Assembly (NCBI GenBank): GCA_963514005.1
Contig: OY740794.1
Coordinates: forward strand, 42,780,001 to 42,844,000
Direction: 5' to 3'
Origin: Raja brachyura
Lineage: Eukaryota
Length of the DNA stretch: 64,000 bases
Position 1 is the stretch's first letter; every line of letters begins with the position of its first letter. A model generated the notes under the pieces. That model was not told the origin of the DNA. It made no database searches and saw only the letters and a program-made list of their open reading frames with translations. The position numbers were made by a program, and so were the translations under genes. Below are positions 1-64,000 of the stretch, in pieces.

Positions 1-390
1 ACAGCACCTCATATTCCGCTTGGGGAGTCTGGATCCTCTGGGCTTGAACATTGAATTTTCTCAATTCTGTTAACCCAGACTGCCCCGTCCCCTCCCCACC
101 TCTCCCTCAGCCCTGGCATTTGCTCTCTCTCTATCTCTCCCCCACCCATGTCGCACTAGCTTCTCATTTTCACACTACTAACAGCTTACAATGGCTTGTT
201 TCCTTTATCATCTATACTTTTTTGCATATCTTTCATTCATTGTTCTTTATCTCTCCACATCTCCGTCTATATCTCTCGTTTACCTGATCCCTAACCAGTC
301 TGAAGAAGGGTCTCGACCCAAAACAGCGCCTATCTCCTTCGCTCCTTAGATGCTGCTGCACCCGCTGAGTTTCTCCAGCCTTTTGTGTAC
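1..390 (+). mobile_element. Penelope-like retroelement 3' end (end of GIY-YIG domain plus pLTR)
   Basis: Translates QHLIFRLGSLDPLGLNIEFSQF, followed by a pLTR with a mutated hammerhead core (CTGAAGA..AAAAC, ~299-325); homologous to 27700-27880. Confidence 0.85.
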
Positions 391-1154
391 CCTGGTGCTG
401 AACACATCTTGGTGGAACCAGTTTGTTGCTTGTATTACCTCGCTACATACCTTGCCTGTAACGTGAAAGACAACTGGACCATTTGGTTTCCATGGTCAAA
501 CTCACGGTTCCCTTTGGCTATAACTCGGAGGGTCCCTCCTGGTCATGTGCCCAACAATATTTTGCTCCACCTAAGCAACGAGTGGATGAAGTATATCAGA
601 TCTGCATCTCACCCACAGCAGTGCCAATGCACAATTTAATTGTTGCTTAATGGGCTGGGCTGAACTGTGCTGTTGCAATCACCCTTCTCATTTATGTAAA
701 TGTTCAACCTTTCTTTTTCCACATCTTCCTTGCTGGTTTCATTGTTCCCAGAGCGGGAATGTGTCTTAACCTTTCTCCATGCATCTGAGGACTACTATCT
801 TTACCAACAATATCTTTCTTCACATAAGAGTCAAGAGTGTTTTATTGTCATATGCCCTGAAACTGAATAATGAAATGCCCAAACCATGCCGCCGTGACTA
901 TGTGGTTTGGAGTTTATTTGAACGTTGTAGTCTTTAATAGTAAGATTAAACGAGAACTTACCAGTTTGAAGTTTGATCTTTATTTTATGAGGAGTTACGA
1001 TGAGGGATTACGTGAAGACCCCGCCAGCACGCATGCGCGACATTCTTCAAAGCAGTGGTGTGAAATCACAGACAGTCACAATGACTAATATAGTAAGATA
1101 AGAGAGAACTTTCATACCAGGTGATCTTTATGGTAGAGGGTTGGGAGCGGAGGG

Positions 1155-1268
1155 CACGTAATCCCTCATCGTAACTCCTCATAAAATAAAGATCAAACTT
1201 CAAACTGGTAAGTTCTCGTTTAATCTTACTATTTTATTTCGGTAGTCACATGAGTGACTACGTGAAGA
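1155..1268. repeat. Internal complementary region (ICR) of DIRS copy A
   Basis: 1155-1233 is a perfect 79-nt reverse complement of 936-1014; 1229-1268 is the reverse complement of 5678-5717 (39/40). Confidence 0.95.
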
Positions 1269-1425
1269 TTTCAAAGCTCTGTGATTTCATGCCCTGGAAG
1301 CTCCATGCTCACACACCGCTAAAGTTGGGATAAGAGGATGAACGTAATTCAGACAAGACACTGGCTGAAAAACAAAAATAGGTATTTATTCATACCAAAA
1401 CAATATAGTGTCCCATAAGGGTAAA

Positions 1426-2401
1426 CTATCTGGCAGCACTCAAAATCCTCCCTGCATAAGTGTCAGGGGAGGTCACGGGTTTATAGTAAAAGCGGTGAAA
1501 AGTCTTTTCGTTACTCCAACCCGCTGTGGCCAGGATGTGGTCCAATGGTACTTCCATCCTCCTAGCCGCCGAGGTGGATGCCGCCCTGGTGGAGTGAGGT
1601 TTGAATATGTTAGTGTCCACCCCCGCCGCATCCAGTACCACCCTTAACCATCTAGAAATGGTTTGCACCGTGACTTTATGATGGGGCTTCTTGTGACTAA
1701 TGAGCAATGCTGTCTCCGTGCCCTTAGATTTTTGGTGACTGTGATGTATCGTGAAATTAACGTGACGATACAGAGACGAGAATCTGCTGGATAAGCCAGA
1801 AATTCTAAAGTATGACCAGACACTCCGGGTCGATCTTGTTTCAACAGTCCCTGCACATAAAAAATGATTTTGTCATTGGTGATTGTCATAGCATCCAGAT
1901 TAAGTTTGTGCAGGGACTGGACCCGTTGTGCCGTGATAAGTGCCATGATCATTACCATTTTGTAAGTGAGTTTTGCCAGAGTGAGTCCCGAGTTAGGTGT
2001 CCATCCTCGCAGCATAGTCAAGACTGTGCTGATATCCCAAGTATGGCTATGTCTGGCCCTGGGGGGATTGGAATTGAATATTCCCCTCATAAGTTTGGAT
2101 ACTAAAGGATGTGATCCAATTCCCAATTGGTCACTCCCCCGGCCCAAGTAGGATGATAGGGCACTCCTGGCACTGTTTATGGCACTGTAGCTCAATCCCT
2201 CATCGAAGTGAAGGGTAGCCAAGAATTCAGCACTTCCGTTATGGTGGCGGTTTCATATGTGGTGTTGGCTGTGATGCAGAATCCTTCCCATTTCCTGATG
2301 TAGGTCAGGTACTGCTTCCTTGTGGACTCTCTGCAAGCTGCTGTGATGGTGTCTATGGTCCTGTTGGTGAGTCCGAATCCGCAAAGAGGCCGTTTTAAAA
2401 T
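1426..2401 (-). pseudogene. DIRS tyrosine recombinase (two frameshifts, ~2225 and ~1720)
   Basis: ORF pieces 2192-2407, 1644-2222 and 1426-1707 carry AQRVQ (R), LKQ (K), HSTR (HxxR), AGW and FYYK (Y). Confidence 0.92.
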
Positions 2402-4321
2402 CTGCAAATTAACAGGTCCATGCGGTCATGACATGGGTGATGTTCTCCTGTTACGGGGTGAATGAGCAGGCTTGGTCTTTTATGGACCCGGATGCAAGGT
2501 TCTGTGGCCATCTTCTGTACCATAGGGAACCATGGTTGGGTAGGCCAGTCGGGCACCACCAAAATCCCCGATGCGGAATCTTGTTTTATTTTCTGCAAGA
2601 CCCGACTGATGAGGCAGAAAGGGGGAAATGCATAGCAAAACAAATCCCCCCAATGTAGCGTGAAGGCATCCATCGCTACTGCCCCCGGGTCTGGTTCCCA
2701 AGCAACATATGTTGGTAGTTGGTGATTTAACCTAGACGCGAAAAGGTCGATATCTGGTGTCCCATAATGTTCTACAATATCTGAAAACACATTCCGATCC
2801 AACATCCATTCTATGTTGTCGTTGAATTTGCGTGACCTGGTGTCTGCCACTGTGTTTAGCTTACCTGGAAGGTAAGTGGCTGAAATCCAAATTTCCCTTT
2901 GCAGACACCAGTGCCAGATATTGTTATCCAATTCATCACACGATATCGACTTTATACCGCCCATGTGGTTAATATAGGCCACCACCGTGGTGTTGTCAAT
3001 TTGTATTCTAACATGAACTTTGTGCATATTTGTGCAGTATGCTTTAAGGCCGTGAAATGCTGCCAGCATTTCTGAATAGTTAATCCCCAAGTTTTTGAAT
3101 TGGGTTAACTCTGGTGCACTCCATCTACCTCCACAACTAGAGGTAGTGTTAGTAGCTCCCCACCCTTTGGCACTGGCATCCGTTTGTAAGATGATCGAGG
3201 GATTGATGATAGTGATCGATTTAGAACAATTTTGGGCATTACCCATCCACCAATATAATTCGGCTTTCGCCTTTTCCAGTATTTTCATAGGCCTATCGAA
3301 ATGGCCTGCATGATTTTTGAGCGCTGTAATTTTGGCTCTTTGTAAGTTTTGGTAATGTAAAGGCCCAAATTGTGCTGCAGGAAATGCAGCCACTATCTTC
3401 CCAATCACCCTGGCCACCTGCCGAATGGATGGGTCCTTAATGCCAATGAGGCTCCTGCAAGCCTCTCTCCACCTTGCTTGGTGGCAACGTGATAGACATA
3501 TGCACTGAGTCAATAATGAACCCTAGGTATTTCATGGTGGTAGAGGGTTCTAATATTGATTTATCTGGATGTATAATGAAACCCAGCTTCTGAAAGAGAT
3601 GTTTCGTGGCTGTAACTGCCAATGTAGCCATTTCCAAATTTTCCCCCACAATGAGGATGTCATCAAGATAGGCCATAACAGTATGATTCTGTTTCCTTAA
3701 GTAGGCCAAAGCTGGTTTTAATATCTTGGTAAACAATCTGGGTGCTGACGATAACCCATTAGGTAAGGCTTTGTATTGCCATAATTGTCCCATCCAGATA
3801 AATTTTAAGTATTTCCTATGATCCTTGTGTATTGGTACTGAATAGTATGCATCTTTGAGGTCAATGCATGCCATGTAGTACCCATCGGCTATTAACTGTA
3901 TAGCAGTGTCGAAGGTGTCCATTTTGAAATGAACATACTGAACAGAAGTATTCAGTTCGGTCAAATCTATGATAATGCGGCAACCGCCGTCTTTTTTATT
4001 TTTGGTGAATATATTAGACACGAACTCCTGAGGTTCTTTAATGGCTTTCTCAATTACCCCTTTTCCTATTAACCTGTGAAGTTCAGCATGCCCTGCTGCC
4101 TTCTCTTTTTGAGAGAGGATGAATTTTCGGCTAGGTGAATGCTGGACCGGGGTAGGGAGTTCGTGAATAAATTCAATTTTGTAGCCCTGAATACTCCTGA
4201 GTATGTAAGGATCAGAGGTAAAAGTGAACCAATTCTCGTAGAACATGTGCAACCGGCCCCCTACATAAAGTGAATTTAGGCAAGATGTGTTTCTGGGGAA
4301 CCCAGACCCACCTACCTCCAT
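2395..4321 (-). pseudogene. DIRS pol: reverse transcriptase, RNase H and Dam-like methyltransferase (frameshift ~3460)
   Basis: RT IDLKDAYY, LPNGL, YLDD; RNase H LQTDAS, IDNTT, NTVAD; MT DIDLFAS and YAFPPF. Confidence 0.95.
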
Positions 4322-5534
4322 GGTTACTGTCGGTGTTGTGGTTTCTGTCCTGTTTCCTTGGTTGGTTCATTGTGTTGTAGGAGTGGCGCATCTTCCAAGA
4401 AGGCCGGGCTGGGCCATGGCCTAAAAAAGACCGCTGTGCAGGATTGCCGGCCTTCGAGCTTTCACCACCGGCAGACCTGTTATGGTAACTCTGTCCGGTG
4501 GGTGTGTAGGGGTGCTGTCCTTGTGGGTAGTGAGACTTGGTGTAGCCAGGAACCTTGATCAGGCCTAAGGCCTTGGCCTCCTCATCAAGGTCTTTAACCT
4601 GCTTGGGGAGATCATCCCCGAACAGCAGGCTTGGAGGCTGAGTCTTCCCAGGCTTACACAACCCCGCAAACTTGGGGTTAAGCGCCGGCTTTATGATGCT
4701 TTTTCTGAAATTATTGATCTCATACTGGGTATTGCACAGTAGAGCCAAGGCATCTTGCAGTTCTTCCGGCATCTCAATACCCACTGCAGTTCTGGCCACT
4801 GCCGTAATCCCGGCGGTTAGGAGCTTCAGGATCCTTTGAAGTTTTATCTCCTGCCCTCTGCTCGAGGGGCTCATGTTCCCCCATATAGGGTTGTTTACCG
4901 CAGGGACATTTAGCGAGTTGCAGTTTTCAGGTGCCATATATTTGTCTGCAGTTGCATTAATGGCCTGTTCCTGCAGCTGGTTAGTTGCCATGTAGTTAAT
5001 GCTGGCAGCCAGCTTTGGGTGGATTGGTAGGCCCTTCTGGTTGGGCATTGCATGTTGGCTTACCATATCCATGTAGTCTTCACACACCCCTGACACAGAT
5101 GGTTGTTCAGCCAGCTCCCCTTCTTCTGGGTCAGCCCAGTTCTGACCCTCAATGCTCCCCTGCAAGGAGGGTGAGACATTAGGCAGTCCTCGGTAGGAAC
5201 CTGCCGTGGGCCTGTTAAGAGGCCCACTGTGACTCTGCCCCTGCATTAGCAGGTCACGTTGGAGCAATTGCTCCATCATCCGCTCCATGCGGGTTAGACG
5301 ACCTCCGTCGCTATCTGCGAACGGGGTGTCCTCGGGACCGGACTCCGCTGAGTCGGCGGCCTCGTCCGACTTCCGGGTGGCTCTACCGCCCGACCGTGGC
5401 GTCCCAACGGCCCCTATGGGCGAGAAGTCGGGAGCTGCAGGTAAAACCTGCAGCTCTGGAGAGGCGGCTCGCTGCTGGCTGCTCTCCTTGGCAGCTGCTT
5501 TGGCCGCAGCTCTTTTAGATTTTCGTGATTCCAT
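4212..5534 (-). CDS. DIRS gag-like ORF1, copy A
   Basis: First ATG after the 5' ITR is at 5534 (MESRKSK). Shares RMERM and NCNSLNVPxVNxPIWGN..KLLTAGITA..LCNTQYEIN with copy B. The ancestral stop was probably TAA at 4326-4324, as in copy B. Confidence 0.85.
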   Translation of the reverse strand: MESRKSKRAAAKAAAKESSQQRAASPELQVLPAAPDFSPIGAVGTPRSGGRATRKSDEAADSAESGPEDTPFADSDGGRLTRMERMMEQLLQRDLLMQGQSHSGPLNRPTAGSYRGLPNVSPSLQGSIEGQNWADPEEGELAEQPSVSGVCEDYMDMVSQHAMPNQKGLPIHPKLAASINYMATNQLQEQAINATADKYMAPENCNSLNVPAVNNPIWGNMSPSSRGQEIKLQRILKLLTAGITAVARTAVGIEMPEELQDALALLCNTQYEINNFRKSIIKPALNPKFAGLCKPGKTQPPSLLFGDDLPKQVKDLDEEAKALGLIKVPGYTKSHYPQGQHPYTPTGQSYHNRSAGGESSKAGNPAQRSFLGHGPARPSWKMRHSYNTMNQPRKQDRNHNTDSNHGGRWVWVPQKHILPKFTLCRGPVAHVLRELVHFYL

Positions 5535-6440
5535 TCCTGTACTATGTCGTTGACTCAGTCCTCCGGTGAGACTTACCTGGCGTAAGCTATTTAAACTTAC
5601 GCTGGAGGAGCCCCGCTCCTCCCGACCGTCGCTTCCGCATGCGTACGACGATATGTCGCGCATGCGTGCTGGCGGGGTCTTCACGTAGTCACTCACGTGA
5701 CTACCGAAATAAAATAGCCTGATTGTTATAGGGATGAAGCTGAACCTGGATGTTAACAATTTTCAGGCTTCTATACTTTCTTCTCGATGGTCAGAGTGAA
5801 ATGAGAGTGTGGCCAAGGTGGTGTGAGTCCCTAATGATGATGGCTGCCTTTTTAAGGCACACTCCCTCCCTCCGATGGTGGGGAGATCAGTTCCTGTGGT
5901 GGGCTGGGCAGTGCTCACCACGTTTTGCAATCTTCTTTTTCTTGGGTGTTTGGGTTGCTGAACCAGGCCACGATGCAACCAGTCAATATGCTCTCTACTG
6001 TGCACTTGTAGAGGTTCAAGAGAGTCTCGGTGACGTTTCCAAATCGCCTCAATCTGCTGAGGAAGTGGTGGCGTTGATGGGCTCTCCTTATGATTGCATC
6101 ATTGTGTTGGGTCCAGGGCAGCTATGTCACTGTGCTTCTCCAACCCAACCAAATCTGCCACAACCTCCCCCAGTCAGCAACCCAAGCTATTTGATGGTGG
6201 CTCCAGGCTCCACTATCTTTGCTTAGTTAAACTAATAATTTCATTTCGGAGTCACGTGAGTGACTTCGTGAGGAACCAGCCAGCACGCATGCGCGACATA
6301 TCGTCGCAACGCATTGCAGTCGACGGCTGGAGGTGGAGCGCGGCTCACCACCAGCCCTCCATAAGGGCCGCTCAGGTAAGTGTAACTAACCTTGAGTTGG
6401 TTGGTTTTTGTTGCGCGAGTGTTTTTCTCCCAACAGAAAC

Positions 6441-8184
6441 ATGGATAGGAAGAATAAGGGCCATAGGACGTCCGCACGGAGTCGCCGGCCACCCATCCCG
6501 GAGCCCTCATCAACGGCTACACCTGCGAGTCAGGCCGGGAAAAAGGCAAGGAAGGTGGGGAGCCCTGTCGTCACAGGACCCGACCTGCCGATACTCCGCA
6601 GCTCTAGCGAGGATCCCGCAGAGCAGGACTTCGGTGTGCCACCGGAGCAGGCTGACCCTGACTCCATATCTCTGTCGCCAACGGGCTCGTTGGTCGACCA
6701 GGGCAAACAGGGTTCACGTGCTGCCGCACGGCCCTTCTCCCTGAGCCCTCGGAGGAGAGGGAGGGATAGAGCCCGTCAACCTAGCCCTTCGCGGGCAAAG
6801 GTATCACCTGCCGCTAGATTGCGGACTGGTGAATTGGCGGGACTCAAGTCCACTGGGAGACCTGGAAGGACCAGTGTCGACTCACCAACCACCAGGACCA
6901 GGAAGAGTCATTCAGGTGGAGTCCCGCCACGGTCACCGAGTCCCCCGTGGATGGGAGGACGGGACCGTACACCGTCTAGGCCCAGGATTAGGGCAGTCGG
7001 CAAGCCCGCGCGGATGTCGGGTCACCACGCCGAGGCGTCGGGTGCCAACCTCTCACCGCGTTTGCCCTCCGAGGCAGCGGGATCGAGCTCCGCCAAAAGG
7101 AGGCGTTTGAGCAGATCCGCGCGGGAATCGCTCAGTTTCGCTGCGGCGGCTGGTAGCGACAGTTCTTTCTGGCACCGAGATTACCTCAACGAGGTACGGG
7201 CCGATGACAGGAGCCTCAGCAGTTCCGTTGAACATGAGGACTCCGACCGCCCGTGTTCGAAGGGCGAAGGGCGTATTGACAGGATGGAGCGGATGTTGGA
7301 ACTTCTCCTGCAACAAAACCAGAGGCGGGAAACATCTAGTTCCAGAGGGCACATGGAGTTATCCCCATCGTCAGCGGGAAGCCTGAGACAGCCGGAGGAT
7401 GAGGACATCTTGGTCCATGCACCATCTACATCTGAGGCCCCTCAGGAGGAGCTCCTGGATGTGGCAACTAAATTTGCACTGTCGGAGTCGTCAGGACTAC
7501 ACCTCAACCCCAAACTGGCTGCCACCGTGGACTTCCTGACGAACCATCAGCTTCAGGAGGAGGTCCTGTCGGAGGCCATGAATAGGCACAAAGCCCCAGC
7601 AAATTGCAACTCCCTCAACGTGCCCATCGTCAATACGCCGATTTGGGGCAACATCAGCCCAGGGATCAGAACCCAGGAGATGAAGCTCCAACGGATCCTG
7701 AAGTTGCTCACTGCTGGGATTACCGCGTTTGCACGGTCGGTGGACGGGGAGGATCTGAACACCGAGCAGGAGGATGCTCTGGCACTACTGTGCAACACAC
7801 AGTACGAAATAAACGCATTTAGAAAGAGCATTATTAAACCCACACTGAACCCAAAATTTGCGGGACTATGCAAAGCACCTCCTACACCGCCACCCAGACA
7901 GTGTCAAGGAACTGGATGACCACGCTAAGACGGTGGGGCTCATGCGGTCACATATCTCGACCAGGCAGCCGGCCAGGAAAGTGCCATTTTTCAGGCCACG
8001 AGGCCCTGCAGTTAGGCCAGCAAGGACCTACGCTCCAGCACCACCTCAATTTCAGCAACCTCAACAACCTAGGCCTTTTTTAGGGCTAGGCCCCCAGCGG
8101 CCACCATGGAAGATGCGGACGCCGCATCATCAGCTCAACCCAGCACCTCCACGTCCTGCCAAACATATCAGGGACCGCCGATAA
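6441..8184 (+). pseudogene. DIRS gag-like ORF1, copy B (frameshift/deletion ~7890-7900)
   Basis: ORF 6408-7919 (ATG 6441) continues in ORF 7858-8184 (DSVKELDD..PFLG..WKMR), collinear with copy A gag. Confidence 0.85.
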
Positions 8185-8186
8185 CC

Positions 8187-10114
8187 ATGGAGGTAAGGCG
8201 GTCTGGATTTCATGCACCTGCATGCTTAATTTCACATGTTGGTGGGAGACTACGGTTCTTTACGGAGGCATGGGGAACCATCACTTCTGATGAGTTTATC
8301 TTACAAAGTATTCAAGGCCATGAGATTGAATTCATCAATGGTAAAATCCCTCCATCCCAGCATATGCCAGATCGGAAATTTACACTGTCCAGCAAAGAAA
8401 CGGCAGTAGGCTATGCTGAAATCTTAAGGCTACAAGAAAAAGGTGTGATAGAAAGAACTATTCACGAACCAATTGAATTTGTATCCAACGTATTTACAAA
8501 AACCAAGAAGGATGGAGAATGTCGGGTTATTATTGATCTGACCCATTTGAATACTTTTGTAAAATATACCCATTTCAAAATGGACACGTTCGAAACAGCC
8601 AAGTTACTGATTTCTGAGGGCTGCTTCATGGCATGCATTGATTTAAAAGATGCATACTATTCAGTATCCATTCAGAAACACCACAGGAAGTTCTTGAAAT
8701 TTACCTGGATGGATCAGCTCTGGCAATACAGAGCTTTGCCAAATGGGCTTACCACAGCCCCTAGATTATTTACTAAATTGCTCAAACCAATACTGGCTAC
8801 ACTAAGGAGACAAAATCATATAGTGATGGCCTATCTAGATGATATCCTAATTATTGGGAACACGCTGGAATCAGCGGAACTGGCAGTTTCAGCCACCATG
8901 GAAATTTTTCAGAAAATGGGGTTCATTATCCATCCAGATAAATCAAAGTTCTGCCCTTCACAGGTCATGGATTATCTGGGGTTCACGGTGGATTCCAATC
9001 GCATGAGGGCCACCATACCAACTAACAAAGTTGGGGATGTCATCCAAGTATGCAAGAATCTAGTCTGCGCCAGTATACCATCAATTAGACAAACTGCTAA
9101 GGTGATTGGCAAGATCGTAGCAGTTTTTCCAGCTGCCCAATACGGACCTTTGCATTATCAAAATCTGCAGAGAGCCAAGATCTCAGCGTTAAAACTGAAC
9201 GCTGGACATTTCGATAGACCTATGCAGCTGCCTCTAAAGGCAAAAATTGAGTTACAATGGTGGATTGACAATATTTGTGACTCGTTTAAACCCATCATTT
9301 TGCCCAATCCGATGGTATACTTACAAACAGATGCAAGCTCCCATGGCTGGGGAGCCACGGACAACTACTCTAGTTGTGGAGGCAGATGGGACACCCTTGA
9401 ATCTACCCTGTTGTTGTCACAAGGGATAAACTATTTGGAGATGCTAGGAGCATTTCATGGACTTCGAGTTTATTGTTCTAACCTTACTGACGCTCATGTC
9501 CGTCTCCAAATAGATAATACCACTGCGGTGGCATATCTAAATCATATGGGCGGTACCAGGTCAGTTTCATGTGATGAATTGGCAAATACAATTTGGCTCT
9601 GGTGTATTCGACGGAATATTTGGATTTCAGCTACCTATTTACCAGGTAAGCTCAATACAGTGGCGGACACCAGGTCACGCAAATTCAATGACAACATCGA
9701 GTGGATGTTAAATTCCCAAATATTCGCTAAAGTTACAGCCAAATTTGGTAAACCGGATATCGACCTTTTTGCGTCACGGTTGAACCATCAGGTACCAACA
9801 TACGTTTCGTGGGAACCAGATCTTGGGGCAATGACGATGGACGCGTTCTCGCTAGATTGGGGGAAATGGTTTTTCTATGCATTTCCTCCATTTGCCTCAT
9901 CAGTCGGGTATTGCGGAAAATCCAGTCAGATGCTGCTAAGGGCATTCTTATCATACCCGACTGGCCTACGCAGCCATGGTATCCGGTGGTCCTTGATATG
10001 ATCAGTCAACCATGGGTCCTCTTAGAGGGTTGCCCACAATTGGTGACGAACCCTGTCTCAGGGGAACCACATCCCTGCCACAGTCACCTAAACCTATTGG
10101 CTTGCAGGTTCTGA
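8187..10114 (+). pseudogene. DIRS pol: RT, RNase H and methyltransferase (1-nt frameshift ~9892; alternative in-frame ATG at 8106)
   Basis: IDLKDAYY, YLDD, LQTDAS, INYLEM, DIDLFAS, YAFPPF; the C-terminus continues in ORF 9809-10114 (CLISRVLRKI..LLACRF). Confidence 0.95.
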
Positions 10115-11091
10115 ACAGGCCATTACTACGGTATGGCCTATCATCCAGAACTATGGATACCATTGGAGCGTCATGCCGGGAGTCCACCAGGCGGCAATAT
10201 CTCACACATATCCGGAAATGGGAAACGTACTGCGGCCGCTCCCACATTGCATACGACTCCGTTACCATCACCGACGTATTGGAATTTCTGGCGGGGTTGC
10301 ATCATGACGAACACCTCAGCTACAGTGCCATCAACAGCGCCAGGAGTGCGCTATCATTCTACCTCAATATTGAGGTAGGATCCAACAGGCTGGTGTCCAA
10401 GCTCATGCGGGGAATATTTAATTCCAATCCGCCAGACCTCGTTATAACATCACCTGAGATATTGGGAAGGTATTAACCCTGCTCAGGACGTGGTCGCCCA
10501 TGGAGGGGCTTGAATTGGACAAACTCACCCTGAAGCTGGTGATGTTACTGGCACTGACTTCAGCGCAGAGGGTACAGACACTCCACAAGGTCAGGATCGA
10601 CAGGATGATCTCTACCCCTGGCGAAGTAATCTTCTTCATAGACGAATTACTCAAGCAGCATAGACCTGGGTTCACAGGGCTGCAGCTGAAGTTTCCAGCA
10701 TACCCCGCTGATGCAAGGCTATGTTTAGACGCCCATATCCGCCACTACATCAAAGTGACGAGAAAATTGAGGGGAATGGAGAAATATTTACTCATCAGCC
10801 ACAAGAAACCTCACCATAGAGTGATGGTACAGACGATCTCCAGGTGGCTCAGGATCGTCTTGGGTGAGGCAGGTATTGACACTAATGTCTTTAAATCCCA
10901 TTCCACCAGGGTCTGCATCGACGTAGGCGGCAAGGGTCATGGAGGTGTCCATGGACCATATTCTTGCCACAGCAGGATGGGCGAACGAAGCCACCTTCCA
11001 GCGGTTTTACAATAAACCTGTTGCCGCTCCTGCATTGTTCGCGGAGGCCGTGCTGAATGCAGGTCAAGAGCATGCAGATGTCCCCCAGTGA
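10108..11091 (+). pseudogene. DIRS tyrosine recombinase, copy B (frameshifts ~10435 and ~10911, nonsense codons)
   Basis: AQRVQ, LKQ, HSTR, AGW, FYNK; in-frame TGA near 10455 and TAG near 10924 indicate genuine decay. Confidence 0.92.
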
Positions 11092-11244
11092 GGGGTTTTT
11101 TCCTTTGTTTGTTGTTAATAAATATTGTTATTATTTTTTCAGTACAAGCAGTCTGGAAAGTTGATTACTCCTATCCATCCTTATAAGTGGTGTGTGACAG
11201 CATGGATGTGGTCCAGGGCATGGAATCACAGAGCTTTGAAGTCT

Positions 11245-11351
11245 TCACGAAGTCACTCACGTGACTCCGAAATGAAATAGTAAGGTTAAACAAGAACTTA
11301 CCAGTTCGAAGGTTGATCTTTATTTTATGAGTTGCGATGAGGGATTTCGTG
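11245..11351. repeat. ICR of DIRS copy B
   Basis: Reverse complement of the 5' terminus (6238-6271) joined to that of the 3' terminus (11498-11577; 2 substitutions and a 3-nt gap). Confidence 0.93.
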
Positions 11352-11577
11352 CCCTCCGCTCCCAACCCTCGATCATAAATCAACTGCTAATTAGAGTCTC
11401 TTCAATCTTACTATAACAAGTCATTTCTCTGTTGTTGTTTCTGTGATTCCACACCGCTACTTTGAAGTATGTCGTGCATGCGTGCTGGCGGGTTCTTCAC
11501 GAAATCCCTCATCGCAACTCCTCATAAAATAAAGATCAACCTTCGAACTGGTAAGTTCTCGTTTAATCTTACTATTT

Positions 11578-12406
11578 TACTCAATCAGATTTGGAATGGC
11601 TGAGTAATCTCCCTCTCTTCGCCTCTCCGTGAAAAAGGCTCCCTCTTCGGTCGCCTTCTCCACGGAGAGGATGACTTTTTCCATGTCGCCTCCCCCGTGG
11701 CCTAACAGAAAAGATTGGTGCAGCCTATCCCGGAGATGCGCGCAGGGCTTCAGCTTCAGCGGCGGGCGCAGCGAGGACGCTTTCGGCGCAGAGTGGGCAA
11801 GCCCTTGCCGGGGGAAGCCGGAGGGGAGCGCTCCGTTCGCTGGCCCGCGGCAGTCTGAAGCCGGGGTCTGCAGAGCTCCAGCTGGTGGCGTCCTGGGCCT
11901 GAGATCCCTCGTTGGGGACCCGGGAGGAGAAGAGCTCCGACTGCCGGCCTGCGGCCAACTTCTACCACAAGTGCGGAGTGGACTTACCATCCTGGGCGTA
12001 ATCCCTCGCCGGGGATCCCTGGGGAGGAACTCTGACCGTCGGCCCTGCAGTCTGCGGTGCTTCTGGCTGCAGCGCGACGGGAACTTTAAATCTTCGGCCT
12101 GCGACCTACACCAACCTGAAGCCACCGGTGGGGAATCACTGATTCAATACTTACTTGGACTTACCTTGTCTGCACAACTGGACGCCCGCAGCGGTGACTG
12201 CGGAGGGTTGAAGTCCCAACCACGGGGGGAAATGGAGGAGGACTGGCCAATTTTTGTGCCTTCCACCACAGTGATGAATGCTGTGGGTGGATGTTTGTGT
12301 AAATTTTTATTGTGTATTGTGTGTTCTTTTTTATTGTGCCGCTGCTGGCAAATTCATTTCACTGCACTTTATGTGCAAGTGACGAATAAAACTTGACTTG
12401 AATTGA
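11578..12406 (+). mobile_element. GC-rich non-autonomous retroelement with a Rex1/Babar-like 3' tail
   Basis: Ends ATTTCACTGCACTTTATGTGCAAGTGACGAATAAAA(CTTGA)n; shares GCCTTCCACCACAGTGA with 17376-17640 (-) and a similar tail with 37993-38150. Confidence 0.6.
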
Positions 12407-12842
12407 GATTCCGAACTGTCCTTCCCGCCCTTGTCTACCATTCACGCCAGCCCCAGATTATGTCTCCAACCTATGGCACTTCCTATTCACCAACTCTGAA
12501 AACTGCACTTACACAAAGCAATGTGTCTATTGCCATTTAGTGGAACCCAAACCCCCTGGGCTGCAAGCACAACTGGTATCGACTTAAATTGCCATTGCCA
12601 TACCACACATTGACCTTCTATGAACTGTTAATTGTGCTCCATTTTTTTACTTGCATGTCGACAAATGCACTGTTGAATTAAAGGAACTGGTTTGTTGAAA
12701 TGAAATGAGGAGTGTCATCCTGGTTTACTTTCTTCCAGGAGAACCAAAAGTAACAACTTGCATTTATATAGCAGTTTTAGCATTATAAGGTTGCTGAAGG
12801 CCATTTCTCCTGTTAATCTAAAAATGTTAGCATCTGAGTTTA

Positions 12843-13370
12843 AGGGCCAGTGCCGTGGTGCTGCAGTAGAGCTGTTGCCTCACAGCGCTAAAGACCCACG
12901 TTCAATCCCGACATCTCTAATTTTGGAGTTTGCACGTTCTCCCTGTGACCACGTGGTTTTTTCTCGGGGTGCTCTGGTTTCCTCCCACATTCCAAAGATG
13001 TGCAGGTTTGTAAGTTGATTTGGCTTCTGTAAATTGCCCCTAGTGTGTAGGATGTAAAAGTGGGATAACTTAGAACTGGTTTATAGTGATCGATGGTGGG
13101 CGTGGAGTTGGTGGGTCGAGGGGTCTGTTTCCACGCTGTATCTTTAAGGGCCTGTCCCACGGCCATCATTTGCGCGTAATTTACGCAACATAATTTACGC
13201 GCCACGATGTGCGCGTCGCGACACGCTTGTGATGCGCGCATGGTGCGTGATGACATAGACAGTGACGCGCGACCACGCAGGATTTTGTGATGTACAAAAT
13301 CTTTGTGCGCCATCTGCAGGACGCGCAATGACGGCCATATGGGACGGGCCCTTTAAACTCTAAACTAAAA
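12843..13370 (+). mobile_element. HE1-type V-SINE interrupted by a MITE
   Basis: tRNA-like head (GGTAGAG..GTTCAATCC), V-core GGTTTCCTCCCACA, CR1-like tail ending TAAACTAAA. Confidence 0.85.
13147..13352. mobile_element. PIF/Harbinger-type MITE
   Basis: TIRs AGGGCCTGTCCCA..TGGGACGGGCCCT; TTA TSD at 13144-46 and 13353-55; inserted in the SINE tail. Confidence 0.8.
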
Positions 13371-13799
13371 GGGGCAGTGAGAGACACCAAATACTGTGCT
13401 GTACACTATACAGTCTTATTGTATTTGGATCCAAGAACCTTCGTCCCTTGGCATCTTTCGGATTCCTTTACATTCACAGATTTGTGGATCATTGGTGGAT
13501 TGTTCTGAACAATGTACTCCCTAATCTGTGGTGAATATGTTTAACAATTCCAGGGGAAGATTTCCATATTCATGCCTTGTTTGCATCAAATTTGTATCAC
13601 AGAAAGATTACCTTTCATTGAGTGATAAGTACTTGCTATTTGAGTTTAAATGTGTCTTCTTGAATTTTATTGTACTTGCAGGACAAAAGGCATTGGGATA
13701 ATGGGAGTGGTGCTGATTTGGTGGGAGTGGTGTTAATGCGGTCTTAAGGCGGGATGAATGAGTAGAAGTAGCAATCCTTTTCAATCGTGTCCGCTTCTA

Positions 13800-14048
13800 T
13801 ATCTCCCTCTGGCAGCTCATTCAAGATATGGACTACCCTCCAAGTGAATAAGTTGCCCCTGAAGTCCCCCCTGAAAAGCTACCCTCTCACCGTAAACTTG
13901 CGCCCTCGAATTTTAGAATCCTCTAACCTGGGAAAGAGACTGTGAGTGTTCACTCTATTCATCTCTGGCATCATCTTGTACACATCAATGCCACTCCTCA
14001 GCGTCTTACGCTCCAAAGAGTGAGTTCCTAACCTTTCTAACTTCTTAT
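13800..14048 (-). mobile_element. Degenerate CR1/HER1 LINE fragment
   Basis: YKKLERLGTHSLERKTLRSGIDVYKMM..LFPRLEDSKIRG matches the CR1 RT C-terminus. Confidence 0.75.
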
Positions 14049-14781
14049 AATTCAACTTCAACCTTCAAAATGGCGCCGATAGAATGTGACAGAGGAAAAG
14101 AACAGTTCCAGTGAGTGGGTTGTGGTCTTACCTCCTGCCCACTCGGAAATGCTCTGGGTGTACTGAGTTTGGCTACGGGAGGACGCCTTTGCCACGGAGG
14201 CTCAGTGGTGACTGTGTGAGGAAAGGGGCGCCGTGTTTGTGGGTCCATCTGATTAGGTCGAGGTGTTGGTGGAGTGAGGCGCTGGAAATGCAGTTTTTTA
14301 GTTTAATTTTAGCCTGAAAAAGGGTCTCGGCCCAAAACGACACCCATCCCCTTTCTCCAGAGATGTCCCGCTGAGACACTCTAGCATTCTGTGTCCATCT
14401 TTGGAATGTTATTTGGAATTCTGGGGAATAATATTCCAAGAGCCTATAACGACTGCTCCAGACGATTTGTGCTTGGTCTTACCGAGAGACTGCTCTCTGA
14501 ATTAATCCAAGAACAGAGCATGATATGCTGGACAGCCATCGTAAAGTAACATTACCTGCTGCTCTGTGCAGAATGTAATTACTGACAGTGACTCTGGAGA
14601 ACATGGATTTCCGGAATAAAGACATTTGTTTTACATTTCGGTACTCCTGGATCAGATTCCTATGATGGCAGCATATATTGGAGAGGATGAGACCTAATAT
14701 AGTAGATTTGAAATTATTGTGGACGGAAGCCTCTGCTTGTCACCTCTATAATGCATATTTCAAATTGCAGCTTTTTTTAAT

Positions 14782-14997
14782 GTGTAGGAAGGAACTGCAG
14801 ATGCCGGTTTAAACCGAATGTAGTCACAAAATGCTGGAGTAACTCAGTGGGACAGGCAGCATCTCTGGAGAGAAGGAATGGGTGACGTTTTGGGTCGAGA
14901 CCCTTCCTCAGACAGTCTCGATCGGAAACGTCACCCATTCCTTCTCTCCAAAGGTGCTGCCTGTCCCACTGAGTTACTCCAGCAATTTATGTCTATC
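14782..14997. mobile_element. Penelope pLTR fold-back (inverted pair)
   Basis: Two inverted pLTR arms meeting at the hammerhead; imperfect ~15-bp TSD 14766-14781 / 14998-15012. Confidence 0.8.
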
Positions 14998-15482
14998 TGC
15001 AGCGTTTTTAATATTGAGTTGGCACTGATCAGGAGCCATTCTTAGATGAGGAAAGTGCAAAGTGATTGAATGTGTGGGTTGAGGGCCTGTAATGTGCCAA
15101 ATATTTGAACAATTCTAGTTACACATTTGACAGCTATTATTTTAAGGAGACTGAAGCCATGGTTTATGTCTAGGAGTTGAATCCTTTAAAGTGCACACAG
15201 GACAGGGCAAGGAGGCGGATACAGAGTGCTGAAGTAACTCAAACAGGCAGCATCTCCACAACATGGTTGCAGGTCAGGACCGAACCTGGCGCTGAACCAG
15301 ATGTGCCACTGTGCCACCGCATAATTGTTTATTGAATGTTTAATGAGCCAGTAAAGCTGCAACAAATAGGGATTTCATTGTATAGTTCCCCTATATAACA
15401 ATTAAAACATTCTGGACTCTTGGGGAAGGGTATTATGCTCCAGTCCTCTTCAATCTCCTTAAAATAGGGTGTCACAGTGAAT

Positions 15483-15770
15483 GGCACAGCCGTAGAGAGG
15501 TTGCCTTACAGCGCCAGAGACCCGGGTTTGATTCAGACTATGGGTGCTGTCTCTACGGAATTAGTATGTACTCCCTGTGACCACGTGGGTTTTCTCCAGG
15601 TGCTCCGGTTTCCTCCCACATTCCGAAAACATGCAGGCCTGTAGGTTAATTGGCTTCGGCAAATTGTCTCGAATGTGTAGGATAGCACAAGTGTATGGAT
15701 GATCGCTGGTCGGCGCAGACTCGGTGGGCCGAATGGTGTGCTTCCGCGCAATATCTCTAAACTAAACTAA
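15483..15770 (+). mobile_element. HE1-type V-SINE
   Basis: tRNA head, V-core, (TAAAC)n tail. Confidence 0.88.
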
Positions 15771-15871
15771 TTAGCTCTCTTTCGTTCTCATTTTATCAGT
15801 TGTGTTTTTTTTTCTGATAGTGCTAATTGGTGCTAATTTATGGTGATCCAGGTTCTGGAAACACTGACTCC

Positions 15872-16005
15872 AGTAAGACACAAAATGCTGGAGTAACTCA
15901 GCGGGTCAGGCAGCATCTCTGAAGAGAAGGAATGTTTTGGGTCGAGACCCTTCTTCATTTTGTGCCTATTTTCGATTTAAACCAGCATCTGCAGTTCTTT
16001 CCTAC
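15872..16005. mobile_element. Penelope pLTR fold-back
   Basis: Inverted arms; 11-bp TSD ACACTGACTCC at 15861-15871 / 16006-16016. Confidence 0.8.
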
Positions 16006-16899
16006 ACACTGACTCCTGGAAGTTGGGTGTTGTCATCTGTGAGATGTCGCCTGAGTCGAGCTTCTTTGTTGGGTCCTTGAGACTGTCAGCATTGATTTTT
16101 CTTGTAGCAGTATTTCTGTTGCGGCTGTTGTTTAGAGGCCATGCTAATGGAGATAATGGAGCGAATTGTCAATCTCTACCCAGCTTTATTCAGCCGTTGT
16201 CCGCACATGGCTTGGAGGAAGTGCTTGGAGGATGGTCTGAAGGTTCCCTGTTAAATTGATGTGTGTTTGTGCTTCGAGATTGATGGGGGGGGGGATGTGA
16301 TTCTTGTGAAACAAGCACCCGAGAGGATTCTGGACCACGAGGAATGTGCCCGCGTCCTGTTGTGCTTAAGTGGAAACAGAAGCAAGGACAAATTGAGTTG
16401 CGCAGGTTTGGGTTATCAACACCCAGAGGATGCTTTGTGGCTGGTACGTGAATGGCCCTGATCATGAGCCACCTTATCATCCTTCAACGCTTTCAGTCCT
16501 GCCTGAAACGGCTATAAATTGCCATTCTCCTTGAAGTAGCACATCCAGATCTTATACTGCTACGCCTGCCGCCCAGTAGGGCAAGGTCATGGGGGGGTTG
16601 TTGCAACTCTCTTGTTGGTGAGGCAATGCCAAGAAGCAGGCTATTTTTGTTTCGTGCATTTCATCCATTTATTCTTTCTTCATAGATGCGAGTTAGCAGC
16701 AAAATAACTGGAAAATATCACATTTTCCGCTTGGCACAACTGGTGGAACAACTGCTACAGACACAGGAGGCTGTGTACAATGTGCTGCATCCAGGGCTTT
16801 TATTAAATGTCTCGGGCACACCTAAAACCACACTGATCGTACGCTCCCCATCCTCTTCATACCCCTTAAGTTTCCCTTTCTCTACCTGCCTCTCATGCG

Positions 16900-17372
16900 C
16901 TATGAGTGAGTCTATGTCCTGCCCTCTTTCTGCCTTTGTTCCTCATTTCACTCTCTCTCTGTCTCTCTTTCTCTTCATACCTCTATCTCTCCCCCCCCTC
17001 TGCACTCTCATTATCTCTGCCACTCTGTCCCTCATGCTCTCTCTCTCTGCTCCCTCTGCTCCCCCCTCTGTCTGCTCCCTTTCTCTTTCTGTTCCCTCCC
17101 CCTCTCTGTTCCTCTCTCTCTCACTCTCCGTGCCCCCCCATCCCTCCTGCATCTCTCTCTCTGCTCCCACTCTTCCACATTTTATCCCCCTGTGCACACC
17201 GCCCCTCCCGTTCTCTCTGCCACCCTCTACCTCTCTCTGCCGCTTCCCCCCTTCGCTCAGCCTCCCCCCAACCCCTCTCTGCCTCCCTGGTGCTCTATGT
17301 AGAACATGTTTACTCCCTTGTTATTCTGGCTGTTTCACATTATCTGGACAAAGATAGATAGATAGATAGATC
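16900..17372. repeat. CT-rich low-complexity tract followed by short (GATA)n
   Basis: Pyrimidine-rich run; GATAGATAGATAG at ~17353-17372. Confidence 0.85.
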
Positions 17373-17375
17373 GAT

Positions 17376-17640
17376 CTTTATTGTCATTCAGCCCTTTCGG
17401 TCTGAACGAAATTGTTTACCATACAGTTATAACATATAATTAAAAAAAACAAAACACACAATAAAACCATATCCAACATCTACCACAATGAGTTCACCAG
17501 GCACCTCCTCACTGTGGTGGAAGGCAAAAGTCTTAAGTCATTGCCTTCATCCCTCCTAGTTCTCCCTCTGCGCTGAGGCGATCCAGGACTCCGACGCCGC
17601 TGGAGCACCGCAGCTCTAAGCCGGACCGCCGCCGTTGATC
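17376..17640 (-). mobile_element. Non-autonomous retroelement fragment with Rex-like tail
   Basis: TTTATTGTCA tail next to a microsatellite; shares a motif with 12258-12275. Confidence 0.55.
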
Positions 17641-17853
17641 AGTGAAGACAGTTATGCAGGAAGCCTGAGATAATTCCACACCTGTTATAGAACACGTTTA
17701 AATGGTTAAATGTTTTCACTTTCATTTAAATGGAAGGAATAATGAGGCTGGCACGTTTACCCATTTAGGAGTCTCTTTGTGCTTTTCCAGTCTGTGGTTC
17801 CACCAGGCCAATACAACATGTCCAGGCAATAAAGGCACTCCCCTCTTTATCTC

Positions 17854-17993
17854 GAAGGTAGACACAAAATGTTGGAGTAACTCAGCGGGGCATGCAGCAT
17901 CTCTGGAGAGAAGGAATGCTGCTGGTCCCACTGAGTTACTCCAGCATTTTGTGTCTACCTTCAATTTAAACCAGCATCTGCAGTTCTTTCTTA
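17854..17993. mobile_element. Penelope pLTR fold-back
   Basis: Inverted arms; 14-bp TSD CCCCTCTTTATCTC at 17840-17853 / 17994-18007. Confidence 0.82.
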
Positions 17994-18825
17994 CCCCTCT
18001 TTATCTCCCTCGCTTTCATTAAAACCAGGTTGGCAGTGATATTGTGCACTGGCATGTTTCAGACCATCACTTGGGCATGAGTAAAATGTGGTTAAAGTGT
18101 TCGCTTCAGCCCACTTAAGTTGCTCCTTTGTTAAATTGGGAAGCACTTATGTTACAAGCAGCCACAATTATACACCCTGTGTTACGTCGTTTAATGGTGA
18201 AAGTGAATGTTTCCCATTTGCAGACTATAAAGTTAAAGCCTGAGCAGCAACAGGTCCATCTCGGTATCTTACTCCAAACGTTTTGTATCTAATAAACCTC
18301 TACTGAGGCCAGGGGTTGCTAACGAGTGAGTTTATCAGCGCCAAAAATAAACGGCAGATATCCTGAGGCTGATGAGTTGACTTTGAATTTGCCACTGACT
18401 GGAGGAGATCCTTCGGGTTGTGAGTCAGCATGGTAAGACCACCCTCTAAATCAATACCAGAGCAGATTTACTTTCAAATTGGCTTTTACCACACAAAAGA
18501 CAGCTGTGTGTTATGCAGGAAACTGCTGACACAGTGGAAAGCTCCATTTGAGGATTGGAGGCAAAACGCTCGTGTCTCTGAAAACTTAATTATTGATGTC
18601 ATCTTCAAACATTCTTTACGATTTGCAGTTGTCACTATCCAGCATCTAATTCCTTGGTTAAATTCTACTGTATGGTTGAACTTCATGTGTGCTACTGAGG
18701 GTGTAAGCGGTGCATTGTTTTGGAGACTAAAAGGTGCATAAATTTAATAAACATACGTGTTTATTAATGTGGCTGGGAAATGAAATAATGACGTTTATTA
18801 TTTAGAGGTGAAGATACTCTTGACT

Positions 18826-19012
18826 GTGTAGGAAGGAACTGCAGATGCTGGTTTAAACCAAAGATAGATAGACACAAAAAGTCTGAAGAAGGGTCTTGAC
18901 CCGAAACGTCACCTATTACTTTTCTCCAGAGATGCTGCCTGACCCGCTGAGTTGCTCCATCTTTTTGTGACTGTCTTTGGTTTAATCAGCATCTGCAGTT
19001 CCTTCTCACACG
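18826..19012. mobile_element. Penelope pLTR fold-back with intact hammerhead core
   Basis: CTGAAGA-AGGGTCTTGACCC-GAAAC-GTC at 18883-18910. Confidence 0.8.
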
Positions 19013-19465
19013 CTTTGTGTGTTTGTTACCAGTCTCAGGAAGTGCACTGCACACCAGTGTTACATTAAATTAGCCAAACGGACACAACAGGCTGATTTCA
19101 CTGCTAGTTCATCCTGATGTTTAATGACCTGTTACATCTTCATCTGTTCTTATCCCAAGTTGGGGAAACAGCAAAATGTTGCCTCTTCCTGCATGTTGCA
19201 AGCATTCTGTGAAGTGTTGTCAGTCAGTTAGATGTGTGAGTTAGACACGGGAGACTTATTCGTGCAGGTGAGAGGCATTCGTTTTGAGAGCAATAATTTG
19301 CCAGATTTCCCGTGTATTGAGTTCAAGTGCTGAAAGCTTTACATGAAGCCTGGCAGGTAAGTGACTCTTCTGTGCAAATGTAATCAGTGCCTCAAATGTC
19401 ACTTTGCAAAAGAACTTGCACTTGTGGTACAGCTTGCAATATGGCATATGTCCTTTGATTATGCA

Positions 19466-19769
19466 TTTTAGTTTAGTTTAGAGATGTAACCAGGAAACAA
19501 GCCCTTTGGCTTACCGAGTCCACGCCGACCAGCGATCCCTGTACACAAACACTATCTTACACGCTAGGGACAATTTACAATTGTACCAAGCCAATTAACG
19601 TACACACCTGTACGTCTTTGGAGTGTGGGAAGAAACTGGAGATCCCGAAGAAAACCCACTCAGATCACGGGGAGAACATACAAACTCCGTACAGACTGCA
19701 CCTGTAGTCAGGATCGAACCAGGATCCCTGGTGCTGTAAGGCAGCAACTCTACCACTGTGCTACCGTGG
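19466..19769 (-). mobile_element. HE1-type V-SINE
   Basis: Reverse-complement head, core and (GTTTA)n tail. Confidence 0.88.
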
Positions 19770-20004
19770 TGCACTATGTGTTTGGTGCATACATGTATTA
19801 ATTCAGTGTGCAAACAGCGTCATTTGTCAGGAATAGTTTAAAAAAATTGTAAAAATACGTCCACTTAAACCTTTGGAATCTTACTATATATTGGCACCTG
19901 CCATTTAAAATTGCTGTGGAGTGAATAAAAGGCCCAGTTTGAATGTTTCAGTTAATCTATTGAGCTAAGTGCAGTAAATTCCCTGCCATATTCTTGGTGT
20001 CATC

Positions 20005-20301
20005 TTTTAGACTTTGGAGATGCAACGTGGAAACAGGCCCATTGGCCCATCGAGTATGCGCAGACCAGCGATCACTCATTACACTTGCACTATCCTAAAC
20101 ATTAGGGCCAATTTCCAATTTCACAGAAGCCAAACCTGTACGTCTTCGGAGTGTGGGGAGAAACCGGAGCGCCTGGAAAAAACCCACGCAGTCACGGGGA
20201 GAACTTGCAAACTCCATACGGACAGCGCCCGTAGTCAGGATCGAACCCGGGTCTCTGGCACTGTCAGGTAGCAACTCGACCGCTGCGCCACTGTGCCGCC
20301 C
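20005..20301 (-). mobile_element. HE1-type V-SINE
   Basis: Reverse-complement head, core and tail. Confidence 0.88.
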
Positions 20302-20659
20302 ACTAAAGCTGTCCCCTGGGTCCACACCTGGATCTTGGTCAGAGTTGCTGAAACTAACTTGAAATCAGCCGGCACCCATCGGAAGAAAAGCTGCAGAATT
20401 TGCTCGGATTTAACGACATATCTGTAGTCATTGTTTGACTTGCACATGAAATATGATAGGCAAAGCACTTTTGGGCTTTGCAGTCTGTGATGTTACATCC
20501 TGAAATTAGAAGTTACCTTCAGGGCAAGAAGAATAAAGAAAAGCACCTACTTTGCAGCTCATGAATCTATGTCAGCCACATCACTATAAACTTGATCACA
20601 AAAGCATTCTCATTCCCCCTCCATAGACTGACTCTCTATTTCCAATGGATCTTTTCTAA

Positions 20660-21082
20660 AACCCAGCTGGGGGCAGCTTACAACCCAGCAATATGAATAT
20701 TGATTTCTCTAATTTCAAGTAACCCGTGCATTCCTCCTCTCTCCGTTCCTCCCCCACCCTAGTCATCGTGCTAGTTTCATTGCTCGTTATCATCTCGTCC
20801 ACAGCCAACAATGAACCATTGTGGCCTCCGCCTTTCCCGAATCATCAATGCCAGTGTATGCGTCCTTGCCACCTTCCCTTCAGCTAACAGTGAACCATTC
20901 TACATTTCCATATCATCGTCTGCTTTGATCTGTCGTTTTCACACCTTGCCCATCCATATCTCTAGATTCCCTCTCCCCTCACTCTCAGTCTGACGAAGGG
21001 TCTCGATCCGAAATGCCGCCTGTTTCTCTTCTCCAGAGATGCTGCCTGACCCGCTGAGGTACTCCAGCGTTGTGTATCTTCG
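20660..21082 (+). mobile_element. Penelope 3' fragment
   Basis: LGAAYNP..MNIDFSNFK-like end of GIY-YIG, then 3' UTR and pLTR. Confidence 0.78.
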
Positions 21083-21609
21083 GGGGAATTACCATTGTAG
21101 AGGAGCTGCCAGATTCCTGGCTGGGTCCTGAACGAAACAGTAATGCAAAGGGACTTTATTCTTCTAGTTTTTATCTCAAAATATGATTGTTTGCAAAAGA
21201 CCACCTGAGTCCAAAAGCCACCTTGCCTGATGGGTTGGTGTTATCCCCCCAAATACAGCATGATTCACCCTGAAATGGCACCTCCTAGAGTTGTGGAGAT
21301 ACTCTGCAGGTCAGGCAGCACAAAGAGGCAAAGAAATGCAGAAGCTGGTTACTACAATGATAAACACAAAGTGCCAGAGTAAACCAGTGGGTCAGGCAGC
21401 ATCTCTGGAGAAAAAGGATGGGTCGGGATGTTTAGGGTCGGGACCCTTCTGTAGACCACTTCTTCAGGTAGCATCTTTGGGGAGGGAGAGCTAACATTTC
21501 AGGTCGATGGTCTCTCACCAGAGAGAAAATTGTCTGACTTCCAATTTACACTGTTGGATAACAAGGGACTATGGATATAGATTGAATATGGCTCTGTATG
21601 TCATTGTGC

Positions 21610-21915
21610 ATAGTTTCCACTAGTAGGAGATCTAGGACTAGAGGACATAGCTTCAGAATAAAAGGAGATGAGGAGGAATTTCCTTAGTCAGAGGGTGGTG
21701 AACCTGTGGAATTCATTACCACAGATGACTGTGGAGGCCACGTCAATGGATATTTTTAAGGCGAAGATTGATAGATTCTTGATTAGTACAGGTGTCGGGT
21801 TATGGAGAGAAGGCAGGAGAATGCGTTTGAGGGGGAAAGATAGATCAGTCATGATTGCATGGCGGAGTAGACTTGATGGGCCGAATGACCTAATTTTTGC
21901 TCCTGTTACTTATGC
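21610..21915 (+). mobile_element. CR1/HER1 LINE 3' end
   Basis: MRRNFLSQRVVNLWNSLPQ..DIFKAKIDRFL plus 3' UTR. Confidence 0.85.
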
Positions 21916-22502
21916 ACTTATATCCAGACCACCAGAACCGTAGAACACATTCCAAAACATTGGTTATTGGGTTCACGCTGAGGTCTGTGGCTAACATTTG
22001 GCTCTGTGCTTTGCCTTGTATCGCAGGGAGCCTTGCTGAAACAAAATAAGGAACACAGTGTTCCTAGCGTTTGTACATGGAGCTGGCAGACTCCAGCATC
22101 CACTGTGTGTGCCATTGATTACTGCCATGGCCCCTTCATGAACTGCCCATTGAGGAAGCTCTCTTGTGGAGCAACAGAGTTAACTTCCCGTTATTTGCCT
22201 TTGAGCTTGCGTTAGACCATGTGTTCTGCACCACAATGTAAAGGAGAAAGCTATAAAATAGAAGAAGTATCAGTGATTACAATGGGCCCTTCACCCATCC
22301 AGTGAGTTCCTACAGAAGCGTGGCCCCCGTTGTGGGAGTTACGTAGCCGTTTTTAAGCATGGCACATTTTAGCAAGCGCTGGCCGCACAGTCGGTGATCA
22401 GACCATCTGTTTCAAATATTTGATGAGGCGCAAATTGTAGCCAAAACATTGTGAGAAACCCCAGGCTAGTCCCCTTCGAGTAGAGCGAAGGGAATTGTTC
22501 TG

Positions 22503-22781
22503 AGGCGGCACAGTGGCACAGCGGTAGAGTTGCTTCCTTTCAGCGCCAGAGACTCAGTTTCGATCCTGACTACGGGTGCTGTCTGTACAAAGTTTGTTCG
22601 TTCTCCCCGTGACATCTTGGGTTTCCCCTCTCATTCTAACGACATGCAGGTTTGTTGGTTAATTGGCTTCTGTAAATTATCCCTGGTGTGTAAGATAGAA
22701 CTAGTGTACAGGTGATCACTGGTCGGCTTGGAGGGCCAAAAGTCCTGTTTCCACGCGGTATCTCTAAACTAAGCTAAGCTA
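22503..22781 (+). mobile_element. HE1-type V-SINE
   Basis: Head, core and tail. Confidence 0.85.
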
Positions 22782-22782
22782 G

Positions 22783-22986
22783 ATAGACACAAAATCCTGG
22801 AGTAACTCAGCGGGCCAGGCAGCATCTCTAGGAAAAGGAATAGGTAATGTTTTGGGTCGAGTCTGACGAAGGGTCTTGACCCGAAACTTCACCTATTCCG
22901 TATCTCCAGAGATGCTGCCTGAGGTTCTCCAGCATTTTGTGTCTTATCTTCATTGTAAACCAGCACCTGCATTTCCCCCTTACACA
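22783..22986. mobile_element. Penelope pLTR fold-back inserted in a SINE tail
   Basis: Inverted arms with CTGACGA..GAAAC at ~22863-22887. Confidence 0.78.
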
Positions 22987-23547
22987 TTACACTAAACTAG
23001 AGTTGTAATATTTTATAAGGTGTTACTTAGAAGTCGTTTAAAAAAGATGAGAGATTTGACAGTCCAGCACTTACCATTGCCTTGCGTGGAGAGTCTGGAT
23101 TTATGTGCTCAGTTGTCATGAGTGGCAGTGGAAGCCGTGAGTTGACTCAGAAGGAAGCATATGCTATCAACTGAGTCACGACTGACTCTTAACGCCTTCA
23201 TTTGCAACACTTGAAGAGGTTGTGAAAGATTTAATTGATGACAGATCTCCTTTTCGTGAATGTGTTGCCGCATTTTTAAAGGGGCCACCATCTGCAAGAG
23301 AGAGTGTTTGACATGACTGCTGGCTTGTTTGCAGATTTTTATTGCTGCATTTCTCAGCGAGACATGCATCATCTGCACAGGATGTTGTGGTGAATCCAGG
23401 AGCACACCTATCCTGAAACACAGAACCACCACTGTTTCACTTGTGGGTGTGATTTATGACTCTAAACGGGATCCAAGATGATTTCTTGAATTTACATCCT
23501 GGCTTGTTTTACACTGGCAGTGGCACCTGCCTCAAATATGTGAAACA

Positions 23548-24890
23548 TATAGAGCACAGCACTACAGGAACAGGCCCTTCATCCGGCACAGTGGCGTAGT
23601 GGTAAAGCTAACAACTTACAGCGCCGAAGACCCGGGTTCGATCCTGACTACGGATGCTGTCTGTACGGAGTTTGTATGTTCTCCCTGTGACCGCGAAGGT
23701 TTTCGCCGAGATCTTTGGTTTCCTCCTACACTCCAAAGACGTACAGGTTTGTAGGTTAATTGGTTTGGTGTAAATGTAAAATTGTCTCTAGTGTGTGCAG
23801 GGTAGTGTTAATGTGTGGGGATCGTTGCTCGGTGGGATGAAGGGACTGTTTTTGTGCTGTATCTCTGAACTAAAACTAAACCAAACCCGCATGTCTGCAC
23901 CAATGATGTTACCAGACTAAACTAATCCCATCTGCTGCACATGGTCTGTATATCTCCATCCCCTGCCTCTTCATGTGTTTGATGAAACATCATTGAAATG
24001 TTATCATATTCCTCCACCTCCCCTATTAGCATGTTCCTGGCACCTATCACTGTGTTTAAACAAAAACATTTCCCACACAAGTCTCCTTTAGGCTTTACTA
24101 GTTTCACGTTAAACCCATGCCCTCTATCATTTGGCATTTCCACCCAGAGTAAATAACTATATACCCTATCTCAGTTCAGTTTAGTTTTTTGTCACCTGAA
24201 ATGGGGTACAGTGAAAAACTTTTGGTGCGTGCTATTTAGTCAGCAAAAAGACAATAAAAAAGACAATACATGATCATAATCGAGCCATTTACATGGATAT
24301 ATATGTGATACGGGAATAACATTTAGTGCAAGATGAAGCCAGCAGTCTATGCATCTCATAATTTTATATTCCTCCAACGTTCCAGTAAAAACAATTCCAA
24401 GTTTGTTCGATTTCGCCTTCCAGCAAAGACCCTCTAATCCTCTTCTACGCCCTCTCCAACTCTTCAGATCCACCTTATAGTCGACAATCCACACTACTCA
24501 CAGTATTCCAAATGTGGCCTAACTAAAGTTTCATACAGTTGCACCCAACTTTTATATTTATGCCTCACCCGACGAAGGCAAGCATGCCATGCGCCATCTT
24601 TACCAATGCATTTCTGTTGCTATTTTCAGGGAACAATGGACTTGTACCCCAAGATCCATCCGTACATCAGTGTCCTGTTATTGACTGATTTTATTTTTAT
24701 TTTTTTAATTAATGTCCAAAAGGCATCATCTCACAATTATCCAGGTTATGTTCCACTCGCCATTTCTCCATCCAATTTTTCAACTGATTTATATATTGTT
24801 ATGATGTTTGATAACCACCTTCACATTTCCACACCTTTGCCACATTTCCCACCATCTGCAAACCTACTAATCGGACCATCAATATTTTAA
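23548..24890 (-). mobile_element. Old CR1 fragment interrupted by an HE1 SINE (23585-23883, +) and a Rex 3' UTR piece (~24170-24340, -)
   Basis: CR1 3' tail at 23548-23584 resumes at 23886; degenerate RT sequence to ~24890. Confidence 0.7.
23585..23883 (+). mobile_element. HE1-type V-SINE
   Basis: GGCACAGTGGCGTAGTGGTA..GGGTTCGATCC head, core, tail. Confidence 0.88.
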
Positions 24891-24895
24891 TTTAA

Positions 24896-25200
24896 GTTTA
24901 TATTAGTTTAGAAAGACAGCGTGGACACAGACCCTTGGCACCACCAAGTCCATGCTGACCACGGCCACCCGTACACTAGTTCTATTCTACGCACGTGAGT
25001 GAGATAAATCAGAGAAGCCGATTAACCTACAAACCTGCACGTCTTTGCAGTGTAGGAGGTAACCAGAGTACCTGGAGAAAACCCACGCAGTCACAGGGAA
25101 AACGTACAAACTCCGCACAGACAGCACCCGTGGTCAGGATCAAACCCAGGTCTCTGGGACTACAAGGTAGCAGCTTTATCGCTGCACCACTGTGCCGCCC
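24896..25200 (-). mobile_element. HE1-type V-SINE
   Basis: Reverse-complement head, core and tail. Confidence 0.85.
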
Positions 25201-25290
25201 AGATTTTCATCCAATATGTTTTACAAACAGTTGGGGTCCCAGCAGTGAGCAGTGCAGAACGCCACCGGTCACAAATCTCCAATCAGAAAA

Positions 25291-25572
25291 ACAGTGGCAC
25301 AGCAGTAGAGTTGCTGCTTTACAGCATCAGAGGCCCAGGTTCAATCCTGACCACAGGTGCTGTCTGTATGGAGTTTGTACGATCTCCCCGCGACCTAGGT
25401 GGATTTTCTCCGAGATCTTCGGTTTCCTCCCACATTCCAAAGGTTTGTAAGTTAATTGGCTTGGTAAAAGTGTGGAAATTGTCCCCAGTGACTGTAGGGG
25501 ATAGTGTGAACATGTAGTCGCTGTGGACCCGGTGGGCTGAAGGGCCTGTTTCTGTGCTGTATCTCTAAACTA
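25291..25572 (+). mobile_element. HE1-type V-SINE
   Basis: Head, core and tail. Confidence 0.85.
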
Positions 25573-26383
25573 ATAATAATCGCAATAAAAATAACAAAAC
25601 TTGTGTAAAAGAAGCAACTCGGTTTGATAGAGCTGAACCTGTAAAGCTGGTGCCCACTAATGCTCAGCGTAACTCTCCTACATGTCAGAGTTGTTCATCT
25701 GAAGAGTTAACTGGTTTTCAAAAAAAGGTCATGCTTCAATGCAAGGTCTCAAATGGAAAGGTGGTGTGTGTGTATGTGTGTGTGTGCGCTGCTCATTTAT
25801 TTTTAAATACAGACATAAACACACCTGAGAATTTCACTCTAACTAGAGAGCTAATGGAGCCTGGTCTCTGTGGAATGAATGCTGTAACTGGGAAACAGCT
25901 GTTACGTGTCTGAGAAAAAATGTAGTTTGAGCAGAGCATCCTATTGAAGTCAGTGCACCAGGGAGTTTATGCACTTCCTCATCTTTGGAACTTTTTCGAT
26001 ATGTGCCTGGACTTTGATTTTGTTTTGTAAAGTAAGACGTGTATTGAAGTAATAAAATAAAAATGTCTGTGAGGCAAGCTATCTTTCAATCTGTTGAATA
26101 TCTATCTCCCTTGCTGTATTAGATTCGACATTAGAGGAGATCAACCTGTGCTAGTGACTCTCCAAGGATGCCATCATTAGCAGATGGGTCAGTGGCCATC
26201 AGTGTATTCAGCTTCCCCCGAAATTGAGATACAATGTTCTCACCTGGAGTCAGATGGAATCTCCAATCCATCCATTTATGTAGAGTGGGGGAGGCACGTG
26301 AGGAGTGTGTTGAAACGAGGATAGGAACAGCAGATGTGGATTTGTGGTGGGGATTAAGAACATGGCTTTAATCCTCACTGTAG

Positions 26384-26738
26384 ATAATAGACAATAGGTG
26401 CAGGAGTAGGCCATTCGGCCCTTCGAGCCATTCAATGTGATCATGGCTGATCATCCCCAATCAGTATCCCGTTCCTGCCTCCTCCCCATATCCCCTGACT
26501 CCGCTATTTTTAAGAGCCCTATCTAGCTCTCTCTTGAAAGCATCCAGAGAACCTGCCTCCACCGCCCTCTGAGCAGAGAATTCCACAGACTCACCACACT
26601 CTGTGAGAAAAAGTGTTTCCTCGTCTCCGTTCTAAATGGCTTACTCCTTATTCTTAAACTGTGGCCCCTGGTTCTGGTCTCCCCCAACATCGGGAACATG
26701 TTTCCTGCCTCTAGCGTGTCCAAGCCCTTAACAATCTT
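26384..26738 (-). mobile_element. Young CR1/HER1 LINE 3' end
   Basis: KIVKGLDTLEAGNMFPMLGETRTRGHSLRIR; TSD CTGTAG at 26378-83 / 26739-44. Confidence 0.9.
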
Positions 26739-26973
26739 CTGTAGGCATCTTAAACTTCTGCTCAGCAAGACTGCCCAGGAGGTGTGGGTGGATAGGGCTG
26801 ACAGGGTACAAGGGTGGCAGAGGCAACTGCTGGCTAGAGGGGTTGAGCGGTGAAGATCAGAGAGAGGAATAGTATTCGCGAAGACCAAGACGTGGTCGGT
26901 GGAAGTAATGGTGTGATTGAACAGATTGCTGGCTCCAGAAATATGGTGAATTGAGGGCCACACATCAGCAAGT

Positions 26974-28562
26974 TGAAATTTCTCCACCTACTTCAATCTG
27001 CACCCAAGATGAGGTGTTTCAAACCAGGGCATCGGAGATGTCATCATTCTTTAGGGAACGGGGGTTCCCCTCCTCGACTAGATGAGGCTCTCACCAGGGT
27101 TTCTTCTATACCCCGTAGCTCTGCTCTCACTCCCCATCCCCCCCCACTCATAACAAGGGCAGAGTTCCCCTTGTCCTCACCTTCCACCCTACCAGCCGTC
27201 ACATACAACAGATAATCCTCCGACATTTTCCCCACCTCCAACGGGATCCCACCACTGGCCACATCTTCCCATCTTCTCCCCTTTCGGCTTTCTGCAGAGA
27301 CCGCTCCCTCCATAACTCTCTGGTCAATTTGTTCCTTCCCACCCAAACAACCCCCTCCCCTGCTACTTTCCCTTGCAACCGCAGGAAATGCTACAGTTGT
27401 CACTTTACCACCCCCCTTGACTCCATCCAAGGACCCAAGTAGTCTTTCCAGGTGCGGCAGCGGTTCATCTGCACCACCTCCAACCTCATCTATTACACCC
27501 GCTGCTCTAGGTGTCAGCTGATCTAAATCAGTGAGACCCAGCGTAGGCTTGGCGACCGCTTTGCCCAACACCTCTGCTTGGTATGCAACAACCAACCTGA
27601 TCTCCCAGTGGCTCAGCACTTAAATTCCCCCTCTCATTCTGAATCTGGCCTTTCTGTCCTGGGCCTCCTCCATGGCCAGAGTGAGTCCCACCGTCAATTG
27701 GAGGAGCAGGACCTCATTTCGCTTGGGTAGTTTACACCCCAGCGGTATGAACATTGACTTATCCAATTTCAAGTAGTCCTGTCTGAAGAAGGGTCTCGAC
27801 CCGAAACGTTACCCATCTCCTTCGCTCCTTAGATGCTGCTGCACCCGCTGAGTTTCTCCAGCCTTTTGTGTACCTTCAGGTAGTCCGTGCTTTCTCCCTC
27901 CTTTTAGAAACATAGAAACATAGAAAATAGGTGCAGGAGTAGGCCATTCGGCCCTTCGAGCCTGCACCGCCATTCGATGTGATCATGGCTGATCATCCAA
28001 CTCAGTATCCCGTACCTGCCTTCTCTCCATACCCCCTGATCCCTTTAGCCACAAGTGCCACATCTAACGCCCTCTTAAATATAGCCAATGAACTGGCCTC
28101 AACTACCTTCTGTGGCAGAGAATTCCAGAGACTCACGACTCTCTGTGTAAAGAATGTTTTCCTCATTTCGGTCCTAAAGGAATTCCCCCTTATCCTTAGA
28201 CTGTGACCCCTTGTTCTGGACTCCCCCAACATCGGGAACAATCTTCCAGCATCTAGCTTGTCCAACCCCTTAAGAATTTTGTAAGTTTCTATAAGATCCC
28301 CCCTCAATCTTCTAAATTCCAGCGAGTACAAGCCGAGTCTATCCAATCTTTCCTCATATGAAAGTCCTGACATCCCAGGACTTTTCTCAGCTGTCCCTCA
28401 GCCCACTGTCTCCACCTCTTGCATTCTTTTTCCTGACCCCACCCCCACATGAGTCTCAAGAAGGGTCTCGTTCTAAATTTTAACTGGAGACCTGAAGTCA
28501 CCTATTCCTTCGCTCCATAGATGCTACCTCACCCGCTGAGTTTTTCCAGCATTTTTGTCTAT
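26974..28562 (+). mobile_element. Penelope element 3' half (RT end and GIY-YIG endonuclease) with tandem pLTRs; second pLTR interrupted by CR1
   Basis: TFPCNRRKCYSC..SNLIYYTRCSRCQLI*ISETQRRLGDRFAQH..PVAQHLN; intact hammerhead core at 27783-27809. Confidence 0.9.
27906..28380 (-). mobile_element. Young CR1/HER1 LINE 3' end
   Basis: ORF 28002-28373 (LSYEERLDRLGLYSLEFRRLRGDLIETYKIL..QRVVSLWNSLP); short-repeat tail; probable TSD CTTTT. Confidence 0.92.
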
Positions 28563-29344
28563 GTTAAAAGTCAAGCTATCTTTTAATTTGTTGAATATCT
28601 CCCTTGCTGTATTAGATTCGTGTGTGCATTCTGTATTGGATAATCGATTTTAATGGATTATTTTGAGATAAAGGGAAGGACGTTGGGAGATTTTTGAAGA
28701 AAAGAGGGAGAAATGCATCTAAGAAAGAAAAACCTATGGAGCATTGGCGAAGAGTGGGAAAAATAGAGGGGGGAGGGAGAGGAGAAAGAAACGAAAGCTT
28801 TTAGAGAAATTACGGGCTTAATAACAGGATTAGGTGCAGGTAATTGCTATTGAACAGCAAGAGAGAGTGACACCACAGGGAAAGATGGATGGCAGGCCAG
28901 TGGTGTGAAAGGGGAGTATGGTGAGTGATTGAATAAATAAAGTGGAGGTGGCAGATTCAGGAGACCGTACTGGGAAGCAGCATGGTGAAGAGAGCCGGCA
29001 AACTAATTGAGGCGTAAAGTGAGCTAGAGTGGAAGTGTGGCAAGGTGAAGCGGGTCAGGGTGAACATATACGGGGAGGTGAAGAGAGCTGGAGTGAACAT
29101 GCAGAGGTGAAGCATATCAGGGTGAACATAGAACGGTGAAGAGAGGCTGCTAATTTGTTTTTCCAGATATCTGTATTGCGTATCATGTGGTAATAATGGC
29201 ACATGACATAACACAGCAGGGGGCAGACCAGGAGACAGTATTGGTGAGCAAAGAGCTGGGGTGGGATACATATGTTGAGACAGAGCATAGCAATAACTAA
29301 TTTTGAGACAAAAGCAAGGAGATAGCGGTGAAAGGCCAACGAAT

Positions 29345-29637
29345 GCCTCAGCGTCACAATGGTTGCCTTACAGCGCCAGAGACGAGGGTTCGATCCTGAT
29401 TACAGTTGCTGTCTGTGCGGAGTTTGTATGTTCTCCTTGTGACCGCGTGGGTTTTCTCCTGGTGTTCCGGTTTCCACCCACACTCTAAAGACGTGCAGGT
29501 TTGTAAGTTCATTGGCTTCAGTAAAATTGTAAATTGTTCCCTAGTGTGTAGGATTGTGCTAGCATACGGGGTGTCACTGGTCTGCATGGATTCGGTGGGC
29601 CGAAGGGCCCATTTATGCACTGCATCTCTGCTTCTAA
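29345..29637 (+). mobile_element. HE1-type V-SINE
   Basis: Head, core and tail. Confidence 0.85.
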
Positions 29638-29659
29638 AATCCAATGCAAATGGCTGGGT

Positions 29660-30038
29660 TGAAGGATTAACACCTGACTACAGAAAGCCCACATCCATGA
29701 GCAATGTCCTGAGTGCGATGGAAAGCTCTCCACTTGTCTGGATGAGTGCAGCTCCAGCAGCACTCAGCCTCTTCCAAGGCACACCCGCTTTGTTGGCAGC
29801 CATGCACGACCTTAAACATCTGTTTGCTCTCGTGCTGACACTCCGCACCATCGCGCAGTTGCACAGTGGTGATTTGCCCAAGCAGCTTTGAGAGTTCTTG
29901 CCAAGCACACAAACGCCACTCTGTTGACAGAAGGACAAGAGCAGGTTTGCACATCTGGGTTGGGAAGTAGGCCAATGAACCTACAGCTCATGCAGACGGC
30001 CGTGTGGGAGATGCTTCACTACAAGAATTGCAGCAGCC
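29660..30038 (+). mobile_element. Old CR1-group (L2-like) LINE RT C-terminal fragment
   Basis: VLSAMESSPLVWMSAAPAAL.. resembles the VRSVMEYSPLAWMSAAPTTL motif I recall from elasmobranch LINEs. Confidence 0.6.
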
Positions 30039-30380
30039 TTTTAGTTTTTGTTTTTAGTTTTAGAGATACAGCGCGGAAACAGGCCCTTCGGCCCATCGAG
30101 TCCGTGCCGACCAGCGATCCCCGCAGATTAATGCTATCCTACACATACTAGGAACTATTTACACTTATACCAAGTCTACAAACCCAAGCCAATTAACCTA
30201 CAAACCTGTACATCTGTGGAGTGTGGGAGGAAACCGAAGATCTCGGAAAAAAACCCATGCAGGTCACGGGGAGAATGTACAAACTCTGCATAGATAAACA
30301 ACCATAATCGGGATCGAATCTGCGACTTGGGTGCTGCAAGCGCAGTAAGGCAGCAACTCTACTGCTGCGCCACCGTGCCG
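30039..30380 (-). mobile_element. HE1-type V-SINE (variant with extra bases in the tRNA head)
   Basis: Reverse-complement head, core and tail; extra GCTTGCAGC resembles the copy at 60893. Confidence 0.85.
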
Positions 30381-31403
30381 TTGTCATCGAAGGTGCTTCA
30401 TTTCCTCATTTTAGAAGCAATTGGGGATAAGTAACATTTGCTGCTGCCTTTGTCAGTAACTCCCAACTAACACGAGAGAGTAAAACAACACGACAATCCA
30501 GGAAAGATCCAAATTCGGAGAAAGTGATGAAATATTCAAGGGCGTTGGGACAAACATCTGGAAAATATAGAGAGCAACACGTTGGGATAACAATAACAAG
30601 GGCAGGGAAATATGCAGACACGAGGTTCCAATGCTTGAAATAAAAGTGAGATGCATTGATAGAAAGGGACACGGCAGAGAAATTCATACTTTGCAACAAA
30701 GTAACATTAGCAGGGCAAACAACATCTCTGAGAAAGAGTCTCTTCCGGGGAACTCGCAACAAAACCATTAATATGACACTAAACCCTCGCTGTGCGCAGT
30801 GCAACCGCTTCTAAAATTACTGAGCCATATAAAATTGCAGATTTTAATTACTCCACAAGTGCCAAATTAGTTTGCAACCAGATAGGCTGCTTCATGAATA
30901 AGACAATGACCCTGGTCTCCAGTTAAAATTTAGAAAATAAGAATCTATGATCCGCAGACTAATTGGACAGTAAGAGACGAGGATTTTAGTGCCAGCTGAC
31001 CTTTCCTCTATTAATGAGGAAATTGGGAGTAAGAACTCTTGCGCATCTGATAGGGGATTTGCAAGGGGCGCATTTTAAAAAGAAAAAAAACCCACAGGAG
31101 AAGAAGTCAAGGGCAGGAGAATACAAATGAGCTGTCCAGGATACCTTCCGCTGCGGACTTGTATGAAGACGGCCCAGTATTTATCATTGCAAGGGAAAAG
31201 CAGAAGGATTGATAGCAATTCATTAACTTGGCGCTTTGGGAATAGCCACCTTCTAAGCTGAAACTAGCTTTTTACCCCAGTGTTCTGACATTATGGACTG
31301 TGAGCTCGGATAGCACCAAGCCAGCTATGCACTGAATAGAGACAGAAAAAACATCAGGTATTGGAATGTTGAGCAAACTACCAAGTGTTGGAGGGACTCA
31401 GCA

Positions 31404-31710
31404 TTTTAGTTTAGTTTAGAGATTCAGCACAAAAACAGGCCCTTTGGCCCACCGAATCCACGCCGACCAGTGATCCCTGCACATTAACACAATCCTACAC
31501 ACACCAGGGACAATTTACAATTTTTTACCAAGCCAATTAACCTACAAACCAGTGCGTTTTTGGAGTGTGGGAGGAAACGGGAGCGCCTGGGGAAAACCCT
31601 CGCAGGTCACGGGGAAAACGTACAAACTCCGTACACACAGCATCCGTGGACACAATCAAACCGGGGTCTCTGGCGCTGTAAGGCAGCAACTCTACCGCTG
31701 CTCCACTGTG
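31404..31710 (-). mobile_element. HE1-type V-SINE
   Basis: Reverse-complement head, core and tail. Confidence 0.87.
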
Positions 31711-32857
31711 AAGCCCACTGTGGAGATAATGGACACGCAATGTTAAGGGTCATTGTCTGAAGGAAAGGGCCTGGACCAGAATTGTCGCCTGTCCATTCCC
31801 TTCCTTGATGCTGTCTGACCCGCTAAGTCACTCCAGCACTTGGTACTCTGCACACCTAATAGTGTGGGGATCAGTATTCTTTAATTACAAGACACTTTTC
31901 ACAGACATGATTTTTCACAGCTAAACTCTGATGGTGACTTTGATTCAGAAATATTTAATTAATTGAAGAAAGCTCCAAAATATTTTGACCGCATGTATAA
32001 ATGAATTTGTTCCTTTCAGTAAGTTTTAAGAAATTCATAAGCTTTGTTACTGCAGCTCTGTCTTGCCTTTATATGTGTTAAAAAGCTGACTGTGGATGTA
32101 TAGGCCTCTTGCCATTGACTGCATCCATGATATCAATTCCTCGCACCATCCACCCTAGTCATTGGGAGCTTGACGTTTTGCAAGATATTTAAGCTACATG
32201 TCCGCGTGTGCTGTGATTAGAGGAATTAACTCAAGGAGTTTTAATCAAAGAGTCAGCCCCTGCTTTATTATGAATTCGTTGAGGCGCTGCACATGGAAAC
32301 CAACAGCAACAACACTTTTATGCCTTCAATATGTGAATGCACTTAGTGCAATAAATTCAATGCCATTGGCATCTTAATGTGGAGTAGAAGGGGCAGAGAG
32401 ATTAAAATTTGTATTTAAAATAAGCCAACAGGAAATTTAGCCTGACTTTTACGTTTTTAACCAGCGCCATTATAGTGCCCTGCATGTAAGTCAGTTGGAG
32501 AAATAGAAATGTGTTCCGTCATTTGAAGCAGGCGATTGAAGTTGGCTCTCGGCCAGAGGGAATCCTGTGGGACAAAGGGAGGAGGCTGGAGACGATGTTG
32601 AGGCCATGGTTTCAATGTAACATCTTGTTGAATAATGAATTGGTTCAAGAACGCCCCAAGTTCACGAGCTGCTTGTAACCGTAATTCCTGTGTTTCTACA
32701 AGCTGCTAATTTATACTGCAGGTAAGGAGAGAAAAAAAATGGATAAATGAGTTAAAGCACAATCTTCCAATTAGTAAGCTGGCAATCAGCAGTCCGTATT
32801 TCTCCAAGTAGGGAGATGGTTGTTTCCCCATACGATATATTAAAGCCCACTGCTGCC

Positions 32858-33166
32858 TTTAGACTTTAGAGATACAGCTTGGAAACAGGCTGTTTGGCAC
32901 ACTGAGTCTATGCCGACCAGCGATCACACCATACACTAGCACAATCCTACACACGGGGCAATTTACAATTTTACCAAAGCCTATTAATCTACAAACCTGT
33001 ACGTCTTTGGATTTTGGGAGGAAACGAAAGCTCCCAGAGTAAACCCACGCGGTAAACCCACAGAGAGAATGTGCAAATTCCGTATGTACAGCATCCATAG
33101 TCAGGATCGAACGCAAGTCTCTGACGCTGTAAGGCAGCAACTCTACCGTTGCACAACCGTGCCGCC
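32858..33166 (-). mobile_element. HE1-type V-SINE
   Basis: Reverse-complement head, core and tail. Confidence 0.87.
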
Positions 33167-33549
33167 TGTTGATGTCAATCAACTGGAAGTGCTTGAATAT
33201 CAGCTTTGACTTTCAGCTGTTACTGAAATCTTTAAAATGGCAATACTTAAATCGCACTCTGTTTCTACTTAGCTGAGGTGCTAATATTTTAATAAATGTG
33301 CCACATTTGTGCAGTTGATGAATAGACACAGCATCACAAAATTCTTTGGGATATGTCTTTCTCCTGTGATACTGAGGCTTGCAATGAGCCTGTTTGTTGG
33401 GTGACACAATTCAATACTCCGTTGGCTAAAGAATCATTCAGCTCTCCCAAGTACAAAGATCTTTACTTTTAGATAAAGTAAATCAAAAAGTTTTTGGTGG
33501 GAGGCAAAATATCTAGTTTGGAGATTGTGATATTTCATGGATATTTCAC

Positions 33550-34030
33550 CTCAAGTGTCGAGAGTGTTTTATTGTCATGTGTCTCGAAATGGAACAATGA
33601 AATTCTTGCTTGCAGCAGCACAGCAGATATGTAAACATAGTACTCTGTAATAAATCCCGTAATAAACAACAAAAAAGTTCAGAATATAATTTTAAAAAAC
33701 AGTCAAATAAATAAACAATGATAGTGCAAAGTTAAAAATAATGCTCCCGTCTACATAGTTCAGAGCCTATTTGGAGGTTGTAGTGTTTAATAGCCTGATG
33801 GGTGTAGGTAAGAAGCTGCACCTGAACCTGCACGTAACAGTTTTCAGGCTCTTGTACCTTCTTCCCGATGGCAGGAGCGAAATGAGAGCGTGGCCAAGGT
33901 GGTGCGGGTCTCTGATGATGTGTATGTGTGAGGCAGCGTTTTTGAGGCAGCGACTCTCGTGAATTCCTTCGATGGTGGGGAGGTCAGTGCCCGTGATGAA
34001 CTGGGCAGTGTTTACCACTTTTTGCAAACT
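33550..34030 (-). mobile_element. Rex1/Babar-type LINE 3' end
   Basis: QKVVNTAQFITGTDLPTIEGI..IIRDPHHLGHALISLLPSGRRYKSLK..PIRLLN plus 3' UTR ending GACAATAAAAC. Confidence 0.85.
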
Positions 34031-34824
34031 TCTTCTTTAGCTGGGCTTTTTGCTGAATCCTTCCCACTGTATTTAATGCTGTGTTCCAATTTTTTTCACA
34101 TCAGCTGTTATTTTTTTGGATACCCTGGCTTCACATCATCCGGGTGAGCAAGTACATGACTGGGGCCCAGGAATGTGGACAATGTTGGCTACAGTAGTGG
34201 GCTTCGGATCAAACCACGTCCAGATGTTGGCCATTTCCTTCACAAGAATTGATGGGCAGATAAAAGTCTGAGCCAGAACGCCTGCTGTTTTCATATTTTG
34301 TTTGGGTTCTCGCCCCCATTTGTTCAGATCATCATTTGCATTCCTGTCATTGGTGACATTTGTAGAGCGAAGCAGCAGATGGAATCTGTCAGAATGACGT
34401 GTTGAATTAAGGTCAACCATATTCATGATTTGCAAGTATGCTTTCAGTCTGCTTTTCAGTTCACCTATGTCCCTATTTCTCATGGCTGGAAAGGGATCTG
34501 CAAACGATAGTTTGTAATAAAGAGGAACTGCGGATGCTGGTTTCTACCAAACATACACACAAAATGCTGGAGTAACTCAGTGGGTCAGGCAAGATAAGTG
34601 CCTGTATATGGTTTATACAGAGATTTCAATAAATTCAATAAAAAATTGCTCAAACTTAATTTCTTAGAATTCAGTGTTTCAAGCTGAATGAAGTTTTTTA
34701 TAATGCCACACAAACAGATGTCCGAAAATGATTGGCAAAATGAGAAAAAGCTAACTTATCATGCCATACCTGGGAGTTGGAACAATGATCAATGATTAAT
34801 CAACCATACTTTATTGTCACATGT

Positions 34825-35150
34825 TCAGAATTAAAGGACATTCTTTAAGGAAGGAGATGAGGAACCATTTCTTTAGTCAGAGGGTGGTGAATCTGTGGAA
34901 TTCTTTGCCACAGAAGGCTGTGGAGGCCAAATCAGTGGATATTTTTAAGGCAGAAGTAGATTCTTGATTAGTACAGGTGTCAGAGGTTATGGTGAGAAGG
35001 CAGGAGAATGGGGTTAAGAGATAGATAGATTCTTGATTAGCACAGTGGTCAGAGATTATGAGGAGAAGGCAGGAGAATGGGGTTAGGAGGGAGAGGGGGA
35101 TCAGCCGTGATTGAATGGCCTAATTCTACTTCTTTCCCATATTACCATAT
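34825..35150 (+). mobile_element. CR1/HER1 LINE 3' end with an internal ~70-bp tandem duplication
   Basis: AGATTCTTGATTAG..GAGAATGGGGTTA occurs twice. Confidence 0.82.
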
Positions 35151-35604
35151 GATGTTGCATTTCTTTCTTCCTTTATTATTTTTGGAAGCACAAAGGGCAG
35201 GGAATGCGGCAGAGTGAATGACCGATCTTATCTCCTCAATCTATGAACTATAAGGATAGCAAGACTGAGGGAATGACAGAGAAGGAAACATGTGGATTAG
35301 GGTCAAATTACTTTCAGATGGAAAATGGAAATCGGATTGAGGGAGGGGGTAAAATTAGCGTTGAAGGAATACGAAGCTCCTCGTTAACGAGTACTTACAT
35401 CCAGGTTCGACCTGAGGCTGCTTTCCCCCTAGTTTACAACATAAATCCTACCACTTTGTCTTGAAGACTCTGCCGTGTTTGCAAGAGCAGGATTCATCCA
35501 GTAAATGGATCCATGCTTTACGCATTCTAACAATGATAGCAGCGAGGAATTAACTTTTCCACAAAATAGGTGATAATGAGTGTCGGCCACACTGTGGGAA
35601 GTGA

Positions 35605-36184
35605 AGGGCCTGTCCTACCAGCATCTGATTCCATGCGATGAGCGCGATCAAACTAGAAGCGGGGGCCGCGCGGAGGTCGGGTGATCCCCTGTACAGGGCC
35701 GTTCCCACCAGCATGCGCCTGCATGCGGCAAGCGCGACTAAACTGGCAGCGAGGGCCGCGCGGAGGTCGGGTGAGTGGCGCAACGCGGCGCAAAGTGAGG
35801 CAAACATGGAGCGAAGTCTTAAGGTAAGTTCGCCAGGACAGAGAGGGGCACACAGAGAGGGGCACAGAGGCACGCACACACAGAGGGCCACGGAGCCACA
35901 CACATAGAGGGTCATGGAAGCACCTACAGATAGGTTCACGGAGGCACAATGTCGAGACGGTGTGCAATGCGTCGAGGCGACTGCGAGCCGACAAGCCGTT
36001 GCCGCGCGGAATTTTTGAACATAGTCAGTTTTTCGGAGCCCCGCGCGGTGTCGGGACGAACTCCGCACAATTCCGCACGGCTCCGGCAATAGATGTGGGA
36101 CCGGCCCCACGACGCCGGACGGCTCAAGCGACCACGTTAGGTCACGCTCATCGCATGGAGTTGCATGCTTGTAGGACAGGCCCT
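35605..36184. mobile_element. PIF/Harbinger-type MITE (same TIR family as 13147-13352)
   Basis: TIRs AGGGCCTGTCCTAC..GTAGGACAGGCCCT extending ~40 bp; flanks TGA/TAA; CpG-rich; internal 44-bp duplication. Confidence 0.8.
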
Positions 36185-36187
36185 TAA

Positions 36188-36630
36188 GTGATTGCATTGG
36201 AGTGGGTGCAGAGGAGATTCACCAGGATGTTGTTGTGGCTCGAGCATTTCAATTCTGTGGTGTGACTGAATAGGTTGTGTTTGTTCTTATTGGAGCAGTG
36301 AAGACTGAGGGAATTACCCTATTTTGAGCGGCACAGTTAGGGTAGATGGTGAGCAACCTTACCCCTCACAGAAGAGACGATGACAAGAGGTCATTGCTTT
36401 AAGGTAAAGGTGTGTAGACTTTGATGGGATTTAAGGAAGATTTGTTTTTACCCAGACAGTGGTTGTAAGTAGAACTTACTGGCCATGGGATAGTGGAGGC
36501 AGAGGCTCCCCTCAATGAGCAAGTGAATCTCCAGTGCTTAGAAGAAAACTGGATCAATATGGCAGGTATTTGTTGGCTAGCATGGACACAATGGGCCGAA
36601 TAGACAATTTCTGTGCTGCATGACCGTATG
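36188..36630 (+). mobile_element. Old CR1 LINE 3' fragment
   Basis: LEWVQRRFTRML..RLNRLCLFLLEQ*RLR.. plus GGGCCGAA tail. Confidence 0.7.
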
Positions 36631-37424
36631 ATAAAGCTGCTTGCCAAATCTTGAGTATGAAAATAGATACACGGATTGAGAGGGGGGAAAAGTGGCATTG
36701 AAGGAATATGAAACTCCTACTATTAAAATAGGTGCACAGTGGGTAATGGTATTTGCAGCCAATGGCTTGCACCCCGGCATGGGAATCACGACCCTGGTTA
36801 AACAGGAAGGCAAAGAAAAAACAAACAGAAAAGTGAAAGTAAAATTGCACAGATGATTATTTGGCATTGAATGGAACTGATTTTCATTCGAGTCATGCAG
36901 AGAGAGGTTTGTGCCTCATTAAATGGAGTGTTGAATTTGATTGTGTATAGGAGGGGGAAAGCCATTTCCTTGGTTTTCTTGGCCCAACAGTCTAAATCAA
37001 GCACGGTGGCCACCAACGGTGGTGTTTCTCACTTATAATGGAGTAGGTGCTGGAGCCATTAAGTTAACTGAAGCAGAGTGCAGTTTTATCTTTAAAAATT
37101 CATAGCTGTTGGTTGGTGTGAATTAACCGTCACGTTGCAGTGGGAATGTGGGAAAATTACAACCAAGGTCATCGGCAGGGCAATCAGATTCTGCTTCGAC
37201 TGGCTGAGAGGATTTTTTTTTAAATAAAGAAGCAGCACGACGGAAACGTTCTTCCTGGAGCTCTCTGGCTCTCTCTCACGCTTACTCTTTCTGTCATCCT
37301 CCCTCTCATTGCATTCATATGAAAGTTTTCATCACTATGCCTCGCACACGTTTACTAGTCACCGTGACTCCTTCAAATCACTCTGGCAGCTTCTGCTGTT
37401 GGTAACAGCCCTGACATTTGCCTA

Positions 37425-37939
37425 GACACAAAATGCTGGAGTAACTCAGCGGGACAGGCAGAGTCTCCAGAGAGAAGGAACAGGAATACTTTATTGTCGC
37501 ATGTGAGAAGACACAGTGAAATTCTTTGCTTGCATACCTAAATGTATACAAATAGCAGCCACCTACAGCGCTGCCAAAGTTACAAAGCACGCTGGCTCCT
37601 CCTTTTGTTCTCCCCCCTCCCCCCCACAGCGATTCCCCCACGCCAGGTCCCCATTGTCCTTTGTTCTCCCTCACGGTGGCCCTCCACGCTCTCATCGACC
37701 ATCGACTGCGGGTCGACCCACAAAGCATCGCCGCCGCCAAGGCCCCAAACGCCGGGAGGCCTCACCGCTGCTGCTGCTTCAGCGCCGCCAAGGAATGGGT
37801 GACGTTTCGGGTCCAGACCCTTCATCAGATGAATTGTCACCCATTCCTTCTCTCCAGTGATGCTGCCTGTCCTGCTCAGTCACTCCGGCATTGTGTGTCT
37901 ATCTTCGGTGTAAACCAGCATCTGCAGATTCTTCCTACA
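37425..37939. mobile_element. Penelope pLTR fold-back containing a nested Rex-tailed element
   Basis: 14-bp TSD CTGACATTTGCCTA at 37411-24 / 37940-53; intact minus-strand hammerhead at ~37801-37828. Confidence 0.82.
37481..37789 (-). mobile_element. Non-autonomous Rex-tailed retroelement
   Basis: TSD AAGGAA at 37475-80 / 37790-95; homologous to 47278-47545 and 63580-63720. Confidence 0.7.
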
Positions 37940-38581
37940 CTGACATTTGCCTATATGCTTTCTGCGAAAGATAAATTGCCTGTTTTGTTGTAGGTGAGGA
38001 ATGTGGAGGAGTCACTGTGGTGGATGTTTATGTTAAAATGTGTTTTATGTGTTCTATTGCTTTTTATTTGTATGATCTACTTGGCAAATGAAATTCCTCG
38101 TATGTTGCAAAACAAACTTGGATAATAAAGTATTATTGTGATTGCGATTGTATTAAATATGCTTGGAGTATATTGTAAAATCCTCACTGACGCATAAGAA
38201 TCCCTGGCTCATGACTATTGAAGACGTAGAGAGTGCCGTTGGGATGGCACTGAGCATCTCAGCGACAAAGGCATTAGCAGTGAAAGGAACATAACTCACT
38301 CTAAACCATTAAATGTTGAAAAGTTTCATTCTTTCATTTTTTATTTGTAAAGGTGAGTGATTGCCCAGTCAGAGTAAGATAGGATTTTTATCTTTGCTAT
38401 GTTGGGTTAGTTTTATGACCAGTTAGTAAGACATTCAACGTAATGCTGTCTAGAGCCTGCCTCTGGCCTCAACCTCTCCAAAGCCCAGGCCCTGTTTCTA
38501 AGCCTGTTTTAATCATATCTATAATCCCCCCATTCTAGACCTTTAAATCACTGAAAACATCCTTTACAACTTCCCTGTCCA

Positions 38582-38830
38582 GTTTAGTTTAGATTAGTTT
38601 TGAGATACAGCGCACAAACAGGCCAGTGATCCCCACATACTAATACTATCCTACACGCTGTGAACAATTTACAATTTTTACCGAAGCCAATTAATCTACA
38701 AACCGAAGCACCACGCGGCCAGGGGGAGAATGTACAAACTCCGTACGCATAGTACCTCTTAGTCAGGATCGAACCCGAGTCTCTAGCGCTGTAAGGCAGC
38801 AACTCTACCGCTGCGCCACCATGCTGTCCT
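38582..38830 (-). mobile_element. HE1-type V-SINE (internally deleted)
   Basis: Reverse-complement head and tail. Confidence 0.8.
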
Positions 38831-39334
38831 GTCATATGCCTTCTTAATTTTAAATGATTCTAATAAAAAATATAAAGTATTACTTTGTGGTCTCTCAAAG
38901 AATGAAAAGACCCAAGGTGAAGGAAGGGAATCTCACCTTGTTTTTGTACGCCTACTGGTGTTTTCTTTTCAGTTGTTGCCAAATTGTTGATTACAGTCAT
39001 TAAAAAAATGTCTTTAAGATTGTATTCACCTTAATTGTTACTTGAGCAAAATCAGTCTTTAATAGCATGGTCAAAAAGGACAACGGACCTGGAGTAGTTT
39101 TTGAAAGGTGGTGCCATTACTCGAGAGGAGGGGAGATGTGAGATTGTCATCAAGCGGCCCTTTTAGATTTACAACATTTTCTTGGCTTTTTCAAGGATTT
39201 ATTTTTATGGGATTTGCTATTTCATCAGGGTAGGTTTTCAGATGACAGAGATCAAAACTATGTTTGATTGTTTTCATAAGCTCAGAACCTTTGAGGTAGG
39301 CAGTAAGGACTTAGTCAGCTGCTTTAAACAGTTC

Positions 39335-39690
39335 CTCAGGGTTGAGGAGGACTTGCTTCCACCATAGTTCTGAGGTGGCTGAAGGATCCTGCGAGAGACC
39401 CTGGATTCTGCTACAGGCAGGGCAGTAGTTGCAGAACAAAGAGCTTTGGATGTTGTGTGAATGGCCTTCACCTAGTTCCAACGCTGATAGTCAAGGCCCT
39501 GTTTCTAAGCTTGTTTTAATCATATCTCAATTACTTCTTCTCCATTTTGATTGATCACCAGCCAGTAATTCTTGTGCTCAGTGGTGATAGAATTATTTTT
39601 TTCATGGAAACTTTGAGGACATCCTTTCTATTCCTTTGTCTTTGTGGAAGTCACTTCCCATGGGGGGGAGCTTGGAGAAAGTGCTCGGTT
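39335..39690 (-). mobile_element. RTE/BovB-like LINE 3' fragment
   Basis: Minus strand resembles the GQRKR(F)KDVLK RT end followed by an RTE-like 3' UTR. Confidence 0.55.
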
Positions 39691-39719
39691 AAGGAAAGAC
39701 GGTGCAAATAACAAAACAA

Positions 39720-40026
39720 CGGCACGGTGGCGCAATGGTAGAGCTACTGCCGTACAGCGCTAAAGACCCGGGTTCGATCCTGTCTATGGGTGCTGTCTGA
39801 ACTGAGTTTGTACGTTCTCCCCGTGACCTGCGTGTGTTTTCTCCGAGATCTTTAGTTTCCTCCCACACTCAAGATGTACAGGTTTGTAGGTTAATTGGCT
39901 GGGTATAAAAATGTATATAGTCCCTAGTGTGTGTCGGATGTGCAGGTATCGATGGTCGGTGTGGACTCGTTGGACTGAAGGGCCTGTTTCCGTGCCGTAT
40001 CTCTCAACTAAATTAAACTAAACTAA
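39720..40026 (+). mobile_element. HE1-type V-SINE
   Basis: GGCACGGTGGCGCAATGGTAGAG..GGGTTCGATCC head, core, tail. Confidence 0.9.
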
Positions 40027-41772
40027 CGGTGCAAAATCACAATTAGAAAACAGGTCCATGGTGATGTAAGAAGTGGGCCGCAGTGTTCTGCCACTGAAGT
40101 ATGAAGATTGATGACTGAAACTGAGTAACCCAAGCTGATTAGCTCCTGAGAGGAACTACAGAAGGTGAGTTATAGCAATGTAGCAAGGCAGATTGACAAA
40201 AGCATTAAGGTTTTGACAGAGCCTTGCCTGACACCAGTCTGTGTTGATATTGAGCCTTTGGTTCACTCGCTGGTTAAGATCATGTCAACGGGAGCTGAAA
40301 CAAGACAGAACATTTGTTATTGATGGCTGAATTGGAGAATAATGCTCCACAGTCCTTATTAACATTTTAAAAAAAGGCAATTTGACGAATCTCGCATTCC
40401 TTCTGCATATTTTTTGTTGGTGATTGTGCAATATTCGTTTAGGTCTTCTTGGTTGAGCTGTTTATATAGACAGTGCGTTGAGCAAATGAGCCTGTCTGCA
40501 TTTAGATGCACTTCTCTAATACTCTTCAGATTGCAGTTTTGGTTGTTGTGCTGTTTATTTGCACTCTTTAGATCACAGTGATAAGTTCAAACCCCGTTGC
40601 CATTCTATACGGTGCTGCCTTCACTCCACTACTGTAGTCTGTTCTGCTTCATGTTAATAATTTCTACAAGCACACTCGGGTGCCTTTTGTTCCTTTGTGC
40701 TGTACTGCAAAGGGTAACACAGTAACGTGATCAGCCTGAGATTTTACTTACTGCTTTCAGCTTGTAAGCATGGTTTATGTGTAATCCCATCATATCCCCT
40801 TGTTGACGGATATTGTGTACTGTATTTACCAGGCCGATGTATCGGTTTGGCAGCAGTCCAACATCGTCCAAATGTAAAATTTTCTGTGGAGTACTTGCTG
40901 ATAACAATTGATTATTTTTTTTGCTCTCTGGTTGAAAGCTATGGACTATTGGACATAGAGTTTTGATGGCAGATGGGTAGGGATAGGGGAAATCTTTCTC
41001 ATCTCACAGCTACCGGTAAGTGTTTCTGACAAAGCCAGTTTGACCTCACCTGAGACTTGAAGCTCCTAACGTCATCAAAAGATATGGTCAGTTAAATGGC
41101 TTTCAGTCTGATGGTTTTCACGTGAATCTTTGGTTTTAAATGCAGAAATATTTCTTAGGAGTTGCTTGTGTTTCTTTTACAGTCCCTGAACTAATCTCAT
41201 TGTGCTGGAGCACCACTATCTTTCCAAAGTGAAATGCTGGTGAAGAATAATTTTGTACAATATTTGCAGACCTGCAGTGTATCATCACCTTGAGGCCTGG
41301 TAGAGAAGGAATAATCAATAGTAAATCATAAATTATAAATAATCAGTTGTATGTTGTTGGCTAAAATGTGAGGAGTTAGCCTTTGAAAAATTAATTTGTT
41401 CTGTTTTGATTCTCTGTGGACAGAAAAGGCAATTGGCAAATGTTCATGTACACTGTGCCATTTTATAGGATATATGATCTCAGTGATTAGCGTTGGGATC
41501 ATTGGTTTCATTCTTACGGGTTAAGTGATGATTTAAGATGGGAATGTGAGATATTAAGGCAAATGTATAAGGCCACCAAAGAAAAAATAACCAAACACAA
41601 TGCACACAATTTCCAATTTGTTTTATCATTTTATAATTTGGTTATTAATGATCCCCTCTTTACCAGCTCATGCAAAGTCTCAAGTATTATTCCAGTCACT
41701 AATTGGTTCTCTTCCAGGTCCAAGTAAGTTCAGACAGTGGGGTTGAAGGTTGGCATCCAGCATGTCCAAATC

Positions 41773-42390
41773 GCAGCACAGTGGCACAGCTGGTAGAGCT
41801 CGGCCACACCGTGCTGGAGACACAGGTTTGATTCTGACCTCGGGCGCTGTCTGTGTCTTGTTTGCATGTTCTTCCTGTGACCACGTGGGTTTCCTCCGGG
41901 CGTTCCGGTTTCCTCCCACATCGCAAAGACGTGCTGGTTTGAAGGATAGTTGGCCTCTGTAAAAAATACCTCTAGTGTGCAGGAAGTCAATGTGAAAGGG
42001 GGATAGCACAAAACTTTAGACTTTAGAGATACAGCATGGAATCAAGGCCCTTCGGCCCACTGTGTCCATGCTAACCGGCAAACACCCCGTACACTAGCAT
42101 TATCCCACACAGTCGGGCCAATTTACAATTACAGAAGCCAAATAACCTACACACCTGTACGTCTTTGGAGTGTGGGAGGAAACCGGAGCACCCAGAGAAA
42201 ACACATGCAGTCACGTACTAACTCAGTATCGACAGCACCCGTAGTCAGGATTAAACTTAGGTCTCTGGCGCTGTAAGGCAGCAACTCTACCGCTGCCCCA
42301 CTGTCCTAGACCTAGTGTAAACGCGTGATCAATAGTCTGCAAGGACCTGGTGGACTGAGGGACCAGTTTCCATGCTGCATCTTTGAATAA
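41773..42390 (+). mobile_element. HE1-type SINE with an antisense HE1 copy (42013-42305) nested inside
   Basis: Plus head and core 41773-42010, minus copy, then the plus tail resumes at ~42309. Confidence 0.78.
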
Positions 42391-42441
42391 AAATTCAATC
42401 AAAAAGATGTACCCTGTTCCCTTTAATGTCACTCATGCAAT

Positions 42442-42837
42442 AAGCGATTTTGGTATTCCGAAAAACGCAAGGAATGGTGGGATTTGTTATAAGGTCGTAA
42501 GCTATAACGGTAAATAGATCTCAGCGCTATAGATACAGTGAGTATACTTTTGGTCCGATATTTTGTCTCTTTTCAGTGAGAGACCGGGGGGGGGGGGGGG
42601 GTGTGGGCGGGCGGGCACACAATGCAGCACCACCCTGGCCACCTCCAGACAGGGACGGGACATCGGGGAGGGGACGGGGACGGCTCAACAGCACCCGCAG
42701 CGACGGAGAGCCAACCCCGACCCCAACTACAGACGAAACGCAAGCCTGCACACAATGCAGCACCACCATTGCCAAGACTGTTTTATAGCTAGTGACCTCT
42801 GACATGGGCATGCGCAGTCGGAATACCGAACTCGCTT
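42442..42837. mobile_element. Non-autonomous DNA transposon, possibly PIF/ISL2EU-type
   Basis: Inverted termini AAGCGATTTTGGTATTCCGA / TCGGAATACCGAACTCGCTT (18/20), flanked by AT on both sides. Confidence 0.65.
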
Positions 42838-44426
42838 ATCCACAGGTTGATGTTTTGGCCAGCCATGTAGGCAGTTTCTCCAATATACCTACCGTCCTCA
42901 CCGCTGGTGTCAAACCATTGGCATACAGCAGCAAAGTCTGGTTTACCTTTTAGCTGTTGCAGTAATTTTCATTTTCAATGCTTCCCTTCACGGGCCTCAT
43001 ACTAATCATGCTTACATTGATTTTGTGCCACAGCACTATGTACTATATGTTCACCCTGGCTTTGGTTAATTGCCTCACCTGAAAGAAGCCACTTAGTACA
43101 GCCGAATGTTCCACTCCAGGGTTAGCATTAGTGAACGTCTCTGGTGTGGGGTGATCAACCTATGATTCCAGGGCAGAAACCGTGGCACCGATCCCAAGTG
43201 CCCAGCTGCAGTGAAGAGCAGCCACTTGGGGCCAGCAAGCCACGTTGACATGGGTGAGAGTTGAGTGTGATTGACTACTTGTTTGTTGGATCTGCATTGC
43301 TATTGTGTCCTGACAGGTAGGGGGGCTTTGCATTAAGGTTTCAGTTGACAGCAGGGGAGCTGCGCATTTGTTATCTGCTGCAATACTGTAATGTAAATGT
43401 ACCTTGAGAGCTTCACAAACAATGCAGTCGAGCAGCTGGCAGACAAGATTTTTAGCTCCCTATCAGCCACTCGCCGCTCTGTTTGTTTCCATTCAGCCAC
43501 CCGACATCTTGCAGCCTGCCTGCCTGCAGTTCCCTTCTGTTTTAATTAGTTAACTGCCAGTCTGCAGCTAGACTGTGCTTTCCATCTCCATTCCTTTCTC
43601 GGATCCATTGCCTCCAGTTGAATTTTAAACCACTCTGCCTTCATGTAAAAGGGCACTCAAGGTTTGAACGTGTCCAAAGTCATAACTTGTAAAGTGACAG
43701 GAAGGTGGTCTCAAGCTGGGTTTGGAACCACGTGGTATGTTTCTGCCGGTGACCGCTTGCTCGTTTAGATAAGTAAATGCGATGGCAAAAGAGCTTAACA
43801 TTCTGTTGCTGCACTTAAATGTGAAGTGCCTGAATGACTTGATCTGCAACGAGTTCAATTCTCGGTCAAGAAGAACCTTTTAGTTCTGTTTTGCATAATA
43901 CATTTGTGGCCTTATGTAAGAGTGAATTAGAGTCAAATATGCACATTATAACCATCAAAAAAAGAACAGACATTCATATGGTGTCATTTATATCCCTATG
44001 GCATAATATTGATAACATTGCAGCACAGCTACTATGTTAATGAGGAGAATATTGCATTTTGTTTCCACAACAGCAATGGAATAACTTACCTTTAACTTAA
44101 ATACAGATGGAAAAGACTGACTGGTCTGTGTGGGCTGTACCATATGGCTGAGTTTTTTTTAATGAAGTTGTTGGGATGTGGGTATCCCAACACTGGCAAG
44201 GCCAACGATTTTTGCCCATGCCTTGTATTGGCAATGTATGGTTCCCCCCACCTGGAGCAATGCAAACTCTCCTCCTCAACAAAGCAAATCAGGGAGACTA
44301 GCTTCTCATTTTCACACCCGAGTCGCACTAGCTTCTCATATTCACCTAACAACTCGACCCAAAACGTCACCCATTCCTTCTCTCCAGAGATGCTGCCTCG
44401 CCCGCTGAGTTGCTCCAGCTATTTGT

Positions 44427-45178
44427 GTCTATCATCTGAATGGTGACAGGTCAGGAAAAGGGGAAGTACAACGACACATAGATGTCCTAGTACATAAATC
44501 ACTGGAAGTAAGCATACAGGTACAACAGGCAGTGAAGAAAGCTAATGGATTTCATAACGAGAGGAGTTGAGTATAGGAGCAAAAAGGTCCTTCTGCAGTC
44601 GTACAGGGCCCTGGTGAGACCACACCTGAGTATAGTGTGCAGTTTTGGTCTCCAAATATTGGGGAAGGACATTCTTGCTATTGGGGGAGTACAGTGTAGG
44701 TTCACAAGGTTAATTCCCGGGATGGCTGGACTGTCATATGTTGAAAGAATGGAGCGACTAGGCTTGTATACACTGGAATTTAGAAGGATGAGAGGGGATC
44801 TTATAGAAACATATTAAATTATTTAGGGATTGGACACGCTAGATGCAGGAAACATGTTCCCGATGTTAGGGGAGTCCAGAACCAGGGACCACAGTTTAAG
44901 AATAAGGGAACAGTTTAAGCATTTAGAACTGAGATGAGGAAAAACGTTTTCGCACAGAGTTGTGAATTCTCTGCCTCAGAAGGCAGTGGAGGCCGATTCA
45001 CTGAATCCATTCAAAAGAGAGTTAGATAGAGCTCTTAGGGCCAGCGGAATCAAGGAGTATGGGGAGAAGGCAGGAACGGGGTACTGATTGTGGATGATCA
45101 GCTATGATCACATTGAATGATGGTGCTGGCTCGAAGGGCCGAATGGCCTACTCCTGCACCTATTGTCTATGTATCTAT
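44427..45178 (+). mobile_element. CR1/HER1 LINE 3' 750 bp
   Basis: ITRGVEYRSKKVLLQSYRALVRPHL..RRMRGDLIETY plus 3' UTR. Confidence 0.92.
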
Positions 45179-45384
45179 GATCAGGAAACCGGGATCTCTG
45201 CTGTTCGCGGCAGTAAAGCACTTGCCCAGTGTAATTTTGGATTGGGAAGATGATGACTATGACTGGCAACTAACCATTTTATTGACGATTTTCTAACTGG
45301 GTCTGATAATGCTCATCTTAATATTTGAGGAACAAATCGATTGCCATGTTCCTGCTGGATTATTGACCATGTGAAAATGCAAAC

Positions 45385-45595
45385 CTCCAGATTTAGGGAC
45401 AATTTCTTCCCAGCTGTTATCAGGCAACTGATTCATCCTACACAACTGGCTTTACCTTGAACTAAACATTATTCCCTTATCATGTATAAACACTGTAATT
45501 GGCTCGATTGTAATCACATATTGTCTTTCCGTTCGCTGGGTAGCCCGCAACAAAAGCTTTTCACGTGACCATAAACTAAACTGAACTGAACTGAA
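45385..45595 (+). mobile_element. Rex1/Babar 3' end
   Basis: RFRDNFFPAVIRQL then 3' UTR with (CTGAA)n tail; same UTR at 24170-24340 and 56452-56620. Confidence 0.7.
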
Positions 45596-46514
45596 TTCTG
45601 GGCACCCCTCTTTAGGAAAGATGCCCACACCGGAGAGGGTACAGAAGAGATGTATTTGATTTACAACAAGGATCAAGGCCATCAGTCGCATGGAGAAATC
45701 TGACAGGCGGTTCTCCTTGGAGCAGAGAAGATTAAGAGCAGATTTTATTCAGATGTTCTTTTGAATTGATGAGGCAGAACTACTTGCACTGGGAGGCATG
45801 TTTGAAGAGGACACAGACATAAGAAGATTAGCAAAGGAAGTGTTAAGTGTTTTTATTGTTATGATTCAGAATGCACTTCTCTGAATGGGTGATGGAAGCT
45901 GAATCAATGGTGCCCTGTTCACTTATCAACCCTTTGACATCTCCACTGGCTATATTCTTTAAAGCCAATTCAGTTTTGCAGCTTTTTAACAATCTTATTT
46001 ATAGGCACACGCTCATGTTATTATTTGCAACCCTATTCATTTAGGTGTGTGAGTGGACCAATTTCAGATGTTGCTAATTGAATTGTTGCTCATATTCAAG
46101 ATCCATTGTGCTTCCCTTGGACTGCTGAGATGCATCATTTGTGATGCAGTTTGATGTGTTCCTTGTCTGTGTCCGGGGGTGAATTAACGTTGCAACAACT
46201 CCTTGTTAATTTAGCCAGCGGAGGAGGGAAGAATCACGGTGGGGGTTGTCCTATCAGAGGATGAGCAATAATGTCATTAGCAGCAATTTGTCTCACACCA
46301 GCAGTTCTTCCACAGGCTCCATGTAATCAAATTATTCAGCACGTTCTAGTTTTATGATGTGATAACCAAAGGTAGCGCCGAGTCAGCTGGATGACTCTGG
46401 AGTGAGAGCGTGCAGAAAAATCCAATTAATAAACCAATTAATTGACTATTGAGACTGAAGCTTCGAGTCCCAACTCACTAATGTCACCTGTTCATTCACT
46501 CCAAAGATGCTAAG

Positions 46515-46697
46515 TGTGTAGAAAGAAACTGCAGATGCTGGGTTTGTACCAAAGGTAGATGCAAAATGCAGGAGTAACTCAATGGGTCAGGCGGCATCTC
46601 TGGAGAAAAGGGATGGGTAACATTTGAGGGTTCTGAACCGAAACATCACTCATAATTTTTCTTCAGAGATGACGTTTCGGGTCGAGACCCTTCTAGA
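46515..46697 (-). mobile_element. Penelope pLTR-derived repeat (rearranged)
   Basis: GAAAGAAACTGCAGATGCTGG..GGAGTAACTCA..GACGTTTCGGGTCGAGACCCTTC. Confidence 0.75.
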
Positions 46698-47277
46698 CAG
46701 CAGTGTTGCCTTTCGGAATCAAATTTTAAAACAACAATTTTCAATTTCCACAACAATTTTTAGACAGTTTCCTTCTCCTCACTCTTTCACTACTCCCCTT
46801 CACCCCTTCCTTTCCTGCAGCCTGCTATATGATCTTCCTGACCATGCTGTTGACAAGCTGAAATCCTTATCTCAGCCCATTATACCGGATATATTATATC
46901 TATGCACCTGTTGCTTTCAATCTACACTTTGCCCAGAGGCAACTCTACCAAATCCAGGTAAACAATCAATGCGGATTAAAGAACAGACAATTGACTGCAA
47001 ATATTACAGACACATCTTGCTCTGGGTTAAAATGTAATTAAAGGAGTGTGAATTATTATAAGGGACCCTGTCTTCCTTGAAAGGTATTGTTTATGTAATG
47101 TTGCTTCCATCTATGTATCAACACCTGTTGCAGGTACATCAATGGAAAAATGTGTCAAAACATATCACGCTGTTAATAACATCGTGGCAAGGACATAAAA
47201 TGGTTCTTTCTCCTGCTCGGATAAGAGTTTTCAAACATCTCCATTAAAGCTTTAGAGAACAAGGAGGGAGCCCAACG

Positions 47278-47545
47278 TGAGGGGGGGGGGGGGGTTGCCA
47301 AGGTCGGAGAGGTACCCGGTGTGTGTGGGGGGGTGAGGGGGCTGCCGAGAACAAGGGACCTGGTGTTGGGGGCCCGTCGGGACAGAGAGGGACAACATTG
47401 AACATTTTGTAACTTTGTCGACGCCCTAAATGTGGCAACTCGACGCCCTATATGTGGCATACTTTGTGTAAGGCACGCAAAACGAAGAATTTCACTGTGA
47501 CACGTCATATGTGACAATAAAGTAACATTCAGTCATTCATTCATT
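47278..47545 (+). mobile_element. Non-autonomous Rex-tailed retroelement
   Basis: Ends GAATTTCACTGTGACACGTCATATGTGACAATAAAG(CATT)n. Confidence 0.7.
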
Positions 47546-48129
47546 CTGTTGGGGTTATGTGCCTCAGTCAACCAGTGAGACCAGGTCTGGAACCCACACG
47601 GTTCTATTAATCGCCCCCGTCTGGGCCATGATTGCAGCCAGAGCTTTGGATGAGTGAGAATGCAATGGAAGCTTCTCTTAGTCGGAAGGCGTTTATGGTT
47701 TCTATTTTGCCCGTTGCTAACCTGTGTGAGAGACCAAATCTGTTTGCGATATACTTGATGAAGCACAAATAATTTAATCTGCCACAAGGCTGCAAAGAAA
47801 CAAAGAGTTCTCATTTCAGCCAGATTTAACTGACCTCATATTCTGGCTGAGCACATTACCGTTCCTGAGATTTAACGATGAATTCAAGAGTTTCAGAAAA
47901 TGTGTCTTTCCTGATTGTGTTCGAACTCGCCGGTTCTGATGAAAAGTCGTCGCTTGCAATGGAAGAAAGAAAAAAGCTACAAAGTGCTGGAGTAACTCAG
48001 CGGGTTAGGCAGCATCTCTGGAAAACATGATGTTAGATGACGTTTTGGGCCGGCACCCTCCTTCTGTGTCTGAAGAGGGCTTTCTCAGTGCTGCGGTTGG
48101 CCTATTCTAGCACAAAAGACTCTTCCCAG

Positions 48130-49030
48130 AATCAAGAACCAGAGGACACAGATTGATGGTGAGAGAGGAAAGATGTGATAGGAACTTGAGAGGCAACTTT
48201 TTCACGCAGCGGGTGGTGGGTATACGGCAGCAGCTGCCAGAGGAGATTGTTGAGGCAGGTTCATAACAAGAGGAATCGAACATAGAAGCAAAGAGGTCCT
48301 TCTGCAGTTGTACAGAGCCCTAGTGAGACCACACCTGGAGTATTGTGTGCAGTTTTGGTCCTCTAATTTGAGGAAGGACATTCTTTCTGTTGAGAGAGTG
48401 CAGCGTAGGTTTACAAGGTTAATTCCCTGGGTGGCGGGATTGTCATATGCTGAGAGAATGGAGCAGCTGGGCTTGTACACTCTGGAGTTTAGAAGGATGA
48501 GAGGGGATCTCATTGAAACATGTAAGATTGTTAAGGGCTTGACACGCTAGAGGCAGGAAACATGTTCCCGATGTTGGGGGAGTCCAGAACCAGGGGCCAC
48601 GGTTTAAGAATAAGGAGTAAGCCATTTAGAACAGAGACGAGGAAACACTTTTTCTCACAGAGAGCGGTGAGTCTGTGGAATTCTCTGCCTCAGAGGGCAG
48701 TGGAGGCAGGTTCTCTTTGGTGCTTTAAGAGAGAGCTAGATAGGGCTCTTAAAAATAGCGGAGTCATGGGATATGGGGAGAAGGCAGGAACGGGGTACTG
48801 ATTGGGGATGATCAGCCATGATCACATTGAATGGCGGTGCTGGCTCGAAGGGCCGAATGGCCTACTCCTGCACCTATTGTCTATTGTCTATTGTTTAAAC
48901 AATATTTGGACAGGTACATGTATAGGAAAGGTTTAGACAGTTATGGGCAAGCCCTGGGCAGGTGGGACTAGCGTAGACCAAGGACATCTTGGTCGGCATG
49001 GGCAAGTTGGGCGAAATGGCCTGTTTCCAT
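48130..49030 (+). mobile_element. Nested CR1: young copy 48259-48893 inside the 3' end of a second CR1 subfamily
   Basis: Inner: YRALVRPHLEYCVQFWS..GYGEKAGTGY with (TATTGTC)n tail; outer is homologous to 53985-54375 and 59780-60118. Confidence 0.88.
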
Positions 49031-49049
49031 GCTGTATAACTCTTATGAC

Positions 49050-49475
49050 ATGCATTAAGGTCATAAGTGATAGAAGTCGAATAAGGCCATTTGGCCCATC
49101 AAGTCTACTCCGCCATTCAATCATGGCTGATCTATCTCTCCCTCCTAACCTCATTCTCCTGCCTTCGCCTCATAACCTCTGACACCTGTACTAATCAAAA
49201 ATCAATCTATCTCTGCCTTAAAAATATCCACTGACTTGGCCTCTACAGCCTTCTGTGGTAAAGGACTCCACAGATTCACCACCCTGTGACTAAAGAAATT
49301 TCTCCTCATCCCCTTCTTAAAAGAATGTCCCTTAATTTTAAGGCAATGACCTGTAGTCCTAGACTCTCCGACTGGTGGAAACATCCTCTCCAGATCCACT
49401 CTATCCAAGCCTTTCACTATTCTGGATGTTTCAATAACGCCCCCCCCCCCCCTCATTCTTCTAAACTCCAGCGAA
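49050..49475 (-). mobile_element. CR1/HER1 LINE 3' end
   Basis: SLEFRRMRG..RVVNLWSPLPQKAVEAKSVDIFKAEID. Confidence 0.88.
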
Positions 49476-49971
49476 GTTAACACTTAAAGCCATGTGTTTG
49501 CATTGCTCTCTCTCACTGAATCTCTCAATTAATTCTTTGGCTGCAAGCCACATCCAAACATCAATATTTTGCAAGAGTTTGAAGGAGACTACAGTAGAAA
49601 AACAATAAATGAATAACAGTCTGTACTTGGAGAACTTTGAGAAACAATGGAAGCTTTTTTCAGGTTAGATAATAGAGTTCATCACAGGATAGATTACTTG
49701 CCAACCCAATTAGATAATGTGATGCCTGTGTTGGTAGGAGATCAAGTAATTTGCTACAACAAATTTGCTGTCTATTTACAGTATTTGTTCTTTTTAACTG
49801 GAGCAGTTTAACAATTTGGTTACTGAATAGGTTCTCCGTGGGGATTAACAAATGAAGTTGGAGACAATAGACATAATATGGAATGGGATAATGAGGAGCT
49901 GTCTTTCCCATGGTAAAAGTTGTGCATAAAAATGCCTTTGTGATAAAGTGGATCAAGCTGGGCACATTCGC

Positions 49972-49983
49972 ACGCACAGAGAA

Positions 49984-50014
<31 letters not shown>

Positions 50015-50070
50015 CACACAGAGAAACGCAAACACACTCAGAGAAACGCGCACATACACGCACGGAAAAA

Positions 50071-50121
<51 letters not shown>
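49972..50121. repeat. (CA)n microsatellite cluster
   Basis: Two CA runs with interruptions. Confidence 0.95.
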
Positions 50122-50126
<5 letters not shown>

Positions 50127-51087
50127 TGCACAGACAATGTCACAAAATAGGTTTTATACAAGAGACTATTTTGAACTTGCTTCATATTTGTCATTTTGAA
50201 ATAAGTTGAGAGGGGTTTGAACTTGCTCACAAGCAACCTTTGTAAACCAAACAAAAGCCTAATTTTTTCCATGGCCCACCGTTCTCTATAACCTGTGTTT
50301 TAATTTTTTTGTTCAACACTGCCTGTCAGGCTTTAATGTAGTCATGGACAAAAGCCCTTTACAGGATTGTTTCACAGACGTATGAAAGAGGTAGGATTCA
50401 ATGAGATCAGATGGTGGCGATAAGTCGTGTCTAAATCCACTGAATATGTGGTGGATAGATTGAAAAGATTTGGATAATGTGATCAAAGGATTTTTCATTT
50501 TAACTAGGTTTTTTTTAACATTATTTATCTTTTTTCTAAAATCTTTCAAATCTGCAGCTTAAAGATTTTTATTGCTAGTTGCAGAAGGGTCTATTAGTAG
50601 TATCCTATTACCACTATATGAATGAATTTTGTTCGTTGCCACATTGGAGTTGCTGAGATTTTCTTTTAGCTGAAACCTTATATGAGCTTTTAAATATATT
50701 CTGCATTAGGATGGCTTTGATGCAGTCTGACATACCATACAAATTCCCACACATCCTTATCTTCCCATCTAATAAGCAATGACTCTGTTTTTTTGTTTGA
50801 TGAAATGTGACCTCTTAAGTATTATGAGGGGATTGTAAATACTGCTACTCACAAAACAACTTTGATTAACCCTCCCCATCTCCGGCAAAGTAATCAATGT
50901 GGTGGCACTTTGTAAATCTGCCTATTTCTTTTACCTCAGTGCACGAATACATTTGGAATTGAATTTCTGCAGGAATATTCTTGCAAAGATAGTGTGTTCA
51001 AATATATCAGGGTGGTTCGAGAGCCTAGCCTTCACCATTCACCATTGAGCCTGGTTTTATAACCAGAGCAGACGGAGTCATTTTAAG

Positions 51088-51294
51088 TGTGTCGGAAGGG
51101 ACCGCAGATAATGGTTTACCTCAAAGATGGACACAAAATGCTTTGGAGTAACTCAGCGGGTCAGGCAACATCTCTGGAGAAAAGGAATAGATGACGTTTT
51201 GGGTTGAGACCCTTCTTCAGACCCTTGGGTCGCCTTTTTCCCAGAGATGCTTCCTGATCTGCTGAGTTACTCCTGGATTTTGTGCCTATCTTCG
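51088..51294. mobile_element. Penelope pLTR fold-back
   Basis: Inverted arms; imperfect TSD GTCATTTTAAGTG / GTTATTTTATGTG. Confidence 0.75.
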
Positions 51295-52556
51295 AAGTTA
51301 TTTTATGTGCTCCCTTATTTGTCGATATAGGCAAATCAATTTTCAGCCCCGACCCCTCCCATCTGCAATTTGTGGATCAAGATATGTGGCCTACCCACCC
51401 TTCCCTTCCACTCCTGTCACCAAAACAAATTTCTTCTGGCTGAGCAGAACTTAAAACTAAGGTGAAGAAAGAATCAAAAAACGGAGGTAGGCGGAAGAGA
51501 AGGCAGGGCATTGGAGAAGGAAGCAGAGCTCTCTGAGCTTGAGAGGAAAGGAAGGAGGTCACCACAGTTGACCAAGGCAGAGAGGTGATCATGGGGAGAA
51601 TGTACAAACTTGGTACAGACAGCATCCGTGGTCAGGATTGAACCCAGAGCTCTGGCGCAGTAAGGCAGCAGCTCTACTGCTACGCCATCAGGCCACCCAA
51701 TGTCAGAGGCCAGAGAATGGGTGATGTGGATAATGGAACATGTCGCACTGATGCACTGGGGGATACTGTTGTGAGGTTTGGCCTAGGATCATTATTGATG
51801 CAAGAAGGGGTTGTAACTGGATATTATACATTTCCTGATCTGGGAATGCTTGACATAAGCATTCAGCACAGGGGAAGGAAGGATTCCATTCCACAGTTCT
51901 AACCCTTCTAGCCTAGACAAGCTCAAAGAAAAATGCACATTTCTTGGGCATGAAGTGCACACAGAAAATAGATGGATTGAACAAAATGGTTCTGCTTTTA
52001 ACAAACATGGGTTAGGAGGGAGAGATAGATCAGCCATGATTGAATGGTGGGGTAGACTTGATAGGCCGAATGGCCTAATTCTGCTCCTATCACGTATGAA
52101 CGTATGACACACCATAAGATGGCCAAGCCTCAAGTGCTGAAGGCTGCTCTCAATGCGTAATCTACACAGCAGTTCCCTGCAGCAGTGGATCAGAAATATG
52201 ATTCAATTTGTGCTACAATTTGCTGTTTAAACCTGAATATTATGCAGTTGTGGCAATTTCTCAAATCGTAGGTAGTTCAACCCAGATCAATCGCTGTGAT
52301 TTGGAAAATACACCTTCTACGAAATTGATTTTATATTCTGCTTATTTGTGACCTCTCCATGCTCTCCCTGAATTTCAGATGCATGTATTATTTTTGTTGC
52401 GGGTGCTTAATGGGAGTCATTTATCTGAAAGGCCGGTGGTAATTTGTCAGGCTTATTTAAGTGTGTGTGACAACACAGCACTCTGCAAATGTCTTGGGAA
52501 GAACTTAGTTACATCAGTGTGTGAAGGAGTCCTCAGAATAATCTTTCATGACATGG

Positions 52557-52675
52557 TGTGTAAGAAGGAACTGCAGATGCAGGTTTAAACCGTAGACACA
52601 AAAAGCTGGAGTAACTCAGGGAGCATCTCTGGAGAGAAGGAATGGGTGACGTTTCAGGTCGAGACCCTTCTTCAT
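52557..52675 (-). mobile_element. Penelope pLTR single arm
   Basis: Flanked by TTCATGACATGGTG / TTCATGACTTGGTG. Confidence 0.75.
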
Positions 52676-53047
52676 GACTTGGTGAACTCTTTTATGTCAA
52701 AAGAATGTCAAAATCTCTAATGTAATATGGGATGTGATGCATAGGCTTTTTTTATTTGAAAGAATCTTCCTTCAGGGTCTATAATAATGATGGAACTTCT
52801 CTTGGAAAGCTGCAATGGGATTCTTACCGGAACTTTAATTAAAGGTGTTCACGGGCTTTTGCAAGTATGTTCAAGTCAACTGTCTCCTCAGGAAACTGTT
52901 CCAAAGATAACCTTGGCTTTCCACACTAAAGTGAGCTGTGCAGAGTAAAGGAATACAGGCTGTGATTACAGATGTGCCCTGTGCTTTATTGCTTTTCCAC
53001 ATTTCTCAGCCAGTTCCTCTGAAGCCAGGCACGGATTTGTGCTGTGG

Positions 53048-53545
53048 ATAGACACAAAAAGCTGGAGTAACTCAGTGGGTCAGACTGAGAAAAACAATAG
53101 ATGATGTTTCAGGTCGAGACCATTCTTCAGACTGAGAGTCTGGGGAAAGTGAAATGAGAGATATAGACGGTGATATAGAGAGATATAGAACAAATAATGC
53201 AAAAATAAGCAAAAAATGTAATGATGATAAAGGAAACAGGCCATTGTTTGCTGTGGGCTAGGTGAAAATGAGTTCCAGACAATGAAACTGACCAGGATGA
53301 CATTGAAACAACAAGGGTGGGGGTGGGATGGAGAGAGAGTGGGTGCAGGGATTACTCGAAGTTAGAGAAATCAATACATACCACTGGGTTGTAAGCTGCC
53401 CAAGCAAAATATGAGGTGCTATTCCTACAAATTTGCATTTTGCCTCATTCTTTCAATGGAGGAGGCCCAGGACAGAAAGGTCAGTGTGGGAATGGGAAGG
53501 GGTATTCAAGTGTTTGGCAACTGGGAGATCAGGTAGGCCCATGCG
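53048..53545 (-). mobile_element. Penelope 3' fragment
   Basis: Minus strand gives PDLPVAKHLNTPSHSHTDLSVLGLLH..LIFCLGSLQP then pLTR. Confidence 0.85.
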
Positions 53546-53984
53546 GATTTTTGTTGATGGATGGGCTGCAAATGAAATCATCATCTGCTGCAACATTGTT
53601 CTCCACATCCCCCCTCAAGTTAATGTGACCTCCAGTGTAGATGAGCTTAACAGATTCTGCAGTGCGGTTGAGAAAAGCTCCAGCTAGTTGAAAAACTCAG
53701 AGCTTTACATTACTCTTGTGCACTGCTTCACATCACAACCAAATTATTCAAACCTGGAGTATGCTAACAAGAAGAAAATTGCTCGTGTTTCAGCAGGACC
53801 AACATTGATACAGCTTTCTATTTGAGCTTGAGGAGGGTACTAAAACATGCAAGAGTGAGCAGTGGCCATTTCAAGGTTCAAGGTTTGTTTATTGTCACGC
53901 GTACCAATTAAGGTACAGATTGCCATACAGTTGTACTAATAAAGAGCAGCAGTAAAAAGGGACTATAGATGCTTATTTATACCA

Positions 53985-54375
53985 AAGATCTTATAGATGT
54001 GTATAAGACCATGAGATGTATAGATAGGATAAATGCACAGAGCCTTCTGCACAGTCTTTTATCCAGAGTAAGGGAATCAAGAACCACAGGACAAAGGTTT
54101 CATGTGTGGGGGAAAAGATTTCATAAAAACCTGAGGTGCAAGTTTTGTACACAAAGAGTGGTAGGTATATGGAACAAGGTATATGGAACAGAGCAGATAG
54201 TTGAGGCAGGTACTATTGCAACGTTTAAAAAAACAACTGTATAGGTACATGGATAGGATAGGTTTATAAGAATATGGGTCAAACACAGATAGGTGGGACT
54301 AGTGTGAGTGGGGCATCGTTGTCTGCATGGGCAAGTTGGGACGAAGGGCCTGTTTTTACCCTGTTTGACTATGAC
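53985..54375 (+). mobile_element. CR1 LINE 3' end
   Basis: DLIDVYKTMRCIDRINAQSL..TQRVVGIWN. Confidence 0.8.
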
Positions 54376-55237
54376 TTCCGTGAAAGGTCTCCTAGTAAGT
54401 CAGACTTTGCTCATCAGCCGTCGTTTGCATGGAATTTTATCTCCCGACTCTAAAGGCTATTCATTTGTTGTGATTTGAGTGTTGCCTGCTGATTTTCAGG
54501 TTGAGCCCATCAGACCTCCCGAATCTTCTACAATTAGTGCCGTCAGCCAACTTCCAGTAAATACCAGATAATGGGCAATAGATGTTTGTAAGTGGTTCTG
54601 TTGGATACTGAAGCACAGCACTTGTAAACTTTCCCATGGTCACACAACATCCTGGAAACTTATGAGCAGACCTTGGGGAAATCAATAAAGCAGTTTAGCT
54701 CCATCTCCAAAACAGACGTAGGGTACTTTTGTCTTTTTTCAGCATCAAAAAATACAAAAAAGCTCAAAATCCTTCCCTCCATCCTCAGTATCATTACTTG
54801 GGAAAGTTGCCATGGAAAATAAGCAATGAGATTGTTTGAGGCAATTGGCCGGTAGACCTGTGTGAAACAGCTTAGGACAAAATCTTGGACCACCTCCCTC
54901 TTATTATTCTACAGTGTACATCGATTCAAACCAATGGTACCTGAATTGAAAATGTGTGGAGGTTGACCCAGGATTTCCATTTGAGACCACACCCACCCTG
55001 CATTTCAAAGCGGTGCCAAAGGGTCTCCAACCTAAAACTCTCTTTCTCATTTCTCACAGATGCCGCTGGCATTTTGAGTGTTCCCATCATTTTATATTTT
55101 TACTTTGGTCAATTGTCTTCAGGTCTCTTTAACCAGTGGCTTCTGGCGAGCGAACTTTCTCCACGGCTGTTTCATTTAGCAGGGTTTTAATCTCCATTGA
55201 AGAGGATGCCCTGAGTAGACGACAAACCATGGGACTG

Positions 55238-55340
55238 AGTACCATTCAGTACTTCAGTACCATTCAGTACCTTAGTACCATTCAGTACTTGGTACCATTC
55301 AGTACCTCAGTACCATTCAGTAACTCAGTACCATTCACTA
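55238..55340. repeat. 18-bp minisatellite (AGTACCATTCAGTACYTC, ~5.7 copies)
   Basis: Direct tandem units visible. Confidence 0.9.
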
Positions 55341-56451
55341 CCTGTTCATGGGTGTGCTAACACGGTATGTTCCATAATAATGCACAGAATTATGCCTAGC
55401 TCATAATTATTAATGTGTTTCTCTTTTCTCTTTCTCTTCTCGGTCCTTCTTGATGGTTGCTGGTCTCCCTCAACATTATATGCTGTTATCACCTTCACCG
55501 TTCAGGTAAGCTTGATTCAAGTCTGATATAGAAAAAGACACTTTATATATTGTATATTAACAAAATATATTAACATTACATATTAACAAAAAAGTTACTA
55601 TTTTAAAGCCTCAGGTGATGTCTTAACATAGTTAACCTAGTCAACATATATGGCACGATATAGCCTTGCAATAACATCCAGATTATTGTCTACCTGCACT
55701 CCCAAACTCGTAAATACTTCAGGCATAGCTCTAAGATGGTGGTTGTCTCATCCACGTGGCTTTTATCCTGCTGTAATGGTGAGAGCAGGTTAACTGTCTA
55801 AAAATACGGAAGGTCATTGACTCAGCCGACTAATTCTTTCCTCGGTGTCCACACAAGCATGTCCCAGCAAGGGACGCTGATCAATGTGTCCCTCCTTAAT
55901 GTGTAGACATTGTGACCTGCTGCTGCTGCTGCCACAGTGGACCAATTAACTCTGCATTGATTGAACATAACACTGGTCGAATGTGTGTGGCCCAGAAATC
56001 ACAACTACGTCCTTGGTCAATGGGAAAGCCTGAGGCTTCACTTGTTAACGTGGTCAATTTTAGTTTAGATGTATTTGTGTTTGTTTGGGGAAAGCTGCCT
56101 TTACAGAAACATTTACTCGGTTATTCTGAGCATTTGTTGAATATTTGTTTTAATGTGTTTTCAAGGACTTGCATTTACACTTCATGTCTTTGTATATTTT
56201 GATTGCACACTGTAGGGGAACATATTAGCATATATTTTGTGATATTGCTAAATATATTGCAGTCTTGATGCCTGAAACAAATTGGCTTGGGCGGCCGATT
56301 TTCCTTTAGGAGTTCAGAATTTGCTCATTTAATTAGAGTTAATTTCTGCAACAGTAAATAAAGAGTGAGAAAGAAATAGGTTTCATTTCCATTGAAAATC
56401 TGCCCATGGAGCCAGGTCTGTGTCTTTCAAGGAGATGATACCCTTTATCAT

Positions 56452-56823
56452 CTTAGTTTAGTCTATTGTCACATGTACTGAGGTGCAGTGAAAAGCTTTT
56501 TGTTGCACTCTATCCAGTCAGCGGAAAGACTATACATGATTACAACCAAGCCCCCCACAGTGTACAAATACAGGGCAAAAGGAATACAGTTTAGTGCAAT
56601 ATAAAGTCCGGAGAAGTCTGACAGTGAAATGGCGTTACACAGTAAGGCAGAAGTCGGCAACCTACGGCCCCGGGCTGAATGCGAATGGTAACCTAAAATC
56701 ATCTGGTCCGCAGGCGGGTTTTTTCCCCCATAATCACCAGGCCCGCCGAGCACGGCCCAGCGCCGAGCATGGCCAAGGTCTGGCGGTACCGCATCCTGCG
56801 CAAAGCTGTCGGCACGGCCACGC
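56452..56823 (-). mobile_element. Rex-tailed element with GC-rich non-coding body
   Basis: 3' UTR matches 45450-45595; the upstream body is GC-rich and not RT-like. Confidence 0.6.
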
Positions 56824-56839
56824 ACCTTCTGTGAACACG

Positions 56840-56968
56840 CTTAAGAAAGAACTGCAGATGCTGGAAAAATCGAAGGTAGACACAAATGCTGGAGAAACTC
56901 AGCGGGTGAGACATGCAAGGATTGCATGAGGCTGCCTCACCCGCTGAGGTTCTCCAGCATTCTTGTCT
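56840..56968. mobile_element. Penelope pLTR fold-back
   Basis: 16-bp direct repeat ACCTTCTGTGAACACG at 56824-39 / 56969-84. Confidence 0.8.
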
Positions 56969-57204
56969 ACCTTCTGTGAACACGTGCTTTGATGCCTGCC
57001 ATTCGAGATGGGATCCATGTGTACATGTGATAGATGTGGCCCACCATCTGCTCACAGACATGCATCCTGGCCCCTATGCAGAACAAGGTTGCCGACCCCT
57101 ACAGTAAGGGATGAACTGGTCTCACCTATTTTAACCAGAATTTTCCTCTCCTCATAGTTTTTGTTCAACTTAATTAGTATATTGTCAAACACAGAGTCTG
57201 TAGA

Positions 57205-57375
57205 ATCAAGAGACTGCAGATGCTGGTTTACCATGAAAAGGCACAAAAAAGCTGGAATAACTCAGTGGGTTAGGCAGCATCCCTGGAGAACGTTGAGATC
57301 GAGACCCTTCTTCAATATACATCAGACTGAAGAAGGGTGCTGACCCGAAACGTCAATTCTCCAGGGATGTTGCCC
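57205..57375. mobile_element. Penelope pLTR fold-back with intact hammerhead core
   Basis: CTGAAGA-AGGGTGCTGACCC-GAAAC-GTC at ~57327-57354. Confidence 0.75.
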
Positions 57376-58319
57376 TGAAACATTCACAATGGTTGTGTTT
57401 TAAAATGTAATGATTTTGTAAAAGATGTTTTCAATATTCCTTGATTTTATTTTACATTTGAATTTTGGAAGTTGGGGTAATTCGCTGGAAATGGGTTTTT
57501 ATCACCAAACGAAAATTGCTGATTTAAAAAAAAATCATACCTCAATCCACCATCTTTGAGTATCCAAATGTTATGTAATTTGAAAGTTACACTAGTGCAG
57601 AATTATTTTGCCACGTCTATTTGTGTACACTTGTCAACGTATAAATTTCTAAAGTAATATTTAGAAGCTTTTAGAGTGATTTGGTGTGCAGCCTATTTTT
57701 GGAGCCTTCTCCGAGGTCTAATACAAGTATAAACAAGGGTGTCAGGGTTTCTGGGGAGGGCAGGAGAATGGGGTTGAGAGGGAAAGATAAATCAACCATG
57801 TTGAGTAGACTTGATGGGCCGAATGGCCTAATTCTGTATATACTAATTCTCCTATAACTTAACTTAAGTGCAGTCAGTGATAATTTCAAAGAGCAATTCA
57901 TTTAGCTCAGAGCAAGGGCACATCTGTCAGAAGGGCAATGTTTTTTTTTGGTCAAATTCTTATACTAGTGGGAACGTAATGTGTCCTGAATTTGCATGGT
58001 GCTTCAAATTTTACAAACTTTGAGCCAATTTCAGGTTAATTATGCGGTAGAATTCAGGGCTAGCTCGTTCTCTCACTGTGAAAGTCTTTTACTGCAGCAT
58101 ATTGATGGTCCCGTACTTCAGCGCTCACCAGTATCAATCATGCCAGTCATTAACACAGTAAGGAGCTAAAATGTTCTCAGTCAGTAGTGCTGAACATGCA
58201 CTTGGTGCCCAAAATGTGCTTGCATTCGACTACAGTGCAGGGTCACCGTTATCATTATGTTATTATTACCAGTGGAGGACATATTTCTAAACAGTGGCTT
58301 CTTTCCGACAACAAAGAAC

Positions 58320-58635
58320 AGCATGGTGGCGTAGCGGTAGAGCTACTGCCTTACAGTGCCAGAGACCCGGGTTCAATCCTGACTACGGGTGCTTGTTTTT
58401 ACGGAGTTTGTATGTTTTCCCCGTGACCTGCGTGGGTTTTTTCCGAGATCTTCAGTTTCCAACCACTCTCCAAAGATGTACAGGTTTTGTAGGTTAATTG
58501 GCTTGGAATAAATGTAAATTGTCCCTAGTGTGTATAGGATAGTGTTGGTGTGCGGGGATCGCTGGTTGGTGTGGACTCGATGGGCCGAAGGGCCTGTTTC
58601 CGCGTTGTATCTCTAAACTAAAAAACTAAACTAAA
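58320..58635 (+). mobile_element. HE1-type V-SINE
   Basis: Head, core and (TAAAC)n tail. Confidence 0.9.
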
Positions 58636-59779
58636 CATAGTCAGCAAATAGAGGGAGAATCTAGGAACAGTTCTTCATCTCCTTTGTCCAAACAACAAAA
58701 AACGTAATTAAATAATGTTTTGACAGCAGCCTACTGTTTGATCCACTGCGACATCTCATCCAGAATTGCCAGCATTCGATGCAGTGCTTCATTGTCATTT
58801 CCAGTTGTCCTTTTCACCCCGATAGCTGTCATTCCTGTCTCTCTCCCATCCTGTCGTTGACTACACCGGCCTCCAGCTCTATTTATTTCAGGTAAACTTT
58901 CACCTTCCCACCTTTTGCATCCATTTGGATTCCGTAGAGGCCTGCATCTTAAATGTCTCGCTTGCCTCTTCAAATTTAGTTAAATCTACAATGCCTTTCC
59001 TACACTTTTCCTTCTGGACTAGTTGCAGAATGCATTTTTTAAATTTCTGAGGAAGAGGATACCCTGGCGATTGTGGAATTTTCTCATCGCTTTTATGTGA
59101 CGGAAAGACTTTCAAATGGATAACATAGCACTGGGATGCCTTTCTCTGAGTGAAGGGGCGGACAGAAAGGAAACCAGAAATCATTTTTCGTCGTCGCTAT
59201 AATTGCATATTGAGAAGAAAATAAATACAGACGTGAAATTGTTGAAAAGGATAAGTGTCACAGTGTTAAAAACATATTCAAGGTCAGTTTATTGTATATT
59301 TCCACTCATGTTCTCAAGTGGACAATAAGTTCACAGAGATTGGCGGTGCATGCAGACCAGCTATTAGATTATTTGATGCACCTGTATTGTTACTGCCCCT
59401 GTGCTCCTGTATTCAGAGGTCATTCACTCTTGAATTTCTTCACTTCGAGTAGTAGTAGTATTGCAGTTAATCTCCCTGCATTATCAATGTGGCATCAGTT
59501 TGGTTCTGAAGGAACGGAGGGGTGTACATCATGTGCAGGCAGATTATATCAGTTTATCATGCCATTGTGTTTGGCCCAGACATGGTGGGCTGAATGGCCT
59601 GTTCCTGTGCTGCACTGTGTTATGTTCTATATTGCAGTCAGTGAATTCAGGATTGTGACTCGAAACATCACCCATCAATGTTCTCCAGAGATGCTGCCTG
59701 ACCTGCTGAGTTACTCCAACACTTTGTGTCGTTGTCATCTGGTGTCTGCTATATCCACACTGGCCAGTAAAATCATCAG

Positions 59780-60118
59780 ATGAATAGATTGGGTAGATGC
59801 AGAGTCTCTTGCCCAGAGTAGGTGAATCAGAGACCAGAGGACATAGGTTTCAGGTGGAGGAGAAAAGATTTATTAGGAATCTGAGGGTTAACTTTTTTAC
59901 ACAAAGGGTGGTAGGTGTATGGAACAAGCCACCAGGAGGTAGTTGAGGCAGGGAGTATCCCTTTTAAGAAACAGTTAGACAGGTACATTGATAGGACAGG
60001 TTTGGAGGGATATGGACCAAACACGGGGAGGTGTGACTTGTGTAGCTAGGACAAGATGGTCGGTGTGGGCAAGTTGGGCCGAACGGCTTGTTTTCACACA
60101 GTATCTGTCACTCTATGA
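59780..60118 (+). mobile_element. CR1 LINE 3' end
   Basis: Same subfamily as 53985-54375. Confidence 0.8.
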
Positions 60119-60892
60119 ATCCATAGCAGGTGTGGGTAAAGTAGAAACCAGTTGACTAGGACACAAAGTAGTTAAGCTAGTTCACTCCGTCTTTGATTAC
60201 CTCAGAGATCCATCAACAGGGTTTTTACGAGTGAGAGCCTGAGGCAATTTTATGCCAGTCATGTCCCTTAGTCACTTGGACAGTAACACAGTTTTAACCA
60301 GAACCTTGAATGATAAAGGCTCCTTGGCAATTTTATCAGGAGGTGCCAAATGTGGACTGCTTGTCCCAAACCAAAGAATCTCCAATCTGAAGATTAAAGA
60401 AATCAGATGAATCTTCATATCCGTTTAAGCAAAATGGAACTGACAACCTGCTCTAAACTGCACAGCATGCAATGGAATTTCTCTAGCGACTGCTCTAAAT
60501 GTCTTGCATGGTCCCTTGATCTTTATCTTTCAAAAAGTGTAAATCGTCTGTGGTCATATAATAATATTAAAAATTTCTATCATATTCTCTGCAGTCTTAA
60601 AGTCCACAAGATCAAATGTAATTATTTTTCATCTTTAACATTAGAAATGTGATATTGGGCACCATGTCTCTGACTACAGTCAGTCCTGATATGAGCTGAG
60701 TGCTCATTCAGTTCCGACGGAGAGCCCTGTGGTATTCCTTACCAACAGTTTAATTTAATTCAATTTTGTTTAATTTAAACTGCGTACAGTGACTAATTGC
60801 CATGACAGTTTTCCGTGTGATTGTGTTGATATAAGGAAGATCATGACACAAGTAAACCCTTTCTAGCCCTTGATGCAAACACTTCGCAACGT

Positions 60893-61167
60893 GAAGTTGC
60901 TGCCTTACAGCGAATGCAGCGCCGAAGACCCGGGTTCAATCCCGACTACGAGTGCTGACTGTACGGAGTTTCTACGTTCTCCCCGTGACCGCATGGGTTT
61001 TCTCCGAGATCTTCGTTTCCTCCCATTCTCCAAAGACGTACAAGTTTGTAGGTTAATTGGCTTGGTATAAATGTAAATTGTCCCTTGTGTGTTAATGTGC
61101 AGGGATCGCTGTTCGGTGGGCCGAAGGGCCTGTTTCTGCGCTGTATCTGTAAACTAAACTAAACTAA
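60893..61167 (+). mobile_element. HE1-type V-SINE
   Basis: Truncated head with GAATGCAGC insertion, core, tail. Confidence 0.87.
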
Positions 61168-61169
61168 AA

Positions 61170-61348
61170 AAGGAACAGGTAACATTTCAGGTCAAGATCC
61201 TTCTTCAGACCCTTTGTCTGAAGAAGAGTCTCGACATGAAATGTCACCTACTCCTTCTCTCCAGAAATGCAGTCGGGCCTGCTGAGTTACTCCAGCTTTT
61301 TGTGTCTATCTTCGGTTTAAACTAGCATCTGCAGTTCCTTCCTACACA
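61170..61348. mobile_element. Penelope pLTR fold-back
   Basis: CTTCTTCAGAC..GTCTGAAGAAG centre and sense-arm tail. Confidence 0.78.
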
Positions 61349-61939
61349 TGATAGGCGAGCAGTTCAGGTACATTCAGCTGACGTTTGCCAGCAAGGTTAA
61401 AGACTATTGTTACGGAGAGGGCTAGCTATTTTTTAAGGTCGTTCTGCAGTTTTTCTCTATTTACACATTTTTTGATTTATGAACTTTTGCTTTCATGGAA
61501 TTGTTTTTTTGGTGTACAATTTATGCCTATTTTTTAGATGTCTGATAAGGAGAGAAGAGGAGTGAAATGTAAAGCCAGAGGGAGGATTTCAGATGGAAGC
61601 AGAGAGAAGGTGGGGGAGGGCAGTGTAATGGAAGAAATACATGCACACATCAGGGTGTAGAGTAGACACAGCCAAGGGAGAGAGGTGCTACGGAGGGTAT
61701 TATGTAAAATGGGAGCATTCGGAATACATGCCGCTGTCGTCATGTGGCAATGGACTGCAAACAGTTTACCGCTGCTTTACTCCAGCACTCTGCGTTTGGC
61801 TCCAGATTCCAGCATCTATAGTTCCTTTTGTCTTCAAAGTCTGCTGTAAGATGCAGTAACCCTCTATCAAATGTGTCCCTAACACATTTCTATTTGATGG
61901 AATTTGCAATGCATAATTTGGCAGAAGGCCACATAGTTC

Positions 61940-62290
61940 TGGGGTAACTCATCCGGTCAGGCAGCATCTCTGGAGAAGGGTCTCAACTCGAAACGTCACC
62001 CATCCATGTTCTCCAGAGATGGACACAAGGTGCTGGAGTAGCTCAGTGGCTCAGGCAGCATCTCTGGAGAAGGGTCTCAACTCGAAACGTCACCCATCCA
62101 TGTTCTCTAGAGATGGACACAATGTGCTGGAGTCGCTCAGTGGCTCAGGCAGCATCTCTGGAGAAAAAGGACGGGTAACGTTTTGAGTCGGGTCCCTTCT
62201 CCTGATCTTTTCCAGAGATGCTGGCTGAGCTGCTGAGTTACGCCACTTTGTTTCATTTTGTGTATTAACAAGCTTCGGCAGTTCTTTGTT
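61940..62290. repeat. 94-bp tandem repeat built from Penelope pLTR pieces
   Basis: TCAGGCAGCATCTCTGGAGA recurs at 61957, 62051 and 62145. Confidence 0.88.
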
Positions 62291-63263
62291 TCGATGCTGA
62301 TGAATAAATTGGCTACCAGTTGGCTATTTTACACCAAGGGAATTAAGAGTGCTAAGTTGTCATATACACCGGATATGAACGGGAGCAATGACATTCTTAC
62401 AGCGACTACACTTCAGAGATATTTATTAACTGTAAAGCACAATCAAACTTATTGAACGAGGCAAGTGAGCCACTCTATAAATGCATAATTTTCTTTTGCT
62501 TGATTGAATGGATTGAGCTACCGTGACCTTTGGCCAACTCAGCCTTGCTTTCTGCAAGTCTGTTTGTGAAGGTCAGTGGTACGGATTTTAGTTTCTTTGT
62601 GCAAGGGCCTTTGTTTGTTTGTTGCGTCCCTTCAAGTTCCCAGACAGAAGGTTCAGTTCCCCCATGCAGCTGCCTCATATTTCACTGGATTCAATCGGCA
62701 GCCTGGGCTCTTTTGTATTCGCCTTCGCTCCTCGCCTTCCATTATACTTCTCTTGGCTCTGTGAGACTGACCTGGAAGCATGAGTTCCAATTTCAAGGCA
62801 GCCCAGAGTCAAGGATTGTTACAAAGAGTTCACTCTGTTCATTGTAAACCTTTAAATTTACAGCTGTCAGTGGCTGTGGGGAGTAAGCAGGAGAATGGGG
62901 TTGGGAGGGCGAGATAGCTCAGCCATGATTGCATGGCGGAGAAGACCGAATGGCCTAATTCTACTCCTATCACTTATGACCTAAATTTCAGCAAGTTTAT
63001 CTGACATGTTATGCAGAGATGTTTTCTGTTTCCCATTATGATCAAAAGAGCATGTCCCTGCCATTCCTAGAAATCTGAAACAAGAACCGAAAATGGCACA
63101 ATAATCAGGAGGTCAGGCAGCGTCTGCGAATAAGGAACCTGGAAATCTTTGATCGGAATTATGTACTCCACTTCCTCAGTCTATTTTTTCCCAAAGAAGC
63201 TGCTCGATCTGCTGAAATATATTTCCTGCATTTCCAGCTTTCTTTTCAGCGTTGAAGCGTTTC

Positions 63264-63405
63264 AATAGACAATAGACGATAGGTGCAGGAGTAGGCCATT
63301 CGGTCCTTCGAGCCAGCACCGCCATTCAATGTGATCATGGCTGATCATCCACAATCCGTACCCCGTTCCTGCCTTCTCCCCATATCCCCTGACTCCGCTA
63401 TCTTT
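63264..63405 (-). mobile_element. CR1/HER1 3' terminus
   Basis: (CAATAGA)n tail and UTR nearly identical to 26384-26510. Confidence 0.88.
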
Positions 63406-63579
63406 ACGGGCTGTTTCTAAGAATCTCTTTGTGGGCTTGGTTCACAGTGTCTCTCACTGTGAGTCTCTCACGACACAGTGAAGAAGAGAGCCGAGGCAAC
63501 CTACGTGTGGGAAGAGGCAATCAGTAGCAGTGCCCTACAATTCCAGCCAGCTGCAAGAACTGACCGATCCAGCTTAGAC

Positions 63580-63720
63580 TTGATTGATTGATTAATTGAT
63601 TTGATTGATACTTTATTGTCACGTGTACTTGGTACAGTGAAACTCTTTGTTTTGCATAGACTACACAAGTATGCAAAGAGTCACCATGTGCAGGGTGCCG
63701 ATAAAGGTACAAAAGTATTC
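63580..63720 (-). mobile_element. Rex-tailed non-autonomous element 3' end
   Basis: (GATT)n followed by ACTTTATTGTCACGTG..CAGTGAAA. Confidence 0.6.
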
Positions 63721-64000
63721 AATATAGTTCCATGGTCAAGTATTTCACTGCCTTTTCTTAATTCATAAGGTCAATTTTTTGAGGTTAGTCACCTGTTTAT
63801 TATCCTGTGTTTTCTCAGTTATATCTATGTACCTGTACCATTTAGCTATTGCTTGCTTCTACCCTGTTCTCAGGATCTTGATTGTGAGCACGACCTCCTA
63901 GGGTTCATCATATAAGCATTTAATGTTCCAGTTGCTTTGCCTTTCCCTTTTCTTGTTTTAAGCCATCTGACCTTCCATTCACCGCCCCTTGGCAGTTTGC

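Follow-up and report, generated by a model that had tools for sequence, protein, structure and literature searches.

A conserved candidate −1 frameshift signal at the gag end of DIRS1-like retrotransposons, with possible use as a splice site in a lineage from Raja brachyura

How do DIRS1-like retrotransposons bring the reading frames behind gag, those of the polymerase (pol) and of the tyrosine recombinase (YR), to translation? The question is raised by a stretch of 64,000 nucleotides from Raja brachyura (assembly GCA_963514005.1, contig OY740794.1, positions 42,780,001 to 42,844,000), here called the window, in whose own numbering all coordinates are given. Its first 11.6 kb consist of two head-to-head DIRS1-like retrotransposons, copies A and B, both decayed. 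A sequence-only reading of the window had proposed that a donor before gag and a conserved acceptor at the gag end produce a gag-skipping pol mRNA, next to unspliced gag/genomic RNA and a doubly spliced YR mRNA. In the features given here and below, a slash within letters or between two positions marks the cut.

936..5716, minus strand: copy A, DIRS1-like retrotransposon with several frame breaks
6236..11577, plus strand: copy B, DIRS1-like retrotransposon with frame breaks in the 3′ part of gag, at the end of pol and in YR
6236..6306, plus strand (B), and 5646-5716, minus strand (A): left inverted terminal repeat
6441..8184, plus strand: gag of B, ATG at 6441, stop TAA at 8182-8184, broken near 7900
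8187..10104, plus strand: pol of B, with reverse transcriptase (RT) and a weak Dam-like methyltransferase match
10108..11090, plus strand: tyrosine recombinase of B, with SAM-like and integrase domains, broken in two places

DIRS1-like retrotransposons are described, in the passages of PMC3266345 and PMC9210276 that treat them, as carrying gag, RT/RH/MT and YR ORFs, inverted terminal repeats (ITRs) and an internal complementary region, and copies A and B share with these tyrosine-recombinase elements the gag, RT and YR ORFs, the ITRs and the internal complementary region. The last two were found in both copies, the left ITR being complementary to the internal complementary region plus the right ITR (near 11242-11577 in B, 936-1298 in A). 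The copies are about 68% identical in DNA over pol-YR. The RT ORF lies 3′ of a gag-like ORF and matched RVT_1 (E values of 1e-22 and 3e-21 in the two copies); the putative methyltransferase at the pol end matched Dam with E values of 8e-4 and 4e-3, both under the gathering score. In the recombinase, Phage_int_SAM_4 was above the cut-off, and Phage_integrase and Flp_C were below it, in broken pieces; full-length relatives of the recombinase carry PF00589. The gag products generated no match in Pfam; homologues exist, the named ones from skates.

Several other features of the locus were recorded. The left ITRs contain the words GTCACGTGA and CGCATGCGC (6250-6300, plus strand; 5652-5702, minus strand), which we take to resemble E-box and NRF1 sites. 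An ATG within CGCATGCGC is open through to the leader donor described below, in phase 0 and over 29 codons, in both copies; this ATG may precede the transcription start. Two strong donor-like words are common to both copies, CAGGTAAGC in the RNase H region (9643-9651, plus strand; 2867-2859, minus strand) and CTGGTAAGT in the right terminal repeat (11548-11556, plus strand; 964-956, minus strand). Several dispersed short repeats, presumably SINE-like, lie around both elements (297-398 and 12959-19761).

The leader between the 5′ ITR and gag holds the following sites.

6373..6381, plus strand: leader donor CAG/GTAAGT of B, cut 6375/6376
5571..5579, minus strand: leader donor CAG/GTAAGT of A, cut 5577/5576, homologous to that of B
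6420..6436, plus strand: pyrimidine-rich YAG before the gag ATG of B, cut 6436/6437, four bases 5′ of the ATG

The leader donor was present in each copy at the cut that had been proposed. Scored by a simple count of U1 matches, it reaches nine of nine and is the highest-scoring donor of each element. Perfect donors are expected by chance at 6e-4 per 150 nt and 0.52 per whole window; three were seen in the window, and two of them are the leader donors of A and B. The leaders of the two copies had been called dissimilar; they align, however, at 65% overall and at 54% from ITR to donor, and the two donors are therefore one inherited site and not independent hits. The site stayed perfect in both copies while its flanks drifted to that 54%. 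It looks to be under selection and is probably functional.

A functional leader donor need not join the gag end. Its partner might be the YAG before the gag ATG or the recombinase acceptor, or U1 might bind it without splicing, and such another role is quite possible, though we lean slightly against it. In B, the YAG at 6436, which is absent from the sequence-only reading, scores equal to the gag-end YAG at 8083 (rank 3 of 68), but it would end a leader intron of only 61 nt; in A, the corresponding intron would be 40 nt long and the YAG is poor (rank 40 of 49). Nor does a junction of this kind appear among the 15 joints listed of the 253 described further below.

The gag end of the two copies, up to a second donor behind the gag stop, is made up as follows.

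8076..8082, plus strand: slippery heptamer T_TTT_TTA of B in gag phase; G follows; putative acceptor AG at 8082-8083
4422..4428, minus strand: slippery heptamer T_TTT_TTA of A in gag phase; a frame break lies between the heptamer and the pol ATG
8089..8102, plus strand (B), and 4415-4402, minus strand (A): hairpin GGCC-N6-GGCC, 6 nt 3′ of the heptamer, a candidate, weak frameshift stimulator
8182..8198, plus strand: gag stop, Kozak ATG (8187) and second donor GAG/GTAAGG of B, cut 8192/8193, pol phase 0
4326-4310, minus strand: counterpart in A of gag stop, Kozak ATG and second donor, cut 4316/4315

The sequence-only reading had described CTTTTTTAG followed by G at 8083/8084 in B and 4421/4420 in A, inside the gag F-L-G codons, as well as middle segments of 109 nt (B) and 105 nt (A), GCCACCATGG at 8106 of B in the pol frame, and upstream ATGs in the segment of A. 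All of these were found, the 3′ ends of the segments reading AACCATGGAG/GT and the ATGs of A lying at segment positions 4, 30 and 51. Ordered by pyrimidine count, a crude measure of a 3′ splice site, the gag-end YAG comes fourth among the 68 YAGs of B and fourth among the 49 of A. A further AG lies 9-11 nt upstream in both copies. A branch-like YTNAY was found 15-45 nt upstream in neither copy, a blunt test, since the second-intron acceptor of B likewise lacks this word.

What had gone unmentioned is that the T-run reads, in both copies, as a gag-phase T_TTT_TTA heptamer of the form X_XXY_YYZ. HIV-1 uses U_UUU_UUA, which encodes FLG there. In B, pol lies in the −1 frame; a stop in this frame stands one codon ahead of the heptamer, and from the heptamer to RT the frame is open. 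In copy A as it now stands, the −1 frame is closed between heptamer and pol, and the frame relation is disturbed by the break. Nine contigs of run X5 diverge from the sequence of copy A behind 4351, and copy A is therefore not typical of all its kin around that position.

Relatives were collected with a 50-protein RT alignment as query, from which the best 80 of 351 confirmed metagenome loci and four genome-collection contigs were fetched; viral contigs gave no match. After removal of three loci with a partial or broken RT start (L060, L083 and L084), 83 loci, A and B included, were grouped at 80% RT DNA identity into 49 families, namely A, B and 47 relatives. Two of the DIRS1-like elements, L081 and L082, lie on contigs labelled as bacterial MAGs and are probably eukaryotic contamination of these MAGs.

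An in-phase slippery heptamer lies within the gag/pol overlap in 41 of the 49 families, as T_TTT_TTN in 38 and as A_AAA_AAC in three. The words at these sites are TTTTTTA followed by G (25), TTTTTTA followed by T (6), TTTTTTG (5), TTTTTTC (2) and AAAAAAC (3). Eight families lack an intact site: in L018 and L049, the in-phase AAAAAAC is followed by a stop in the pol frame; L015, L054 and A appear broken at the gag end; L043 is cut off; L062 is without a site; and L048 carries gag and pol in one 1144-codon ORF, with the second donor kept in phase 0. Judged by this ORF, L048 is a natural Gag-Pol fusion. Words of six T's plus any base in the overlap are in phase in 38 of 39 cases and out of phase once. 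When the FL dipeptide was picked from protein alone in the last 60 gag codons, it was encoded T_TTT_TTR in 36 of 36 cases, against 7 of 153 other FL dipeptides. Together, the phase and the codon choice show that selection acts on the nucleotides and their phase, and not on the AG.

The downstream ORF is in the −1 frame and open from the heptamer in B and 40 relative families, an openness partly built into the selection of the 41 families; the third frame is open across the same stretch in none of the 41. A pol-frame Met precedes the conserved GGRL start of pol in all but 22 of the 41 families, and precedes the second donor in 12. Three pol proteins from the databases have the same open FFR linker, again without Met. 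The leader donor also proved local. Among the 30 relatives scored (17 relative families without a full gag ORF were left out), none has a leader donor scoring 8 or more, the best reaching 7.5, with a few gag starts perhaps mis-picked. Leader donor and Kozak ATG appear to be additions of the window's lineage.

These counts bear on whether the T-run could be conserved in all these elements simply as a polypyrimidine tract plus acceptor, which we regard as very improbable. AG does stand right behind the T-run at 25 of the 41 sites, but it is missing at 16, where the following AG is in phase 0 six times, in phase 1 four times and in phase 2 six times; A_AAA_AAC is no pyrimidine tract; an acceptor needs neither a fixed phase nor exactly six T's; and matching donors and start codons are absent. 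On the RT tree (47 rows, L015 and L076 left out), loss of AG takes 12 changes and A_AAA_AAC at least two. A shared first exon, in which a donor inside gag would join gag to pol at this AG, was also considered and rejected, as the needed phase occurs in 1 of 24 donors.

The spelling TTT-TTA-GG, raised in the sequence-only reading as a possible constant of FLG across families, is therefore not the invariant: T_TTT_TT is (36 of 36), whereas the AG varies and three families use A_AAA_AAC. Of the gag-skipping pol mRNA, the donor half held up, in that the donor looks selected; the gag-end TTTTTTAG fails across families as a conserved acceptor, because of the missing AGs, the A_AAA_AAC sites, the 22 families without Met and the lack of leader donors in the 30 relatives. 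A −1 frameshift accounts for the invariance of the T-run, the loss of AG, the A_AAA_AAC sites and the missing Met codons and leader donors alike.

On comparative sequence grounds, we therefore consider it probable that DIRS1-like elements have inherited, in these gag-end letters, a signal for programmed −1 ribosomal frameshifting. On the full-length RNA, most ribosomes would end Gag about 18-51 codons past the heptamer, and some would move back by one base at T_TTT_TTN or A_AAA_AAC, enter the pol frame and produce Gag-Pol, the slip being aided by a G+C-rich stem just 3′ of the heptamer. We infer the slipping itself, its rate, the fusion proteins and all other protein products. The form X_XXY_YYZ, the heptamer A_AAA_AAC and a spacer of 5-9 nt are described in PMC5009743, which also gives pol in the −1 frame for 28 of 51 animal LTR elements. 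The gag-phase X_XXY_YYZ, pol in −1 and a candidate 3′ stem are the same as in the −1 gag-pol frameshifting of retroviruses and LTR elements; unlike these, DIRS1-like YR elements are without protease or integrase, and a donor that can swap pol for the recombinase follows.

RNA folding was compared with dinucleotide shuffles over bases +5 to +65 behind the heptamer. Folding was stronger than in the shuffles (mean z −1.52; 21 of 42 below −1.5), and control windows gave mean z values of −0.11 upstream and −0.10 in the gag body. For the single copies, z was −2.9 in B and 0.35, no better than shuffles, in A. The best hairpin started 2-14 nt from the heptamer in 11 of 40 cases against 6.8 expected, a weak test of the spacer. 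A pseudoknot scan gave 8 of 42 at the site against 3 and 2 in the controls, with no clear enrichment, and none in A or B.

Against a pure frameshift model stand the own Kozak ATG and the perfect leader donor of A and B, which such a model does not need. The two copies belong to a well supported clade of ten rows in the RT tree, in which AG is kept in 10 of 10, the residue after FL being G, D or E, and in 16 of 28 other rows with six T's (p 0.016, kinship ignored). Of the eight remaining members of the clade, seven lack a pol-frame Met ahead of the second donor; a leader was scored in seven, none of which has a leader donor, yet AG is kept in all eight. A leader splice therefore does not explain the AG of these members; it may have another cause, such as slip context or a Gag motif.

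In the window's own lineage, the slip site might serve in addition as the 3′ splice site for the leader donor, on top of frameshifting, and the Kozak ATG of the resulting gag-free mRNA would start Pol if the second intron is kept, or the recombinase if it is removed. We put this dual use forward tentatively, as a possibility that falls somewhat short of likely. It is favoured by the co-occurrence of the perfect donor and ACCATGG in A and B, set against the donor's absence from all 30 relatives, by P0008, which also begins MEV, by the AG kept throughout the clade, by the pyrimidine rank of the gag-end YAG and by the first ATG past that site in B, which is in the pol frame and in strong context; near-relative conservation of ATG and donor is that of A, B and P0008. 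Foamy viruses produce Pol in this way: the relevant passages of PMC3705302 report, from RNA, a pol mRNA formed by a leader donor and an acceptor inside gag upstream of the pol ATG, and state that no Gag-Pol is made. The gag-skipping model shares with them the leader donor, a putative gag-internal acceptor and, in A and B, pol's own ATG, and differs in that the gag-end site is slip-like in relatives. Dual use is opposed by the other AG just upstream and, bluntly, by the missing YTNAY, by the clade members that keep AG without Met or leader donor, and by the exon of A, in which a strong-context ATG at 4 nt leads to a stop. A weak objection, and a further difference from foamy virus, is that neither 6375>8084 nor 5577>4420 is among the 15 listed of 253 joints, obtained from contigs of four runs.

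The start of pol allows another route in the window's lineage, namely re-initiation at pol's own ATG after the gag stop (TAA-CC-ATG), with neither splice nor slip. The gap from the gag stop to this ATG is 2 nt and lies within a block of 14 letters, spanning gag stop, Kozak ATG and second donor, that is identical in A and B. Re-initiation is nonetheless improbable, as it leaves the retained heptamer and donor unexplained and the arrangement is missing from most relatives.

The second donor leads from the frameshift signal to the recombinase, for which the acceptor is given here.

10090..10108, plus strand: recombinase acceptor TGCAG/ of B, cut 10107/10108, recombinase phase 0; in A, cut 2402/2401

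The second donor is widespread: in 43 of the 49 families, the best donor past the gag stop has phase 0 relative to pol. Because it lies past the gag stop and in that phase, the same slip on RNA spliced from the second donor to the recombinase acceptor would yield a Gag-recombinase fusion; in the window's lineage, the recombinase could alternatively start from the ATG six bases before the second donor. The acceptor is clear in the window's clade and not in most other families, the best YAG before the recombinase being in phase 0 in 14 of 36. As a clear phase-0 YAG occurs in only part of the families, the Gag-recombinase fusion would not be general. Outside the window's clade, the open recombinase frame reaches 70-85 codons further upstream in most families, for example in L012, L018, L027, L033 and L066, where it is open about 240 nt before the SAM domain; this is a hint that those families use another acceptor, or another point of entry, close to the FPPF motif of pol. 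Within the window's clade, two overlapping donors four bases apart (GAG/GTAG/GTGAGT or similar) were seen at the second donor in L002, L005, L006, L011, L065 and L078.

Junctions were sought in contigs of the four runs, none of which is on record as RNA; contigs drop rare forms. One X6 contig contains the joint 8192>10108 with GT..AG ends, at a depth of 615, with a short side of 26 letters and 4 ambiguous letters, and this is exactly the predicted recombinase splice. If X6 is DNA, the joined contig would mean genomic copies without the pol intron, that is, retrotransposed spliced RNA. Six longer homologues of the recombinase protein showed no spliced or fused N-terminus.

The matching passages of PMC3266345 and PMC9210276 describe ORF overlaps, with no gag-pol frameshift signal or splicing. 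Neither a gag-pol frameshift nor a gag-skipping splice in DIRS1-like elements was found in the passages available of these two papers or of PMC7192593, PMC9341512, PMC13003380, bioRxiv 10.64898/2026.05.21.726589, PMC6681497, PMC5633606, PMC5009743 and PMC3705302; in PMC5009743, the word 'DIRS' is absent from the first 300,000 of 449,034 characters. A −1 frameshift has been proposed for the RT/YR overlap of Ngaro (Poulter and Butler 2015, as quoted in a passage of PMC13003380), which also belongs to the DIRS order but to another superfamily, and whose junction is RT to YR and not gag to pol. Within this partial search, no earlier record of a DIRS1-like gag-pol frameshift was found, and a mention in DIRS reviews or in the supplements of PMC3266345 or PMC9210276 is possible; the passages searched also offered no explanation for the translation of the second and third ORFs of these elements.

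The stronger result, read from sequence comparison, is that DIRS1-like elements share a putative conserved −1 frameshift cassette. The mechanism is known, and we found no record of it in this setting; a shift to splicing in the window's lineage is possible. That both parts hold together, with one −1 frameshift feeding both enzymes in DIRS1-like elements and the window's lineage having turned the heptamer and the following G into a 3′ splice site by adding leader donor and Kozak ATG, seems to us rather doubtful. If true, it would mean that frameshifting of the retrovirus type gave way to gag-free expression of the foamy type on one seven-letter signal. A conserved slip site would explain how DIRS1-like elements make their enzymes. 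It predicts that database 'pol' proteins starting at an ATG are, for the most part, mis-annotated, and that the enzymes enter particles as Gag fusions although there is no protease match. It would also supply natural −1 cassettes by the dozen, among which heptamers were swapped independently, and provide a short cassette for testing.
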